Below, one piece after another: positions 1 to 64,000 of a stretch of 64,000 nucleotides of DNA. The stretch's first letter is position 1, and each line of letters begins with the position of its first letter. Location of the stretch: NCBI GenBank assembly GCA_016699445.1, contig CP064976.1:1618952-1682951 (forward strand), read 5' to 3'. The DNA is from Deltaproteobacteria bacterium (lineage in GTDB: Bacteria; UBA10199; JACPAL01; GCA-016699445). A program made the position numbers and the translations under genes. The notes beneath the pieces were generated by a model. The model saw nothing but the letters and a program-made list of their open reading frames with translations. It was not told the DNA's origin and made no database searches.

Positions 1-2226
1 GAGGGGATTATTCTTCTGCGTCAGGGTGCTGATACCTTGGGCACGTGCGCAGAGGTACGAAAGACTGTGGCACGACTTAATCAATCAGGTTTGCCCGCAG
101 GTGTGCAGATCGTCCCTTTTTATGATCGCACCAATTTAATTAAAAAATGTAGTCATACAGTCTTTCATAATATTTTCTTTGGAATCTTCTTGGTCTGTCT
201 CATTCTTGTTTTGGGTTTAGGGACTCAATATTGGGCTCTCATTTTGGGTGTTGCTCTCATTATCCCTTTTGCACTTTTAATTTCATTTGTTGGAGTTAAG
301 TCGGCCGGCTACATCCCCAATTTGATTTCTTTGGGAGCCGTAGATTTCGGTATTATTGTTGAAACAGCTATCTTTGCTGCGGAAGCTGTCATTGCGATGT
401 TGATTACAAAAAAAACAAAAACAATCTTTACTCTTTCTGAGACACTTTCTGAAGTGTTGTCACCAGCCTTGTTATGCGCCTTTTTGCTCTTGATTGCTTT
501 TGTTCCCATCCTGAGATTGCAGAGAGTCGAAGGTCGTATTTTCAGACCTTTGGGAATTACGTTGGTTTCAGCTGTGATTGGAGGACAATTAGGAGCTTTG
601 ATTTTTATTCCCACTTTCTCTCAATTGAGCCCGATTTCTGAACACCCTCATAAAGTATTTTTGGATCGTTTTTTTGATTGGGTGATACAGAAATGTGAAA
701 AAATAGTTAAAAGCTTATCTGAGGTTAAACATCTTCTTTTATATTCAGGAATCTGTTTTGGAATTGCTGTGATAGTTTTAATGATGAGTGTTGGTAGAGA
801 GTTTTTACCACAGCTCAATGAAGGCGCTTTGTATATTCGAGCGACAGCTCCATCGACCATTTCTCGAGAAAGCGCTTCTGAGTTGGCTGAAAAAGTCAGA
901 AGTCGTTTGAAAACAATTCCTGAAGTAAAAGATGTTATTTCTCAAATTGGCCGACCTGATGATGGTACGGATGTGAATGGTTACAATAACGTCGAAAGTT
1001 TTGTGGTGCTTGACGATCCTGATCATTGGAAGTCTGCTCATGATATCGATGGTTTTGTGAAGCTGGGACAAAAAGCATTATCGGATTTGGAAGGGGTGCA
1101 GTTTAATTTTTCTCAACCGATTAAAGACAATGTTGATGAAGCGATTAGTGGTGTGAAAGGGGAATTGGTTGTTAAAATATTTGGGCCCAATCTGGAAGTG
1201 TTGCAAAAATTGGCGGATCAAATTCAAACATTGGTGAATAAAATACCAGGAGCTCAAGATGTGGCTGCTGAAGAGGTGTTTGGTCAGCCTGAGCTTCCAT
1301 TCAAGATGAATCACGACATGCTGGCTCGTTATGGTTTGCGTGTCAGTGATGCGGAAGAAGTTTTAGAATCTGCTTTGCGGGGTAAGGTTGCCACTCGTAT
1401 GATTGATGAGCAAGGTCGATCCATTGATGTACTCGTCAAACCTCAAATTCCCGACCCGCCAGACCGAGATACCTTGGCCGCTCTTCCTGTGATTACCCCA
1501 GATGGAGCCAAGATTCCTTTGGGAGATGTTTCGTCACCTCCGATCTCTCCAGTTGAAGGGGTGAGCCGTGTCTATCGTGAAAAGGGAGATCGTCGAATAG
1601 CGGTCAAATCATCTGTGCGTGGTCGTCCAGTGGTTGAGTTTGTCAATGAAGCCAATCAGAAGATTCTCAATGAAGTCAAACTGCCTCCTAACTATCGTTT
1701 GGAATGGTCAGGATCTTTTGAAAATGCCAAACGAGCTAGTCAACAATTGATGATCTTGGTGCCTATCTGCTTACTTGTGATGATCATTATTTTGTATTCG
1801 TGGTTTAAAAACTGGAAATATGTTGGGTATCTTTTGTGGGAAATTCCATTTTCTGCAATTGGTGGGATCTTAGGTTTGAAGCTGACAGGACTTAATTTGA
1901 GTATATCAGCAGCTGCAGGAGCTGTGGTACTGATTGGGGTTTCATTTTTGACGGGTATGATGTTTTTGGAAGATTGGATTCTCCATCATGATGTTTGGCA
2001 AACTCTCCGTGACAAGAGTCGAAGTATTTTAATTTCAAGTCTGGTAGCAATTGTTGGATTAGTTCCTGCAGCATTTTCTCATGGAATAGGTGCGGAAACT
2101 GCAAGGCCTTTTGCTGTGATGATATTATCAGGTTTGACTACATCCCTGATTTTTAGTCTCACACTTTTGCCAGCTTTTGTGGCAAGGTCTCATAGTAACG
2201 TTGCCATTTCTTTAAAAAATCATTAA
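1..2226 (+). CDS. Heavy-metal-efflux RND inner-membrane transporter (CusA/CzcA family), C-terminal ~740 aa; the 5' end lies upstream of the window
   Basis: The reading frame is open from base 1. The sequence EGIILLRQGADTLGTC..VQIVPFYDRTNLI..LISLGAVDFGIIVETAIF matches CusA/CzcA periplasmic and TM segments, and there are many TM helices. The ORF track begins at an internal TTG (37). Confidence 0.8.
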   Translation, partial: EGIILLRQGADTLGTCAEVRKTVARLNQSGLPAGVQIVPFYDRTNLIKKCSHTVFHNIFFGIFLVCLILVLGLGTQYWALILGVALIIPFALLISFVGVKSAGYIPNLISLGAVDFGIIVETAIFAAEAVIAMLITKKTKTIFTLSETLSEVLSPALLCAFLLLIAFVPILRLQRVEGRIFRPLGITLVSAVIGGQLGALIFIPTFSQLSPISEHPHKVFLDRFFDWVIQKCEKIVKSLSEVKHLLLYSGICFGIAVIVLMMSVGREFLPQLNEGALYIRATAPSTISRESASELAEKVRSRLKTIPEVKDVISQIGRPDDGTDVNGYNNVESFVVLDDPDHWKSAHDIDGFVKLGQKALSDLEGVQFNFSQPIKDNVDEAISGVKGELVVKIFGPNLEVLQKLADQIQTLVNKIPGAQDVAAEEVFGQPELPFKMNHDMLARYGLRVSDAEEVLESALRGKVATRMIDEQGRSIDVLVKPQIPDPPDRDTLAALPVITPDGAKIPLGDVSSPPISPVEGVSRVYREKGDRRIAVKSSVRGRPVVEFVNEANQKILNEVKLPPNYRLEWSGSFENAKRASQQLMILVPICLLVMIIILYSWFKNWKYVGYLLWEIPFSAIGGILGLKLTGLNLSISAAAGAVVLIGVSFLTGMMFLEDWILHHDVWQTLRDKSRSILISSLVAIVGLVPAAFSHGIGAETARPFAVMILSGLTTSLIFSLTLLPAFVARSHSNVAISLKNH

Positions 2227-2252
2227 CTTAACCAATTACATGCTCTTAAAAA

Positions 2253-3383
2253 ATGGCCAAAATTTCAAAATTTCTGGTGTGTTTTAATTTCAGCCTCCTT
2301 TATTTTTGTTATTGGTTGCAGTCGGGATAAAAAAATCAGGATAAGTCTGATAAAAAAGATAAGAGCAGCTTTTTTTCAAAAACCTCCAAAAAAGAAAAAA
2401 CAGTTTCTGTCATCACGCCCACAGTCCGTGAAATCCCTATTGTAATCAAGACATCAGGTAAGACTGATGTTTCGGAGCGATATGAGGCTAAAGCTCCGGC
2501 AGAGATGAAAGTGCTTAAAGTTTTTGTCGAAGAAGGTGGTAAGGTTCAAGCGGGAGATCCGTTGGTGCAATTTGACGATGAGACCATCAAGCTTAAACTA
2601 AATCTGGTACGTTCTGAGATTAAAGAAGCCGAAGCCGCTTTAGCGAATATTAATTATCTAATTCAAAACAAAGAACAGCTAATAAAGGAAGAAAAAGTAT
2701 CTGAGACGGAAGCTGAAGGTTTTGATTTGAGGCTTAACTGGTACCAAAGTACAGCAGACCGTGCAAAAGCCGAAGTCGACCTTTATGAGCATACGGGTGA
2801 TATGTCTCAGATCAACAGCCCTATTGGAGGTATTGTAACCTTCAAAAGTGTGGATGAAGGGGTATCGGTCACACAAGATCAAAAATTGATTGAAGTGGCT
2901 CGAATGGATCCCATTCATTTTGTTTTTTCTGTTTCTAGTGATGAAGCCACAGCACTATCAAAAGTCCAATCAATCTCAGTGAAATTTCCCTTAATTCCCA
3001 ATCAGGATTTTACAGCCGAAGTAGCCAGTGTAGGCGCAGAAGCTAAAGCGGAGTTAGGTGGTGTTCCAGTGAGACTTAAAATTAACAATCCTGACTTTAA
3101 TCTTAAAGGTGATATGGCAGGGGATGTTTTGATCCGTACCCAAGCTAACAAAAAAGCTTTTATGGTTCCTGAATTTGTTTTGAAAAAAACTGATAAATCT
3201 TATTTTGTTTTTAAAGTCGAAGATGGAAAAGCGAAAAAAGTATTTGTCGATTTGGCAGAGACTCCTAGTAATGGTACGGCATTGGTGGTGAAGGGTCTTG
3301 TTGAAAAAGATGTGTTAGTCTCAGATTCTGACGAAGATGTAAAAGATGGAGACAGTGTTCAGTTAAAATTGAGGAAAAGAAAA
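2253..3383 (+). CDS. RND periplasmic adaptor (membrane-fusion protein, HlyD/CusB-like). The reading frame is interrupted by an in-frame TAA at 2328-2330 and has no stop before the next gene
   Basis: From 2331 the translation reads KTVSVITPTVREIPIVIKTSGKTDVSERYEAKAPAEMKVLKVFVEEGGKVQAGDPL, a lipoyl-like and beta-barrel MFP core. The ATG at 2253 encodes the hydrophobic N-terminus MAKISKFLVCFNFSLLYF in the same frame, but a TAA follows at 2328. The C-terminus runs straight into the next ATG. Confidence 0.55.
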
Positions 3384-4070
3384 ATGAAGAAGTGTTGTTT
3401 AGCATTTTTCCTTTTATTGAGTTCTGTGGTTTTTGCCGAAAATCCTATTGAGTATTTCAGTACCACTTCTCCGAAGATTCATTATTTTAAAATTCAACCG
3501 TCTCAAGCACATTTGGATATCTTATTGAGTGCTGGAGGGTTGACGGCCTCCGAGTTTCGCAAACGTAATAAATCCAATCTTGTGATCAATGGTGGTTTTT
3601 TTGATCTCGAAGGAAAATCTCTCGGTCTGATTATCAGGCATGGGCAAGAAGTGAATACTTTGCGAAAAAATTCATGGCCGATTTTTTTATTGGGTGGAAA
3701 AAAATCACAGGAAGCATTCATTGTGTCTCGTGAAGAATGGGAAAGAAATCAGAAACAGTATGGAGACGTGCAATTAGCCTTACAGGTGGGCCCCCGTTTA
3801 GTGGTCGATAGACGGGTACAAACTTTTAAAGAAAGTACTGTAGATCGTCGCTCTGCCATTGGAGTTACTCCAGATGGAGCTGTCATGATTGCCATGTCTG
3901 AACAACCTCTGTGGCTTAAAGAATGGGCTACGGTACTGGCCAAATATTGCACTCAAGCCCTCAACCTTGATGGTGGAGGCTCTTCGCAAATTTCATTTCA
4001 TGATAAAGGTGTGAGTTTTGATATCGACGGCGATACGCCAGTCCCCAATGCTGTTTCAGTGGCTTACTGA
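3384..4070 (+). CDS. Secreted phosphodiester-glycosidase-family protein (DUF2233/NAGPA-like)
   Basis: It has its own signal peptide [18 protein letters not shown]. The motifs [22 protein letters not shown] and [11 protein letters not shown] are typical of this family. Confidence 0.55.
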
Positions 4071-5311
4071 TTCATTGAGTCCATAAATTCTTTATTATTC
4101 TTCGTTCCCTGCATTTTATCTGTGAGGAATTCCATTGAATCCACGACATTGAGAGGGGCGAGAATTTTTCGAAGAATCCAGACACGATTGAGAACATCAG
4201 CAGGCAAAAGTAATTCTTCTTTTCGAGTTCCAGATTTGTTCACATCCATACATGGGAAGATACGTTTTTCCATGAGCTTGCGATCCAAATGAATTTCAGC
4301 ATTACCCGTTCCTTTGAATTCTTCAAAGATAACTTCATCCATACGGCTTCCCGTATCGATCAATGCTGTAGCGATGATGGTTAAACTACCACCTTCTTCA
4401 ATGTTTCGAGCCGCTCCAAAGAAACGTTTAGGTTTATGAAGAGCATTGGAGTCCACACCACCAGAAAGTATTTTTCCAGAAGGAGGCACAACGGAGTTAT
4501 AAGCACGAGCCAGACGTGTGATAGAATCCAAAAGAATGACAACGTCCTTTTTGTGTTCAACCAAGCGTTTAGCTTTTTCGATGACCATTTCAGCCACTTG
4601 CACGTGACGTGTTGCGGGTTCGTCAAATGTGGATGAAACCACTTCACCTTTAACAGAACGCTGCATGTCGGTCACTTCTTCAGGTCGTTCGTCAATCAAG
4701 AGAACAATTAAAACAATGTCAGGATGATTGGACGTGATCGCATTCGCAATATTTTGCAGCATCATCGTCTTACCCGTACGAGGAGGCGCCACAATCAAGG
4801 CGCGTTGTCCTTTTCCAATCGGTGTCAGGAGATTAATGATACGCGATGTGGCATTTTTAGGATCGTATTCAAGATTGATCTGTTCATTAGGATAAAGAGG
4901 TGTGAGGTTATCAAATAAGATCTTATCACGCGCGACTTCAGGATCTTCAAAATTGATGGATTCAACTTTGAGCAAAGCAAAATAACGTTCAGAATCTTTT
5001 GGAGAACGGATCTGTCCGGAAACCGTATCACCGGTACGCAGATTAAACTTACGAATTTGCGAGGGAGATACATAAATATCATCAGGACCAGGAAGATAGT
5101 TGTAATCAGGAGCACGAAGAAATCCAAAGCCATCAGGCAAAATTTCCAGAATACCTTCACCAAAGATCATGCCGTTTTTGTCTGTCTGTGCATTTAAAAC
5201 CGCAAAGATCAGATCTTGTCGACGCATACCAGCGGCATTTTCGACGCCGAAGTCTTTTGCTTTTTCGATCAAGTCTGCAATCTTCATCTCTTTAAGATCA
5301 CGAAGATTCAT
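4064..5311 (-). CDS. rho: Transcription termination factor Rho. The ORF is open to 5464, giving a possible 51-aa N/Q/R/P-rich N-terminal extension
   Basis: The canonical N-terminus [22 protein letters not shown] is present, followed by the RNA-binding FGFLR segment, Walker [12 protein letters not shown] and the Q/R loops. The conserved core is about 415 aa. Confidence 0.9.
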
Positions 5312-5651
5312 GACATTGGCAGCCTCTTCACCGGTAGGTCGTGTGACGAGATCGGTATTCGGATCGATCGTATAAGCTTCAGACCGAGGGTGGTCTTTGC
5401 GAGGACGTGGTGGAGGCATATTGTTTCTTTTTTGTTTGTGTTGGTTGTTTGGATTTGAGTTCAAGATGATTAGGGGTTAACTGCGGTTTGAAACTGATTT
5501 ATGGTTTATATTTTATCTATTTTTTATTTTTTTTGGTTTTATTCTTTTTTTGGTTTTATTCTAAATTCTTTTGGATTTTAAAAGATTCCTTCCGGAAAAA
5601 ATCAAAAAACTGAATGACTGCTCAGTAATTTCACAGAATCAGCCAACCCTG

Positions 5652-6059
5652 TCAATGAGAAATTTCGTTTTTTATATGTTTGACCCTGATTTGGTCTACA
5701 TGAAGGAAGTCTCCATCAGTAGTCGCTAAGGTGCCCCCTATAAAGGAGGTGCAGGCGGCAATCCATATATCGTTTGTAGGAATAGGCCTTCCTTTTCGTT
5801 TCAGTGATGAGGCGATATCTCCAAATAATAGAGCGATATCAAAGTCGATGGGAACGATTTCGACATGGAAAGTTTTGATAAACAGCTTCAACCTTTTGAT
5901 ATTTTCCTCATAGCGTTTCCCGTGTCTGTACCCATGGCAGAGCTCGCCGACCACAATGGAGGGGAGGTAATACTTTTGAGCTTCTGTCATGATATCGATA
6001 GCGATTTCGTTGCCGACATCGAAAAGTGAATAGAAGTTTGTATCTATGACGAGCTTCAT
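5652..6059 (-). CDS. vapC: PIN-domain toxin (VapC-like)
   Basis: The acidic PIN residues (IDTNF, ..TND.., TTDGDF) are present in a 135-aa protein. Its gene lies 5 bp downstream of a small RHH gene. Confidence 0.7.
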   Translation of the reverse strand: MKLVIDTNFYSLFDVGNEIAIDIMTEAQKYYLPSIVVGELCHGYRHGKRYEENIKRLKLFIKTFHVEIVPIDFDIALLFGDIASSLKRKGRPIPTNDIWIAACTSFIGGTLATTDGDFLHVDQIRVKHIKNEISH

Positions 6060-6064
6060 CGTTG

Positions 6065-6317
6065 TTATTTCCAGAGAGAGGGGTCAATGGTTTCAAAATC
6101 TTCGACAGCCTTTTGGAGAGATTCAAAATCTTCTTGAGAAAGTTTCCCAGAAAAAGCCCGTAGGCGCTTCTTTTTCTGGGCTTTGGAATGAAGTCCAAAC
6201 TTTTCAGCTAACGCTTCGATGACAATCTGTGACTTGCTCTTGCCACATTGTTTGGCCTCAGCCTTCAGGGCTCGTTCAATGTCTTGAGGAAGTGATCGGA
6301 TACTTAAATAACTCATA
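6065..6317 (-). CDS. vapB: Ribbon-helix-helix antitoxin (VapB-like)
   Basis: The sequence MSYLSIRSLPQDIERALKAEAKQCGKSKSQIVIEAL is an RHH beta-strand plus helices. The start is chosen at the internal Met; the ORF track extends to 6352. Confidence 0.55.
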
Positions 6318-6441
6318 CGTACTACGATATGATATATTTGTAGTGCAGACAATATTAAAAATAATGTATATTTTTTCTTACTTCTCTTATTTTTAGCAAC
6401 TCATATATGAACATGGCGACTAGGGCCTAGAGGATAATATT

Positions 6442-7239
6442 ATGAATACAGATATGTATAGTAACTGGTTTCAGGTCACTGGTCTGAGTGTTGCGACGTC
6501 CGATATTACTCAACAGGCTTTTAAACTGCCAGTGTATGCACCCTATATACAAGATAACTATCATGATATTCCGAGCTATACGGCTACAGAAAGAGCTCTG
6601 GCTTTGGCCGTACGTTTACAAGAATTGTTGGGAACTCCGAAACTTACCGCTTCTAATAATGGGTTTTTGTGTCAATACCGTTTAATGGGATCTTTGAGTT
6701 CTTTAGAGATAGCTTTTGAGGGGAGTGGAAACAAATGGCAGATTAATAGTGGCCATACTATTTTCGTAGGAATGACTCTAGCCGTGAGTCCAGATTTATC
6801 GACTCACACTAAAGCCTCCTTAGATGCGATGATGATTTCAGCCAAAGTGCTCTATCAATTGTTATGTGATCATCATTTGATCGTGAGTGATAGGGATCAG
6901 TTCAAACTCAAAGATCCTCAGCTTAAGGAAACTATCCAGTCTGAAGCCTGGACACGATTTCTCACAGGTTTAGGTTATGTTGCCCCAACAATAAAGAGTG
7001 TTGATAGTTATCCCAGGGATGGGAAGTGGGCTGATTTTTATGACTCCATGTTCACTCTTGCGAATGAGCTATATTCCAATCGTTGGAAAGATATAAAGCC
7101 ATTTATGGACGCGGCAGCTCAAAACCCTCAGCAATTACACGCTCTCTTTTCAATCATGAATTCTGAATATGGTGGAAATCGTGACGTCCAAGTACTTAAA
7201 AATAAGTTGATAAGAGCTGGCTTGATAAGTTTCGAATAA
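6442..7239 (+). CDS. Hypothetical protein, 265 aa
   Basis: This is a long ORF with coding-like composition. No motif was recognised. Confidence 0.4.
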   Translation: MNTDMYSNWFQVTGLSVATSDITQQAFKLPVYAPYIQDNYHDIPSYTATERALALAVRLQELLGTPKLTASNNGFLCQYRLMGSLSSLEIAFEGSGNKWQINSGHTIFVGMTLAVSPDLSTHTKASLDAMMISAKVLYQLLCDHHLIVSDRDQFKLKDPQLKETIQSEAWTRFLTGLGYVAPTIKSVDSYPRDGKWADFYDSMFTLANELYSNRWKDIKPFMDAAAQNPQQLHALFSIMNSEYGGNRDVQVLKNKLIRAGLISFE

Positions 7240-7307
7240 TATTCTTGAGCTGAACCAGATGGTAGTCCATTTCTTGACAAGGACAGTGCGCGTCATTACG
7301 AGGCCGC

Positions 7308-8699
7308 ATGGCTCAAAAAAATAAATCTCAAAAATGGTCTGGACGTTTTGCTCAAGGGTTGGATCCCTTAGCCCTCGATTTTACTCAATCTATTTCCTTT
7401 GATCAGAAGCTTTATTATTATGATGTGAAGGGGAGTTTGGCCCATGCCAAGATGTTGCAGAAGGTCGGGATTCTCACCAAAAAAGACTATGATGATATTC
7501 GTCGTGGGCTGACCTCGATTGTGGATGATCTTCAGCAGGGGAAATTCGAATTTAAAGAAGAATTAGAAGACGTACATCGCAATATTGAAACAGAATTGAT
7601 CAAACGCATTGGGGCTGCTGGTGGCAAACTGCATACAGCCCGTAGTCGCAATGATCAAGTGGCTTTGGATTTTAGGCTCTACTGTCGTGATCGAGTGATG
7701 GAGCTGCATGATTCGATCCTAGAGCTCGAAGAAGCTTTTGTTGTGAAAGCGGAAGAGTTTCCTGAAGTCGTCATGCCTGGATATACTCATCTTCAAAGGG
7801 CTCAACCGGTACTCTTTGCACATCATCTTTTAGCTTACGTAGAAATGTTGGAAAGAGATCGTGAGCGTTTGCAGGATCTTTATAAGCGCGTCGATACCTT
7901 GCCTTTAGGTTCTGGGGCGATCGCGGGAACGACATTTCCAATCGATCGAGAATTTGTTGCTAAAGAATTAGGGTTTGGTCGTGTCTCACATAATAGTATG
8001 GATGCTGTTTCGGATCGGGATTTTGCGATTGAGATTGCGTCGGCGGGATCGATTCTCATGATGCATTTGTCTCGTTTGAGTGAAGAAATGATTTTGTGGT
8101 CGTCGTCTGAGTTTGATTTTATCAAATTGCCCGAATCCTTTTGCACAGGTTCTTCGATGATGCCCCAGAAAATGAATCCCGATGTTCCTGAGTTAATTCG
8201 TGGAAAAACAGGTCGTGTGTATGGGTCTTTGGTGTCTCTTTTAACGACAATGAAGAGTTTGCCTCTGGCCTACAATAAAGACATGCAGGAAGATAAAGAA
8301 CCGATTTTTGATGTGTTTGAGACGGCTATTAATTGTGTTGATGTATTGGTGCCGGTAGTTTTGGGGATGAGACCCAAAGAAGACAAGATGAATATTGCGG
8401 TCTCAGATGGTGGTTTGTTGGCAACCGAAATTGCGGATTGGTTGGTGACGCAAGGAGTGGATTTTAGATCGTCGCATGAAGTGACAGCGCAAGTCGTGCG
8501 GTATTCTTTAGAAACTAAAAAAGATATTACCGAAATGTCGCTGCAAGAATTTCAAAAGTTTTCAGGAAAATTTAACGAGAAAATTTTTGATGTATTGACG
8601 GTGAAAGCAGCAGTAGATCGAAGACGTTCTTTGGGTGGAACGTCGGGTGTGAATGTTAAAAAAGAAATTAAACGAATAAAGAAAGTTATCGAATCATGA
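7308..8699 (+). CDS. argH: Argininosuccinate lyase
   Basis: Fumarate-lyase signature regions are present ([12 protein letters not shown]) in a 463-aa protein. The gene overlaps lysA by 4 bp (ATGA). Confidence 0.9.
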
Positions 8700-9924
8700 A
8701 CCACTTTAATTACAAAAAAAACGAACTGTATTGCGAGGATGTTTCTTTAGCACGCATTGCTCAAGAAGTAGGGACTCCAGCTTATGTCTATAGCTATGCA
8801 ACACTGACACGTCACTTTGATGTGTTTGATAAAGCTTTTGGAAAGCTGCCACATCTGGTGTGCTTTGCGATGAAGGCTAATTCCAATATTGCTATTCTTA
8901 GAGCTCTTATCAATCGGGGAGCGGGGATTGATATTGTTTCTGAGGGGAACTTTTCCGTGCACGAACAGCAGGAGCTCCAGCAAATAAAATTGTTTATTCA
9001 GGTGTTGGAAAAACACGCGAAGAAATGGCCTATGCTCTTAAAGAAGGTATTTTACAGTTTAATATCGAATCTGAAGAAGAGGTCTTTGTTTTAAATGAGG
9101 TGGCGACAAGTTTGGGTCTCAAAGCTCCTGTGTCGTTTCGGGTGAATCCGAATATTAATCCCAAAACACATCCATATATTTCGACGGGATTGAAGAAGAG
9201 TAAGTTTGGTGTGCCTTTTGAACGGGCGATTGAGATTTATGAAAAAGCACGCAAGCTTCCTGGAATTTCTGTCCAAGGCGTGAGCTGTCATATTGGATCG
9301 CAGATTACAATTCTGACGCCGTTTCGGGATGCTTTAGCTAAAGTCAGTGTCTTGGTGGCTGAGCTGCGCAAGCGGGGTTTTGATATTCGTCGTGTAGATT
9401 TGGGTGGAGGTTTGGGGATTCCTTATAAAAATGACAAAGTACCCAGCCCCAAACAGTACGCAGATATTTTGAAAAAAGGGATTAAAGAATTAGGCTGTAC
9501 GGTCATGTTTGAACCGGGTCGTGTGATTGTTGGAAATGCGGGGATCTTGCTGACGAAAGTGATGTATAAAAAAACGAGTGGGAAAAAGACGTTTGTGATT
9601 ATTGATGGAGCCATGAATGATTTGATTCGGCCCGCTTTGTATGGATCTCATCATGAAATTTTGCCAGTACAAAGAAGAAAGGCCACAATGAAAGCTGATA
9701 TTGTGGGCCCTGTATGTGAGTCGGGAGATTTTTTTGCGGAAAATAGATCGTTCCCTGCTTTAAATTCAGATGATCTTTTAGCTGTGATGAGTGCTGGTGC
9801 TTATGGGTCTGTGATGTCGTCTAATTATAATTCACGGCCTTTAGTGGCAGAAGTGATGGTAAATGGAAATGAATTTCACGTTGTTCGGCAAAGACAGGAA
9901 TATAAAGATTTATTACGTGGTTAA
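8696..9924 (+). CDS. lysA: Diaminopimelate decarboxylase, split by an apparent single-base frameshift in a G4 run at ~8944-8947
   Basis: The N-terminal part reads ..AGIDIVSEG in one frame. The rest ([41 protein letters not shown]..) reads in the -1 frame, and one extra G restores continuity. Confidence 0.85.
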
Positions 9925-9944
9925 CATGTTCCGAAATTTTTAAT

Positions 9945-10787
9945 ATGAAACTAAAATTCACAAAAATGCATGGCCTGGGAAATGATTTTATCGTTGTTAA
10001 TGGGGTTAATGGGGTAGCCGGCCGCAAAGGCACATTACCCAATTTTAAAAAAACCGGGAAAATTTTAGGCGATCGACGCTTTGGCGTGGGTTGTGATCAG
10101 ATTCTTGTTCTGAAAAATTCCAAAAAGGCCGACTTCAAGATGGAAATCTACAACTCCGATGGCAGTCAGGTGGAGATGTGCGGCAATGGGATTCGTTGTC
10201 TGGGACACTATGTGCGCACGCATAAGCTCTCGCGGAAATCAGAGCTGAGTGTTGAGACATTGGCCGGCATTCAGATTATCAAATTTTTGCCTAAGGGCTT
10301 GATTCAGGTGGATATGGGTGCGCCGGTTTTGGAAGGCTTAAAAATCCCCACGACTATTCATGGAAATATTGTGAATCACGATGTGAGTTTTGATGGTCAT
10401 CCTTTTCAGATCACGTGCGTGTCGATGGGAAATCCGCATTGTGTGATTTATGTGAAAAATGTGGATGAGTATCCCGTGCATGAGATTGGGCGCATGATTG
10501 AAACGTCCTCTATTTTTCCCAAGCGGACGAATGTGGAATTTGTGGAATTGATTTCCTCCAAAGAAGTTAAAATGCGCGTGTGGGAACGTGGAGCGGGCGA
10601 GACGTTGGCGTGTGGAAGCGGTGCTTGTGCTGTGGGTGTCGCAGGGGTTTTGAATGAAGTTCATGATCGAAAAGTGAAAGTGAATTTGCCTGGTGGGCCT
10701 TTGGTGATTGAGTGGAATCAGAAAACCAATCATGTGTTGATGACGGGACCTGCCGAGGAAGTGTTTGAAGGAGTGATACAGGTTTAG
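9945..10787 (+). CDS. dapF: Diaminopimelate epimerase
   Basis: The motifs MHGLGNDFIVV and two catalytic Cys (CGNG.., GSGACA) are present in a 280-aa protein. Confidence 0.9.
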   Translation: MKLKFTKMHGLGNDFIVVNGVNGVAGRKGTLPNFKKTGKILGDRRFGVGCDQILVLKNSKKADFKMEIYNSDGSQVEMCGNGIRCLGHYVRTHKLSRKSELSVETLAGIQIIKFLPKGLIQVDMGAPVLEGLKIPTTIHGNIVNHDVSFDGHPFQITCVSMGNPHCVIYVKNVDEYPVHEIGRMIETSSIFPKRTNVEFVELISSKEVKMRVWERGAGETLACGSGACAVGVAGVLNEVHDRKVKVNLPGGPLVIEWNQKTNHVLMTGPAEEVFEGVIQV

Positions 10788-10788
10788 T

Positions 10789-10871
10789 TGTCATGGCGAG
10801 CGAAGCGTGGCCATCTCCCGGCAATACGGGATATTCAAGAGATCGCCACGCCCTTCGGGCTCGCAATGACA
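10789..10871. repeat. Imperfect palindromic intergenic element, copy 1 of 3 (83 bp)
   Basis: The 5' arm tgtcatggcgagcgaagcgtggccatctcccg is followed by a variable loop and a 3' arm gagatcgccacgcccttcgggctcgc(a/g)atgaca that is its inverted complement. The ORF-track TTG start at 10788 reads through it. Confidence 0.8.
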
Positions 10872-10898
10872 GTCGAACGTAGGCATTTAGGAGAATTT

Positions 10899-11792
10899 AT
10901 GTTTCAAGGAATGTTTCAAGGGTCAGCCGTAGCACTTGTCACTCCGTTTAAAAATGGAGAAATTGACGAAAAAACTCTTCGAGATTTGGTGGAGTGGCAT
11001 ATTGCTGAAGGAACGGATGTTATTGTTCCGTGTGGAACCACCGGTGAATCGGCGACCATCAATTATGAAGAGCATGATCGCGTGATTAAAATAGTGGTCG
11101 ATCAAGTTAAAAAAAGAATTCCGGTTCTCGCAGGTACAGGCTCGAATGCGACTTCTGAAGCTATTGAAATGACCAAGCATGCCAAGGCTATTGGCGCTGA
11201 TGGTTCGCTACAAGTCACACCTTATTACAATAAACCAACACAAGAAGGCCTCTACCGACATTTTAAAACGATTGCAGAGGCGGTTGATCTGCCGATGATG
11301 TTGTACAATGTGCCGGGTCGCACGAGTGTCAATATGTTGCCCGAAACTTCGGCGCGTTTGGCGTCCATCAAGAACATTATTGGAATCAAAGAAGCCTCCG
11401 GAAATTTGGACCAAGTGAAGAAAGTGATCGAGCTGTGCAAAAACGTCCGGCCTGATTTTCAAATCCTCTCGGGTGAAGACGCTCAGAATTTAGAAATTAT
11501 CGAATTGGGCGGCGTCGGCATGATATCGGTCACAGCCAATGTGGTGCCGGGAAAACTCGCTCAAATGTGGGATCTCTATCGTGCGGGTAAAAAAGTTGAG
11601 GCGCAAAAAATTCACCAAGAACTTCAACCTCTCCATGCCGCGATGTTTTTTGAAACCAATCCCATTCCAGCCAAAACAGCTCTGTCTATGATGGGAAAAA
11701 TTGGCCCCGAGATGCGCTTGCCATTATGTGAGATGGGGAAAGAAAATTCAGAGAGACTTAAAAAAGTATTACAGGAGTTTAAACTCGTATGA
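10899..11792 (+). CDS. dapA: 4-hydroxy-tetrahydrodipicolinate synthase
   Basis: The DapA fold motifs are present (GTTGES, active-site Lys region IIGIKEASGN). The start is taken at the ATG preceded by AGGAG, downstream of the repeat element. Confidence 0.9.
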   Translation: MFQGMFQGSAVALVTPFKNGEIDEKTLRDLVEWHIAEGTDVIVPCGTTGESATINYEEHDRVIKIVVDQVKKRIPVLAGTGSNATSEAIEMTKHAKAIGADGSLQVTPYYNKPTQEGLYRHFKTIAEAVDLPMMLYNVPGRTSVNMLPETSARLASIKNIIGIKEASGNLDQVKKVIELCKNVRPDFQILSGEDAQNLEIIELGGVGMISVTANVVPGKLAQMWDLYRAGKKVEAQKIHQELQPLHAAMFFETNPIPAKTALSMMGKIGPEMRLPLCEMGKENSERLKKVLQEFKLV

Positions 11793-12589
11793 CTAAAATT
11801 ATTGTCACAGGTGCAGCAGGACGGATGGGACAGAGAATCATTGCGAATATCTGTGCCGATAAAAATTTAAAATTAGTGGGTGCTGTGGAGCATGCAGGTC
11901 ATGCGGCTTTAGGCAAAGATGCTGGGAGTCTTGCGGGTTGTGGAGACTGTGGTGTTCTTATCACGTCTGATTTAAGTGCTGCAGTGGCGTTAGGTGATGT
12001 CGTGATTGATTTTACAGCACCTTCAACCACAGTGCCTCATTTGGAGATTGTTGAAAAATTTAAAAAAGCCATTGTGATTGGTTCTACGGGTCATAATGAG
12101 GAACAAAAAAAGACGATTACTGACTATTCAAAAAAAATCCCTATTGTGATGGCCTCTAATATGAGTGTGGGCGTGAATGTGATGTGGAAGATCATCGCCG
12201 ATGCGGCCAAGCTTTTAGGCAATGCTTTTGATATCGAAGTGCTCGAAGCTCATCATAAGCTTAAAAAAGATGCCCCCAGTGGAACCGCGATGACCACCGC
12301 TGAAGTTTTGGCTCAAGCCACAGGTCGTGATTTGGCCAAAGATGCTGTCTATCATCGTGAAGGTTTGATTTGTGAGCGTAAGCCTAACGAAATTGGCATC
12401 CAAACGATTCGCGGTGGAGATGTTGTGGGTGATCATACGGTATTTTTCTTAGGAAATGGAGAACGATTAGAAGTCACTCACCGCGCGACATCACGAGATA
12501 CATTTGCCATGGGCTCCATCCGAGCAGCGAAATGGTTGGTGGGAAAGGCTCCTGAGCTTTATCACATGAAAGATGTATTGGGACTTTAA
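11789..12589 (+). CDS. dapB: 4-hydroxy-tetrahydrodipicolinate reductase
   Basis: The N-terminal Rossmann motif VTGAAGRMG and the C-terminal DapB motif EAHHKLKKDAPSGTA are present. The gene overlaps dapA by 4 bp. Confidence 0.9.
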   Translation: MTKIIVTGAAGRMGQRIIANICADKNLKLVGAVEHAGHAALGKDAGSLAGCGDCGVLITSDLSAAVALGDVVIDFTAPSTTVPHLEIVEKFKKAIVIGSTGHNEEQKKTITDYSKKIPIVMASNMSVGVNVMWKIIADAAKLLGNAFDIEVLEAHHKLKKDAPSGTAMTTAEVLAQATGRDLAKDAVYHREGLICERKPNEIGIQTIRGGDVVGDHTVFFLGNGERLEVTHRATSRDTFAMGSIRAAKWLVGKAPELYHMKDVLGL

Positions 12590-12591
12590 AA

Positions 12592-14340
12592 ATGAAAATC
12601 TCAAAAAGTGTTTTTCTTGTCTTTTTTTGTATCTTTTTTTCAGCTTGCTCTAGTGTTTCGGTATCACCCGGGAGTGGTGGCTCTGGAGGAAGTGCTGGTA
12701 CTGGAGGCACCTCTGGGACAGGTGGTTCTTCGGAAAATGTTGGAACTGTTGATATCAATCAAGACCGTTATGATATAGGTTCTCCTACTCTCTTTAATGT
12801 TTATTTTAGTCCTACTGGTAGTAGTGATAATGATGGGCTGACCCCAAGCACCCCACTTCGCTATTTAAATTCTATCAAAAATTTTATTCGTACACGTGAA
12901 GGTGTCACCGATCGGGATGCAGTGCTGACTCTTTCTCGTACAGGTTATCAGATTAATTTAGCTCCAGGGACTTACTCTGATGAAGATACAGGGCATGTGA
13001 TGGATAATATCCAAGGCACAGCTGAGTTTCCCATTATTATTAAATCCAGTTCAACAGCTCAAGGTGGTGATGCCATTGTTCAAACTGATTTAGAGTTTGA
13101 TCATGTTAAGTATCTTTATCTGATGAATTTCACCATTTCTCGCCATGGTGATGCCCTTCATATCTCTCATTCAGACCATGTACTTGTCAGCAACATGATT
13201 CTCAATGGAGGTACTTATGATGGTCATGGTGCAGATTCTATTTCATCGGTAGCTCATGACATGTTTAAGGTGAACCAGGCTCAATATATTTTCTTTGAAG
13301 ATAGTCTTGCTAGTGGTGCTGATGACAATGTGATGGATTGGGTTGCTGTTCAGGTGGGACATGTCGTGGGGAATACTATTCACAATTCCCATGACTGGTG
13401 TGGTTATGTCAAAGGCGGCTCTTCTTATATCGTCGTTGAAAACAATTTGATCTATGATTGTTATAATGGCGGTTTTACTGCAGGCCAGGGAACTGGATTT
13501 GAATACATGGTAGCTCCGTGGCTCTTTTATGAAACCATGGATGTGAAAATTATTAATAATGTGATTCATGATACTCATGGTGCTGGTTTAGGAGTGGCAG
13601 GTGGCTATAACACTCTATTAGCTTATAACACTCTTTATAAAGTTGGTGATGATCTTCATGAATATGGTCGAGCTCAGGCTTTTGATATTGTTCATGGAGG
13701 TCGAGAATGTGATCACGACGGAGATTTGCTAGGTTATTGCAATACTAATCTCAGTCAAGGGGGCTGGGGCCAGCCTTTCTCAAGTTCAAGTGAAGTTCAT
13801 ATACCGAGTAAAAATATTTTTATTTATAACAATATTGTCTACAACCCTGATACTTATAATACCATCGATGCAGTTTTTAATGTGGATGCTCCTGTAACGA
13901 CCAATGCTGATGATTCTAATATCCCATCACCATCTATTGTTGATTCCAATTTGGTAATTAAAGGTAATTTTATTTATGCCAATCCTTGGCCGGGACATGA
14001 ATCAAGTCTCTTTTCCCATGCTGAAGGGTGTGCTACTTCCAATACGACATGTAATGCCACACTGGTGAATGCTAACAATAGTATCAATGCGGCTGTGCCA
14101 CAATTTCAATCGCTAGATCCCGATAATACACATTTTCTCAAGCCCACAGCTTCTGGAAATATTTTTTCAGTAACAACCTATTCCCCGCCTGATTTTGCTT
14201 GGTTGGATGTCCCCAGTCTTAATGAGACAGCTACAACACGGACGCCTTCTGCTGGAAATCTCTCTAATACTATTTTGGTAGATAAGAGTGGAAATGCTAG
14301 AACAGGTTCAAGTATCCCCGGAGCTTATTCAGAACCTTAA
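12592..14340 (+). CDS. Lipoprotein with a Gly/Ser/Thr linker and right-handed parallel beta-helix (PbH1) repeats; a putative secreted polysaccharide-active enzyme
   Basis: The lipoprotein signal is MKISKSVFLVFFCIFFSAC. A GSGGSGGSAGTGGTSGTGG linker follows, then repeated NN(V/L)I(H/Y)D..(G) beta-helix rungs. Confidence 0.5.
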   Translation: MKISKSVFLVFFCIFFSACSSVSVSPGSGGSGGSAGTGGTSGTGGSSENVGTVDINQDRYDIGSPTLFNVYFSPTGSSDNDGLTPSTPLRYLNSIKNFIRTREGVTDRDAVLTLSRTGYQINLAPGTYSDEDTGHVMDNIQGTAEFPIIIKSSSTAQGGDAIVQTDLEFDHVKYLYLMNFTISRHGDALHISHSDHVLVSNMILNGGTYDGHGADSISSVAHDMFKVNQAQYIFFEDSLASGADDNVMDWVAVQVGHVVGNTIHNSHDWCGYVKGGSSYIVVENNLIYDCYNGGFTAGQGTGFEYMVAPWLFYETMDVKIINNVIHDTHGAGLGVAGGYNTLLAYNTLYKVGDDLHEYGRAQAFDIVHGGRECDHDGDLLGYCNTNLSQGGWGQPFSSSSEVHIPSKNIFIYNNIVYNPDTYNTIDAVFNVDAPVTTNADDSNIPSPSIVDSNLVIKGNFIYANPWPGHESSLFSHAEGCATSNTTCNATLVNANNSINAAVPQFQSLDPDNTHFLKPTASGNIFSVTTYSPPDFAWLDVPSLNETATTRTPSAGNLSNTILVDKSGNARTGSSIPGAYSEP

Positions 14341-14353
14341 AGGGAAAATTTTT

Positions 14354-14929
14354 ATGGCAAAAATACTTCAGGTCGAGCCGACCCCTAATCCCATGTCTTA
14401 CAAAGCCACAGTGGATCAAACCCTCGCTACAGGCAATGGTCGTCATTATGCCAAAAAAGAAGATGCTTGGGATAATCCGGTGGCTACAAAGATATTTGAT
14501 ATTCATGGAGTGCAGTCCGTATTTTTTATGGAAAATTTTGTGACAGTCACCAAGACACCTGCCGGGATTCGGGATTTTATTTTTTTCCGTTTACAAGAAA
14601 TTCTCATGGAAGCTCGTGACATTGTTCCGGTGAAAGGTGATGGGGATGAGTCTAAACCTTTGGCAGAGATCAAACCTTCGGATTACCAACAGATGTCGCA
14701 TGAGGAAAAATTGAAGACGATTAATCAAGTGATCGATGCGACGATTCGTCCAGGTCTTGCGCGCGATGGGGGAGGGTTGGAAATTATTGAGCTGGTCGAA
14801 AATGTTTTGCGCGTGAAATACCAAGGTGCTTGTGGAAGCTGTCCGAGCTCTACTTCTGCGACTCTTCACTACATCTCCAGCATGCTTCAAAACCGTGTAA
14901 GCCCTGATTTGATGGTGCAGATTGGATAA
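14354..14929 (+). CDS. Nfu/NifU-type Fe-S cluster scaffold protein (Nfu N-terminal domain plus NifU-like C-terminal domain)
   Basis: The C-terminal motif GACGSCPSS is present. The start is chosen at MAKILQ; the ORF track starts at 14288 inside the preceding gene. Confidence 0.7.
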   Translation: MAKILQVEPTPNPMSYKATVDQTLATGNGRHYAKKEDAWDNPVATKIFDIHGVQSVFFMENFVTVTKTPAGIRDFIFFRLQEILMEARDIVPVKGDGDESKPLAEIKPSDYQQMSHEEKLKTINQVIDATIRPGLARDGGGLEIIELVENVLRVKYQGACGSCPSSTSATLHYISSMLQNRVSPDLMVQIG

Positions 14930-14932
14930 TCT

Positions 14933-16711
14933 ATGAATGCACTTCCCATTGTCATTGGAAGTCTTTGTTTTTTTATAATCGCCTATCGCTATTATTCGGG
15001 ATTTATCGCCGCCAAAGTTTTGGCTCTCGATGACTCTCGCAAAACTCCTGCTCATACAGAATATGACGGGCAAAATTATTATCCGACTAACAAGTGGGTG
15101 CTCTTTGGTCATCATTTTGCGGCGATCACAGGAGCGGGTCCACTCATTGGGCCTGTGTTGGCCACACAGTTTGGATTTTTGCCGGGGCTTCTGTGGCTTT
15201 TAATAGGTGTTGTTGTGGGTGGAGCGGTTCATGATTTTATTATTTTAACGGCTTCGATTCGTCATCGAGGTCGTTCGCTAGCTCAATTAGCAAAAGAATA
15301 TTTAGGACCTGTGGCGGGCATTGTGTGTTCGATTGCTGTTTTGTTTATTATTGTCATCGCACTTTCAGGTTTAGGCTTGGCGGTTGTGAATGCTCTTCAT
15401 GACAGCCCTTGGGGGACGTTTACGATTGCCGCATCGATTCCTTTGGCTTTTGCCATGGGGATTTACACGTATAAAATCCGTAAAGGAAAAATTACTGAAG
15501 CCACGGTTGTGGGTGTTGCTGGGCTTTTGGCCGCGGTGATTTTTGGAAAATATGTTCCTGAAACCTCGTGGGGTCTTTATTTTAATTTATCCAAAAATGG
15601 CATTACGGCTGCTATTGCCATTTATGGTTTTGTCGCCAGCATTCTTCCCGTGTGGTTGCTCTTGTGTCCGCGGGATTATTTATCGTCTTATATGAAGCTC
15701 GGGACGATCGCGTTTTTGGCGATCGCCGTTGTCGTTGTTCATCCAGATTTAAAAATGGCACCCGTCACTGAGTTTATTCACGGGGGTGGCCCCATTGTGC
15801 CCGGCAAGCTCTATCCGTTTATGTTCATCACCATTGCGTGTGGTGCTATTTCTGGATTTCACTCTCTCGTGGCTTCGGGAACCACTCCCAAGATGTTGGC
15901 TCTTGAGAGCCATGCGAGGCCGATTGGCTATGGGGCGATGTTGATTGAGAGTTTTGTGGGGATCATGGCGTTGATTGCTGCATCGTCACTTTTTCCAGGA
16001 GATTATTTTGCGATCAATGTGAGTATAGAAAAGTTTGCACATTTAGGGATGGAAGCGGTGAATCTGACGGACCTGTCTTTGCAGGTGGGTGAGACGATTG
16101 TGGCACGGCCGGGAGGAGCTGTGTCATTGGCTGTCGGAATGGCTCAGATTTTTTCGTCGATACCAGGCATGAGGCATTTGATGTCGTACTGGTACCATTT
16201 TGCCATTATGTTTGAGGCTCTTTTTATTTTGACGACAATCGATACGGGGACTCGTGTGGGTCGTTTTGTGATGCAGGAATTCTTATCGCATTTCGACAAA
16301 CGTTTTGAAAAAACAGATTGGCTTCCGGGAGCTTTGATTTCGTCGTTTCTGATTGTGGGTGGTTGGAGTTATTTTATTTACACGGGAAGCATTCAAACCA
16401 TCTGGCCCATGTTTGGGATTTCCAATCAACTTTTAGCCGCCATCGCCTTATGTATTGGGACGACGTTCTTGTTAGAAAATGGAAAGAAAAAATATATTTG
16501 GGTGACGATGATCCCTTTGGTTTTTGTGGCTGTGACGACTTTGTTTGCGGGCTTTGAAAGTGTGAGAGATAATTTTTACCCTCTCACAGTATCATCAGAA
16601 CCCGGAAAAGCCATGCAGGGTTGGGTGGATATCGTCCTGACAGTGATGATCATGATCATGGCCTTGATCATGATCGGGGCGTCGTTGAGGAAGTGGAAAA
16701 AGTTGTTATAA
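14933..16711 (+). CDS. cstA: Carbon starvation protein A (peptide/pyruvate transporter family)
   Basis: A 592-aa polytopic membrane protein with the typical CstA N-terminus ([14 protein letters not shown]..) and conserved segments. Confidence 0.85.
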
Positions 16712-16743
16712 CTTTTTGACTTTGCCGGGTTGGCATTATTGGT

Positions 16744-17841
16744 TTGCTCAGTTATCATAGCTTTATGCCGTACTACCGACTCTCACGTTATTCTTCTCAA
16801 ACCGATGTTTCATCGTCTCGGCCGGTGGAACCTATCGAGAAAGTATCTTCAGCTCTGCCGCATGAAATTCCTCAGATTACTTATGCAAAATCCCCTGTTG
16901 TGAGAATGACAACTCCAGACAGTTTGGTGCAAAAAGATACGTTTACTTTTGAGCCCAGCACCACACCCGCATTTTTGGAGCCTTACGAGCAGTTGCGCAC
17001 TCAGTGGAGTCCTTATGAGAAACAAATGCTCTCTTCTTCACCATTGAAAATTTTGATTGGGTACGAAGGTGTTTTTTCAGAACGCTCTTTGGCTTTAGGT
17101 TTTGCTTGGGCGCGACGTTATCATGCTCAGGTGTTGGTGGTGAATGTTCTCGAAGGAGCGAAGCTTTCCAGTGCCAAAGAAATTGAAATGTTGGAATCCA
17201 TTCAGAGTGTGTTGGAAAAGCAGACGGAAAATTCTTATTTTAAAACGTATCCACCTAAAGTTTTATTAAAGACCTCACCAAAAATTTCTGAAGGTCTTGT
17301 TCAAGTAGCACAAGATCAGCATGCATCGATGATTGTGCTAGCCACTCATGGCAAAACAGAAGAAGAAAAATTGCGCCATGGGAGTGTGGCTGAAGAGGTT
17401 TTGAAAAATGCTCCATGTCCTGTTTTGATTGGTCATGAAGGGATGAATGTCTTTCATCCTCAAGTGATTGTGGCTCCGATTGATTTTTCACCTTTTACGT
17501 ACCGAGCCATTGCTCACAGTATTATTTTATCAAAAGATTTTGGATCGCATTTATATCTCTTCCATACAAGTCAGGATAAGGCTCAACACCAACAAGACAA
17601 GCTAGGTTTGGAAAATTTGATGGTTCAAATGAATTGGCAGCACATTGATCATGAGCTGGTTGTTGAGAGTGGAAATGTGGTGAACGGGATGATTGATTTT
17701 TGTGCCACACACAAAGCCGATCTGATTGTCGTTGGCACTCATCGAGTGGATTACGATAAGCATACGTACGCCAATAGCCTCGTTTCACAATTGATCGAAC
17801 GCGCTCCTTGTCCGGTGCTGGTGGTGCATCCGGAAGTGTGA
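16744..17841 (+). CDS. Tandem universal stress protein (two UspA domains) with an N-terminal extension
   Basis: Two Usp-like halves each end in a G..G..GS/T-type motif (VLATHGKTEEEKLRHGSVAEEVLKNAPCPVL.. and VVGTHRVDYDKHTYANSLVSQLIERAPCPVLVV). Confidence 0.7.
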   Translation: MLSYHSFMPYYRLSRYSSQTDVSSSRPVEPIEKVSSALPHEIPQITYAKSPVVRMTTPDSLVQKDTFTFEPSTTPAFLEPYEQLRTQWSPYEKQMLSSSPLKILIGYEGVFSERSLALGFAWARRYHAQVLVVNVLEGAKLSSAKEIEMLESIQSVLEKQTENSYFKTYPPKVLLKTSPKISEGLVQVAQDQHASMIVLATHGKTEEEKLRHGSVAEEVLKNAPCPVLIGHEGMNVFHPQVIVAPIDFSPFTYRAIAHSIILSKDFGSHLYLFHTSQDKAQHQQDKLGLENLMVQMNWQHIDHELVVESGNVVNGMIDFCATHKADLIVVGTHRVDYDKHTYANSLVSQLIERAPCPVLVVHPEV

Positions 17842-17848
17842 GAGTGAG

Positions 17849-19669
17849 TTAGGCACTTCGACGGCGAAGGACGGCTTTTAATCCCAATCGTACGAGATAT
17901 GAAAATCCTAGTGTAAGCCCATCATACCATCGAAATCGAGTGGGTGTATTGGCCCATGGCAAACGTGTTGTTGAAAGCATGTGCGCTTTTGTCGCTTCGT
18001 CATCTCTTCTCACTGATCCATCAGGATTAATGCGCATTCTCATCGCGTTTTCATGAGGATCAGGTGTTATAAGAGGTGTCGGAACAACAGGTTGTTTCGG
18101 TATGGCAGGGAGAGCCGGCATGGCATTAGTGAGTGGAGCAAGTCCTACTGGTGGCATTGTGGGTTGTCTTGGAGGCATGGGATTAAAATCGGCTGCGCGT
18201 CGTGCTGCCCGGAGGGGTGCTGTGCCTACTTTTGCAGCTCTTGCTGCAGCTAAAGCCTGATCTGCACTTAGAGGTGACACCGTCGGCACGCGTGATGTGT
18301 CTCCTTCATCAATATAAGTATCAGCTCCCCCTCTGGCTAAATCTCCAAATTGAATAGTAGTTTCTCCTTCTCGAGTATTTCTGTATTCTTCAAGCTGATA
18401 GGTACCGGTATGGGGATCAACTTTTAAAATATAACGTCTAGCATTTTTGGGGTCGCCATCAGGGCAGACGATGAGGAGATCCTCATTAAAAATATTATGA
18501 TAGCCACTTGTTAAAGGAGATCCCTCGGGGCTTGTTGTATGGTTTTGAATGGAAATCGTAGCAGGGTCATCGGGAGTAAGCATTACCAAAACTTGGAGTG
18601 TGTTGTGATTTGTTGGTTGTATTTGTAGGTAAGGGACTTGATGGATATCAATGGTGGTGCCATGGCGAGTGATTTCAACATCACGACCATTTGTCTGGTC
18701 CCACTCATGCACGAGACCATTCGTACGGGTTTTTATCAGTGTTCTTCCAGCACGTATTTCACTGGCAACACTTTTTTCACTATTACCCATTTGGACTACT
18801 CTACCATTATTAGCTATTAGAGGTTGAAAGTATCCATTATTGCTCACCCAGCTTTGATTAGGGCCTGCCATATCTCTTACCCAGATATTCTGACCATTCC
18901 TATCAATAACATTTAAGAAAGCGAGGTGAGCTGCTTTAACTCCATGAACATGAGCTCCTACGATGATGTGACTTCCGGAAGTTCCTAAGTAAGTAGGTTT
19001 TGCACGATCTACTGAAACAGATTCTAAAGCGAGGACGGGAGTATTTTTACCCTCCAGTCGTCTAGTATCTGCGGTTTGGATAATATGGTTGAATTCTGCG
19101 TCTCCCAGAAGCTTTAAACCGCGGACTCGATCGCCTGTTTCAGCGTTATGATAAGTGACTGCGTAGCGGAAAAATTCTGTGTCTCTAATTACCAGTAGAA
19201 TAACATCGTGTTGGTGAATGACTTCAGTGTCACCTAAATTGAGGGTCGGCGTGTTTGGGTCATCATGTCTGTATAGCATTTGCTCGTCAGAATCATACAG
19301 GACAGTATGTTTTATTATTAAATCTTTGCCAGCTTGGTTCAATGGATTTGTTTTAACTTGAACTCGGTCATGAGGGGCTGGTGCGATTGTAAATAACGGT
19401 GTGCCTCCAAAAAGAAGTATTGTCTCATCGCTACTAATAGTAAAAAGTCCACCTGACGTTTTTGTTGTTGAGCCCGCTGAGGATGTTACCAAAACGGTTT
19501 CGTCGACTAGTGTTGAAGCTCCTTCATCGGGTTGGCCAACCCGCCCCGCCGCCGCAGGAACTCTCACTGTGCTATCTTCCGGATTTCTACCAAAACCTCC
19601 AGGTCCTTTATCGTAAGGCCCTAAAAAAGCTCCTGGTAAACCACCACTCATCACATTAAATCTCAACAT
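17849..19669 (-). CDS. Hypothetical 606-aa protein with a Gly-rich N-terminus and Pro-rich C-terminal region
   Basis: A long uninterrupted ORF with no recognisable catalytic motif and no N-terminal signal peptide. Confidence 0.4.
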   Translation of the reverse strand: MLRFNVMSGGLPGAFLGPYDKGPGGFGRNPEDSTVRVPAAAGRVGQPDEGASTLVDETVLVTSSAGSTTKTSGGLFTISSDETILLFGGTPLFTIAPAPHDRVQVKTNPLNQAGKDLIIKHTVLYDSDEQMLYRHDDPNTPTLNLGDTEVIHQHDVILLVIRDTEFFRYAVTYHNAETGDRVRGLKLLGDAEFNHIIQTADTRRLEGKNTPVLALESVSVDRAKPTYLGTSGSHIIVGAHVHGVKAAHLAFLNVIDRNGQNIWVRDMAGPNQSWVSNNGYFQPLIANNGRVVQMGNSEKSVASEIRAGRTLIKTRTNGLVHEWDQTNGRDVEITRHGTTIDIHQVPYLQIQPTNHNTLQVLVMLTPDDPATISIQNHTTSPEGSPLTSGYHNIFNEDLLIVCPDGDPKNARRYILKVDPHTGTYQLEEYRNTREGETTIQFGDLARGGADTYIDEGDTSRVPTVSPLSADQALAAARAAKVGTAPLRAARRAADFNPMPPRQPTMPPVGLAPLTNAMPALPAIPKQPVVPTPLITPDPHENAMRMRINPDGSVRRDDEATKAHMLSTTRLPWANTPTRFRWYDGLTLGFSYLVRLGLKAVLRRRSA

Positions 19670-19717
19670 ACGTTCTCCTTACGCTTTTAAAATAAGCGCA
19701 GACTTATTATCGTCATT

Positions 19718-21112
19718 TTGGCAAAAAAGTTGCCCCCTTCTTCAAAAAAAACACATACTCCCTCCATGAAAAATGGATCTGCAGCCTACAAGCCTCAAAC
19801 AATCCAAAGTATCCTGACTCTCTTCCGCCCGCGGGATCATCTCTCCATCCCCCTGGCGACGGGTCAACCCATGGCTCTGATGAACGCTCTCTCCGATCGT
19901 ACTGATTGGGAGCGCTTAGAAATTTTTACTGGTTTGTTGAGTTTTCCGTATCCGATTTTGATGAATCCCAATGTCTATGTGACCAGTGGTTATTATGGGC
20001 CGATTGAGCGGTACTTGAACGCTCAGGGATTCCACATGAATTACTTCCCGTCGGATTTTACTGGGTTTGAGATTTATTCTTTGAAGAAACCTTCACGCGT
20101 TGTGGCCACGACTCTGTCGCCTCCGGATGCTGACGGCTATCTTACGTTTGGGACTCATGCGGCTGCGATTGTGAAACCTTTTTTAGCGGCGTGTCGTAAT
20201 CCCGATCAGATTGCCATTGCTGAAATCAATACACGCATGCCGATTGTGTATGGAGATCAAAATCAAGACGACAACAAAGTGCATATTTCAGAATTGAAAT
20301 ATTATTTTGAAACAGACCAGACACCATCAGAATTGCCAAAATCAGAACCTAGTGAAGCTGAATCCAAAATAGCTGATTTTGTGCAGAGTTTGATTCATTC
20401 TGGAGAGACGTTGCAGTTTGGGATTGGAGCGATTGCCGATCAAGTTGCTTCTCATTTAGCTCAAGGGTCGATGGGAGATTTTGGAATTCATTCTGAATTG
20501 ATTTCCGATGGATTTATAAAAATGCTGGAAGCGGGAAAGATTTCCAATCGTCACAAAAAGAATTTTCAAAACCAGTCTGTCTTCACTTTTGCTTTTGGCA
20601 GTCAGGATCTTTATGATTTTTTAGATGAGCGCAAAGGGAAGAACAAACGCCAAGCCATTGCCCTTCCGGTGAGTATCGTCAACGATCCTCATATCATTTC
20701 TCAAAATCCAAATATGACGAGTGTTAACTCCGGTCTGATGATCGATTTTTCCGGACAGGTCTGCTCGGAAGCCATTGGCTTGCGCCAATATAGCGGCGTC
20801 GGTGGCCAGCTCTCTTTTGTGCAAGGAGCGTATGCGTCTCCGGGAGGTAAAAGCATTATCTGTATTAAATCGACAGCTCTAGTAGACGGACAAAAGATTT
20901 CAAACATCCTTGCCACTCTTCCCATAGGCAGCATGGTGAGTACACCACGTCATTACACGCAATATGTAGTGACTGAATACGGCATTGCTGATCTTTATGG
21001 AGTCAGTGACGAAGAGCGTGCCGAAAAACTCATCGCTGTAGCTCATCCGGATTTTCGCAATGAGTTGGGGATCAAATTTGAAGAAATGAAACGGGATTTT
21101 TTTAAAAAATAA
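19718..21112 (+). CDS. Acetyl-CoA hydrolase/transferase family protein (4-hydroxybutyrate/succinyl-CoA:acetate CoA-transferase-like)
   Basis: The family motifs GIGAIADQVASHL and VNSGLMIDFSGQVCSE..QYSGVGGQLSFVQGA are present. Confidence 0.75.
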   Translation: MAKKLPPSSKKTHTPSMKNGSAAYKPQTIQSILTLFRPRDHLSIPLATGQPMALMNALSDRTDWERLEIFTGLLSFPYPILMNPNVYVTSGYYGPIERYLNAQGFHMNYFPSDFTGFEIYSLKKPSRVVATTLSPPDADGYLTFGTHAAAIVKPFLAACRNPDQIAIAEINTRMPIVYGDQNQDDNKVHISELKYYFETDQTPSELPKSEPSEAESKIADFVQSLIHSGETLQFGIGAIADQVASHLAQGSMGDFGIHSELISDGFIKMLEAGKISNRHKKNFQNQSVFTFAFGSQDLYDFLDERKGKNKRQAIALPVSIVNDPHIISQNPNMTSVNSGLMIDFSGQVCSEAIGLRQYSGVGGQLSFVQGAYASPGGKSIICIKSTALVDGQKISNILATLPIGSMVSTPRHYTQYVVTEYGIADLYGVSDEERAEKLIAVAHPDFRNELGIKFEEMKRDFFKK

Positions 21113-21133
21113 ATCCGTGATTCTTTGTAATCA

Positions 21134-23323
21134 TTACTTAAGAATGTTTTTTAATGGAGGAAAAGGATAAAAAAAATCGTGATTACTCACTATCCATTTT
21201 GCAATATCATCTTTTAATTGTGAAATGGGTTTATTCCCATTCATGATAATTCCTATAAGATCTTTCCACATCCATTGGCAGCTTTCATCGGCATTATTTA
21301 AAAGAATAATATGTACCATCTGACTGACTTTTGATCGTGTTTTGCAAATATCACGTATTCTATTGATGAGTGTTCCATACCAGCCCTGAGCGGCTGGAGT
21401 GAGGTCTGAAACTTTCATCAGGTGTATTTTTTGATGAGGCTTCGGGCATGGAATGGCTTCTCCTGCAACTATATCCCATACATGAGGCCAAGCTGAAGCT
21501 TCGTTTGTTTCCATAAATTGAGCTATAGATCTCAGAGAATCCTCTGAAGGTAAAATAAGTCGGGCATGACCATCGATTTCAACAATATGAGCCTGGTTTA
21601 AAATATCTAGATCAAGGTTGGGTCCCGCAGAATTTTTAAGTAAGTTTTGAATTAATTCATGGCCTTGGTTTCTTTGGAGTTGTGAGGTTTTCCGTTCATA
21701 CCCAAAAAAAGCGAGGGCTTCTTTAGCTTCTTTTAATAAACTTTTTTCCAATAGAAAGAAGACGATTTCCATAAAATGTAAAATAGTATTGAAGTAATCT
21801 TTTTGCTCTTGGGTTGAAAAATTTTCAGGGATTGAGTCATCCTCTACATTTTTATGTTTTTTCAATTCTTTCCACCAATAAGAGCCCCATTGAACAAATG
21901 ATACGGGACAACCTTCTAGGGAAAATCGATAGCCTTCAGCTTCTCTTTCGGAGAGTCTTCTTTGGTAAGCTTCAAAAAGGGTCTCTTCTTGGATAATGTT
22001 TTGTATGGCTTCGATTCTTATTTGATAGAATGATTGAGCGGGTTCTCCTGGATTTAAAGACTTATGTGCTTTTTGCAGATCAACTCCAACAGCTTGTAAG
22101 CTATAGAGAATGCGCGAAGCTATTTGACTGGCTTCACAGCTTGCTACGAAGTCAGGTGTGCATTCTTTCCAAAAAGTAGATTCCGGAATGAAGGCAAGCT
22201 CAGGATAGAGTGAAAGCATAAATACAGCATGGGAGGTGCGAGTCATTTCAACCCACCGGGCTATTTTAGGATCAGTCCCCTTAGGGATACTAGGAGCGGC
22301 TAAGAAACCTGTTTCAGGTACTGGTGGTTTCTCTGTAAATGTATAAGCAGGGCCAGCTTCTCTTAAAGTTTTTAACTGAGTTTCTAGCTGACGTCTGGAA
22401 TTTATTACTATTTCTAAAACGAGTTCTGTATCACTTTCGATGGTAGGCGCAAAACCTCTTAGTGCAGAATTTTTTGACACATCGGTTTTGATCACTTTAA
22501 TTTTTTTTGTAAGGTCTTCGAATAAAGTTCTGAGTTTTGAAATGTCAGATTGGAGTTCTTCAATCATTTTATCTTGTTCAGATTTTTTTACGATATTCTG
22601 AGGAATAGGTTTTGAGAGGGTAGGTGGAATATCCGAGACGAGTTGACTAATTTTCGCATAAATTCCCTCTAATAGAGAGACCGTTTCTTTTTTACCAGCC
22701 CCCAATGCGGCGGGTCTCTCACAGCAGATCAGTTGTATTTTTGCGCTGGGTGTTTCCAGTCTCTCAAGTCTTTTTTTATAAGATGTTCTTAAAGAAGCGA
22801 TGGCATTATTGATACTGTGATCAGGATCTTGAAGGTGTTTGCCTTGAATATGTGTGAGTAAAGCACCTATTTCACCGAGCTCTCGCAAGGTTTTTTCGTA
22901 ATGTGCTTTTTCTTCAAAAAGAGTCATGGAACCTACGGTAAGGGCAGATTCTGCTGTCTGAACGGCTCCATTTAAGTATTGCTGCGCAGTGCTTGCAACA
23001 GCCGGCGGAACATCCTCTTTAAGTGCAGAGACAATAACTTCTAAAGCCCCTGAAGGAACTCTTTTCTGCATGCAAAGATTAATAAAATCAGGCCATGAAA
23101 AGGGATGTGATAATTTTTGAGAAATACTGCCAGCTAAAGAACGTGCTGCTAGTGCAGCGTTTAGTGAAACAGGTCTTTGAGAAGGATCTTGAAAGTAGGA
23201 GTGGGCATGATTTGCTTGTTGATCAGCTCTTAGGAGCATAGCCGCTAAGTTATCAAATGCGAAAGAAACGTTCCCTACAACGACTGAAAGAGGTTTTGAT
23301 GTTATTGTATCCATGTCTTGCAT
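21134..23323 (-). CDS. Large (729 aa) predominantly alpha-helical hypothetical protein, visibly AT-rich
   Basis: An uninterrupted ORF with no signal peptide and no known motif. Its composition looks more AT-rich than the flanking genes by eye. Confidence 0.4.
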   Translation of the reverse strand: MQDMDTITSKPLSVVVGNVSFAFDNLAAMLLRADQQANHAHSYFQDPSQRPVSLNAALAARSLAGSISQKLSHPFSWPDFINLCMQKRVPSGALEVIVSALKEDVPPAVASTAQQYLNGAVQTAESALTVGSMTLFEEKAHYEKTLRELGEIGALLTHIQGKHLQDPDHSINNAIASLRTSYKKRLERLETPSAKIQLICCERPAALGAGKKETVSLLEGIYAKISQLVSDIPPTLSKPIPQNIVKKSEQDKMIEELQSDISKLRTLFEDLTKKIKVIKTDVSKNSALRGFAPTIESDTELVLEIVINSRRQLETQLKTLREAGPAYTFTEKPPVPETGFLAAPSIPKGTDPKIARWVEMTRTSHAVFMLSLYPELAFIPESTFWKECTPDFVASCEASQIASRILYSLQAVGVDLQKAHKSLNPGEPAQSFYQIRIEAIQNIIQEETLFEAYQRRLSEREAEGYRFSLEGCPVSFVQWGSYWWKELKKHKNVEDDSIPENFSTQEQKDYFNTILHFMEIVFFLLEKSLLKEAKEALAFFGYERKTSQLQRNQGHELIQNLLKNSAGPNLDLDILNQAHIVEIDGHARLILPSEDSLRSIAQFMETNEASAWPHVWDIVAGEAIPCPKPHQKIHLMKVSDLTPAAQGWYGTLINRIRDICKTRSKVSQMVHIILLNNADESCQWMWKDLIGIIMNGNKPISQLKDDIAKWIVSNHDFFYPFPPLKNILK

Positions 23324-23430
23324 TGTCGTTCATGAATAAAAAAAGTTTCGTTTAATCTTAATTTAGCTGACTTTATGATTTTTTATCAGTTTGACTCTTA
23401 AATACGGACCCTCTAAAACGATTAGTCTTT

Positions 23431-26189
23431 ATGCCTAGTTATCTATCGAATATTAATGCAGCTTACATTGAGGAGCTGGAACAGAAATATCATGAAAATC
23501 CAGGTGGGATTGATCCTAGTTGGCGGTATTTTTTTGATGGTTTGAGTGTGCAGCAAAACTTGAATGATCCTCAAGCTCAAGCGGGCTCAACCATTTCCAG
23601 ATCGGCTCTCGAATTTGAAATTAAAGTCATGCAGTTGATTCAAGGATATCGAGAAATGGGCTATCTCATTGCTGATATCAACCCCTTGGATCGTGGGGTG
23701 AAAACCCATCGTTTGCTCAAGCTTGAGAATTTTGGCCTGACTGAAAATGAGCTTAATAGTGTTTGTCAGATTGGTCATGTTTTGGGTCTAGGAGCGATTC
23801 CTCTTTCGGAAATTATTAAAAACTTAAAATCCTATTATTGTTCGGCTGCGACAGTGGAGTACGAGCATATTGATGATCCTCAAACGCGTGAATGGATTCG
23901 ACGTCATGCAGAGTCAGGGATTTTGAGTCAGCCGGTGGATAAAGAAACCAAGCTTCAAGCCCTTCAAAAACTATGTGAGGCTGAAGTTTTTGAAAGTTTT
24001 CTTCATCGCAGATTTGTGGGACAAAAACGTTTTTCTGGAGAAGGTGTTGATGCGATTATCCCATTTTTGGATTACGTCATAGAGCAAGCGGCTGAGGTGG
24101 GAGCTGATGAGATTTTGTTGGGTATGGCTCATCGGGGGCGTTTGTGTGTTTTAGCTAATATATTTAAAAAAGATTTGAATGTGATGTTCGCTGAATTTTC
24201 CGGAAATCTATCGGCCAATGTGGGTGATGGTGATGTGAAGTATCACATGGGTTTTTCCAAAAATATCAAAACCAAGAATGGAAAAACTGTTCATCTCTCG
24301 CTTCTTCCTAACCCCAGTCATCTTGAAGCTGTGAATGCTGTTGTTGTCGGGACTGCCCGTGCCAAGCAGGGCTTGAAACAAGACGCTGAACAAACCAAAG
24401 TGATTCCGATCCTCTTGCATGGAGATGCTTCTTTTGCAGGCCAGGGCAGTGTTTACGAACTTCTCAATATGTCTGAATTGGAAGGTTATCACGTAGGTGG
24501 GACCATCCATGTGATTTTAAACAATCAAGTGGGTTTTACCACCAACCCTCGTGATGCTCGATCGACACCACATTCGACGGACGTGGCTAAGATGCTGGAA
24601 GTGCCTATTTTTCGTGTGAATGGAGATGAAGTGGAAGCGGTGATTCAAGTGGCCGCATTGGCTCTGAAATTTCGTCAGGAATTTAAGAGAGATGTGGTTA
24701 TCGATTTGATGGGTTATCGTCGCTATGGTCACAATGAAGGTGATGAGCCCACTTTTACTCAGCCTTTGATGTATCAGCTGATCAATAATCACCCTCGAGT
24801 CTTCGATATTTTTGCGCGTCGTTTGGTTCAAAATAAAGTTGTCGAGCAATCTCATGTGGATGGAATTGTGAATGAGTTTACCTCCACACTTGAAGATGCT
24901 TTGGTGGTTTCAAAAGAATTCAAAATATCATCCCAGATGCATTCGTTTGGTGATCGCTGGAAATCTTTTCATAAAGGTACTGAAGTGGAAGTTTTTAAAT
25001 CGGTAAAAACAGAAGTATCACTGGAGAGTTTGAAATCTGTGGGAGAGAAAATACTGGCTTCTCCCATGGGATTTAATGTTCATCCAAAAATCAAAAAACT
25101 CATCGAAGATAGAAAAGAGATGGTGGAAGGTCGCAAGCCTATAGACTGGAGTGTGGGTGAGGCCTTTGCATTCGGTACTTTGATACAAGATGGATATAAA
25201 GTGCGGCTCTCGGGGCAGGATTGCGAAAGGGGCACTTTTTCTCATCGCCATGCTGTTTTTAATGATGTGGTAACCGGTGCGAAATATGTGTCTTTGGATC
25301 CAAAGAGATCTTTTGATCCTGATTTTGAAGTCGTGAATAGTTTGTTGTCAGAGTATGCCGTTTTGGGTTTTGAATTTGGACAAAGTATTTCAAACCCCAG
25401 AAAACTCACCTTGTGGGAAGCTCAGTTTGGTGATTTTGCCAATGGTGCTCAAATCATTATCGATCAATTTATCACAACGTCAGCAGCCAAGTGGCAGCGT
25501 TATAGTGGACTCGTGATGCTGCTACCACATGGTTATGAAGGTCAGGGCCCTGAGCATTCTTCGGGTCGTTTGGAACGCTTTTTACAAGCGTGTTCCCAGA
25601 ATAATATTCAAGTATGTAATCTGACTACGCCAGCTCAATATTTTCATGTATTGCGTCGACAGATGTTGAGGGACTTTCGATTGCCCTTGATCGTCATGTC
25701 TCCTAAGAGTCTTTTAAGAAGCCCTGCAGCGGTATCATCTCTTGAAGATTTTCAAAAAGGACATTTTCAGGAAGTGATTGATGATGTTCAGATAGAAAAT
25801 AAAAAGAAAGCGAAGAGAATCGTTTTTGTAGTGGTAAGATTTACTACGAACTTTTGGACACCCGTCAGAAGAGTAAAGACGAATCAGTCAAAAATATCCC
25901 TATTATTCGCGTGGAGCAGTTTTACCCTTTCCCTCAAGCTCGTTGGGAAGAAATTTTGTCTCAATATCCCAACGCCAAGGAAATTGTCTGGTGTCAGGAA
26001 GGCCCTCAAAATATGGAAGGTTGGAGTTTTATTTTTCAGAGAGTGATGCCTCTTTTGCAAAGAAATCAGGAATTGATTTATGCAGGACGCAATCCTCAAG
26101 CTAGCCCTGCAGATGGTTTTATGCACTTGCATTTGCAGGAGCAAAAACGGATCTGTCAGGAAGCGTTAGGCGAAAAACAAAAAGGTTAA
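23431..26189 (+). CDS. sucA: 2-oxoglutarate dehydrogenase E1 component, with an apparent 1-bp frameshift in a T5 run at ~25823-25827
   Basis: E1o/TPP motifs run throughout. The C-terminal block DTRQKSKDESVKNIPIIRVEQFYPFP..EIVWCQEGPQNMEGW continues in the -1 frame, and one extra T restores KRIVFCSGKIYYELLDTRQ. Confidence 0.9.
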
Positions 26190-26192
26190 TTT

Positions 26193-27415
26193 ATGAAACA
26201 TGAAGTGATCGTTCCCTCTGCGGGAGAGTCAGTGAGTGAAGTTTTTATTGCGGGTTGGAGAAAGAAAAGCGGGGATCTTGTCAAAAAAGATGAAATTCTC
26301 GTGGATCTAGAAACCCAAAAAGCTTCCTTTGAGCTTCAATCTGAATTTGGTGGTCGCTTGGAAGTTTTGTTTCCCAACAATGATACCAAAGTAAAGCCAG
26401 GAGATGTGATTGCTTATGTGGATGATGGCCCTGGTGCTCAGGATACAGCTTCTGTTTCTTCAGAACCAGTAGCGAAAACTTCAAGCTCTTTTGAAGTGGA
26501 ACAAGCTGTGAGCCCTGCAGCGCGCAAAATGGCTGCTGAAAAAAATGTTAATTTAGCTTCCGTGCAAGGTACCGGTAAAAGTGGTGTGATCTTAAAAGAA
26601 GATATTCAAAGAGCTGCCGAAGCTCCTCAAAAGTGGCGGCTCAACCTGCTCCAACGCCATCAGCCACTTCCCAGTCGACAGTTCTCAATTATCAAATCGA
26701 CGAATCTCGTGGAGAGAGACGGGTGCCGGCCTCGCGCATTCGTAAGCAGATTGCGATGAATTTGGTGGCAGCCCAACATACAGCGGCCATTCTGACGACG
26801 TTTAATGAAGTGGATATGACGCAGGTTTTGGAATTCAGGAAAAAATACAAAGATCAGTTTAAAGAAAAATATGGAGTGAACTTGGGGATGGTGAGTCCTT
26901 TTGCTCTAGCAACCGTTCGTGCGATCAAGATGTATCCTCAGGTGAATAATATTTTTACAGGAGAAGATATTATTCAAAGAGACTTTGTGGATCTTTCGAT
27001 TGCTGTCAGTACGGATAATGGTTTGGTGGTTCCTGTGCTTCGCAATGTGGATAAAATGAATGTAGCTTCATTTGAAAAAGGTCTTTCGGAGTTAGCGGAA
27101 AAAGCTCGTTCCCGAAAACTTTCCATTCCTGAAATGACGGGTGGAACATTTACCATTACCAATGGTGGTGTGTTTGGATCGTTGATTTCAACACCTATTC
27201 TCAACATGCCTCAGGCGGCGATTTTGGGACTTCACAAAACACAAGAGCGTCCTGTGGTGGTGGATAAGCAGATTGTTATTCGCCCTATGATGTATATGGC
27301 CCTTTCTTATGATCATCGGATTATCGACGGTCGTGAAGCTGTTGGATTTTTAGTGGCTATCAAGGAAGGTATTGAGAATTTGAGTTTGATTATTAATGAA
27401 AAGGAGCTTTTCTAA
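26193..27415 (+). CDS. sucB: Dihydrolipoyllysine-residue succinyltransferase (E2o), with an apparent 1-bp frameshift in an A4 run at ~26629-26632
   Basis: The lipoyl domain (..DLETQKASFEL..), the E3-binding domain (AVSPAARKMAAEKNVNLASVQGTGKSGVI) and the catalytic domain (..TTFNEVDM.., DHRIIDGREAV) are all present, with the catalytic domain in the -1 frame. Confidence 0.85.
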
Positions 27416-27416
27416 T

Positions 27417-28820
27417 ATGGCTGACTCTCAAAATTTTGATTTGGTTGTGATCGGAGCGGGTCCTGGTGGTTATGTAGCCGCGATTCGTGCGGCACAATTA
27501 GGTATGAATGTCGCCTGTGTTGAAAAAGAATCCACACTGGGTGGTACCTGTCTCAATGTCGGTTGCATTCCCAGTAAAGCTCTTTTGGAATCTTCCGAAC
27601 TCTATGCTCAAGCCAAAGAAAAATTTCAGGATCATGGGATTGGTCTTAAAGATCTTTCGATCGACATGAAAAAGTTTATCGATCGGAAAGATAAAGTCGT
27701 CAAACAGCTCACCGGCGGCATTGCGGGGCTTTTTAAGAAAAATAAAATCACTTCCATTTTTGGTACGGCTCAAGTGGGTCGTGATCGTTCAGTTTCTGTC
27801 ACCACCAAAGACGGTGTTGTGCAGCTTTTGGCCAAACATGTGATTATTGCGACCGGAAGTCAGCCGATTGCGATTCCCGGTGTGGAGATGGATGGGAAGA
27901 CTATTATTGATTCCACAGGTGCTCTCAATCTTTCAGAAGTGCCCGGCACAATGGTGGTCATTGGTGGTGGTGTGATTGGGTTGGAGTTGGGTTCTGTTTA
28001 TGCGCGGTTGGGAAGTAAGATTATTGTGCTGGAAGCTTTAGACCGTATTGCTCCGTCGCTTGATGTGGAAGTGGGAAAAACTTTTCAGCGTATTCTTTCT
28101 AAACAAGGGATGGAATTTCATCTTTCTACAAAAGTGAAAAAAGCTGTTTCTAAGGGAAATCAAGTGGAAGTGACCGTTGAAGCTGAAGGTAAAGAATCGG
28201 TGATTGTGTGCGATAAAGTTCTCGTGGCTGTAGGTCGTAAACCTTATGTCACAGGTCTGGGTTTAGCAGAAGCGGGTATTAAGCTGGATGAACGTGGCCG
28301 TATTGATGTGAACGATCATTTTGAGACATCTCTGAAAGGTGTTTATGCGATTGGTGATGTGATCAAAGGAGCGATGTTGGCACACAAAGCTTCAGAAGAA
28401 GGTGTGGCTTTGGTTGAGCAATTAGCCGGTCAGGCAGGTCATGTGAATTACCATACGATTCCCAGTGTGGTGTACACCTGGCCCGAAGTGGCTTCTGTGG
28501 GTTTTACAGAAGAGGAGGCTAAGGCTAAGGGTGTGGATTATAAAGTGTCGAAATTTCCCTTTTTAGCCAGCGGTCGTGCGATTGCGATGAATGAGAAAGA
28601 TGGTTTTGTAAAACTCATTGCCGATAAAAAGACGGATCGTCTTTTGGGCGCTCACATTCTGGGCCCTCGAGCCTCCGATATGATAGCAGAGCTGGTGATT
28701 GCGATGGAATTTGGTTCCAGTGCCGAGGACATTGCGAGGACTTGCCATGCTCATCCGACCTTGGCCGAATCTGTGAAAGAAGCTGCCTTGGCTCTTGGAA
28801 CCGGCGCAATTCATATATAA
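27417..28820 (+). CDS. lpdA: Dihydrolipoyl dehydrogenase (E3)
   Basis: The FAD motif GAGPGGYVAA, the redox-active disulfide GGTCLNVGCIPSK, the NAD motif and the C-terminal HAHPTLAE are present. Confidence 0.9.
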   Translation: MADSQNFDLVVIGAGPGGYVAAIRAAQLGMNVACVEKESTLGGTCLNVGCIPSKALLESSELYAQAKEKFQDHGIGLKDLSIDMKKFIDRKDKVVKQLTGGIAGLFKKNKITSIFGTAQVGRDRSVSVTTKDGVVQLLAKHVIIATGSQPIAIPGVEMDGKTIIDSTGALNLSEVPGTMVVIGGGVIGLELGSVYARLGSKIIVLEALDRIAPSLDVEVGKTFQRILSKQGMEFHLSTKVKKAVSKGNQVEVTVEAEGKESVIVCDKVLVAVGRKPYVTGLGLAEAGIKLDERGRIDVNDHFETSLKGVYAIGDVIKGAMLAHKASEEGVALVEQLAGQAGHVNYHTIPSVVYTWPEVASVGFTEEEAKAKGVDYKVSKFPFLASGRAIAMNEKDGFVKLIADKKTDRLLGAHILGPRASDMIAELVIAMEFGSSAEDIARTCHAHPTLAESVKEAALALGTGAIHI

Positions 28821-28978
28821 TTTTAAAAATTTCTCAGAAAAAACATCTCTCGAAAAAAACATAGCAACTTTTTTGCCTTTTTTGACGATGTGCGTCATGA
28901 GAGGTTTCTATGTTTCTAAATCGTTTAGCTCCCGGATGTTTTCATGCCGCTTGTGATGTCGGTGGTGGATTTCGTGAA

Positions 28979-29356
28979 ATGAATCCTAAACATACTGTTT
29001 TAGTTGTTGATGATGACGCTGTTCAGAGAGCTCTCTTGGCGAGGATACTGGATATTAGCGGATATCATGTTTTAACAGCAGCTAATGGTCGTGAAGCTCT
29101 GACTATTTTGAAACAGAAGTCTGTAGAAGTTATTGTGACTGATGTAGATATGCCTGAAATGTCGGGGATTGAATTGGTCAGAGAAGTGAAGGAGCATCCC
29201 GTTTTAGGAGCGCCACTGTTGGGTGTCGTTATCCTGTCAGGTTTAGAAATTCATCGTGATGAGGCTCTCGGATTAGGAGTTTCGAATCTAATTTTTGGGG
29301 TTAAACCGATTGATGTTGAATCGCTTTTAGAGAAATTTTCCAAATTTTTTCGATAA
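28979..29356 (+). CDS. CheY-like single-domain response regulator
   Basis: The receiver-domain motifs VLVVDDD..VTDVDMPEMSGIEL are present. The start is chosen at MNPKHTV; the ORF track starts at 28910. Confidence 0.65.
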   Translation: MNPKHTVLVVDDDAVQRALLARILDISGYHVLTAANGREALTILKQKSVEVIVTDVDMPEMSGIELVREVKEHPVLGAPLLGVVILSGLEIHRDEALGLGVSNLIFGVKPIDVESLLEKFSKFFR

Positions 29357-29421
29357 TTTTATCCGCTCCATCTTATTAAAATCTCTGATACTTTCTGAGA
29401 ATGTCATTTTAGTCAGACGTT

Positions 29422-29952
29422 GTGATGATCCAGTCGGAGCAACTTTTATCCAGCTTTGACGAAAAATCTAATCAAGGAGTTTCTATGATTAGTTTTTCTC
29501 GTGCGATGAATTATGGTTTTGTTGTGCTGTCACCAGGCGAAGTTCCTGCTGGTGGTCCTGCAGTTGCTCCTCAAAGGATCGTATTAGTTGTAGAGGATGA
29601 AGGTCCAATTAGAAGTATTCTCTCCAGAGGGTTACAAAAAGGTAATTATACAGTTCTTACCGCTGAAAATGGCCAGGTTGCACTGGGAATACTTAAAGAG
29701 AGAGGAAACCAGATTGGTGCGCTGCTGACTGATATGGATATGCCAGTTATGAATGGAATAGCTTTAATAACAGCCATTCGTGCAGGACAGACACCAGAAT
29801 TTACAGGGGGAATATTGGCTATGAGTGGCAGGATGGGTGATCATCAGCCGACTTTGGAAAGTCTTGGAATTCTTCCTCAGAATATGCTTCTAAAACCATT
29901 TACATTAAGCGTCATTTTAGCCGCCGTTGAATCTGTATTTCAAAATCCTTAA
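29422..29952 (+). CDS. CheY-like response regulator with a ~45-aa N-terminal extension
   Basis: The receiver-domain motifs IVLVVEDEG..LTDMDMPVMNGIAL are present. Confidence 0.6.
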   Translation: MMIQSEQLLSSFDEKSNQGVSMISFSRAMNYGFVVLSPGEVPAGGPAVAPQRIVLVVEDEGPIRSILSRGLQKGNYTVLTAENGQVALGILKERGNQIGALLTDMDMPVMNGIALITAIRAGQTPEFTGGILAMSGRMGDHQPTLESLGILPQNMLLKPFTLSVILAAVESVFQNP

Positions 29953-30881
29953 TACAACAATCCACACCTAAGTCCCCGATCACTCACGATCACTTCTGAT
30001 ACAGCCAGTTTTTTCATGATACATTGAAGAATCAGTGTGCCTGCTAAGATGGTGTCTTCACGACCTTTGACCATTCCCACAATCGTTCTTCGTTCTTCGT
30101 TTTTTGTTTTTCGGAATAATTCTACAAAACCATCGATGTCTTGGATTGTTAATAAAGAGCCCTGTACCTTGCTGCCATCCCATTCTTTTAAACTTTGTTT
30201 GATCGCGGAGAGGGTGGTCACAGAACCGGCGAGGCCGATGAGTGTGGGATTTTCGTAGGGGCGTGATTGATCACGCCCGGGCGCAATGAATTGCGCCCCT
30301 ACGATTTTTTCAATTTTATTTTTCATTTCCAAAAACTCCTCTTCAGTCACTGGGTCATGCTTCACAAGCGATTCCGTTAAGATCACCGCTCCCACATCAA
30401 AACTCACACCACCTTCTTTGGAAATGATTTCAGTCGATCCACCGCCAATATCTAAAACATATAAATCTGGATGCTGCGCTCCAAAATCATGTTCGGCTGA
30501 GAGGTAAGAGAGACGCGCTTCTTCATCACCTGAAATAATTCTGACTTCGATGTCTGTTTTATTTTTAATATCGTCGACAAACCCTTGTGCATTCTGTGCT
30601 TTACGAAAAGCGGCGGTGCCGACAGCCAGAATTTTCTCGACACCCAACTCATCACATTTTTTCCTGTAATCCAGCAAAGCACTCAAGACACGTTCGCGCG
30701 CCTCGGGAATAAATTTTTTGGTCTCGTGAAGTTTTTCCCCCAGTCGCGTGATCCGTGCTTCATCATGTAAAACGTGTAGGGGCAAGCCTCCGTGCTTGCC
30801 CTGCGTGCCATGAATACCCGAAACATCAGCAATCAACAGCAATGCTGTATTAGTTCCTAAATCAATCGATGCAATTTTCAT
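29949..30881 (-). CDS. Ppx/GppA-family exopolyphosphatase / guanosine pentaphosphate phosphohydrolase
   Basis: The N-terminal actin-like ATPase motif MKIASIDLGTNTALLLIA and E..VLDIGGGSTE are present. Confidence 0.8.
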   Translation of the reverse strand: MKIASIDLGTNTALLLIADVSGIHGTQGKHGGLPLHVLHDEARITRLGEKLHETKKFIPEARERVLSALLDYRKKCDELGVEKILAVGTAAFRKAQNAQGFVDDIKNKTDIEVRIISGDEEARLSYLSAEHDFGAQHPDLYVLDIGGGSTEIISKEGGVSFDVGAVILTESLVKHDPVTEEEFLEMKNKIEKIVGAQFIAPGRDQSRPYENPTLIGLAGSVTTLSAIKQSLKEWDGSKVQGSLLTIQDIDGFVELFRKTKNEERRTIVGMVKGREDTILAGTLILQCIMKKLAVSEVIVSDRGLRCGLLY

Positions 30882-30958
30882 AATCCCTCATGTTTCTTTG
30901 GACGCCATTTGAAAAATGAATTAAATACTTCGAACTTTTTACAAACAAAAGGAGTTTT

Positions 30959-33043
30959 ATGGATATCATCTCAAGTATTTTCGATCTTCTCACGGGGCAA
31001 GGCGTTTTCTTTTTGTTTTTGGCGGTACTCATTCTTTTTATTATCTATAATTCGATTGCGATTGTGGGAGGTTCTGAAACGGCCATTCTGGAAAGACGCT
31101 GGATTGGAAAACAAATGCCCGAAGGTCGTGTCGTGGCGATGGGAAATGAGGTCGGTGTACAAGCGCGGCTTTTGGGACCTGGACTTCATTTTTTGTTTCC
31201 ATTCATTTACCGTGTTCAAAAATTTCCCATGGTGGATGTGAGAGAAGATGAGATTGGTTTAGTGGAATCCATCGATGGTGTGCCAGTGGAGACGTCACGT
31301 ATTTTTGCTAAAGTTGTAGAAGGTCATAATCTTTTTCAAGATGGTGAATTGTTTTTGAAAAATGGTGGTGAAAAAGGTCCTCAAATTCAACTTCTCCCTC
31401 CAGGGCGTTATCGCGTGAATCCATATTTGTTTCGTGTCGAAAAAGTCCCTGCGATTGCGATTCCCAAAGGAAAAATTGGTTTGGTTTCTTCAACTGACGG
31501 GCGTCAAATCGATGCCGGACGTCTTTTGGGTAAAAGTATTCCGGATCATGATAATTTTCAAAATGGTCAGTCGTTTTTAGAGCATGGAGGACAAAAAGGT
31601 CCTCAGCTCGATATTTTATTAGCCGGTACCTATCGTATTAATACTAAACTTTTTCAGATCGAAATCCGTGAAGCGACGATTATTCCCACGAAAAAAATTG
31701 GGTTGGTCACAGCTCGTGACGGTGAGCCTCTTCCATCGAGTGAGTATGTGGCATGTTCTGTACAAGGTCATCGAGAATTTCAGGATGCCTCAACATTTTT
31801 GAAAAATAATGGCCAACGTGGTCCTCAACTCGATTTCCTCAAACCAGGTATTTATTACATTAATCCTCTGATGTTTGATGTGACTTTGGATGAAGTGCTT
31901 AATGTACAACGCGGTGAAGTGGCTGTGGTCGTGTCCAACGTTGGAAAAGATCCTACAGAGCTCATTAAACAAGCGGACGGAAAGCCTGTGACATCTGATG
32001 AGCGTTTGAAATCAGGTGTGGAACGCTATGTGGTGGATGCAGGGTATCGCGGTATTCAGAGAGAAGTGCTAGGGCCTGGAACCTATTATTTAAACAAATT
32101 GGCCTACACGTCCCATATTATTCCAACGACCAATATTACGATCGATTGGGCAGATGAAAAATCAGACGTCAAAGCACGCGTTTTTAATCCTCTTTTGATT
32201 GTATCCAAAGATGGTTTTGAAATGACGATTTCAGTCAAGGTCATCATCCGCGTGCTCCCTCAACAAGCTCCTCACATGCTAGCGCGTATTGGAACGATCG
32301 AGAACTTGATCGAACATGTGATTCATCCTTTGATTGATAGTTCTTTTAGAAACCAGGCTTCCTCCTCAGAAGCGATGAAATTCATGCAGGATCGTCACGA
32401 AGAGCAGCGAAAAGCTGAAGAGCATATCGCCGATGAGTTGACGAAATATCATGTAGAATGCGTGAGTGTCTTGATCTGCCAGATCGTGTTGCCAGAACGT
32501 TTGATGGAAACTCTCACGAGCAAAGTTGTCGCGAGTCAGCAGAAGTCGATGTACGACTCTCAACAAGAAGCCGAAGAGCGTCGTCGTGAAATGGAAAAAA
32601 CAAAAGCTCAGGCCAACCTTCAGCCGGATCTGGTGAAGGCTGAGATCAGTGTGCAGATTGCTAATCAGCAAAAACAACAGGCAATTGTACTGGCCGAAGG
32701 TAAAGGTCAGTCGACCAAGCTTGAACAAGAAGGTGCTGCCGCCGGTATTGAAGCGGTGGGTCGTGCTGAAGGTGAAAAGATTCGTGCGATTGGTCAGGCC
32801 ACCGCAGAAGCGTATACGCGCCAATCTCAGGCCGTAGGACAGATGCCGTTGGCGTTGATTGAAATCATGAAGCAAATCTCCAGTGGCAATATCAAGATCA
32901 CTCCAGATGTGATGGTCCAATCCGAAAAAGGCGACGGCAATGCGAGCTCAAACGTCTTGTCCGCTTTTCTAGCAAGCTTGATGGCGAGTGGGATGAAGCT
33001 TGTGCCAGCCTCCGAACCAGTGAAGCCTACGACAAAAGCTTAA
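30959..33043 (+). CDS. Flotillin-like SPFH/band-7 membrane protein with four N-terminal internal repeats and a C-terminal EA-rich flotillin domain
   Basis: An N-terminal TM helix is followed by a ~75-aa unit (F(Q/L).G..FL..GG.KGPQ...L.PG.Y.(I/V)N) repeated four times. The SPFH core and C-terminal AAAGIEAVGRAEGEKIRAIGQATAEAY follow. Confidence 0.7.
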   Translation: MDIISSIFDLLTGQGVFFLFLAVLILFIIYNSIAIVGGSETAILERRWIGKQMPEGRVVAMGNEVGVQARLLGPGLHFLFPFIYRVQKFPMVDVREDEIGLVESIDGVPVETSRIFAKVVEGHNLFQDGELFLKNGGEKGPQIQLLPPGRYRVNPYLFRVEKVPAIAIPKGKIGLVSSTDGRQIDAGRLLGKSIPDHDNFQNGQSFLEHGGQKGPQLDILLAGTYRINTKLFQIEIREATIIPTKKIGLVTARDGEPLPSSEYVACSVQGHREFQDASTFLKNNGQRGPQLDFLKPGIYYINPLMFDVTLDEVLNVQRGEVAVVVSNVGKDPTELIKQADGKPVTSDERLKSGVERYVVDAGYRGIQREVLGPGTYYLNKLAYTSHIIPTTNITIDWADEKSDVKARVFNPLLIVSKDGFEMTISVKVIIRVLPQQAPHMLARIGTIENLIEHVIHPLIDSSFRNQASSSEAMKFMQDRHEEQRKAEEHIADELTKYHVECVSVLICQIVLPERLMETLTSKVVASQQKSMYDSQQEAEERRREMEKTKAQANLQPDLVKAEISVQIANQQKQQAIVLAEGKGQSTKLEQEGAAAGIEAVGRAEGEKIRAIGQATAEAYTRQSQAVGQMPLALIEIMKQISSGNIKITPDVMVQSEKGDGNASSNVLSAFLASLMASGMKLVPASEPVKPTTKA

Positions 33044-33099
33044 GGGCCCGTCGAGCCCCTCAGGTTGACATAAAGTATATTTTATGTTTTTATGTTTTT

Positions 33100-33321
33100 A
33101 TGAATACGCGTATTACCATCGATCTGCAAGAACAGGCCCTGCTTATGGGTTTAAAGTGGCAGGCAGCTCAAGAGCATAAGGCTTTGAGAGAAATTGTCGT
33201 TGAGGCTTTGCAGAGCTATCTTTCTTATAAAAAGGAAAACCAGGCTCTCATGAAAATAGCGGAAGCTTCGTTTGAGGAATGGGACAATCCCAAGGACGCA
33301 GAATATGATCGCCTACCATGA
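33100..33321 (+). CDS. Small antitoxin (RHH/MazE-like)
   Basis: A 73-aa protein (MNTRITIDLQEQALLMGL..). Its 3' end overlaps the start of the MazF-like gene by 18 bp. Confidence 0.5.
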   Translation: MNTRITIDLQEQALLMGLKWQAAQEHKALREIVVEALQSYLSYKKENQALMKIAEASFEEWDNPKDAEYDRLP

Positions 33322-33655
33322 AGGAGACCTTTGTCTCGTCCCTTTTCCCTTTACTGACCTGACGACCTCCAAGAAAAGACCCGCGTTGATCTTGGCGTGC
33401 ACGAGACCCAAGAAGCTGCCACCTCTTTACGTAGTGGCTATGGTAACGAGTCAAGTGGAGTCAGAAAATATTGATGGTGATTGTCTATTGACGTCTTCCA
33501 AGGAATGCGGACTTTTACATCCCTCGAAGGTGCGATTGACCAAATTAGTGACTCTTGAAGAAAAGATGATTTTTAGTAAATTGGGAAGCCTTGTTAAGAA
33601 AGACAAACAAGGCATCTCTAAGGAGTTGAGTCGAGTCTTCAAAGAGTGGCTTTAA
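33304..33655 (+). CDS. MazF/PemK-family endoribonuclease toxin
   Basis: The sequence GDLCLVPFPFTDLTTSKKRPALILA resembles the MazF/PemK N-terminus. The start is chosen at MIAYHEGD; the ORF track begins at 33272. Confidence 0.65.
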
Positions 33656-33686
33656 GTCACCCGGCAGAAAAATAAGATAATCCAGT

Positions 33687-34955
33687 TTACTTCACCCACG
33701 GTCCCCAAGAAGGTTGGAGAGAGCCTGCAGGGCCAACTTCGGTTTGATTGGCGCCATCTTCACGCATGATGTTCACTGCCGTTTTGCCAGAGCGGGTTGA
33801 GGTGAAAGCAATGAAGCGGGCGTTCGGAGCCCAAGTAGGGCTTTCGTTGTTGCCGCTGCCCGACGTCAGTCTTTGGAGCATGGACCCGTCGGTGTTCATG
33901 ATGAAAAGATCCCAATTTCCTTCTAAGCTTTGAAAGACGATTTTGTCGCCTTTAGGTGACCAAGCGGGATTGTCGTTTTGGACACCGACATAGGTGAGTC
34001 GTTCGACATGGTTGCCACTGGCATCAGCTTTAAACAGATGCAGGCGACCAGCGCGCTCGGAAGCAAACACAAACTGTGATCCATCCGGAGACCAAGAGGG
34101 ATTGACATCAATACCAAAGCTTGAGGTGAGCTTGCGGACAATGTTTCCAGCCATGTTGAGCAAGACGAGATTCGTGTCACCTTCCTGAGCTTGAGCGACG
34201 GTGAGTAATCCATTGGGAGACCAAGTAGGAGAGACATTGACGGTCCCACTGGAGGTGATTTTTTTCGATCCACCCCCGTGACTTCCGGTGACATAGATTT
34301 CGGCATTTCCTGTTTTGCTAAAACTCGTATAAGCAATGGATTGTCCGTCAGGAGAAAAAGCCGGTGAGAGATTGATCGATTTGTCTTTCGTAATGACGCC
34401 GGCATTTTCACCATTCATATCCATGATGCCGATCTCTTTTCCTTTTTTAGCTGCTTGAATGTAGGCAATCTCCGTTGAAAAAACACCACGCTCACCGGTG
34501 AGTTCACGCATGATTTCATCAGAAAAATGATTGGCGACAATCGAAATCTCGTTGATGTTGGTCGTGTAGGTTTTACTCACCAAGCGTGTTGCGGTGACAG
34601 GATCAAACAAAGCCATGTCCACTTGAACTCCTGATTTGCCACCGGAATAAGTACCAATCACCAAAGCTTGAGCTCCAATCAAAGTCCAGGGAGCAAATTG
34701 GATAGCACCCAGATTGGGAGAAATTCCAGGACCGTCTGTGGGGTGTTGGTTGTTTGGAATCAAATCAAACATGCCTGTGAGAGCCAGATTTTTACTGATG
34801 ATATCGGGAATATCTTCACCAATGGAAGAAGATTTCCCTTGAGGAATTAAGTCTGCCACAGCGATTGGAAATTTTTTGTCAGAGGCTTGATCGATTTGAA
34901 TAAAGATACGTGCGTGAAGCGTAGATGAGAGTAACGTTAGGAATCCAAGAACCAT
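33687..34955 (-). CDS. tolB: TolB periplasmic beta-propeller protein
   Basis: The TolB N-terminal domain and repeated SP(D/N)G..(I/L)(A/V)(F/Y) propeller blades are present. The start is chosen at MVLGFLTLLSSTLHA; the ORF track extends to 35126 through repeat copy 2. Confidence 0.85.
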   Translation of the reverse strand: MVLGFLTLLSSTLHARIFIQIDQASDKKFPIAVADLIPQGKSSSIGEDIPDIISKNLALTGMFDLIPNNQHPTDGPGISPNLGAIQFAPWTLIGAQALVIGTYSGGKSGVQVDMALFDPVTATRLVSKTYTTNINEISIVANHFSDEIMRELTGERGVFSTEIAYIQAAKKGKEIGIMDMNGENAGVITKDKSINLSPAFSPDGQSIAYTSFSKTGNAEIYVTGSHGGGSKKITSSGTVNVSPTWSPNGLLTVAQAQEGDTNLVLLNMAGNIVRKLTSSFGIDVNPSWSPDGSQFVFASERAGRLHLFKADASGNHVERLTYVGVQNDNPAWSPKGDKIVFQSLEGNWDLFIMNTDGSMLQRLTSGSGNNESPTWAPNARFIAFTSTRSGKTAVNIMREDGANQTEVGPAGSLQPSWGPWVK

Positions 34956-34975
34956 GACAGCAAAAAAATGACGTC

Positions 34976-35051
34976 TGTCATGGCGAGCGAAGCGTGGCCA
35001 TCTCCCGGCGATGATCGTGAGATCGCCACGCCCTTCGGGCTCGCGATGACA
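34976..35051. repeat. Imperfect palindromic intergenic element, copy 2 of 3 (76 bp)
   Basis: It has the same arms as copy 1 and sits immediately upstream of tolB. Confidence 0.8.
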
Positions 35052-35088
35052 AAATATATTTGATTTCATAAGTTTTCCTTTAATTTCA

Positions 35089-35884
35089 TTAATGAGTCGC
35101 ATTTTGAGGTTTAAACTCAACCACAAAACCTTCGTTTAAGACTTCATACTTTAAACGTTCTGGTGGAATATCTAACGGAGATGATTTTTCAACAGCTCGT
35201 AAGGCCGATTGATCAAACGAAGGATTGCCTGATTGTGTTTCCCATTCGGTTTTTACCACTTCACCACGCTCATTGATGTGAACATTGATGCGACACAAAA
35301 GTCCCATTTCTTGTTCTGTAAATTTCATTGGGATAATCCATTCGTTCATGATTCTCTGTCGGATTTTAGCTTGGTAGATCACATATTCTGGGTCGTTGGG
35401 CATGACATAAGGGCCTGTGGTATTTCCAAAAGTAAAACCACCAGGTTGTCCATCAGGTACTTGAGCGGCTTCAGGGACTGCAGGTTGTTTCGTCGCTAAT
35501 CGTTTCATGCGGCTTAAAGCATCTTCCACTTTTGAATCCGGAAGGCCCGGACGATTCGGCGGCTGAGGAGTATTTTTCTTAACCGTCTTTTTTCTGCTGA
35601 AAAGTCATGTCTGGAGTTTTGTGTCCAGAAGGAGCTGATTCGAGAGTTTGTTTTTGTTGTTGGATCGTAGACTTTGGCAGGCCTTCTGATTTTTTCATCG
35701 GAGTGCCAAAATCGTTGGTGGTGCCTTTAGGAAGATTGATCCAGACAATATCTTCCTGTTTTAAAGGTCGGTGACCAAAAAAAGAGGGAAAGGGGCCAAC
35801 GACAAAAAGTAAAAAGATCGCTGCATGAAGGCCTAGCGAGTAGTAGATCGATTTTTTAAATGGTGTAGGAAGTGAGTCCAACAC
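35089..35884 (-). CDS. tolA: TolA/TonB-like protein (TM anchor, Pro/Lys-rich linker, TonB_C-like domain), split into two ORFs by a frameshift at an A6/T6 run (35588-35593)
   Basis: The N-terminal ORF has the TM helix and ends ..MTFQQKKDG*. Read upstream, the C-terminal ORF frame gives KKTVKKNTPQPPNRPGLPDSKVEDALSRMKRL.. in continuity. The position between tolR and tolB fits. Confidence 0.6.
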
Positions 35885-35885
35885 A

Positions 35886-36335
35886 CTATTTCTTCCCTTG
35901 TTTTTTACGGGGTTTTTCTTCTTCAGCAGGCTCTTGCTGTGTCATGAGCCCAACGCGAATCACCCCTGATTTTTTTGCTAAGGCAATAGCTTTGGCCACA
36001 TACCCATAATTAGCTTCCTGATCCGCTCGAATCAAAAGATCTTTCTTTTCACGTCTTTCAAAAATGGCCGTCAGCTTACTCTCTAAATCATCCATGGTGT
36101 AAGCCTTTTGGTCATTTTGCAAAAAAATACGGCCATTTTTATCGATCGTCATCGTGAGATCTTGTTCTGCATGCTCCATTGCGGGAGCTTCAGCTTCGGG
36201 CAGATGAATATCAATCCCTTGTGAGAGAAGTGGGGCTGTGACCATAAAAACTATCAGTAGCACCAGCATGACGTCGACCAAGGGTGTTATATTAATTTCC
36301 GAAAGGGTATGGTTATGTGAGGATCCGAGTTTCAT
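35886..36335 (-). CDS. tolR: TolR/ExbD biopolymer transport protein
   Basis: A 149-aa protein with a single TM helix (INITPLVDVMLVLLIVFMV). Confidence 0.85.
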   Translation of the reverse strand: MKLGSSHNHTLSEINITPLVDVMLVLLIVFMVTAPLLSQGIDIHLPEAEAPAMEHAEQDLTMTIDKNGRIFLQNDQKAYTMDDLESKLTAIFERREKKDLLIRADQEANYGYVAKAIALAKKSGVIRVGLMTQQEPAEEEKPRKKQGKK

Positions 36336-36338
36336 TTT

Positions 36339-36995
36339 TTAAGAGAAATAATCCTGTTGAATTCTTTGTGAAAGATCTTCGGCAAACCCATTAACATCTT
36401 TTAAAAATGAACGGGTCTGATTGACAAAAATATTATAAAAAATAACCGCAGGAATCGCAGCAGCCAAACCGACGGCTGTGGCAATCAAAGCTTCGGCAAT
36501 GAAAGGTCCCACAACGGCTAAACTTGAAGATCCTGCTTTACCAATTTTCCAAAAAGCAGCGAGAATTCCCCACACCGTTCCAAACAAACCAATAAAGGGC
36601 GCCACGCTACCGGTTGTTGCTAAAAAAGGAATGTACCGTTCGATGCGATCTTCTTCCATGGAGATGGCATTTTCGATGCGTCGTTGTACCAGAGAGAGTG
36701 TGACTTTGCGTCCCTCGCCTTTGTTTTTTCTCATAATGTCGCTGATGCCGGTTCGGAAAATATTAAAGAGGGGATTTTCCTGCCCGGCACTTTTGGCCAA
36801 AAGCTCTTCCAGGCTTGGAGTTCTCCAAAAAGCTTCAAAAAAACGGGCTGCAGAAATTTTCCATTTTTTGAGTTCTTTATATTTGTAAACCACAATAGCC
36901 CAGGATCCGACAGAAAATCCCAAAAGGATAAGAAGTGTTAATTTAACAACTGGATCGGAATCCCAAAGGATTTGGAAAATATGATTTTGTTCCAT
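36339..36995 (-). CDS. tolQ: TolQ/ExbB proton-channel protein
   Basis: Three TM helices and conserved TolQ motifs are present. The start is chosen at MEQNHIFQILW. Confidence 0.85.
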   Translation of the reverse strand: MEQNHIFQILWDSDPVVKLTLLILLGFSVGSWAIVVYKYKELKKWKISAARFFEAFWRTPSLEELLAKSAGQENPLFNIFRTGISDIMRKNKGEGRKVTLSLVQRRIENAISMEEDRIERYIPFLATTGSVAPFIGLFGTVWGILAAFWKIGKAGSSSLAVVGPFIAEALIATAVGLAAAIPAVIFYNIFVNQTRSFLKDVNGFAEDLSQRIQQDYFS

Positions 36996-37112
36996 AGGTG
37001 GCGAAGGGATAATGGGAAGGATTTTAAAAGTCAATTTTGTGAGAGTGGTACTTCTTGTCTTTTCTTCTGAGAGTGAGAACACGCGAAGGCTTAAAGGATT
37101 TTTTTAGTTATT

Positions 37113-37796
37113 ATGACAAATAGTCCCCAAATTGTGGCTTTAAACCTCCAGAGTTATCTTGAACATGCTCAGGCTTTGTATCCTTTTGTAGGAAGAGATG
37201 CCTCTCCATTGCCCATTGATATTGGAAAGGCTTCTCAATTTATCAATGGAGCTCAATGGTTTTTGCGTGAATTTGGATGTTTGATACCGGAAGCTCGTAA
37301 AGCTCAGATGAGTATCCTCTTGGATCAAATAAAAAAAGGTGGAGCAGAAGATTTTAAGACACAAGCAAGCAGGATAGCTCAAGCTCTGGTTGATGATGCC
37401 CTGATACCCATAGATTCGAATGCTTTGTCTGATTATGGGTCTTTTTTGATAGAAGGTCTTGGTCGTTCTGATTCAACTATTTCTTTGGCTTTACTGTATT
37501 CAGGGGCGGTGACATGTTTGAATGCCTCTACAGCCAATGACAATGCTGTGAATCAAGGGATTGCGTCCTTACGGAAGGCTTTAAGTCCTGTGGTGGGAGA
37601 CGATAGAATTCAGTTAATTGTCGATCAAGTTGGTGTTGGAGAAGGTGGATCTCAATCTCTGCTACGTTCTTTATCCTTTTTGGGTTTAGCTCCTGAACAT
37701 CCTGAAACCTTAAGTCCTGCGGAATTAGCTCTCTTTTATAGTGCTATCCGTACGACAAAATCTTCAGCGGGTTCTTCTGTGTCGGGGGAAACGTAA
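37113..37796 (+). CDS. Hypothetical protein, 227 aa
   Basis: An ORF with no recognised motif. It is the first gene of the kinase island. Confidence 0.4.
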   Translation: MTNSPQIVALNLQSYLEHAQALYPFVGRDASPLPIDIGKASQFINGAQWFLREFGCLIPEARKAQMSILLDQIKKGGAEDFKTQASRIAQALVDDALIPIDSNALSDYGSFLIEGLGRSDSTISLALLYSGAVTCLNASTANDNAVNQGIASLRKALSPVVGDDRIQLIVDQVGVGEGGSQSLLRSLSFLGLAPEHPETLSPAELALFYSAIRTTKSSAGSSVSGET

Positions 37797-38758
37797 ATGA
37801 TTTCTACACATAAGGGAATGTGTCTTGTTTATCACCCTCGTATCAATCAAGGCAGTATGGCTCGTGTATATCGTGGGCGTTGGGAAATGGTGTGGAGACG
37901 CAAGATGTTGCCATAAAAATGGTCAATGTAGATCGTGAAAAAAATCCAGATCTTTATGCTCTTGTTGTTCAGAGGTTTGAACGGGAAGCTAAAGTTTTAG
38001 AATTGTTGTCGGGTGTTCCTTACATGATGAGGCTTGTGGATCATGGGTCGGATTCCTTGCTTGTGTGTTCTTTGGTGGAAGGGGAGAGTTTAATGAACTT
38101 TTCCAGAGAAAAAATGATGGTGAAAGATCAGGCCCAATTGGCTTTGAAAATTGTGGATGCTTTGATGGGAGCTCATCAACGGGGCATTGTGCATGGAGAT
38201 GTCAATTCCACCAATCTCATGGTGGCCGACAATTCACCTGTCTTCATCGATTTTAACCTGGCTCAAAATTATCCACCGACAGCTCAAGGCTTTGGCGGCA
38301 AGTTTTCCCGAAAAGCTTTTGAAGGAGCCCCTGGATATTTAGCGCCTGAAATGTTTTTGGGGAAAAGTGTGGGCCAATCTGTTGATTTAACATGGGAAAA
38401 CGCTGTGCAGGTGGATGTCTATGGTTTGGGGGCTGTGTTGTATCATTTGTTTACAGGCTATATCCCCTACATGGGGTTAGATTTTGTTCGTGATCTGCTC
38501 AGTCAAGAAGCCTTTCAAGAAGCCGTTAATGAAGAGGACCGTCGGCGCAAATTATTTAAACATGTGGCTGAGTTGATGAATGCCTGGGGTACGGTAACCA
38601 ATCCTGCCGACGTAAATTATGAATTGCCTATCGAAATTGGGAATATAATTTTAGAATTACTTAATAAAAATCCTTCCAACAGGCCGTCTCTTTTGCAGGT
38701 GAAAAAAGTTTTAAGTCATTGGGTTAAAACTTCAGACTCTTTCGAAGCCGTAGCCTAA
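37797..38758 (+). CDS. Atypical eukaryotic-like Ser/Thr protein kinase-like protein (possible pseudokinase), with an apparent 1-bp frameshift at an A3 run (~37885-37887)
   Basis: The Gly-loop (INQGSMARVYRGRWE) is encoded from the ATG at 37797 in one frame. The motifs VAIK, HGDVNSTN (degenerate catalytic loop), DFN (instead of DFG) and GAPGYLAPE read in the next frame, and one extra A joins them. Confidence 0.6.
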
Positions 38759-38810
38759 AATTTAGCAACATTTCCACACTTTCACCGATAACTCTTAAGC
38801 CTATTGATAA

Positions 38811-39653
38811 TTGAAGGAGGCTTTGGTGAATTCGTTTTCTGTAAAACAATATAATCAAGAAGTAACACAGCTCTTTGGTTTTGTCGCAAGAACTGCAGTT
38901 TTAGCACAGCCATCTCAAGGGCTTACGAGCACAATAACAGCTCCTCAAGTCTCTCTTCCGTCTCAAACGGAAACGCTCATTCGGGCTTCCCAAAAGTCAC
39001 TTCAAACTATCGTTGGTCAAATGGGGGATTTCTCTCAAAAACTTCCGGCTGATTGGCAAGCCTATGTCAATTCGGCTGTTCATCCTGTGGTGACTGAAGG
39101 TGCGACGCCTACGGTAAATCAAGTCAATCTGGCTATCGAAGTCCTAAAAGCTGTGGGCTATTTACCGGTCAATAGAAGTGATGTCATGGCTTATGGAGCT
39201 TTTCTTGAAACTACATTTAAAAATGAAAGATTTAATCCTTGTCAGGTGATGTTTGTGGGGGCTCTTCAATCATTGAAAGCTAATACTTTGCTTCCAGATT
39301 TTTTTTCGCGACCGATAGCTTTGATAGGATCAGCTCTTGCGATCACGACAAGTGTCTATGTCTTGTATGATAATTTGGGTGAAGAATTGCGTGTTAACCT
39401 CTTGGGTCTTGCGGACGAGATGACCCGTTTAGTGCCTCAAGCCATTGCAAAAGAAAGTGCTCAAGGGATGAGTCGTGAAGAAGCAGCCAAAGTATTTAGA
39501 ACTTTAGCCAGTCGGGGAATGTTGGGGTCTTTGGCCGCTTCGGCAGCTCCGGTAGTCCCAGAAGTCTCGGAAGAAGAAAAGAGTCTTTCGGTGCCAATTT
39601 CCTCGAGACCTTCTTTATTAAATGATTTTTCGAACCCCTTAAAAATATTTTAG
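38811..39653 (+). CDS. Hypothetical protein, 280 aa
   Basis: An ORF with a TTG start in the track. A GTG at 38826 is preceded by GAAGGAGG. No motif was recognised. Confidence 0.4.
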   Translation: MKEALVNSFSVKQYNQEVTQLFGFVARTAVLAQPSQGLTSTITAPQVSLPSQTETLIRASQKSLQTIVGQMGDFSQKLPADWQAYVNSAVHPVVTEGATPTVNQVNLAIEVLKAVGYLPVNRSDVMAYGAFLETTFKNERFNPCQVMFVGALQSLKANTLLPDFFSRPIALIGSALAITTSVYVLYDNLGEELRVNLLGLADEMTRLVPQAIAKESAQGMSREEAAKVFRTLASRGMLGSLAASAAPVVPEVSEEEKSLSVPISSRPSLLNDFSNPLKIF

Positions 39654-39673
39654 GTATTGAATCATTAGCCGAT

Positions 39674-40369
39674 TTGACAATTGATCGCTGCTCTCAAATT
39701 TACAATGGGCTTGCTGTGGCGCTTAAAGGGCTTCAAGTAATCAGATCCAGTGAGGTCAATATTCATTTCCCTCTTCCGAGGGTGACAGGTGCCGCCCTTG
39801 ATTATCAGGAGTGTCTTGATTCGTTGAGAGTTTTATTGAGATCGGATCACTATCGAGAGACATCTTTATTTAAAGAAATATCAAAAGACGTGGATTTCGA
39901 CACAGATCCTTCGAGATTTGGTCAAAATATTATTGAACGTGTTTCAACACGTCTCGAAGCTCTTGTTAAAAGTTATGGTTTTGAAATTGATCCTAAACAT
40001 TTAAATGAGTTTTTTAAAGCGCAGATGGTTATCTCCACTGAAGGCAATTTTAAAAATCTTTCTTCTGATAAGAAATGGAGCAAGCTGCACAGTGATCTGG
40101 AAATCATTTTCAATCAAGTGATTAGCGCGAAAGGGTATTTTGCTAAAATGGGACTAGATCCTGTGACATTAAGAGCTCTTCCTGTGGGTTATCTTGCATT
40201 GGCTAAAGAATTGGCAAAAAAAGAAGCCCCTGCTGAGTTGCCGGAATTACCCCCTGAACTTTTAGAGAGTGATTCGGGTGATGATTCAAAAGATGGTTCT
40301 CAAGGTGACAGGGAAACTCCAGAAGAAGAGGCTGCGCGTCTTGAGCGTGCGGAAGAGGAAACAAAATAA
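39674..40369 (+). CDS. Hypothetical protein, 231 aa, with a strongly acidic C-terminal tail
   Basis: The C-terminus is ..ESDSGDDSKDGSQGDRETPEEEAARLERAEEETK. No motif was recognised. Confidence 0.4.
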   Translation: MTIDRCSQIYNGLAVALKGLQVIRSSEVNIHFPLPRVTGAALDYQECLDSLRVLLRSDHYRETSLFKEISKDVDFDTDPSRFGQNIIERVSTRLEALVKSYGFEIDPKHLNEFFKAQMVISTEGNFKNLSSDKKWSKLHSDLEIIFNQVISAKGYFAKMGLDPVTLRALPVGYLALAKELAKKEAPAELPELPPELLESDSGDDSKDGSQGDRETPEEEAARLERAEEETK

Positions 40370-40372
40370 ATT

Positions 40373-41647
40373 TCAACGGTTAGAATCTATTTGGAGTGCC
40401 TGAAAGGCTTGTTTCACTTGGTTGATATCGGGATAGCGCCCTGACGGAGTTTCTGAGAGATCTGTCGTGAGACATCTCGGGAGAAACGGTTTTAATTTTT
40501 CGGGAATATTGGAGAATTTTCGGTCCTGTGGATTTCTAAGAAAAAGATCCATGTGTTTTTGCAGCTGGGAGCCTGTGGCTTGATCAAATCCTCGAAAATA
40601 AAGTTTCTCAAACAGTGTGACACCTAAGCTGTAAACATCCCCTTGGGGAGACCAAAGAAATTTTTTGTTTTTAAATTCAGGATTTCCTGAATTAATGATT
40701 TCACACTCTGCTTCCGGAGGGATATAGCCGATGGTTCCGATACGATGGTGTTGGGGTTCTTGAATCTGAAGATCACGTTCATAGACGGAAAGAGCAAAGT
40801 CACAGAGTTTGAAATTTTGGTTTGGAAAGATGAGAATATTTCCGGGCTTGATGTCTCGTAATATTAGGTGGGTGCGCGGGCTTAGTTCTCCTTCGTGGGC
40901 GGCGGCGTAGAGAGAAAGAATGGATCCTAAAGTGGCCCAATCTTCACTTTCTGTTCCCATCATAAATTTATCAAAACTTTGAAGGGCGCTCTCCATACAA
41001 ATATCAAATAAAAATGTATCGTTTGCGGAACTTTCTGTGCATCCTCCAAAATCAAGAGCTTTCACCACATGTGGACTTTCTGTCCCTAACGTCATCGCTA
41101 GTTCCATCCAAAAGCCATAGGCTGGAATCACCTTGAGGTTGAGATCAGATCTTTTGAAACGTTTAATGGCTATTTCCCGATCAGAGTTTTCCCAAAGAGA
41201 GACTTCCGAAGAGCTATGAGGCCCTTCATGAATTGTTTTTGTTTTTGAAAAATCCTTCTTAATAAAAGGAGAATCCTGGGTCCCTTCTAAAATAGCCTTA
41301 AGACGTGATAGTACTTCATCAGAATTTTCTCCTATCAAGCCACAATGTTTGAAGGCAGCTCGGTTTCCTCTTAAGACAGCTTCAGGAGATACGTTATCAT
41401 CCGGAGTGAATTGATGGGCACGATTTAAGACTTTCAATCTGTGTTGAAGATCTTTTAAAAACTGAGCTCCTTGTTCACACGAAGCATCCAGATATTGAGC
41501 TGTAGAGACTGCTTGCTGGTAATAAGTATTGAGCAAACCATCATAATCAATGGCGCCAATATTTCGAGGCGCAGGGGAAGAATCCGTCATCCACGGAAAT
41601 TGTTTTTGGAGGGCGACAAATTGTTGAGTTAGGACCGAAGTATCCAT
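40373..41647 (-). CDS. Atypical eukaryotic-like Ser/Thr kinase-like protein with a ~140-aa N-terminal extra domain
   Basis: The motifs REIAIKRF (VAIK-like), LILRDIKPGNIL (catalytic loop), KLCDFALS (DFA in place of DFG), GTIGYIPPE and DVYSLGVTLFE are present. Confidence 0.65.
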   Translation of the reverse strand: MDTSVLTQQFVALQKQFPWMTDSSPAPRNIGAIDYDGLLNTYYQQAVSTAQYLDASCEQGAQFLKDLQHRLKVLNRAHQFTPDDNVSPEAVLRGNRAAFKHCGLIGENSDEVLSRLKAILEGTQDSPFIKKDFSKTKTIHEGPHSSSEVSLWENSDREIAIKRFKRSDLNLKVIPAYGFWMELAMTLGTESPHVVKALDFGGCTESSANDTFLFDICMESALQSFDKFMMGTESEDWATLGSILSLYAAAHEGELSPRTHLILRDIKPGNILIFPNQNFKLCDFALSVYERDLQIQEPQHHRIGTIGYIPPEAECEIINSGNPEFKNKKFLWSPQGDVYSLGVTLFEKLYFRGFDQATGSQLQKHMDLFLRNPQDRKFSNIPEKLKPFLPRCLTTDLSETPSGRYPDINQVKQAFQALQIDSNR

Positions 41648-41686
41648 TCATGAAATTCGTCGAAGCTTTAAAAGAAAAGTTTCGAA

Positions 41687-42262
41687 TTATTGACGGCAAA
41701 GAATAAAATATTGTCCGATCGATTTTCCTTTTTTGGTCGCTTCGCCAATAAAGACGTTTTTGGACACACGTCGCAGGTAGTCCTTCATATACCCATAAAC
41801 CAACTTTGTGAGTCCGGTTTCGTTGGATTTAATTTCCGGCCAGCCAGCGACATTTTCTTTGGGAAGTCGGGTGTAGTCCACCATGATTTCCCCTGGGCGA
41901 TCAGTAGCCTCATCAATCACAAAACATCCAGGACCTGTGATTTTTTGGAATGTCTGAAAATTATACCCCCACACTTTAGATCCATCCCCCGATCCAGAAA
42001 GAGCCATTCTTTTTTGAAAAGTTGAAAAAAGAGGAAGTGAATTTTTCCCGTAAAAAATGACTTCCTGCAAAGGTTTAGCATCGGAGGGCATCAAGTCTGA
42101 AAATTTCAAATCAGGAGTCGCGATTTGAAAAAGACAAGATTGAAACTTCCCTCCGACACTATTGATTTCCTTTAATCGATCTTCGTGACTCAACCCATCC
42201 AAAAAAGCCCCAATACTTTTTTGTGATTTCCCTGCCTTAATCATCTCAAGAAGCGACGACAT
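41687..42262 (-). CDS. Hypothetical protein, 191 aa
   Basis: An ORF with no recognised motif. Confidence 0.4.
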   Translation of the reverse strand: MSSLLEMIKAGKSQKSIGAFLDGLSHEDRLKEINSVGGKFQSCLFQIATPDLKFSDLMPSDAKPLQEVIFYGKNSLPLFSTFQKRMALSGSGDGSKVWGYNFQTFQKITGPGCFVIDEATDRPGEIMVDYTRLPKENVAGWPEIKSNETGLTKLVYGYMKDYLRRVSKNVFIGEATKKGKSIGQYFILCRQ

Positions 42263-42307
42263 AGTACCCCCTTTATGTTGTCTGTTTTGTGAGAGTGGAG
42301 TGTGGAG

Positions 42308-43732
42308 TTATTTTTTCATCGACTCAATTAAAATCTTTGCCACTTCAGGTCGGGAAAATTCCACAGGAGGCAATGTACCTTGAGTTAAGAGCTCGCGGAC
42401 CTTGGTGCCTGAAAGTGTGACGCGGTCTTCTGCAGCGTGAGGACAGGTTTTGTTAGAAGCCATGCCTTCGCATTTTTTGCAGAAGAAAGTGTGGTCAAAG
42501 AAAAGAGGTGTGATGCCGATTTCTTCCGGTGTGAATTCATTAAAAATGAAGTGAGCATCGAAAGTGCCATAGTAATTACCCACACCGGCATGATCACGAC
42601 CAACGATAAAATGTGTGCAGCCATAATTTTTGCGGATCAAGGCATGGAAGATCGCTTCACGAGGTCCAGCATAGCGCATGGACGCAGGATTGACCGCCAA
42701 AACTGTACGATCCATAGGGTAATAATCTTTAAGCAAAACTTCATAACATTTCATACGCACGTCTGCAGGAATATCATCACCTTTGGTATCTCCCACGAGC
42801 GGGTGGATCAAAAGACCATCACAGATTTCCAAAGCGACTTTGGTCAAATATTCATGAGCACGGTGGATTGGATTGCGCGTTTGAAAAGCGACAATACGCT
42901 TCCATTTTTTTTCTACAAAAAGAGCACGCAGAGCTGAGGGATCTAATCTTTGAGGAAGAAAATCAGAATAGCTCACACGATTGAGAACTTCGACTTTTCC
43001 ACCCAAGTAGACGTCGCCTTGTTTTTTGACGACGGCCACGCCGGGATGAGCCTCTTCAGTGGTTTTGTAAACTTTTTGGCATTCGAGCTCTTTTTGAGCC
43101 AAATATTTTTCTTCCAAAAGAAGAACAGCCAATTCTTTGCCGGTTTCGTCTGTGAGTAAAATGGGTTTCCCAATGGCAAATTTTTCAGCCTCTTCTTTGC
43201 TCACAGCCAGAGTAATGGGAATCGTCCAAGGAGCCCCGTTGGCTAAGTGCATATTATTAACAACACCCAAATAATCTTTTTCCCCCATAAATCCTTCAAG
43301 AGGTGAGAGGGCGCCGCAAGCGATCATATCCAGATCACTTTTTTCACGAGAACCGAGAACGATCTTCGGAAGACTGGCTGCTTGTGAAAGCCATTGAGAA
43401 CGTTTTTGGGAATCAACCACGCGGTTGATCAGAGTGCCACCATGAGCTTCGATAGGCGCTCCACCCGCAATCGCTGGCACGATGGATAATTCATCGCCTG
43501 CTTTGACGGGTGTGGCTTCGCCATTGAGGAAACGGATATCTTCGTTGTTCACATAAAAATTAATGAAGCGGCGTAATCCACCTTTTTCATCATAGAGACG
43601 CTCTTTGATGCCGGGGTATTGTTTCTCTAAATCCGCCAAGAGGTCTTTGACGCTCGCGCCAGCAGCGGAGACTTCGCCTAAGTTGGCGGTGATTTTTTGT
43701 AGGGGTGTGGGGATGCGGACTTTGATCGACAT
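42308..43732 (-). CDS. sat: Sulfate adenylyltransferase (ATP sulfurylase) with an in-frame N-terminal MoaD/ThiS-like ubiquitin-fold sulfur-carrier domain ending in Gly-Gly
   Basis: Residues 1-91 (MSIKVRIP...KAGDELSIVPAIAGG) resemble MoaD, including a C-terminal ..GG. They are followed directly by the canonical Sat N-terminus APIEAHGGTLINRV, then QTRNPIHRAHE and GRDHAG, for 474 aa in total. Confidence 0.85.
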   Translation of the reverse strand: MSIKVRIPTPLQKITANLGEVSAAGASVKDLLADLEKQYPGIKERLYDEKGGLRRFINFYVNNEDIRFLNGEATPVKAGDELSIVPAIAGGAPIEAHGGTLINRVVDSQKRSQWLSQAASLPKIVLGSREKSDLDMIACGALSPLEGFMGEKDYLGVVNNMHLANGAPWTIPITLAVSKEEAEKFAIGKPILLTDETGKELAVLLLEEKYLAQKELECQKVYKTTEEAHPGVAVVKKQGDVYLGGKVEVLNRVSYSDFLPQRLDPSALRALFVEKKWKRIVAFQTRNPIHRAHEYLTKVALEICDGLLIHPLVGDTKGDDIPADVRMKCYEVLLKDYYPMDRTVLAVNPASMRYAGPREAIFHALIRKNYGCTHFIVGRDHAGVGNYYGTFDAHFIFNEFTPEEIGITPLFFDHTFFCKKCEGMASNKTCPHAAEDRVTLSGTKVRELLTQGTLPPVEFSRPEVAKILIESMKK

Positions 43733-43742
43733 ATATTTCTCC

Positions 43743-44204
43743 TTAAATTATTTTTTTTTGGTTGTAACCTTTCAGGGATTCGTCCCAGAAAAATTCGTTA
43801 ATTTCTTTTAACTCTCTGTTGTAAATCGATACCACTAAATACGAAATGCCGGGATAGCTGGGCTCTCCCCACGGAGCGGCGACTAGGCGATCTTCTTCTG
43901 AAAAATAAGCGTCGTGCTCGCAATGTGAATGGTAAATACATTTCACTTCTTGTCTGTTTTTTTCAGCTTCATCAAAAATACGCTGCTGTTCTTTTGGATC
44001 AATCAAGTAGGCAGTTTTAGCAGTGCGTGGGTATTGATCCGGATATTTTTCATGCATGTCGTTATAAATATTTTTGATCGGAATAAATTCCGCCACAGAC
44101 TCTTGACCTTTGTCTCCAATTAACAATCCACAGGATTCGTCAGGCCAATGTTTTTTGGCGTAAGCGACAATCGTCTCAATTGTTTTATCGCAAATAATCG
44201 TCAT
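43743..44204 (-). CDS. JAMM/MPN+ metalloprotease (Mec+/CysO-hydrolase-like)
   Basis: The JAMM motif HSHCEHDAYFSEED (H-x-H-x7-S-x2-D) and the upstream conserved Glu (ESCG) are present in a 153-aa protein. Confidence 0.8.
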   Translation of the reverse strand: MTIICDKTIETIVAYAKKHWPDESCGLLIGDKGQESVAEFIPIKNIYNDMHEKYPDQYPRTAKTAYLIDPKEQQRIFDEAEKNRQEVKCIYHSHCEHDAYFSEEDRLVAAPWGEPSYPGISYLVVSIYNRELKEINEFFWDESLKGYNQKKII

Positions 44205-45103
44205 ACTTCAAAATACCTCTCTCCATGATCACAAAAAATGGTGACGATGGTGCCTTCCTGAATTTTTTCAGCCACGCGTAGCGCCGCGGCCATATTGCCT
44301 CCTGAAGAATGACCCACAATCAAGCCTTCTTCATGAGCGAGGCGTTCTGACATATCGTAAGCAGGCTCGGTTTCCATCGAAATCTTTTGATCTAACTCAT
44401 TTTCTTTATAAATCCCAGGCACGATCGATGACGCCATATGCTTCATACCTTCAAGCCCATGCATGGCATTGTCGGGCTCCACAGCAATGACTTGAATGTT
44501 TTTGTTATAATCTTTTAACCGTCGACCCGTTCCCATCACCGTGCCACCTGTACCAATACCTGCTATGAAGTGGGTGACTTGATGATCTGTTTGTTCCCAA
44601 ATTTCAACGCCTGTACTGTCATAATGAGCGCGTGGGTTGAATTCGTTGTTATATTGATCCGGCATAAAATAACGATCGGGATTTTCTTTTAGAAGTTTTC
44701 GTGCGAGCAAAATCGCTCCATCAGAACCTTCCATCGGCGAGGAATAAATAATATTCGATCCAAAAGTTGTCACAATAAGCTTGCGCTGAGGACTGACGTT
44801 TTCGGGCATGACGAGATCGATCTTGATCCCCATGGCCGCTCCGATCATCGCGTAGGCCACACCCGTATTCCCAGAAGTGGAATCCAACACCGTCTTCTCT
44901 TTTGTCAATTTTCCTGATTTCAAACCTTCTTGAATCATGCGTAAAGCCGGACGATCTTTGATTGAACCACCGGGATTAAAATACTCAAGCTTGGCATAGA
45001 TCTTCACTTTGCCCGATTGGATTTGAGGCAATTCTTTCCCAACCTCGCGAATGCGTACGAGTGGAGTGTTTCCAATTTTTTCTAGAATGGAATGGATCAG
45101 CAT
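44201..45103 (-). CDS. cysM: CysM-type cysteine synthase B / O-phosphoserine sulfhydrylase-like PLP enzyme
   Basis: The motifs GNTPLVRI, NPGGSIKDRPA (PLP Lys), TSGNTGVAYA and GIGTGGT are present in a 300-aa protein. The gene overlaps the JAMM gene by 4 bp. Confidence 0.8.
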   Translation of the reverse strand: MLIHSILEKIGNTPLVRIREVGKELPQIQSGKVKIYAKLEYFNPGGSIKDRPALRMIQEGLKSGKLTKEKTVLDSTSGNTGVAYAMIGAAMGIKIDLVMPENVSPQRKLIVTTFGSNIIYSSPMEGSDGAILLARKLLKENPDRYFMPDQYNNEFNPRAHYDSTGVEIWEQTDHQVTHFIAGIGTGGTVMGTGRRLKDYNKNIQVIAVEPDNAMHGLEGMKHMASSIVPGIYKENELDQKISMETEPAYDMSERLAHEEGLIVGHSSGGNMAAALRVAEKIQEGTIVTIFCDHGERYFEV

Positions 45104-45122
45104 AACATCACGTGAGAGAAGA

Positions 45123-45458
45123 TTAAGACTCCATCACACTAATCTCAATGGGCTCGACCTTCACACCACGTTTGCGAAAATAGGCAAAAGCTTTGTCGAG
45201 AACACTGACGGGCGCTTCGAGCTCAAGTGCGATCAGCCCGAGATTGTCACTGACAGAAGCTGAGCGAATGTTGAAACGCACTTTATAGAGATCATACATA
45301 TCGCAGATAATAGCTTCTTTGGTTTGGCGTTCTGGAAAGGTCACATAGACTTTGCGGCGGACCACAGGGTCTTTGTTTGTACTTGTTGTTTTTTTTGAAG
45401 CCATAATGTCTCCAGTTTGATGGTTCGACAAGCTCACCATGTCCTTGATGAGTGACAC
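45123..45458 (-). CDS. Small protein resembling a NIL domain (MetN C-terminal-like ferredoxin-fold sulfur-amino-acid-associated domain)
   Basis: The pattern ..EAIICDMYDLYKVRFNIRSASVSDNLGLIALELEAPVSVLDKAFAYFRKRGVKVEPIE resembles the NIL domain. The true start may be the internal MASKK at 45404. Confidence 0.35.
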   Translation of the reverse strand: MSLIKDMVSLSNHQTGDIMASKKTTSTNKDPVVRRKVYVTFPERQTKEAIICDMYDLYKVRFNIRSASVSDNLGLIALELEAPVSVLDKAFAYFRKRGVKVEPIEISVMES

Positions 45459-45490
45459 CCTGAGGCTGTCGAAGGGTTTAGTTTACTTTT

Positions 45491-46717
45491 TCAATGCAGC
45501 ATCCACCTCATCAATTCGGGGTTGATGATCGTTGGTTTGCCGACATGTCCTGTCATGGCTTCCTGGGTTTTGAGGCCATTGCCAGTGATACAGATGACGA
45601 CCGATTCATCTTTTTTAATTTTACCCAGCTTGATTAATTTCTTAGCCACACCCGTGGTGACGCCACCAGCTGTCTCAGTAAAGATACCTTCGGTTTCACC
45701 CAAAAGTTTAATCGCTTCGACAATTTCTTCATCGGACACATCTTCACTCCAGCCCCCTGTTTCTTTCATCGACTGCATGGCGTAAAAACCATCGGCTGGA
45801 TTTCCAATCGCTAGCGACTTGGCGATGGTGTTGGGTTTGACCGGTTTGAAAAGTTCCCAATCATTTTTTAAGGCTGTTGCAATGGGCGAACATCCCGTGG
45901 CTTGAGCCCCGTGGACTTTGCATTTTGGGTCGGTATTGTCAGTAAGGAGGCCGATCTTATGAAACTCCTTCATCGCTTTATGGACTTTGGTTAAAAGAGA
46001 TCCACTGGCCATCGGCACGACGACGTGATTAGGCACTTTCCATCCCAACTGCTCCATCATTTCATAAGCCAATGTTTTGGATCCTTCAGCGTAGTAAGGG
46101 CGGATGTTGATATTGACGAAAGCCCATTTATACTTGGCTCCGATTTCACTGCAGAGACGATTGACTTCATCGTAGGTGCCGCGAATGCCAATCACGTTAG
46201 CCCCATAGACAAGGGTGCCCAAGACTTTACCTGCTTCCAAATCATAAGGAATAAAGACGTAACATTCGAGTCCCGCTGAGGCAGCATTGGCCGCGACAGA
46301 GTTGGCGAGATTTCCCGTCGACGCGCACGAGACGGTTTTAAAACCAAACTCTTTGGCTTTTGAAAGTGCGACAGAAACCACACGATCTTTAAATGAAAGA
46401 GTGGGGTAGCAAACAGCATCGTTTTTAACCCAAACTTCTTTGACGCCTAAAGCTTTCGCCAAATTTTTAGCAGGAACCAATGGTGTGTATCCTGCGAGAA
46501 CTCCCACGGTAGGATCTTTTTCGATAGGAAGAAGCTCTCGGTAACGCCACATGGTTTGAGGACGCTTTTCAATTTTTTCTCGTGTGAGAGATTTGGCAAT
46601 CTGGTCGTAATTGTAATCCACTTCCAGAGGACCAAAACAAAATTCACAGACATGAGTGGGTGCGATCGGAAAATGATGACCACACTCGCGACACTTAAGA
46701 CCTTTTATGTATGACAT
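45491..46717 (-). CDS. Threonine-synthase-family PLP enzyme with an N-terminal Cys4 zinc ribbon
   Basis: The ribbon is KCRECGHH..CEFCFG. The ThrC PLP-lysine motif TLSFKDRVVS and Gly-rich loops are present. The ORF track extends to 46774 and overlaps the upstream gene. Confidence 0.8.
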   Translation of the reverse strand: MSYIKGLKCRECGHHFPIAPTHVCEFCFGPLEVDYNYDQIAKSLTREKIEKRPQTMWRYRELLPIEKDPTVGVLAGYTPLVPAKNLAKALGVKEVWVKNDAVCYPTLSFKDRVVSVALSKAKEFGFKTVSCASTGNLANSVAANAASAGLECYVFIPYDLEAGKVLGTLVYGANVIGIRGTYDEVNRLCSEIGAKYKWAFVNINIRPYYAEGSKTLAYEMMEQLGWKVPNHVVVPMASGSLLTKVHKAMKEFHKIGLLTDNTDPKCKVHGAQATGCSPIATALKNDWELFKPVKPNTIAKSLAIGNPADGFYAMQSMKETGGWSEDVSDEEIVEAIKLLGETEGIFTETAGGVTTGVAKKLIKLGKIKKDESVVICITGNGLKTQEAMTGHVGKPTIINPELMRWMLH

Positions 46718-46727
46718 ATATTTGCTC

Positions 46728-47527
46728 CTAATGAATAAATTTCTTCTGCAAACTAAAATATCTTTCTCCGCCATCGGGAAAGACAGTGACGACAGTTTTA
46801 TTTTTATCTATTTGCTGAGCGATCTGACGACTCGCCACAAAAGCGGCTCCGCACGAGATGCCCACCAGCAAACCTTCTTTTTGAGCGACTTCACGAGCGC
46901 CTAAAAAAGCTTCTTCATCGGTGATCGTGATGATCTCATCCACCAAAGAACGATCCAAGATCGTGGGAACAAATCCCGGGCCGATTCCTTGAATCTTATG
47001 ATGCCCCACTTTCCCTTGGCTGAGAGTCGGTGACGCAGCGGGTTCTACCGCAATGATTTTGGTTCCGTTCTTCTTTAAAATTTGAGCCGCTCCCATCAGC
47101 GTCCCGCTCGTTCCGATACCGGCGACGAAAAAATCGATCGGTTTCCCGAGATCCTTTTGAATCTCCTGAATTGTCTGATGATGCGCTTTGGGCGTTTCTT
47201 CATTTTCAAACTGATCAAAAAAATACGCGTCTGTTTTTTGGCATAATTCTTTGGCCCGATCGAGAGCGCCTTTATCCCAATATAAGCCAATCCAATCCCC
47301 GAATTTCCCGTCGTCGCGGCCACAATAGTGCCGCGAGCCGCGAGCCGCGAGCTCTTCTCCGCTTTCTCTAGAAGGTGTATGACAACTCGATCTTTAACCG
47401 AACCACCTGGATTATACTTCTCCAGCTTGGCATACACGGACGCACACCCCTCTGGCAGGCTTTTACTCAGCCTTAAAAGGGGGGTATTTCCAATGGCTTC
47501 AAGCAACGATTCCATAATAAGATCCAC
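46728..47527 (-). pseudogene. O-acetylserine sulfhydrylase (CysK/MccA-like) pseudogene with an internal ~115-bp out-of-frame deletion
   Basis: The N-terminal 110 aa (..NPGGSVKDR..TTGNSGIGLAYIG) and the C-terminal ~200 aa (DKGALDRAKEL..FVAGIGTSGTL..GIGPGF..) are CysK-like but lie in different frames. About 39 aa of the conserved core (..YKL.LTMPE..ERR.LL.A.GA.LVLT..) is absent between them. A (ccgcgag)x3 heptamer tandem sits at 47331-47351. Confidence 0.7.
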
Positions 47528-47531
47528 AAAT

Positions 47532-47700
47532 AAAAAAACCTCTTCCAGATAAGAAGAGGTGTGATTGAAGGTCTCTTCTCATCTGTCCCCATCTGCATTT
47601 AACTGCAGGGTTGGAGTTAGCACCATTTCTCCTTTTTTTTAGGAGACGGTTGCTGTGACGTCTTAGGGCCTTTCCCTCGGTCACTCTTGATAAGGTGCCG
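47532..47700 (-). ncRNA. SAM-I (S-box) riboswitch with an intrinsic terminator expression platform
   Basis: The minus-strand RNA reads CACCUUAUCAAGAGUGACCGAGGGAAAGGCCCUAAGACGUCACAGCAACC..GGAGAAAUGGUGCUAACUCCAACCCUGCAGUUAAAUGCAGAUGGGGACAGAUGAGAAGAG. This matches the S-box core (UUAUCAAGAG.G..GAGGGA..GGCCC.A.GA..GCAACC, AUGGUGCUAA.UCC..CUGCAG, GAUGAGAG). A CCUCUUC/GAAGAGG hairpin plus U7 follows at 47532-47559, immediately upstream of the cysK-like start. Confidence 0.8.
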
Positions 47701-47701
47701 C

Positions 47702-47731
47702 AAAGTAGGGGAAATGGGAGGTTGTTGTCAA
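47702..47731 (-). promoter_or_regulatory. Putative sigma70-type promoter of the riboswitch-led operon
   Basis: A minus-strand TTGACA (47726-47731) is separated by an 18-nt spacer from TACTTT (47702-47707). This places the TSS at the riboswitch P1 helix. Confidence 0.4.
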
Positions 47732-47793
47732 TACGAATGGCAAAGAATAAGTGTTTTCTTGATCTATACTACTTAGTCGTATAGCATTACCTG

Positions 47794-48144
47794 ATGAGAA
47801 GATTGTTTGTTGAAGCTGAGGGGTTTCGTAAGAGAATAGATCAATTAAAACAACCTCTACTGTTACGTTTAATTCAGAATGAAATTTTAAAAGATCCTCA
47901 TCGAGGGACTGTGATTCCTGGTTTGGGAGGGTTAAGAAAAATAAGAATTGGAGATGTAGAAAAAGGAAAAGGTAAACGGGGTGGATATAGAGTTGTTTAG
48001 CTAGATTTGATGAAGAAAGAAAAAACATATCTGATTTGGATTTATTCTAAGAACGAATCTGAGGATATGACCCCAGACGAAAAGAAAACCATTCGCCATT
48101 TGGTGGATGTATTAAAGAAGGAGAATCAATCGTATGAAAACTAA
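47794..48144 (+). pseudogene. HigB/RelE-family toxin interrupted by an in-frame TAG at 47998-48000
   Basis: The sequence ..ILKDPHRGTVIPGLGGLRKIRIGDVEKGKGKRGGYRVV* resembles this family. The downstream in-frame continuation LDLMKKEKTYLIWIYSKNE..LVDVLKKENQSYEN is the expected C-terminal half of the same family. Confidence 0.55.
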
Positions 48145-48463
48145 AATGGGCCAAGCCTTAATTGAAGGGTTAAATGATATTGTTGAATATGAAAAAGGGA
48201 AAAAGAAGTTGAGATCTTCTTTTATGGATATTCCACCACCAGCGCCTGTGTGGAGTCAGAAGAAAATATCTAAATTGCGTAAGGAGGTTTTTAAAGTGAG
48301 TCAGACCGTTTTTGCTGCGATGTTGAGTGTGAAGCCTGCAACAATTCGTGCCTGGGAGCAGGGACTGAAATCTCCTTCTGGAGCTGCAAACCGTTTGATT
48401 CAAATTATTTCTATTTCTCCCGATATTTTTAAAAAATTAGCTCTCATCTCCATCAGAGGTTGA
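48134..48463 (+). CDS. HTH (XRE-family) antitoxin, HigA-like
   Basis: The HTH segment is SQTVFAAMLSVKPATIRAWEQG. The gene overlaps the 3' end of the toxin remnant. Confidence 0.55.
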   Translation: MKTKMGQALIEGLNDIVEYEKGKKKLRSSFMDIPPPAPVWSQKKISKLRKEVFKVSQTVFAAMLSVKPATIRAWEQGLKSPSGAANRLIQIISISPDIFKKLALISIRG

Positions 48464-48536
48464 GCTGCTTTTTGCTTACACAAGGTATCTATTAAAGATA
48501 GTCAGTCTTTCCAGAATTCGATAAAGTCTTTCATTC

Positions 48537-51446
48537 ATGAAAAAACTTAAACTTGTTTTCATGCTGCTGGCTTTTCTTTTTTCACAGAAACTCTCTGCAG
48601 CCACTTACGATCCCAAGCTCGTCTGGCGCACGGTGACGACCGATCATTTTCATATCCATTATTATCAAGGAGAAGAAATGGTCCTGAAAAAGATCGTTCC
48701 GATGGTGGAAGAGGTTTATCAGGAGCTCACCAAACGTTGGGATTGCTATCCTTGGGGGCGGACGGAAGTTGTGGTCACGGATAATTATGATCAGGCCAAC
48801 GGACTCACCGAAATTGTTCCTTACAATCTCATCGTGCTGCGCCTGGTGCCTCCGACGGCGGATTCGTCGTTGGCGGATGTCGATGATTGGATGCGCGGGC
48901 TTTTTACTCATGAGTTTACCCATGTCCTTCATCTGACGGATACGCGCTATCCAGCGCGGTTGTTGAAATTTCTTTTTGGAAGCATGGTCGCTCCCAATGC
49001 CTTGACGCCTGGTTGGGTGATTGAGGGTTTGCCGACCTATTTTGAAACCAAAGAAGGGCATGGAGGGCGTGGCCATTCGGCGTATGCCGACATGCTTCTG
49101 CGTACGGATATTCTGAAAAATCAATTTCTGAAAATAGACGAGATGCCGGGGAGTCAATACGACTGGCCTGCGTGGCAAGCCCAATATCTCTATGGTGTGG
49201 GTTTTTGGAATGAGCTTTCTGCAAAATATGGCGAAGAGTCCGTTATGAAATTTAGCCATAAATACGGCGCGTCTTTATGGTTTTTTTCTCTCAACAATAA
49301 ATCCAAAAGGTCTTTTAAGGATCAAAACGGAAAAGGAAAAAGTTTTTATTCCCTCTGGAAAGATTGGAAAGGGAATTTGGATTTAAAATATGGGGCTCTT
49401 AAAAAAGAATTAGAAGCGGAAGGTCTTAAAGAAGGTGAGGCTTATCTGACGCCTCAAAAAGGCGAGAGTTTTACCCAGCCTGTTTTTTCTCCTGATCGAC
49501 AGGCTCTTGTTTATATCGCCAATTCTGTCGATCATCCTATCCAATTGCGCTTGCGAGATTTGAAAAGTGGGAAAGAGAAAATTCTCCTGACCAAAAAAGA
49601 AATTCAGCAGATGAGTTTTTCTCCAGACGGAAAAAAACTGATTTATTCGGCTTATGGAAATTTTAAAAGATATTACAATGTCGCCGATCTTTATGAGCTG
49701 GATCTAGAAACTTTAAAATCAACACAGCTCACCCAAGGCAAACGCGCTCGTGATCCGGATGTCTCTCCCGATGGGAAAAAGATTATAGCGGTCGTTCAAG
49801 ATACGGGGGGAGCGACGCTGGCTATTTTTGATCGTGAAACAAAAGAGTGGAAAACTGTTTTGAATGTTGAACAAGCCAACTTCCCTCGTTGGGTGAACGA
49901 TCAGGATGTGGTCGTCATGCTTCATCAAAAGTCAGATCTTCAAGATCGAAAAAGTTGGAATCTTTTTTTAGTGCGCACAGACACAGGGGCTCTCCAAGCA
50001 TTGACTCAGGATGGTATCGTTCAAAGCCGACCAGTCGTGGATCGTGATCAGGAGAGGGTTTACTTTTCTGCAGACAGAAAAGGGATTTTTAATGTGTATG
50101 CGTTTGATTTGAAAACGGGTGAGGAAGAAAAGATTACCAATGTCACCAGCGGAGCTTTTGCTCCTGCGTTGCCTCAGGATGGTAAGATTGTTTTTCAGTA
50201 TTATGATGGAAAAGGGTATGAGTTAAGATCCGTAGGGGCGCCATTGATGGCGCCCAGCAATCATGACGTTTTGCATCCGGTTGTTGTGGAAAATGGGGAG
50301 GTTTCTGGGCGTGATGAATCACACCCCTACGATTCTCGTCATTATAGTCCTTGGAAAAAGCTTCTAGTGCCACGTACTCTTTTCCCAAACTTGGCTGTCA
50401 TCGACGGATCATTTTTTCTTTCCGGAACCCTCATCAACAACGATCCCCTCAATCGCCATCTTTGGTTTGCGGATGTGAACTATCGCAGCGACAATAAGTT
50501 TTTGGGTTATGGTGCAGGGTATACGTATAATCGTTATCGCACTCCTGTGAGTCTTGGTTTTGTTGATTACTCGGTGAATTATGGAAATATTTACGGAGCG
50601 GGTTTTGATTATTTTGAAGAGCGTCGGAGAGGGTTTGTCGGCATTGGATATCCTTGGAAATCAAACCGATTGTCTCTCAACTATTTTTTCGAAAATAGGA
50701 CGACCCAATCAGGGCTTCCTTCAGGAGCGGCGGCGCCCACACTAGGTCGCTATGCGGGTTTTGTCGCTCAATACACCTATCGCAAAACATCGTCGACATT
50801 AGCGTCTATCAGCACAGAGACAGGGAGTCGTGTGACGGTCAACTTTGAAGGGACGGACCATCATTTAGGTTCTTCTCACGATTTGGAGCAGTATGTCGCT
50901 TGGGGCGATGCACGTACGTATGTGGAAATGCCTTATGCGAAACATCATGTGATCGCCTGGAGAGCTGCGGGTGGCGCGGCGTTTGGTGATCAACTCTTTC
51001 AGGGGAATTTTGGTTTGGGGGGAGCGTTGGGTGAGAGTCCTTTTACGGGAACGACCACAAGACTCTTCACGCTGAGAGGTTTGCCGCTTTCGACATTTTC
51101 CCGAGATCGGGTGTGGGTGACTTCTTTAGAATATCGACTTCCTTTAGTGAGTATTCAACGCGGTTTGGGCACACTTCCTTTTGCGATCAATCAAGCGCAT
51201 TTCGCTTTTTTTGCCGATATGGGGGATGCGATGCGACGCAGCAATACACAGTTTAAGCCTCTCTTGGGCGTGGGCGCCGAGCTGCGCGCGGACTTCATTT
51301 TAAGCTGGCACCCGCCTGTCACGGGCAGATTAGGATACGGTGTCATCGTGACCAACCGCGATCGTATCACGGGCGCCAAAGACGATCTGACGGGCGCGGA
51401 TGCGAGAAATGGTGTGGTCGTGATGGAATTGGGAACGTCGTTTTAA
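48537..51446 (+). CDS. Outer-membrane multidomain protein: signal peptide, HExxH zincin-like metallopeptidase domain, TolB-like beta-propeller and Omp85-family C-terminal beta-barrel
   Basis: The signal is MKKLKLVFMLLAFLFSQKLSA. The motif FTHEFTHVLH (HExxH) is followed by repeated SPDGKK(L/I)I.. blades. The C-terminal ..LGVGAELRADFILSWHPP..GYGVIV..NGVVVMELGTSF ends in Phe like bacterial-surface-antigen barrels. Confidence 0.55.
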   Translation: MKKLKLVFMLLAFLFSQKLSAATYDPKLVWRTVTTDHFHIHYYQGEEMVLKKIVPMVEEVYQELTKRWDCYPWGRTEVVVTDNYDQANGLTEIVPYNLIVLRLVPPTADSSLADVDDWMRGLFTHEFTHVLHLTDTRYPARLLKFLFGSMVAPNALTPGWVIEGLPTYFETKEGHGGRGHSAYADMLLRTDILKNQFLKIDEMPGSQYDWPAWQAQYLYGVGFWNELSAKYGEESVMKFSHKYGASLWFFSLNNKSKRSFKDQNGKGKSFYSLWKDWKGNLDLKYGALKKELEAEGLKEGEAYLTPQKGESFTQPVFSPDRQALVYIANSVDHPIQLRLRDLKSGKEKILLTKKEIQQMSFSPDGKKLIYSAYGNFKRYYNVADLYELDLETLKSTQLTQGKRARDPDVSPDGKKIIAVVQDTGGATLAIFDRETKEWKTVLNVEQANFPRWVNDQDVVVMLHQKSDLQDRKSWNLFLVRTDTGALQALTQDGIVQSRPVVDRDQERVYFSADRKGIFNVYAFDLKTGEEEKITNVTSGAFAPALPQDGKIVFQYYDGKGYELRSVGAPLMAPSNHDVLHPVVVENGEVSGRDESHPYDSRHYSPWKKLLVPRTLFPNLAVIDGSFFLSGTLINNDPLNRHLWFADVNYRSDNKFLGYGAGYTYNRYRTPVSLGFVDYSVNYGNIYGAGFDYFEERRRGFVGIGYPWKSNRLSLNYFFENRTTQSGLPSGAAAPTLGRYAGFVAQYTYRKTSSTLASISTETGSRVTVNFEGTDHHLGSSHDLEQYVAWGDARTYVEMPYAKHHVIAWRAAGGAAFGDQLFQGNFGLGGALGESPFTGTTTRLFTLRGLPLSTFSRDRVWVTSLEYRLPLVSIQRGLGTLPFAINQAHFAFFADMGDAMRRSNTQFKPLLGVGAELRADFILSWHPPVTGRLGYGVIVTNRDRITGAKDDLTGADARNGVVVMELGTSF

Positions 51447-51528
51447 TGTATAATATCATTCAATTTGAGAAATTTCTTGGTTGTTTTGTAAAAACTAGAT
51501 AGAATTTCATAGTTTACAAATTAATCTC

Positions 51529-51987
51529 ATGAGTCCGGGGGGAACTGTGAGTGACTGGAAAGTTTTACTCGTTGATGACGAAAAAGATTTTTGGGAAGAT
51601 CTCTATGATCGTCTATCCGTTGTCTTCGGAAAGATGAATGTTCTGATTGCTTCTTCCGGTGAAGAGGCTCTTCAAATTCTCAAAAATCAACCTATTGGTG
51701 TGATCCTTTCGGATCAACGCATGCCAGGTGTTTCGGGTCATGAATTATTAGAAGAAGTCTCACGACGTTGGCCTGATGTTGTGCGAATACTTCTGACAGC
51801 ATTTCCTGATATCAGATCTGCCAAAGACTCTGTGAATAAAGGTGAAATTTATCAGTATGTTTCAAAAAGCACATCTTTGTCGGAAATTGAATCTTTAGTG
51901 AAAAGTGGTTTGCAGAAGTTTGAGTCGGATGAAAAGACGTCAGCTTTTGAAGGAAAAACAGGAGTTTTTGAAAAAGCTTTATATTGA
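51529..51987 (+). CDS. Response-regulator receiver domain, probably the N-terminal part of a REC-PP2C protein
   Basis: The receiver motif is VLLVDDEKD..LSDQRMPGVSGHEL. Its 3' end overlaps the PP2C ORF in another frame. Confidence 0.6.
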   Translation: MSPGGTVSDWKVLLVDDEKDFWEDLYDRLSVVFGKMNVLIASSGEEALQILKNQPIGVILSDQRMPGVSGHELLEEVSRRWPDVVRILLTAFPDIRSAKDSVNKGEIYQYVSKSTSLSEIESLVKSGLQKFESDEKTSAFEGKTGVFEKALY

Positions 51988-52687
51988 AGAGCATCTTCTT
52001 CCAGAATCGACTCCCAAAATACCCGGCCTCTATTTCGATTCTTACTATCAATCGGCTCAGGAAGTCGGAGGCGATTATTTTGATTTTATCGAAATTGATG
52101 AACGTTATTTAGGTATTGTGGTGGCAGATGTTTCGGGAAAAGGGTTGGAGAGTTCGATGTTGATGTCGATTGTCTGTCATGCCTTGAGGTCTCAGGCAGG
52201 ATTGAGTTTGTCTCCTCGAGAGGTCATTGATGAGACTGAAGGTCTTCTTCTTCCCAAGCTTGGACAAAATCACTTTGTCACACTTTTTTATGCAATTTTG
52301 GATCGCAAGAAGATGACACTCAAGTGTTCTAATGCTGGTCATCCTCCATTGCTCGTTGGAAACCGTATAACAGGAAAAACTCATTGGGTTCGGCCCAAGG
52401 GTGTGGCTTTGGGGCTTAGTCGTTTTCAAAGAATTACTGTCAGGGAAGAGTGTGAGGTTTCACTAAATCCAGGAGATTTTCTTTTTTTCTATACAGATGG
52501 TGTGACGGAAGCTCGTAATAGCGATGATGATTGTTTTGGTCGTAAACGTTTGGAAACATTTTTCTCCGAAACTTCCCGAGAGAAAATTCAAATCATTCAT
52601 GAGTTAAAAACAGAATTAGAAAATTTTGCAGAAGGTGCCCCACAGCAAGATGACGTGACGGCGGTCTATCTAGAAAGGTGTGCGTAG
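51929..52687 (+). CDS. PP2C/SpoIIE-family Ser phosphatase (RsbU/RsbP-like)
   Basis: The motifs EVGGDYFDF, VADVSGKGL, FYTDGVTEA and DDVTAVYL are present. It may be fused to the upstream receiver through a frameshift. Confidence 0.7.
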   Translation: MKRRQLLKEKQEFLKKLYIEEHLLPESTPKIPGLYFDSYYQSAQEVGGDYFDFIEIDERYLGIVVADVSGKGLESSMLMSIVCHALRSQAGLSLSPREVIDETEGLLLPKLGQNHFVTLFYAILDRKKMTLKCSNAGHPPLLVGNRITGKTHWVRPKGVALGLSRFQRITVREECEVSLNPGDFLFFYTDGVTEARNSDDDCFGRKRLETFFSETSREKIQIIHELKTELENFAEGAPQQDDVTAVYLERCA

Positions 52688-53051
52688 TATGTCTCATTTT
52701 GATGTCGAAGTTTTGTTTTCCGAAAATCAACCAAGTAAAGCTGTCTTGCGATTGGTTGGGAGTCTAGATGCATTTGCTCTTTCTCAGATTGAAAAGCGTA
52801 TCCAAACATTGATCCGTGATGAACAAAAAATAAAACTCGTCGTGGATTGCGGAAAACTCAAATTTATTTCTAGCCCCGGCTTAGGGCTTTTTTTGGGAAC
52901 TTTGAATGAGTTGGAAAAACGTGGTGGAAAATTAATTTTTTCCCAAGTCATCCACCCTGATGTGAATGATGCAATGAGCTGTCTGGGTTTTTTTGATATT
53001 TTTCAGGCTTATAACTCTGAAGAGGAAGCGTATCGACATTTGGATGATTAA
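52680..53051 (+). CDS. STAS-domain anti-sigma-factor antagonist (RsbV/SpoIIAA-like)
   Basis: A 123-aa protein with the phosphorylatable Ser region (FISSPGLGLF). Confidence 0.75.
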   Translation: MRSMSHFDVEVLFSENQPSKAVLRLVGSLDAFALSQIEKRIQTLIRDEQKIKLVVDCGKLKFISSPGLGLFLGTLNELEKRGGKLIFSQVIHPDVNDAMSCLGFFDIFQAYNSEEEAYRHLDD

Positions 53052-54047
53052 ATGATGAATACCGAACAAAATTACCCTGAAGAAATGAAGATTTTTTGCG
53101 ACACAGAGTGTCTCGAAAAAGTACGAGATTTTGTTCGCTCTCAGGCGATAGCTGCGGGTCTTCCTCAAAAAGAAATTGGAAAACTAGTTTTAGCGGCGGA
53201 TGAAGCTTCCTCCAACATTGTCAAACATGCCTACCGCTTTCAATCAGGACATAATATTTATGTCAGTTGGAAAGAAAATAACAATCAGGCTGTGATTGAG
53301 ATACGAGATGAGAGCGATCAGCCGTATTTACCTGAAGGTTCTGATTTTGATCTGGATACTAAGCTTAAGTACCGACATGTGAGTGGTTATGGGCATTATA
53401 TGCTCGATCAACTGGTAGATGATGTTCATTATGAAACAACTCCTGGCTCGCATAATAAGATCAGTCTGATTAAGTTTTTAAATCCTGATGCGGCACCTAA
53501 GGAAAAACCCAAAAAGAAAGATGCTAAAAAGCAGCTGGCTTTTTCTCTCAATGGAGTTTTGTCTTTAGCCAATCATTTGGCACAAGAAAGGCATCCGGAT
53601 ATTTTGGTTAAAATGTATTTGTATGGATTGATGGGATTGTTTTCGTCTTATCCCATTTCTATTTTAATTCCCAAAGGGAAGTCGGAGCCTTTTTATATGG
53701 CAGGGCAAGTGGGGCTTTCGAGTAAGATTTTGCCCAGTGAGATTCATATCCCACGTTATGGATGGCTTCCGGAGCGGTTGAGAATTGGTAAAGGGCCTTT
53801 GCTGGCGCACAGTCTCAAAAGCCAAGGCATTCAAGAAGAAGAAATGTCTGTCATCGATAAGATTCGAGCAGCCTTGGTAGTGCCTGTTTTTTTAAGAGAT
53901 CATCTAACTGCGATTGTGTGCTTGGGCCCCAAAAAGAATAAAGAATGTTTCTCCGAAACTGATGTCAACATCACTCAAATGATTACCGTCCATACTCTTC
54001 TCTTGTGGGAGAGAGCTTTGGAAAAACAGGTGAAGAAAAATCCCTAA
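53052..54047 (+). CDS. RsbW/SpoIIAB-like GHKL Ser kinase (anti-sigma-regulatory factor) fused to a C-terminal GAF-like domain
   Basis: The N-terminal ~150 aa carry an HATPase N-box (LAADEASSNIVKHAY) and G-box (SGYGHYML). The C-terminal ~170 aa resemble GAF (..ALVVPVFLRDHLTAIVCLGPKK..). Confidence 0.6.
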   Translation: MMNTEQNYPEEMKIFCDTECLEKVRDFVRSQAIAAGLPQKEIGKLVLAADEASSNIVKHAYRFQSGHNIYVSWKENNNQAVIEIRDESDQPYLPEGSDFDLDTKLKYRHVSGYGHYMLDQLVDDVHYETTPGSHNKISLIKFLNPDAAPKEKPKKKDAKKQLAFSLNGVLSLANHLAQERHPDILVKMYLYGLMGLFSSYPISILIPKGKSEPFYMAGQVGLSSKILPSEIHIPRYGWLPERLRIGKGPLLAHSLKSQGIQEEEMSVIDKIRAALVVPVFLRDHLTAIVCLGPKKNKECFSETDVNITQMITVHTLLLWERALEKQVKKNP

Positions 54048-54680
54048 TTACTTTGTTGTTTGAAGAGAGTTGAGAAAAGCTTTTATGCCTTCTGATTCTT
54101 CCGGTGTCAGGACGGGCTGGTTGTCATAGCTTGTGACATAGTAGCCTGAAATAAAAAGATGATTGGGTGATACAACGGGTAAATCAAAAGGATTGTTTGG
54201 ATCTTTTTTGGGAGCTGTTTTGATGGCTTTTAATTTATGATCAAACGTGAGGACTGTCAGAGAGCTTTTGCCATCAACCATTTTGCCCGAAATTTCTAGG
54301 CCGTTCCCTTTGATTTGTCCCACAGATGATACTTTTTTTTCATGAGTTGTCTTTTCATCCAATGTTCCCATGACATCGACCTTAGACATTTCTCTTAAAT
54401 CATCATCCGAGACCGTTTCTGTTGTGACAAGAGCGTTAAGGGTAAACTCGATTGCATTTCCAGCATCTGAAGAGTTTGGAATCTTCTTTCTAAAAGAAAG
54501 GGCGCAAGAGTTGGTCTCAGAATCATTTTTTAAAATCCATGATGCCGGGTACTGAAAAGAGACAAAATCATTTTTAAAGCTTTTCATTTTTTTGGTTCCT
54601 GTGTGGGCTCCTGTGTCGGCTCCTATGAGTTGGAATGAGAAGGCTGTCATGAGGGTTAAAAATAAGAAAAATTTTTTCAT
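54048..54680 (-). CDS. Secreted hypothetical protein, 210 aa
   Basis: A signal peptide MKKFFLFLTLMTAFSFQLIGA is present. No other motif was recognised. Confidence 0.4.
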   Translation of the reverse strand: MKKFFLFLTLMTAFSFQLIGADTGAHTGTKKMKSFKNDFVSFQYPASWILKNDSETNSCALSFRKKIPNSSDAGNAIEFTLNALVTTETVSDDDLREMSKVDVMGTLDEKTTHEKKVSSVGQIKGNGLEISGKMVDGKSSLTVLTFDHKLKAIKTAPKKDPNNPFDLPVVSPNHLFISGYYVTSYDNQPVLTPEESEGIKAFLNSLQTTK

Positions 54681-54772
54681 GAGAGTGATTATTTCGTTTA
54701 TGTGAAGTGAGTGTCAATGAGCATCAGAGAAGATTGACAATATTTACTAACCTCCATTACATCCGCCCGCCT

Positions 54773-55936
54773 ATGAATATTACATTAGCCGAGCGCATAA
54801 AAAATCTTCCTCCTTATCTTTTTGCCGAAATTGATCGGTTGAAAGCGGAACAAATTAAAAAAGGTGTCGATGTCATTGATCTTGGAGTGGGTGATCCGGA
54901 TGTCGCAACCCCTAAGCATATTATTCAGGCTTTGCAAAAAGCAGCTGAAGATGCGGCCAATCATCAATATCCTAGCTACACCGGAATGAATAGTTTTCGT
55001 GAAGCGGCTGCAACGTGGATGAAAAATCGTTTTGGTGTGAGCTTAGATCCTGTGAGCGAAGTGGTGTCGTTGATTGGGTCTAAAGAAGGGATTGCTAATT
55101 TTCCTTTAGCTTTTGTGAATCCTGGTGATGTGGTTTTGGTGCCTTCTCCGGGTTATCCTCCTTACCATAGTGGAGCCTTGTTTGCCGGTGGTGTGCCGTA
55201 TCATATGCATTTGAAACGTGAGCTGGGATTTTTGCCGGATCTTGAAGCGATTCCTGCTGACATTGTGGCTCGTGCCAAAGTCATGCATGTGAATTATCCC
55301 AACAATCCTACAGGAGCGATTGCCGGAAAAGATTTTTATGAGCGCGTGATCGCATTTGCCAAAAAACATAACATCATCGTGTGTGCAGATGCGGCTTATG
55401 TGGAACAGTATGATCAGGTAAAACCCATTTCCTTTTTGGAAGTCCCTGGAGCGCGTGACGTGGGGATTGAGTTTCATTCTCTTTCAAAGACCTACAATAT
55501 GACCGGCTGGCGCATTGGTTTTGCGTGTGGCAACAAAGACATCATTGCTGGTCTTGGAAAAGTGAAGACCAATATTGATTCCGGTATTTTTCAAGCGGTG
55601 CAACATGCGGGCATTGCCGCTCTCACCAGCGATCAAGGATGTGTTGATGAGATGCGACAAATTTATCGTCGTCGTCGTCAACTCTTAGTGTCTGGTCTGA
55701 AAAAATTAGGCTGGGATGTGGCTTCCGCCGCTGCTGCTTTTTATGTGTGGGTGGCGGTTCCTAAAGGCAGTGATTCCAAAACATTTGCCAAAAAAGTTTT
55801 AGAAGAAGCGGGTATCGTCATCACTCCAGGAGTGGGCTTTGGTGAAGGTGGAGAAGGGTATGTGCGTTTCGCGCTTACTCGGGATGAAAACCGTCTTCAA
55901 GAAGCTCTTCAACGACTTGAGAAAATTAAGTTTTGA
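54773..55936 (+). CDS. Class I PLP aminotransferase; candidate LL-diaminopimelate aminotransferase (DapL-type)
   Basis: The PLP-Lys motif SKTYNMTGWRIGF and NPTGA are present. The nearby lysA-dapF-dapA-dapB cluster has no dapD/dapE. The start is chosen at MNITLAER. Confidence 0.7.
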   Translation: MNITLAERIKNLPPYLFAEIDRLKAEQIKKGVDVIDLGVGDPDVATPKHIIQALQKAAEDAANHQYPSYTGMNSFREAAATWMKNRFGVSLDPVSEVVSLIGSKEGIANFPLAFVNPGDVVLVPSPGYPPYHSGALFAGGVPYHMHLKRELGFLPDLEAIPADIVARAKVMHVNYPNNPTGAIAGKDFYERVIAFAKKHNIIVCADAAYVEQYDQVKPISFLEVPGARDVGIEFHSLSKTYNMTGWRIGFACGNKDIIAGLGKVKTNIDSGIFQAVQHAGIAALTSDQGCVDEMRQIYRRRRQLLVSGLKKLGWDVASAAAAFYVWVAVPKGSDSKTFAKKVLEEAGIVITPGVGFGEGGEGYVRFALTRDENRLQEALQRLEKIKF

Positions 55937-56400
55937 GTATCTTGAGTTACATGGCTGTTGGTTCTAATCTAGGTGACCGACTTCAGAATATTCAAACTGT
56001 TCAACAAAAACTGAATACTTCCGAGATAAAGGTTCTTCGTACGTCTCCATTTTATGAAACTCAGGCTCTGTGTCGTCCAGATCAGGATTTTATGCCAGAT
56101 TTTCTCAATGGTGTTTTTGAAGTTAAAACTTCTTTGAGTCCTGAAGCTCTTCTAAATGCTATCGAAAAAATTGAAAGAGACATGGGCCGTACTTCAAAAA
56201 GTGATTGGTCGCCACGTGTGATTGATCTCGATATTCTTTTTTATGGAGATCAAATCATTGATACAGCACATCTTCAGATTCCCCACCCTGAAATTCAAAA
56301 TCGTTGGTTTGTATTAAAACCCTTGTCAGATTTGATTCCGGACTTTAAGCACCCACTACTTTTAAAAACCGTTCAACAATTATTGAGTGAACTAACCTAA
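55933..56400 (+). CDS. folK: 2-amino-4-hydroxy-6-hydroxymethyldihydropteridine pyrophosphokinase
   Basis: The motif ERDMGRTSKSDWSPRVIDLDILFYG is present in a 155-aa protein. Confidence 0.8.
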   Translation: MSILSYMAVGSNLGDRLQNIQTVQQKLNTSEIKVLRTSPFYETQALCRPDQDFMPDFLNGVFEVKTSLSPEALLNAIEKIERDMGRTSKSDWSPRVIDLDILFYGDQIIDTAHLQIPHPEIQNRWFVLKPLSDLIPDFKHPLLLKTVQQLLSELT

Positions 56401-56409
56401 GGAGTTTTT

Positions 56410-57054
56410 ATGGAATTTTTTCTAGATACCGCTGACACAAAAGAAATCAAAGAATGTTGGGACATGGGAGTGATTGATGGCGTGACCACCAATCCTTCTC
56501 TCGCAGCTAAAACAGGGCGTAATTATGACGAGACCATTAAGGAAATTGCGACAATTGTCGATGGCCCAATCAGTGCAGAAACGGTGAGTTTAGATTATGA
56601 AGGCATGCTCAAAGAAGCCTATCACTTTGCAAAAATGCACAAGAATATCGTGATCAAAGTCCCTATGACATTGACGGCGATGAAGGTGGTTAAAAAACTT
56701 GCTAGCGAAGGTATTAAAACAAACGTCACCTTACTTTTTAGTCCTAACCAAGCTCTTCTGGCCGCAAAAGCTGGAGCGACTTATGTGAGCCCTTTCGTCG
56801 TACGTTTCGATGATATTTCGGAAGAAGGAATGCTGTTAATCGAACACATCCGCCAGATTTATGACAATTACGAATTCAAAACAAAAATCCTGGTCGCATC
56901 GATTCGCAATCCTATCCACGTCCGTGACTCCGCTTTGATTGGTGCCGATGTTGCGACGATTCCCTACAGTGTTATCAAACAATTGGCCAACCATCCTTTG
57001 ACTGACATTGGTATTGAGAAGTTTTTGAAGGATTGGGAAAAGGTGCCGAAGTAA
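56410..57054 (+). CDS. Short transaldolase / fructose-6-phosphate aldolase family protein
   Basis: A 214-aa protein with [13 protein letters not shown], the Schiff-base Lys region IVIKVPMT and a TIM-barrel pattern. Confidence 0.8.
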
Positions 57055-57087
57055 ACTTTACAAAATCCGGTCTTACCCCAATTCCGC

Positions 57088-57112
57088 ACCTCTTTTTGAA
57101 AGAGGTTGTTTT
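57088..57112 (+). terminator. Rho-independent terminator after the transaldolase gene
   Basis: An 8-bp stem ACCTCTTT / AAAGAGGT with a 3-nt loop is followed by TGTTTTAATT. Confidence 0.55.
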
Positions 57113-57131
57113 AATTGGTGTAAAATAATTT

Positions 57132-57207
57132 TGTCATGGCGAGCGAAGCGTGGCCATCTCCCGCGATAAAACGTGAGATCGCCACGCCCTTCGGGCTCGC
57201 GATGACA
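57132..57207. repeat. Imperfect palindromic intergenic element, copy 3 of 3 (76 bp)
   Basis: It has the same arms as copies 1 and 2 and lies between convergent genes. Confidence 0.8.
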
Positions 57208-57238
57208 CTCAGGAAAAATCAACTGCGGAATTTTGGTC

Positions 57239-57844
57239 TTATTTGAAAATCGATCTCATCTCAGCATCGACATTCAGTAATCTTGTTGAATTTAATTCAG
57301 GATGAGGGTGTCGACTTAATCTCAAAGTATTATTACTTTCTAAGTAAGGTGCTAATCCGGCAATTTCATGAAACGCTGAGTATAATTGCTGAAAAACGAA
57401 TGTTATAAATGAGACGCTTCCACCTCCATCTTCGCTAATCTGATTGGATGGCATCTCCCCAAAAAGTTGAAATGTTAGGCTTTCAGACTGAGGGGTATTT
57501 AAAGAAGGCGCCAGATCAAAAAAAACTCGGACTCCACACTCAAGATTTGGATAAGAAGCTAAATCCATTGTGATGCGAGGTCCTTGTGATGTTTCTTCAA
57601 CTTTTGGATTCTCAAATTTTTTTGAAGGGTAGAAGCCTTGAAATTCCTTTCTTACAGTCAGTAAGACTTTTAGGACTTCAGTGCATCTTCGACTTAAATC
57701 TTCAGTTGTTGTGACACCTTCTGTGATACCTTCTATGATATCAAGCTTCACACACCCCGATGCAGGTTCATGCACGGGGTGCGGATCGAGATTTCGAAAA
57801 GCCAGACTTTCAAACTGACTGTACTCCAGAGGTCTTGGTATCAT
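57239..57844 (-). CDS. Hypothetical 201-aa protein translationally coupled to the S8 protease array
   Basis: The start codon overlaps the stop of protease A (TAATG). There is no signal peptide and no recognised motif. Confidence 0.4.
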   Translation of the reverse strand: MIPRPLEYSQFESLAFRNLDPHPVHEPASGCVKLDIIEGITEGVTTTEDLSRRCTEVLKVLLTVRKEFQGFYPSKKFENPKVEETSQGPRITMDLASYPNLECGVRVFFDLAPSLNTPQSESLTFQLFGEMPSNQISEDGGGSVSFITFVFQQLYSAFHEIAGLAPYLESNNTLRLSRHPHPELNSTRLLNVDAEMRSIFK

Positions 57845-60666
57845 TAGGGTGTTGTGGGACATGTATCTGCCAATGAAGGACGGTAACCTGCTTGGCAAGT
57901 ATTAAAAGTGGCGGTGGTGTTTTGTCTGACAAAGCAGGTTGGGCAACCTAGCTCGAGGTAATTAATAGGCGTACCATCACGCATCATGCGAGCTTGAGCT
58001 GTGGACAAGGCTGTAGCGTAGCTTTGCCCTGCTTGAGTGCTGTCTGTAGGCACAATGGTTCCATCACGTCTAGCCGCCCGCATGGTGAGCGAATACATCT
58101 GACCAATCATAGGGCTGGCCGTAGGATTGGCTGTGAACTGAAGTGAAGGGAAAGAAAAATATCCAGCTGTTTTTTGAGTATCGAGATAAGAACTTGAAAG
58201 CCGAGAGCTTGAAGGAAAAAGCTGAGTGCTGGTAGTACCGCCCATAAATCGGGCACCAGTAGCTGTGCCACCAAAACTGGTCGGATCAAAAACAACAACA
58301 GGTTTAAGCACAGGATAGAGCATGCGAGTAGGTGCTCCTGTGTCAATAGTATCAGGAGTGGACGCTCCAACACGGACTCCTCCAGTTTCACCCGTCAAAT
58401 AGAAGACAGGTTGAGGCCCGATTCCATCAGCATAACGAGGGATTAAGCTCATATTGGAAGGCGGGTATTCAGAAGCCGGGAGAAATGTTTCGGTCCCATT
58501 GATGGTGCGCGCAGTTCTGGGAGAAGAGGTCATGTTTTGATTGAGACGAACATGATTAGGTCTACCGCGCATGTAGATGGTATTTTCTTTTTCTAATTTT
58601 AGATAGCCTCGACCATATTTGTAGCTGGTTCTGACTTCCCCATAGCGAGGATTATTAGGATCTTCGGAATATCGAGCATAAATGGATTGGAGACCGACAC
58701 TTCTTTCAGCCAGTCTTATGAGGGCTGCTTTGAGTTCGGAAGGGTTTCGTCTGAATTGGGGATAACGATCGAGAAGTAAAGCTGTCATTCCAGAAGTGAC
58801 TGCAGCGGCTCCTGAAGTACCGGAAGCAATACCAGGACTTTCTCTCAAAGAAGGAGAAGGTGCTATAAAGTCGGGCTTAACCGAATCAGAATTTAAATCA
58901 CTGTGTGATTGAAGTGTGAGGAAGTTTCGATTTAATTCATTAGGCTGCATTCCAAAAGTAAGAGCAGGGCCGCGGCTACTGTTTGTTGAAGGTCCTTGAA
59001 CTCCACAACCTGAATCTAATGGAGCAATGCATAAAGCCGCAGCGACAGTTACAGATTCTGGAAATGTGTTTGATTCCGACAAAGATACCGAAGTGTTATA
59101 TATTTTTAATGTATTATATATTGTAAACAGATTGATGTATGTGGGGTCATGGCTAGTTGAGGCGGATCGACTTTTTTCAATAACAATTCCGTAGCGAGCT
59201 AGGCCTGCAGGACAATTTGATGATGGAATATCTGTCTGGATCAAATCTCCAGAAACAGTTTCTGTGTTCGAATTATCATATAAAATGAATCTTTTGGAAT
59301 AATAGATACCCATTCCATTATCTGAGACCAAAGCTCTCCATCCTCTCTCGCCAGGGAGATATTTTACCAATGTCAATGTATAGTCGATAGAATCTTGCGG
59401 AGAGAGACCGGCATCTATTCTGATGGGGTAATCTGATGACGCTGTAGGCTCCAGGCAACCCAGATCATTGACGATTACTTCCCCTGACACATTGCTAGTT
59501 TCCGCAAGGTCAATATTTGTAGGTGTGACAGCATCAGAAATAAAAGTTGTAGCTGTCTGTGTATTCCAATTGAGTAATTGAGGGTATCGGGTTGAGGGGG
59601 TAAATAGGCCTGACCAATGCATTCCAGGAGCAGCATAATTTCCAGCGCTAGCAATGATAAGAGTATTTTGATCTATGGCTTTTTGATGTTGGGCTTGGGC
59701 TGGGCCCGGAAAGGCATTGCGGCCTACACGACGATCGATCAAATTTGCGAGAGACGTATTAATAATATCAGGGTTTAATGTAAGTGCTGTGTTGATACCT
59801 TGAATCAGCGCTTGAGAAGAATCACTTGCATGAATTAATAAAAAATGAGCCTCGGGAGCTATTTCATAGATCAACTGAAGCATTTTATTTCCATGATCGT
59901 TATAGGATTCGGGAGTTGGAGGAGTTAGATTTCTTGTGATAGTTGTTCCTGGAGGAATTAATCCTCTTGAGATGAGATCAGGAAACTGGCGCTCATCAAA
60001 TTTGTCGACAATAGCAATCGTGACAGGATTTCCGTCTCCGCCGCGGCCACTCCCTGTCACACGTCCGGTCAGCTGCCACCAATTATCATTGGTTCCTATC
60101 CAACCAGCAGTTTTGGCTGTGGTATCCGTATAACCTGTGATTTCAAGTCCTGCGACGTATTGGGAGAGTTCTCTAAGATGAGAAATTGGGAGTTCAATTT
60201 CAACAGCCCTTGGATCAAAGTTAGGAGTGACTTTGGCTCCATGTTCAGTCAAGAGAGAAGGAAAATCTCTTTTTTGACCTGAATAATCATAATCAAAAGC
60301 AGTGAGGATCAGTCTATCTTCAATGACACGATCGTGAGAGATGTGACCAGCTTTAGCCCAATTGGCATCTCCATTTTCATAAGCTGTGAGAGCTGTCAGA
60401 AGTTGATCTCCAAGAATGCCCCACAACATTGTCTCTTCATCGGACTTTTCTTTTAAGCCAATAGATTTTGCGGAAGCTTTGAGAGCTTCAAGCTGTTCTT
60501 TCTTTTGATTGGCAATAGAATCTGGAAGCGGATCCTTGAGAGTCTCTTGGAAAACATTTTGAGAAATATCTTTAATGTCTTCAACAACAGGCTTTGTGTG
60601 AGCTGACTGCGTGAATGAAAGCAGTGTTAAACAAGAGAGAAGAGCGATTTTATTTTTTAGAATCAT
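57844..60666 (-). CDS. Secreted subtilisin-like (S8) serine peptidase, paralog A, with an I9-like propeptide, a large insert between the oxyanion Asn and the catalytic Ser, and a Cys-rich C-terminal domain
   Basis: A signal peptide is followed by Asp IAIVD, His DHGN, Asn SAGN and Ser GTSGAAAVTSG. The C-terminus is ..GCPTCFVRQNTTATFNTCQAGYRPSLADTCPTTP. Confidence 0.75.
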   Translation of the reverse strand: MILKNKIALLSCLTLLSFTQSAHTKPVVEDIKDISQNVFQETLKDPLPDSIANQKKEQLEALKASAKSIGLKEKSDEETMLWGILGDQLLTALTAYENGDANWAKAGHISHDRVIEDRLILTAFDYDYSGQKRDFPSLLTEHGAKVTPNFDPRAVEIELPISHLRELSQYVAGLEITGYTDTTAKTAGWIGTNDNWWQLTGRVTGSGRGGDGNPVTIAIVDKFDERQFPDLISRGLIPPGTTITRNLTPPTPESYNDHGNKMLQLIYEIAPEAHFLLIHASDSSQALIQGINTALTLNPDIINTSLANLIDRRVGRNAFPGPAQAQHQKAIDQNTLIIASAGNYAAPGMHWSGLFTPSTRYPQLLNWNTQTATTFISDAVTPTNIDLAETSNVSGEVIVNDLGCLEPTASSDYPIRIDAGLSPQDSIDYTLTLVKYLPGERGWRALVSDNGMGIYYSKRFILYDNSNTETVSGDLIQTDIPSSNCPAGLARYGIVIEKSRSASTSHDPTYINLFTIYNTLKIYNTSVSLSESNTFPESVTVAAALCIAPLDSGCGVQGPSTNSSRGPALTFGMQPNELNRNFLTLQSHSDLNSDSVKPDFIAPSPSLRESPGIASGTSGAAAVTSGMTALLLDRYPQFRRNPSELKAALIRLAERSVGLQSIYARYSEDPNNPRYGEVRTSYKYGRGYLKLEKENTIYMRGRPNHVRLNQNMTSSPRTARTINGTETFLPASEYPPSNMSLIPRYADGIGPQPVFYLTGETGGVRVGASTPDTIDTGAPTRMLYPVLKPVVVFDPTSFGGTATGARFMGGTTSTQLFPSSSRLSSSYLDTQKTAGYFSFPSLQFTANPTASPMIGQMYSLTMRAARRDGTIVPTDSTQAGQSYATALSTAQARMMRDGTPINYLELGCPTCFVRQNTTATFNTCQAGYRPSLADTCPTTP

Positions 60667-60692
60667 AAGAGAGTCCTTAAATTATTAAATAT

Positions 60693-63503
60693 TTAGGGTG
60701 TTGTGGGACATGTATCAGCCAAAGAAGGACGGTAAGCAGCCTGACAAGTATTAAAAGTGGCGGTTGTGTTTTGTCTGACAAAGCAGGTTGAGCAACCTAG
60801 CTCGAGATAATTAATAGGGGTGCCATCACGCATAGAGCGAGCTTGAGCTGCGGACAAGGCTGTATTGTAGTCTGAAGTAGCTTGAGTGCTGCCCGTAGGG
60901 ACCAGTGAGCCATCACGTCTAGCGGCTCGCATGGTGAGCGAATACATCTGACCAATCATAGGGCTGGCCGTAGGATTGGCTGTGAACTGAAGTGAAGGGA
61001 AAGAAAAATATCCAGCTGTTTTTTGAGTATCGAGATAAGAACTTGAAAGCCGAGAGCTTGAAGGAAAAAGCTGAGTGCTGGTAGTACCGCCCATAAATCG
61101 GGCACCAGTAGCTGTGCCACCAAAACTGGTCGGATCAAAAACAACAACAGGTTTAAGCACAGGATAGAGCATGCGAGTAGGTGCTCCTGTGTCAATAGTA
61201 TCAGGAGTGGACGCTCCAACACGGACTCCTCCAGTTTCACCCGTCAAATAGAAGACAGGTTGAGGCCCGATTCCATCAGCATAACGAGGGATTAAGCTCA
61301 TATTGGAAGGCGGGTATTCAGAAGCCGGGAGAAATGTTTCGGTCCCATTGATGGTGCGCGCAGTTCTGGGAGAAGAGGTCATGTTTTGATTGAGACGAAC
61401 ATGATTAGGTCTACCGCGCATGTAGATGGTATTTTCTTTTTCTAATTTTAGATAGCCTCGACCATATTTGTAGCTGGTTCTGACTTCCCCATAGCGAGGA
61501 TTATTAGGATCTTCGGAATAACGAGCATAAATGGATTGAAGCCCGACGCTTCTTTCAGCCAATCTCATGAGAGCGGCTTTCAGTTCTGAGGGATTTCGTC
61601 TGAATTGAGGGTAACGATCGAGAAGTAAAGCTGCCATTCCAGAAGTGACTGCAGCGGCTCCTGAGGTGGATGGATCGCTTGAATCAAAGGGTAGATAAGC
61701 AGTTGGGGTGACAAAATCAGGTTTCACAGCATCGACATCTGAATCTTTGCGGGATTGAAGTGTGAGGAAGTTGCGATTTAAATCATTAGGCTGCCTTCCA
61801 GCAATGACAGCAGGCCCTCGGCCTGAATAGCTGCGCGGACCTTGAACTGGACAAGGTGAATTAGAAGCTGCGAAGCAAGTGGCGGCTCCTACTGTGACAG
61901 TCTGTGGCCATGTACTGCTCTCCACTAACGAGGATGCTGTAGTAAAAACCCTCATGGGTTGGTGTGTGGTGAAAACGCTTATGAATGCTGGATTTGCCCC
62001 AGATGAAATAGGGATATCACTTGAGATGACTATGCCATATCGATCTTGGTTAGTTGCGCAGTTTGAGCTGGGGATGTTTGCTTGAATCAAATTTCCAGAA
62101 GTAGCATCATTAGTATGATTTAAAAAACCGATAAATCTTATGGTAATTTCCATTCCTCCACTGCCATCATAGGCCACAGTTCTCCAACCCCTTTGAGACG
62201 GAATATATTTAACAAGAAATAATTGGTAAGAACTTGGATGATCATTAGAAAATCCAGCTTCGATGAGGATGGGGAGGTCACTGGAATCTGAGTCTGCTAA
62301 ACATCCTAGATCATTAACAACAACTTCTCCAGAGACATTACTTGTTTCGGCTAAATCAACCAATGGCCCTGGAGGTGAATCTAAAATTGGAATGCTGGCT
62401 GTTTGAGTATTCCAATTAAGAAGTTTAGGGTACATCGTTGAGCGCGTAAAAAGCCCCGCCCAATGCATTCCAGGGTCAGCTTGATTTCCTGCTGAAGCTA
62501 CAGTGAGTATTCCACTGTTAAAAGCTTCTTCATGGGATGCTTGAGTCGGTCCTGGAAAGGGTGCATGCCCTAGTTTTCGATCAAAAAAAGATCCTATTGA
62601 TGTATTAATAATATCCGGATTCATTGAAATTGCTGCACGTATTCCCTGCGCACCGGAATCGACCGTATTACCAACATTTATCAAAATATAACGAGCTTCG
62701 GGTGCTTGCTCATAGGCTAAGGCAAGCATGAGATTTCCATGATCACTCACATTGGAGGGGTCAAGATTTCGAGCGATGACCGATCCTGCCGGGATAAGGC
62801 CTCTGGAAATCAGATTGGGGAATTGGCTTTCATCAAACATATCTACAATGGCAATGGTCACAGGATTACCATCACCACCACGGCCACTGCCTGTCACACG
62901 TCCAGTCAGCTGCCACCAGTCGGCGTTTGTTCCTCCCCAAGAAGAGCTTTTTGCTGTTGTATAAAGATATCGGGCAATCGCAAGCCTTGCGACATGATTG
63001 GATAGCTCTCTGAGCTCTGAGATGGGGACTTCGATTCCAAAAGCTCTAGGATCTTCATCGGTAAGAATCTTAGCTCCATGTTGAGTCAACACTTCATGAA
63101 AATCTCTTTTTTGACCTGAATAATCATAATCAAAAGCAGTGAGGATCAGTCTATCTTCAATGACACGATCGTGAGGGATGTGAGCCGCTTTGGCCCAATC
63201 AGAATCTCCATTTTCATAAGCTGTGAGAGCTGTCAGAAGTTGATCTCCAAGAATGCCCCACAACATTGTCTCTTCATCGGACTTTTCTTTTAAGCCAATA
63301 GATTTTGCGGAAGCTTTGAGAGCTTCAAGCTGTTCTTTCTTTTGATTGGCAATAGAATCTGGAAGCGGATCCTTGAGAGTCTCTTGGAAAACATTTTGAG
63401 AAATATCTTTAATGTCTTCAACAACAGGCTTTGTGTGAGCTGACTGCGTGAATGAAAGCAGTGTTAAACAAGAGAGAAGAGCGATTTTATTTTTTAGAAT
63501 CAT
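60693..63503 (-). CDS. Secreted subtilisin-like (S8) serine peptidase, paralog B
   Basis: The first ~100 aa and ~250 aa of the C-terminal region are DNA-identical to paralog A. The catalytic core is divergent. Confidence 0.75.
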   Translation of the reverse strand: MILKNKIALLSCLTLLSFTQSAHTKPVVEDIKDISQNVFQETLKDPLPDSIANQKKEQLEALKASAKSIGLKEKSDEETMLWGILGDQLLTALTAYENGDSDWAKAAHIPHDRVIEDRLILTAFDYDYSGQKRDFHEVLTQHGAKILTDEDPRAFGIEVPISELRELSNHVARLAIARYLYTTAKSSSWGGTNADWWQLTGRVTGSGRGGDGNPVTIAIVDMFDESQFPNLISRGLIPAGSVIARNLDPSNVSDHGNLMLALAYEQAPEARYILINVGNTVDSGAQGIRAAISMNPDIINTSIGSFFDRKLGHAPFPGPTQASHEEAFNSGILTVASAGNQADPGMHWAGLFTRSTMYPKLLNWNTQTASIPILDSPPGPLVDLAETSNVSGEVVVNDLGCLADSDSSDLPILIEAGFSNDHPSSYQLFLVKYIPSQRGWRTVAYDGSGGMEITIRFIGFLNHTNDATSGNLIQANIPSSNCATNQDRYGIVISSDIPISSGANPAFISVFTTHQPMRVFTTASSLVESSTWPQTVTVGAATCFAASNSPCPVQGPRSYSGRGPAVIAGRQPNDLNRNFLTLQSRKDSDVDAVKPDFVTPTAYLPFDSSDPSTSGAAAVTSGMAALLLDRYPQFRRNPSELKAALMRLAERSVGLQSIYARYSEDPNNPRYGEVRTSYKYGRGYLKLEKENTIYMRGRPNHVRLNQNMTSSPRTARTINGTETFLPASEYPPSNMSLIPRYADGIGPQPVFYLTGETGGVRVGASTPDTIDTGAPTRMLYPVLKPVVVFDPTSFGGTATGARFMGGTTSTQLFPSSSRLSSSYLDTQKTAGYFSFPSLQFTANPTASPMIGQMYSLTMRAARRDGSLVPTGSTQATSDYNTALSAAQARSMRDGTPINYLELGCSTCFVRQNTTATFNTCQAAYRPSLADTCPTTP

Positions 63504-63529
63504 AAGAGAGTCCTTAAATTATTAAATAT

Positions 63530-64000
63530 TTAGGGTGTGGTGGGACAGGTATCAGCCAAAGAAGGACGGTAACCTGCTTGACAAGTATTAAAAGTGGCAG
63601 TGGTGTTTTGTGGCACGTAGCACGTTGGGCAACCTAGCTCGAGATAATTAATAGGAGTGCCATCACTCATCATGCGAGTAAGAGCGGCTTGATAAGCATC
63701 CATAAAATTTTGGTTGGCTTGAGTACTGCCCGTAGGGACCAGTGAGCCATCACGTCTAGCGGCTCGCATGGTGAGCGAATACATCTGACCAATCATAGGG
63801 CTGGCCGTAGGGTTAGCTGTGAACTGAAGCGAGGGGAATGAGAAGTAGCCTGCAGTTTTCAGTGTATCGAGATAAGAGCTTGAAAAACGTGAATCTGAAG
63901 GAAAAAGCTGAGTGCTGGTGTTTCCACCCATAAATCGGGCGCCAGTAGCTCTGCCGCCAAAGCTGGCCGGATCAAAAACAACAACAGGTTTAAGAACAGG
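63530..64000 (-). CDS. Subtilisin-like peptidase paralog C, C-terminal part only; the gene continues beyond the window edge
   Basis: The frame is open to base 64000. The C-terminal domain is ~85% identical to A and B, and the 26-bp spacer is identical. Confidence 0.7.
   Translation of the reverse strand, partial: PVLKPVVVFDPASFGGRATGARFMGGNTSTQLFPSDSRFSSSYLDTLKTAGYFSFPSLQFTANPTASPMIGQMYSLTMRAARRDGSLVPTGSTQANQNFMDAYQAALTRMMSDGTPINYLELGCPTCYVPQNTTATFNTCQAGYRPSLADTCPTTP

What the first reader, a model, noticed from the sequence alone, without database searches (positions are those of the whole stretch)
57844..64000. Tandem array of at least three secreted S8 protease paralogs with mosaic identity (identical ends, divergent catalytic core)
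Paralogs A and B share 100% DNA identity over the signal peptide and first ~100 codons, and over a ~700-bp block in the C-terminal region. The identical 26-bp spacers add to this. The propeptide end, the catalytic Asp/His/Asn region and a ~330-aa insert before the catalytic Ser are only ~50-60% identical, and the last ~60 codons are ~85%. Sharp identity boundaries indicate recent gene conversion within a diversifying family. It looks like a cassette system for varying protease specificity or antigenicity. The array continues past the window edge. Each protein ends in a conserved 4-Cys module (GCPTC...NTC...DTCPTTP).
Basis: seen in the sequence. Interest (0 to 1): 0.6.

Follow-up and report, generated by a model that had tools for sequence, protein, structure and literature searches.

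The report
Tandem protease genes with converted ends
Neighbouring genes for secreted subtilisin-type proteases in an uncultured bacterium are old, divergent duplicates whose ends were recently overwritten with each other's sequence by gene conversion: a clear example of a known process, in a rare and uncharacterised protease subfamily.

Summary
On the minus strand lie gene A (57844-60666, 940 aa), gene B (60693-63503, 936 aa) and the 3' end of gene C (63530->64000), separated by identical 26-nt spacers. A and B are 100% identical over nt 1-300 and nt 1996-2588 but only 45-75% identical between. All copies are Peptidase_S8 proteins with invariant Asp/His/Asn/Ser, signal peptides, a ~210-residue insert and an Ig-like C-terminal domain ending in four Cys.

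Synonymous sites are saturated in the core (pS 0.72, dN/dS ~0.15) and unchanged in the blocks. So these are old paralogs under purifying selection, with recent gene conversion at the ends. Segment trees disagree: B~C and A~D in the core, A=B in the C-terminal block. An independent related genome shows the same pattern, a 636-nt perfect block between two of its paralogs.

A programmed cassette or antigenic-variation system is not supported. Every copy is full length with its own ribosome-binding site and signal peptide, and the 26-nt spacers suggest one operon. The subfamily is very rare: 12 clusters at E<=1e-30 among 1.84 billion representatives, and no member carries a functional name. I rate it a new member of known kinds, of moderate to low interest.

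The parts
57844..60666 (-). Gene A, 940 aa. Layout: signal peptide, helical hairpin, prodomain, S8 catalytic domain with a beta-rich insert, C-terminal Ig-like domain, 4-Cys tail.
60693..63503 (-). Gene B, 936 aa, identical to protein record QQR79537.1 / IPJ69_09255.
   Evidence: ORF. P0001 sequence identical. Accession. PF00082 at 44.9 bits.
63530..64000 (-). 3' end of gene C (156 codons plus stop). The full protein is P0002, 946 aa.
   Evidence: The translation is an exact suffix of P0002.
60667..60692 (-). 26-nt B-A spacer ATATTTAATAATTTAAGGACTCTCTT. AAGGA lies 7 nt before the ATG. There is no room for a promoter or terminator.
63504..63529 (-). 26-nt C-B spacer, identical to the B-A spacer.
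60367..60701 (-). Junction identity block, copy 1 (335 nt): last 9 nt of B including the stop, the spacer, and codons 1-100 of A (signal peptide, linker, helical hairpin).
   Evidence: domain mapping
63204..63538 (-). Junction identity block, copy 2 (335 nt): end of C, the spacer, and codons 1-100 of B. 100% identical to 60367-60701.
58079..58671 (-). Identity block 2 in A (593 nt, codons 666-863): most of the C-terminal beta-sandwich domain.
60928..61520 (-). Identity block 2 in B, 100% identical to 58079-58671.
58816..60258 (-). Variable core of A (codons 137-617): C-terminal half of the prodomain, the Asp/His/Asn part of the catalytic domain, and the ~210-aa insert. 45-75% DNA identity to B, pS 0.72, dN/dS 0.15.
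61665..63095 (-). Variable core of B, the counterpart of 58816-60258.
60004..60006 (-). Catalytic Asp221 codon of A (IAIVD motif).
59893..59895 (-). Catalytic His258 codon of A (DHGN motif).
59638..59640 (-). Oxyanion Asn343 codon of A (SAGN motif).
58813..58815 (-). Catalytic Ser618 codon of A (GTSGAAA motif). B has STSGAAA.
57859..57945 (-). C-terminal Cys module of A (C908, C911, C924, C936; GCPTC...NTC...DTCPTTP). The last two Cys are kept in more than 90% of the wider family.
60598..60666 (-). Predicted Sec signal peptide of A (MILKNKIALLSCLTLLSFTQSAH, about residues 1-23). The exact cleavage site is not determined.
   Evidence: Hydrophobic 11-mer with mean Kyte-Doolittle hydropathy 2.3 after two Lys; the same layout in most family members. 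By inspection only; no dedicated predictor was run.
57239..57844 (-). Downstream ORF (~201 aa from the ATG that overlaps A's stop as TAATG; 219 aa from an upstream TTG). No family match. Probably co-translated with A.
   Evidence: Only a weak match to the 219-aa ORF in the related array (E 0.001-0.009).

Best explanation
This is a lineage-specific tandem expansion of a rare, uncharacterised subfamily of secreted subtilisin-like (S8) serine proteases. It has at least four copies in this genome.

Each gene encodes, in order: a signal peptide, a helical hairpin, a subtilisin-type prodomain, a catalytic domain carrying a ~210-residue beta-rich insert between the oxyanion Asn and the catalytic Ser, an Ig-like C-terminal domain, and a Cys-containing tail.

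The copies are old paralogs kept under purifying selection. They differ in the part that determines substrate binding and autoprocessing: the prodomain C-terminal half, the active-site cleft and the insert.

Homologous recombination between neighbouring copies (intra-array gene conversion or repeated unequal crossing-over) has recently and repeatedly overwritten two regions. One is the 5' junction unit: the end of the upstream ORF, the spacer with its ribosome-binding site, the signal peptide and the helical hairpin. The other is the C-terminal domain. The catalytic cores stay distinct.

Shown here: the S8 identity, the mosaic, saturated versus zero synonymous divergence, segment incongruence, and recurrence in a second genome.

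Inferred: co-transcription as one operon (from the 26-nt spacers), secretion, different substrate specificities of the copies, and that core divergence is maintained because it is too great for recombination and/or selected for.
For: S8 identity:
- PF00082 above the gathering score for A and B.
- D221/H258/N343/S618 are invariant in the close family and in the 16-sequence alignment of full-length members.
- The motifs align to solved subtilisins, Tk-SP and C5a peptidase.

Mosaic. Runs of 593 nt and 335 nt, against at most 52 in shuffles.

Age contrast:
- Core pS 0.72, dS ~2.5, dN/dS 0.15.
- Blocks: 0 differences in the 593-nt perfect run and in nt 1-300.
- Third-position identity 0.41 in the core against 1.00 in the blocks.
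- Intermediate shoulders (dS 0.15-0.46) point to several events of different age.

Recombination:
- Core: B~C (74% and 63%) and A~D (80% and 60%).
- C-terminal block: A=B at 100%, D 91%, C 87%.
- Residues 1-100: A=B=C.
- A 7-mismatch patch at nt 301-328 makes A resemble D inside an otherwise A=B stretch.

Independent replication: in contig CAZKQW010000011.1 the paralogs L3 and L4 share a 636-nt perfect block within otherwise divergent genes, and L1 and L2 share 93-97% patches.

Operon: 26-nt spacers with AAGGA; promoter-like and terminator-like sites are not in excess.

Lineage-specific expansion: distant relatives are solo genes.

Precedent for a junction-spanning recombination unit in a bacterial tandem paralog cluster: Tsuru & Kobayashi 2008 (PMC2568036).
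Against: - Read coverage and individual long reads could not be inspected, so some exaggeration of identity by short-read polishing cannot be excluded.
- DNA of copies C (5' part) and D was not retrievable, so four-way analysis is at protein level only.
- Gene conversion cannot be separated from double unequal crossing-over.
- Average dN/dS of 0.15 over saturated sites does not exclude positive selection at a few cleft residues.
- No expression, secretion or activity data exist.
- B has Ser instead of the usually conserved Gly before Thr-Ser at the active site, so its activity is uncertain.
- Gene A itself has no protein record although B, C and D do. This is unexplained.
Confidence: 0.8

Rival explanations
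1. The ends are original and the cores were replaced. The copies are recent duplicates whose identical ends are ancestral, and the divergent catalytic cores were imported later by recombination with divergent alleles or paralogs from other strains. On this view the flanks act as recombination handles.
For: It gives the same mosaic pattern. The cores are flanked on both sides by long perfect homology (300 nt and 593 nt), which is ideal for double crossover. The family turns over quickly between genomes: proteases <=51% identical against flanks at 64-94%.
Against: - The identical blocks are shared by different subsets of copies. The head is A=B=C; the C-terminal block is A=B only, with C at 87% and D at 91%.
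- Shoulders of intermediate divergence surround the perfect blocks. That fits repeated end homogenisation better than a single recent duplication.
- All four cores are closer to one another (50-74%) than to any paralog of the related genome (35-53%).
- No donor sequences were found in 5.8 billion or 1.84 billion protein sets.
Confidence: 0.1
2. A programmed or selected cassette-shuffling system. The array exists to generate new protease variants (specificity or antigenicity) at high frequency by swapping cores between conserved handles.
For: Variable segments are bracketed by perfectly conserved handles. Prodomain-end and cleft-lining segments differ among copies. The same architecture recurs in a second genome.
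Against: - There is no expression-site/silent-cassette asymmetry. All copies are complete, with a ribosome-binding site and a signal peptide.
- No inverted repeats of 40 nt or more were found in the window. The window was not searched for recombinase or reverse-transcriptase genes; the flanking genes that were examined are housekeeping or regulatory.
- Core synonymous sites are saturated, so the cores are old and stable, not recently shuffled.
- dN/dS is 0.15.
- There is no evidence of host association, and the organism is known only as a MAG labelled 'Deltaproteobacteria bacterium'.
Confidence: 0.07
3. Assembly or polishing artefact. The perfect blocks result from collapsed or cross-polished repeats in a metagenome-assembled genome.
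For: The source is a MAG. A frameshift-like split of a neighbouring gene at homopolymers suggests residual indel errors. Coverage could not be checked.
Against: - Polishing cannot turn ~60% identity into 100%. It could at most sharpen regions that were already near-identical.
- Three ordered copies with different cores were assembled through the repeats on a 2.75-Mb contig.
- Both ORFs are intact.
- The mosaic includes graded shoulders and a D-like micro-patch.
- An independent assembly of a different organism shows the same phenomenon in the same family.
Confidence: 0.05
4. Purifying selection alone keeps the ends identical, with no recombination.
For: The ends encode functionally constrained modules (signal peptide, C-terminal domain).
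Against: There are zero synonymous differences in 198 and 100 codons, while the adjacent regions have pS of 0.3-0.7. Third-position identity is 1.00 against 0.41. The same C-terminal domain is only 87-91% identical in copies C and D and ~57% in the related genome. The non-coding spacer is identical too.
Confidence: 0.01

Closest known systems
Staphylococcus aureus lpl tandem paralog cluster (Tsuru & Kobayashi 2008, PMC2568036)
   Same: Same-orientation tandem paralogs of exported proteins. Homologous recombination at conserved blocks causes incongruent histories of segments within one ORF. [quoted passage not shown] Here that unit is the 335-nt junction block.
   Different: In lpl the conserved recombination site is central and the ends are variable. 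Here the ends are homogenised and the centre is variable. The proteins are lipoproteins, not proteases. The lpl inference rests on many genomes of one species, whereas here there is one genome plus one distant relative.
Multi-domain bacterial and archaeal subtilases of family S8: Vpr (8jmw), Tk-SP (3afg, 9ues), C5a peptidase ScpA (1xf1, 7bj3), Csp proteases (4i0w)
   Different: - Only ~20-25% identity over the catalytic core.
- The profile retrieves only 621 proteins at E<=1e-3 and 12 at E<=1e-30 out of 1.84 billion, so this is a distant clade.
- The Asp motif is IVDxFD rather than D[ST]G.
- No Pfam PA or Inhibitor_I9 match.
- The terminal FN[TV]C...CP Cys tail is specific to this clade.
Segmental gene-conversion antigenic variation systems (Neisseria pilE/pilS, Borrelia vlsE, Anaplasma msp2); general knowledge, see review PMC4534519 listed
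   Same: Variable segments are flanked by conserved sequence, and sequence is transferred between tandem or nearby paralogous copies by homologous recombination.
   Different: Those systems have one expressed locus plus promoterless, truncated donor cassettes, and they operate under host immune pressure. Here all copies are complete, translatable genes in what looks like one operon. It is the conserved parts, not the variable parts, that were recently transferred.
Concerted evolution of prokaryotic paralogs (e.g. survey PMC6053082, listed; tuf and rRNA examples from general knowledge)
   Same: Within-genome paralogs are more alike than cross-genome counterparts in the converted segments.
   Different: Homogenisation is partial (segmental) and leaves a long-diverged functional core, rather than covering the whole gene.
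Staphylococcus aureus spl operon of tandem serine-protease paralogs (recalled from memory, not checked here)
   Same: Several secreted serine-protease paralogs encoded head-to-tail and co-transcribed, thought to give a set of enzymes with different specificities.
   Different: The Spl proteins are chymotrypsin-like (S1), ~200 aa, single-domain. No comparable mosaic of perfect and saturated blocks is known to me.

Membership tests
Peptidase family S8 (subtilases) | Sequence match to the family profile above the curated threshold | tested here: met
   PF00082: A 42.6 bits, B 44.9 bits, cutoff 21.8. The profile of the family hits more than 140 PDB subtilases.
Peptidase family S8 (subtilases) | Catalytic Asp, His, Ser in that order, plus the oxyanion Asn, in their conserved motif contexts | tested here: met
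   D221 (IAIVD), H258 (DHGN), N343 (SAGN) and S618 (GTSGAAA) are invariant in the 7- and 16-sequence alignments and align to the corresponding motifs of Tk-SP. B has STS instead of GTS.
Peptidase family S8 (subtilases) | Subtilisin alpha/beta fold | tested here: met
Peptidase family S8 (subtilases) | Proteolytic activity and autoprocessing of the prodomain | not testable with these tools
   Needs expression and an assay.
Subtilisin I9-type propeptide | Profile match to Inhibitor_I9, or a beta-alpha-beta-beta-alpha-beta prodomain docked on the cleft | tested here: inconclusive
PA-domain-containing subtilases (ScpA, SBT3, lactocepin type) | A PA domain inserted between the oxyanion Asn and the catalytic Ser | tested here: not met
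Expression-site/silent-cassette antigenic variation system | One expressed gene plus truncated, promoterless or untranslatable donor cassettes | tested here: not met
   A, B and C (P0002) are full-length ORFs with ATG, an AAGGA ribosome-binding site and a signal peptide. Only D is annotated from an internal Met, and the reason is unknown.
Expression-site/silent-cassette antigenic variation system | Recent transfer of the VARIABLE segment, generating new variants | tested here: not met
   The variable core has saturated synonymous divergence. The recently transferred parts are the conserved ends.
Expression-site/silent-cassette antigenic variation system | Variant subpopulations detectable within one culture or sample | not testable with these tools
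   No read-level data. The metagenome scan found no further copies.
Tandem paralog cluster evolving by recombination at conserved blocks (lpl type, PMC2568036) | Same-orientation tandem paralogs with conserved blocks long enough for homologous recombination | tested here: met
   Periods of 2849 and 2837 nt; perfect blocks of 335 and 593 nt.
Tandem paralog cluster evolving by recombination at conserved blocks (lpl type, PMC2568036) | Incongruent relationships of different segments of the same ORF | tested here: met
   Core: B~C and A~D. C-terminal block: A=B. Head: A=B=C. Protein-level identities, not formal tree tests.
Tandem paralog cluster evolving by recombination at conserved blocks (lpl type, PMC2568036) | [quoted passage not shown] | tested here: met
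   The 335-nt identical junction block crosses the stop codon and the spacer. It includes only 9 nt of the upstream ORF, so the 3' component is minimal.
Diversity-generating retroelement target | A template/variable repeat pair with adenine-specific differences, plus a reverse transcriptase | tested here: not met
   No such repeat pair appears among the repeats of the window. Differences between copies are spread over ~1.4 kb and saturate synonymous sites. A reverse transcriptase gene was not specifically searched for.

The most novel reading that the evidence does not exclude
The perfectly homogenised flanks may be maintained because they work as portable recombination handles. These would let the whole unit (prodomain end, active-site cleft and insert) be exchanged as a cassette between array positions and between strains. 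The population would then carry a shuffled, rapidly turning-over repertoire of secreted proteases, for example in an arms race with prey, competitors or protease inhibitors. The clade-specific insert and the Cys-tailed Ig-like domain would define a new functional class of subtilase.
Probability: 0.12. Interest if true: 0.55.

Novelty: new member of a known kind. Interest (0 to 1): 0.3.

Why it matters
This is a clean example of how segmental gene conversion shapes a bacterial tandem gene family. Export, translation-initiation and C-terminal modules are kept identical, while the specificity-determining part of the enzyme stays divergent for a long time. Synonymous sites make the contrast very clear: zero against saturated.

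It also flags a very rare, functionally unnamed subtilase clade found only in metagenomes. The clade has an unusual Asp motif, a large insert and a Cys-tailed Ig-like C-terminal domain, and it is expanded to 4-5 copies in one deep-branching uncultured lineage. If the copies differ in specificity, the array would be a compact set of natural active-site variants on a common scaffold, which could be useful for protease engineering.

None of this overturns current understanding.

Tried and rejected
- **Source contig beyond the window.** Exact-protein look-ups for A, B, C and D found no record. The species-representative genome scan returned only the related contig. So the 5' part of C, all of D and the upstream promoter region could not be read as DNA.
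- **Metagenome scan.** The family patterns gave 143 pattern matches, none a relative.
- **Second homolog search with a 16-sequence profile.** It added only two ordinary multi-domain S8 proteins.
- **afdb50 fold search.** The library was unavailable.
- **Accessory ORFs.** Those tested were the window 219-aa ORF and L001 219, 390 and 193 aa, plus L003 172 aa and L006 100 aa in the cross-comparison only. None has a Pfam family above threshold. The only cross-similarity is a 23-residue match (E 0.001-0.009), so a conserved partner protein (inhibitor or chaperone) is not established.
- **Promoter and terminator scan of 56900-64000.** Nothing above shuffled expectation.
- **Lipoprotein reading of LLSC at residues 9-12.** Rejected on position: the Cys is at residue 12 and the hydrophobic stretch continues after it (inspection).
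- **Taxonomy via SucA.** Only 'Deltaproteobacteria bacterium' MAG labels. One relative at 82%, the rest <=65%, so the lifestyle (e.g. predatory) remains unknown.
- **DGR, invertible-element and purifying-selection-only explanations.** Rejected.

Full report
**What is there**

The region holds head-to-tail ORFs on the minus strand:
- A: 57844-60666, 940 aa.
- B: 60693-63503, 936 aa.
- C: the last 156 codons, 63530 to the window edge.

The A-B and B-C spacers are the same 26-mer, ATATTTAATAATTTAAGGACTCTCTT. AAGGA lies 7 nt before each ATG. The 26 nt leave no room for a promoter or terminator, and consensus scans show no excess of either across 56900-64000. Co-transcription is therefore likely, but it is inferred.

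A's stop overlaps the ATG of a further ORF as TAATG (57239-57844). That ORF has no family assignment.

**The mosaic**

A and B are 77.5% identical overall, but very unevenly:
- nt 1-300: perfect.
- nt 301-328: 7 mismatches.
- nt 329-406: perfect again.
- about nt 420-1850: 45-75%.
- from nt 1852: rising to a perfect 593-nt run at nt 1996-2588.
- the remaining ~235 nt: 77-95%.

Across gene junctions the perfect stretch is 335 nt. It covers the last 9 nt of the upstream ORF with its stop, the spacer, and 100 codons of the next gene; 60367-60701 equals 63204-63538.

Shuffling alignment columns never gives an identical run above 52 nt. At third codon positions the maximum is 29, against 197 observed.

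- The '~700 bp' block is 593 nt perfect (737 nt at ~98%).
- The insert is ~210 aa, not ~330 aa. N343 to S618 is 275 residues, against 66 in subtilisin BPN'.
- B reads GCSTC, not GCPTC.

**What the proteins are**

Both full-length proteins match Pfam Peptidase_S8 above the gathering score. Asp221, His258, Asn343 and Ser618 are invariant in the close family and in the 16-sequence alignment of full-length members. They align with the catalytic motifs of solved subtilases.

An AlphaFold2 model built on a 15-sequence alignment has pLDDT 71.7 and pTM 0.71. Its layout is:
- residues 1-47: a low-confidence N-terminal region containing the signal peptide.
- residues 49-97: a helical hairpin.
- residues 118-176: a beta-alpha-beta-alpha-beta prodomain-like unit.
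- residues ~187-655: the catalytic domain, interrupted by a beta-rich insert at roughly 355-600.
- residues ~685-940: a beta-rich C-terminal domain.

The tail carries four Cys (C908, C911, C924, C936). The last two, in the context FN[TV]C...CP, are kept in more than 90% of the wider family. Four further conserved Cys lie in or just after the insert.

N-termini across the family have the basic-then-hydrophobic layout of Sec signal peptides. This was judged by inspection; no dedicated predictor was available.

**How old are the parts**

Nei-Gojobori estimates for A versus B:

| Region | Result |
|---|---|
| Core, codons 137-617 | pS 0.72 (saturated, dS ~2.5), dN 0.37, dN/dS ~0.15 |
| nt 1-300 and the 593-nt perfect run | no differences at all |
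| Shoulders and tail | dS 0.15-0.46 |

Third-position identity is 0.41 in the core and 1.00 in the blocks.

So the core is an ancient divergence under purifying selection. The blocks are very recent copies, and there have been several transfer events of different ages. Purifying selection alone cannot explain zero synonymous change or the identical non-coding spacer.

**Recombination signal across four copies**

I used the protein records of C (P0002) and of a fourth copy D (P0003, same 2.75-Mb contig). Segment-wise identities disagree:
- Prodomain end and core: B pairs with C (85%, 74%, 63%) and A pairs with D (80%, 57%, 60%).
- Residues 1-100: A=B=C.
- Residues 666-863: A=B at 100%, D 91%, C 87%.
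- The 7-mismatch patch at nt 301-328 makes A D-like inside an A=B stretch.

This is the signature of patchy gene conversion, or of repeated unequal crossing-over, between array members.

**Independent replication and family context**

Only one other genome carries close relatives: GCA_964555055.1, contig CAZKQW010000011.1.

There the array is: aminotransferase, then [L1, L2, 219-aa ORF, L3, 390-aa ORF, 193-aa ORF, L4], then folK, then transaldolase. A fifth paralog sits alone on another contig. In the window the same flanking genes are present, but the array lies after transaldolase and is inverted.

In that independent assembly, L3 and L4 share a 636-nt perfect block inside otherwise divergent genes, and L1 and L2 share 93-97% patches. 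The behaviour therefore recurs in the family, which argues against an assembly artefact.

Syntenic flanking orthologs are 64-94% identical between the two genomes, and SucA is 82%. The best cross-genome protease pairs reach only 43-51%. So the family turns over quickly.

An exhaustive profile search of 1.84 billion representatives found only 621 hits at E<=1e-3, 12 at E<=1e-30, and about six clusters covering the full architecture. All nine relatives looked up in the cluster table are unnamed metagenomic proteins. The more distant members that were examined are solo genes in unrelated neighbourhoods. The tandem expansion is thus specific to this lineage.

**Interpretation**

The best explanation is a lineage-specific, probably co-transcribed battery of secreted S8 protease isozymes. 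Their specificity-bearing module is the prodomain C-terminal half (which must fit the cleft for folding and autoprocessing), the Asp/His/Asn half of the catalytic domain, and the insert. This module has stayed divergent for a long time. The junction unit and the C-terminal domain are repeatedly homogenised by homologous recombination between neighbours.

Two explanations for why the core escapes are plausible and not exclusive. It may be too diverged (~55% DNA identity) to support recombination, or conversion there may be selected against.

The closest described analogue is the S. aureus lpl cluster. [quoted passage not shown] The polarity differs: in lpl the centre is conserved and the ends are variable.

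**Why not a cassette or antigenic-variation system**

- All copies are complete and translatable.
- There is no silent-donor/expression-site asymmetry.
- The recently moved DNA is the conserved part, not the variable part.
- No inverted repeats of 40 nt or more were found in the window, and the flanking genes that were examined are housekeeping or regulatory. The window was not searched specifically for recombinase or reverse-transcriptase genes.
- The average dN/dS is low.

A population-level role of the identical flanks as handles for exchanging cores is not excluded, but it is untested.

**Caveats**

- I could not inspect reads or coverage.
- The source is a MAG. A neighbouring gene is split at homopolymer runs, which hints at residual indel errors.
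- From memory, and unverified, the IPJ locus-tag prefix belongs to a long-read activated-sludge MAG study.
- Polishing could sharpen near-identity into identity, but it could not create the mosaic.
- DNA for most of C and for D was unavailable, so four-way tests are at protein level.
- Secretion, co-transcription, activity and differing specificity are inferences.

**Verdict**

The gene-conversion and S8 interpretations are supported. The 'cassette system' interpretation is not. This is a new member of known kinds: a rare subtilase clade, and segmental concerted evolution in a tandem array. Interest is about 0.3.

Noticed in passing
window 57132-57207, 34976-35051, and a half copy at 10830-10871: A 76-nt palindromic REP/MITE-like element; the core GCCACGCCCTTCGGGCTCGC occurs 3 times, against 0 expected. 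It folds into a -43.4 kcal/mol hairpin (z -5.1). One copy sits exactly at the array boundary, between the convergent ends of the transaldolase gene and the ORF downstream of protease A. It could act as a bidirectional terminator or mark the rearrangement junction relative to the related genome.
   Followed up: partly
window 47576-47696 (-): A SAM-I riboswitch (RF00162, 74.5 bits against a gathering score of 44.4), ~800 nt upstream of a threonine-synthase-like ORF (45491-46774, minus strand).
   Followed up: no
window 51529-52687 (+): The response-regulator/SpoIIE (PP2C) phosphatase gene is split into two overlapping ORFs in different frames (51529-51987 and 51905-52687). It is a single 390-aa gene in the related contig (L001 5974-7146). 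The overlap contains A5/T5/A5 homopolymers. This is either a real frameshift or a long-read indel error, and it bears on assembly quality.
   Followed up: partly
window 57844-60666 (-): Gene A is an intact 940-aa ORF, yet no protein with this sequence is recorded in the ~15-billion-protein collection. Its neighbours B, C and D from the same contig are recorded. Possibly A was annotated as a pseudogene or with other boundaries in the source record.
   Followed up: partly
P0003 (copy D, same source contig, outside the window): The fourth copy is annotated from an internal Met that corresponds to residue 80 of A, so it lacks a signal peptide as annotated. Its 5' end may be disrupted or mis-called. 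Its position relative to C is unknown.
   Followed up: no
P0002 (copy C) residues ~38-47, outside the window: C carries a 10-residue insertion (ISPSISQDVF context) within the otherwise identical head. It looks like a small tandem duplication of the ISQN/ISQD motif.
   Followed up: no
window 1-64000, and the array at 57844-64000: GC skew is positive on the + strand across the whole window (cumulative skew rises steadily), including over the protease array, which is encoded on the minus strand. The array is therefore probably on the lagging strand.
   Followed up: no
L001 9896-12799 (+): The annotated start of the related paralog L1 (P0004) lacks a signal peptide. The ORF extends upstream to a GTG at 9896 and then encodes a typical one (KKNQFILSLGLFMSLFYNLQAQE), so the start was probably mis-called.
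   Followed up: partly
window 23431-26046 (+) and the whole window: SucA is 100% identical to the MAG record. The next relative is 82% and all others are <=65%, labelled only 'Deltaproteobacteria bacterium' or 'bacterium'. The organism belongs to a deep, uncultured lineage with one sequenced relative.
   Followed up: partly
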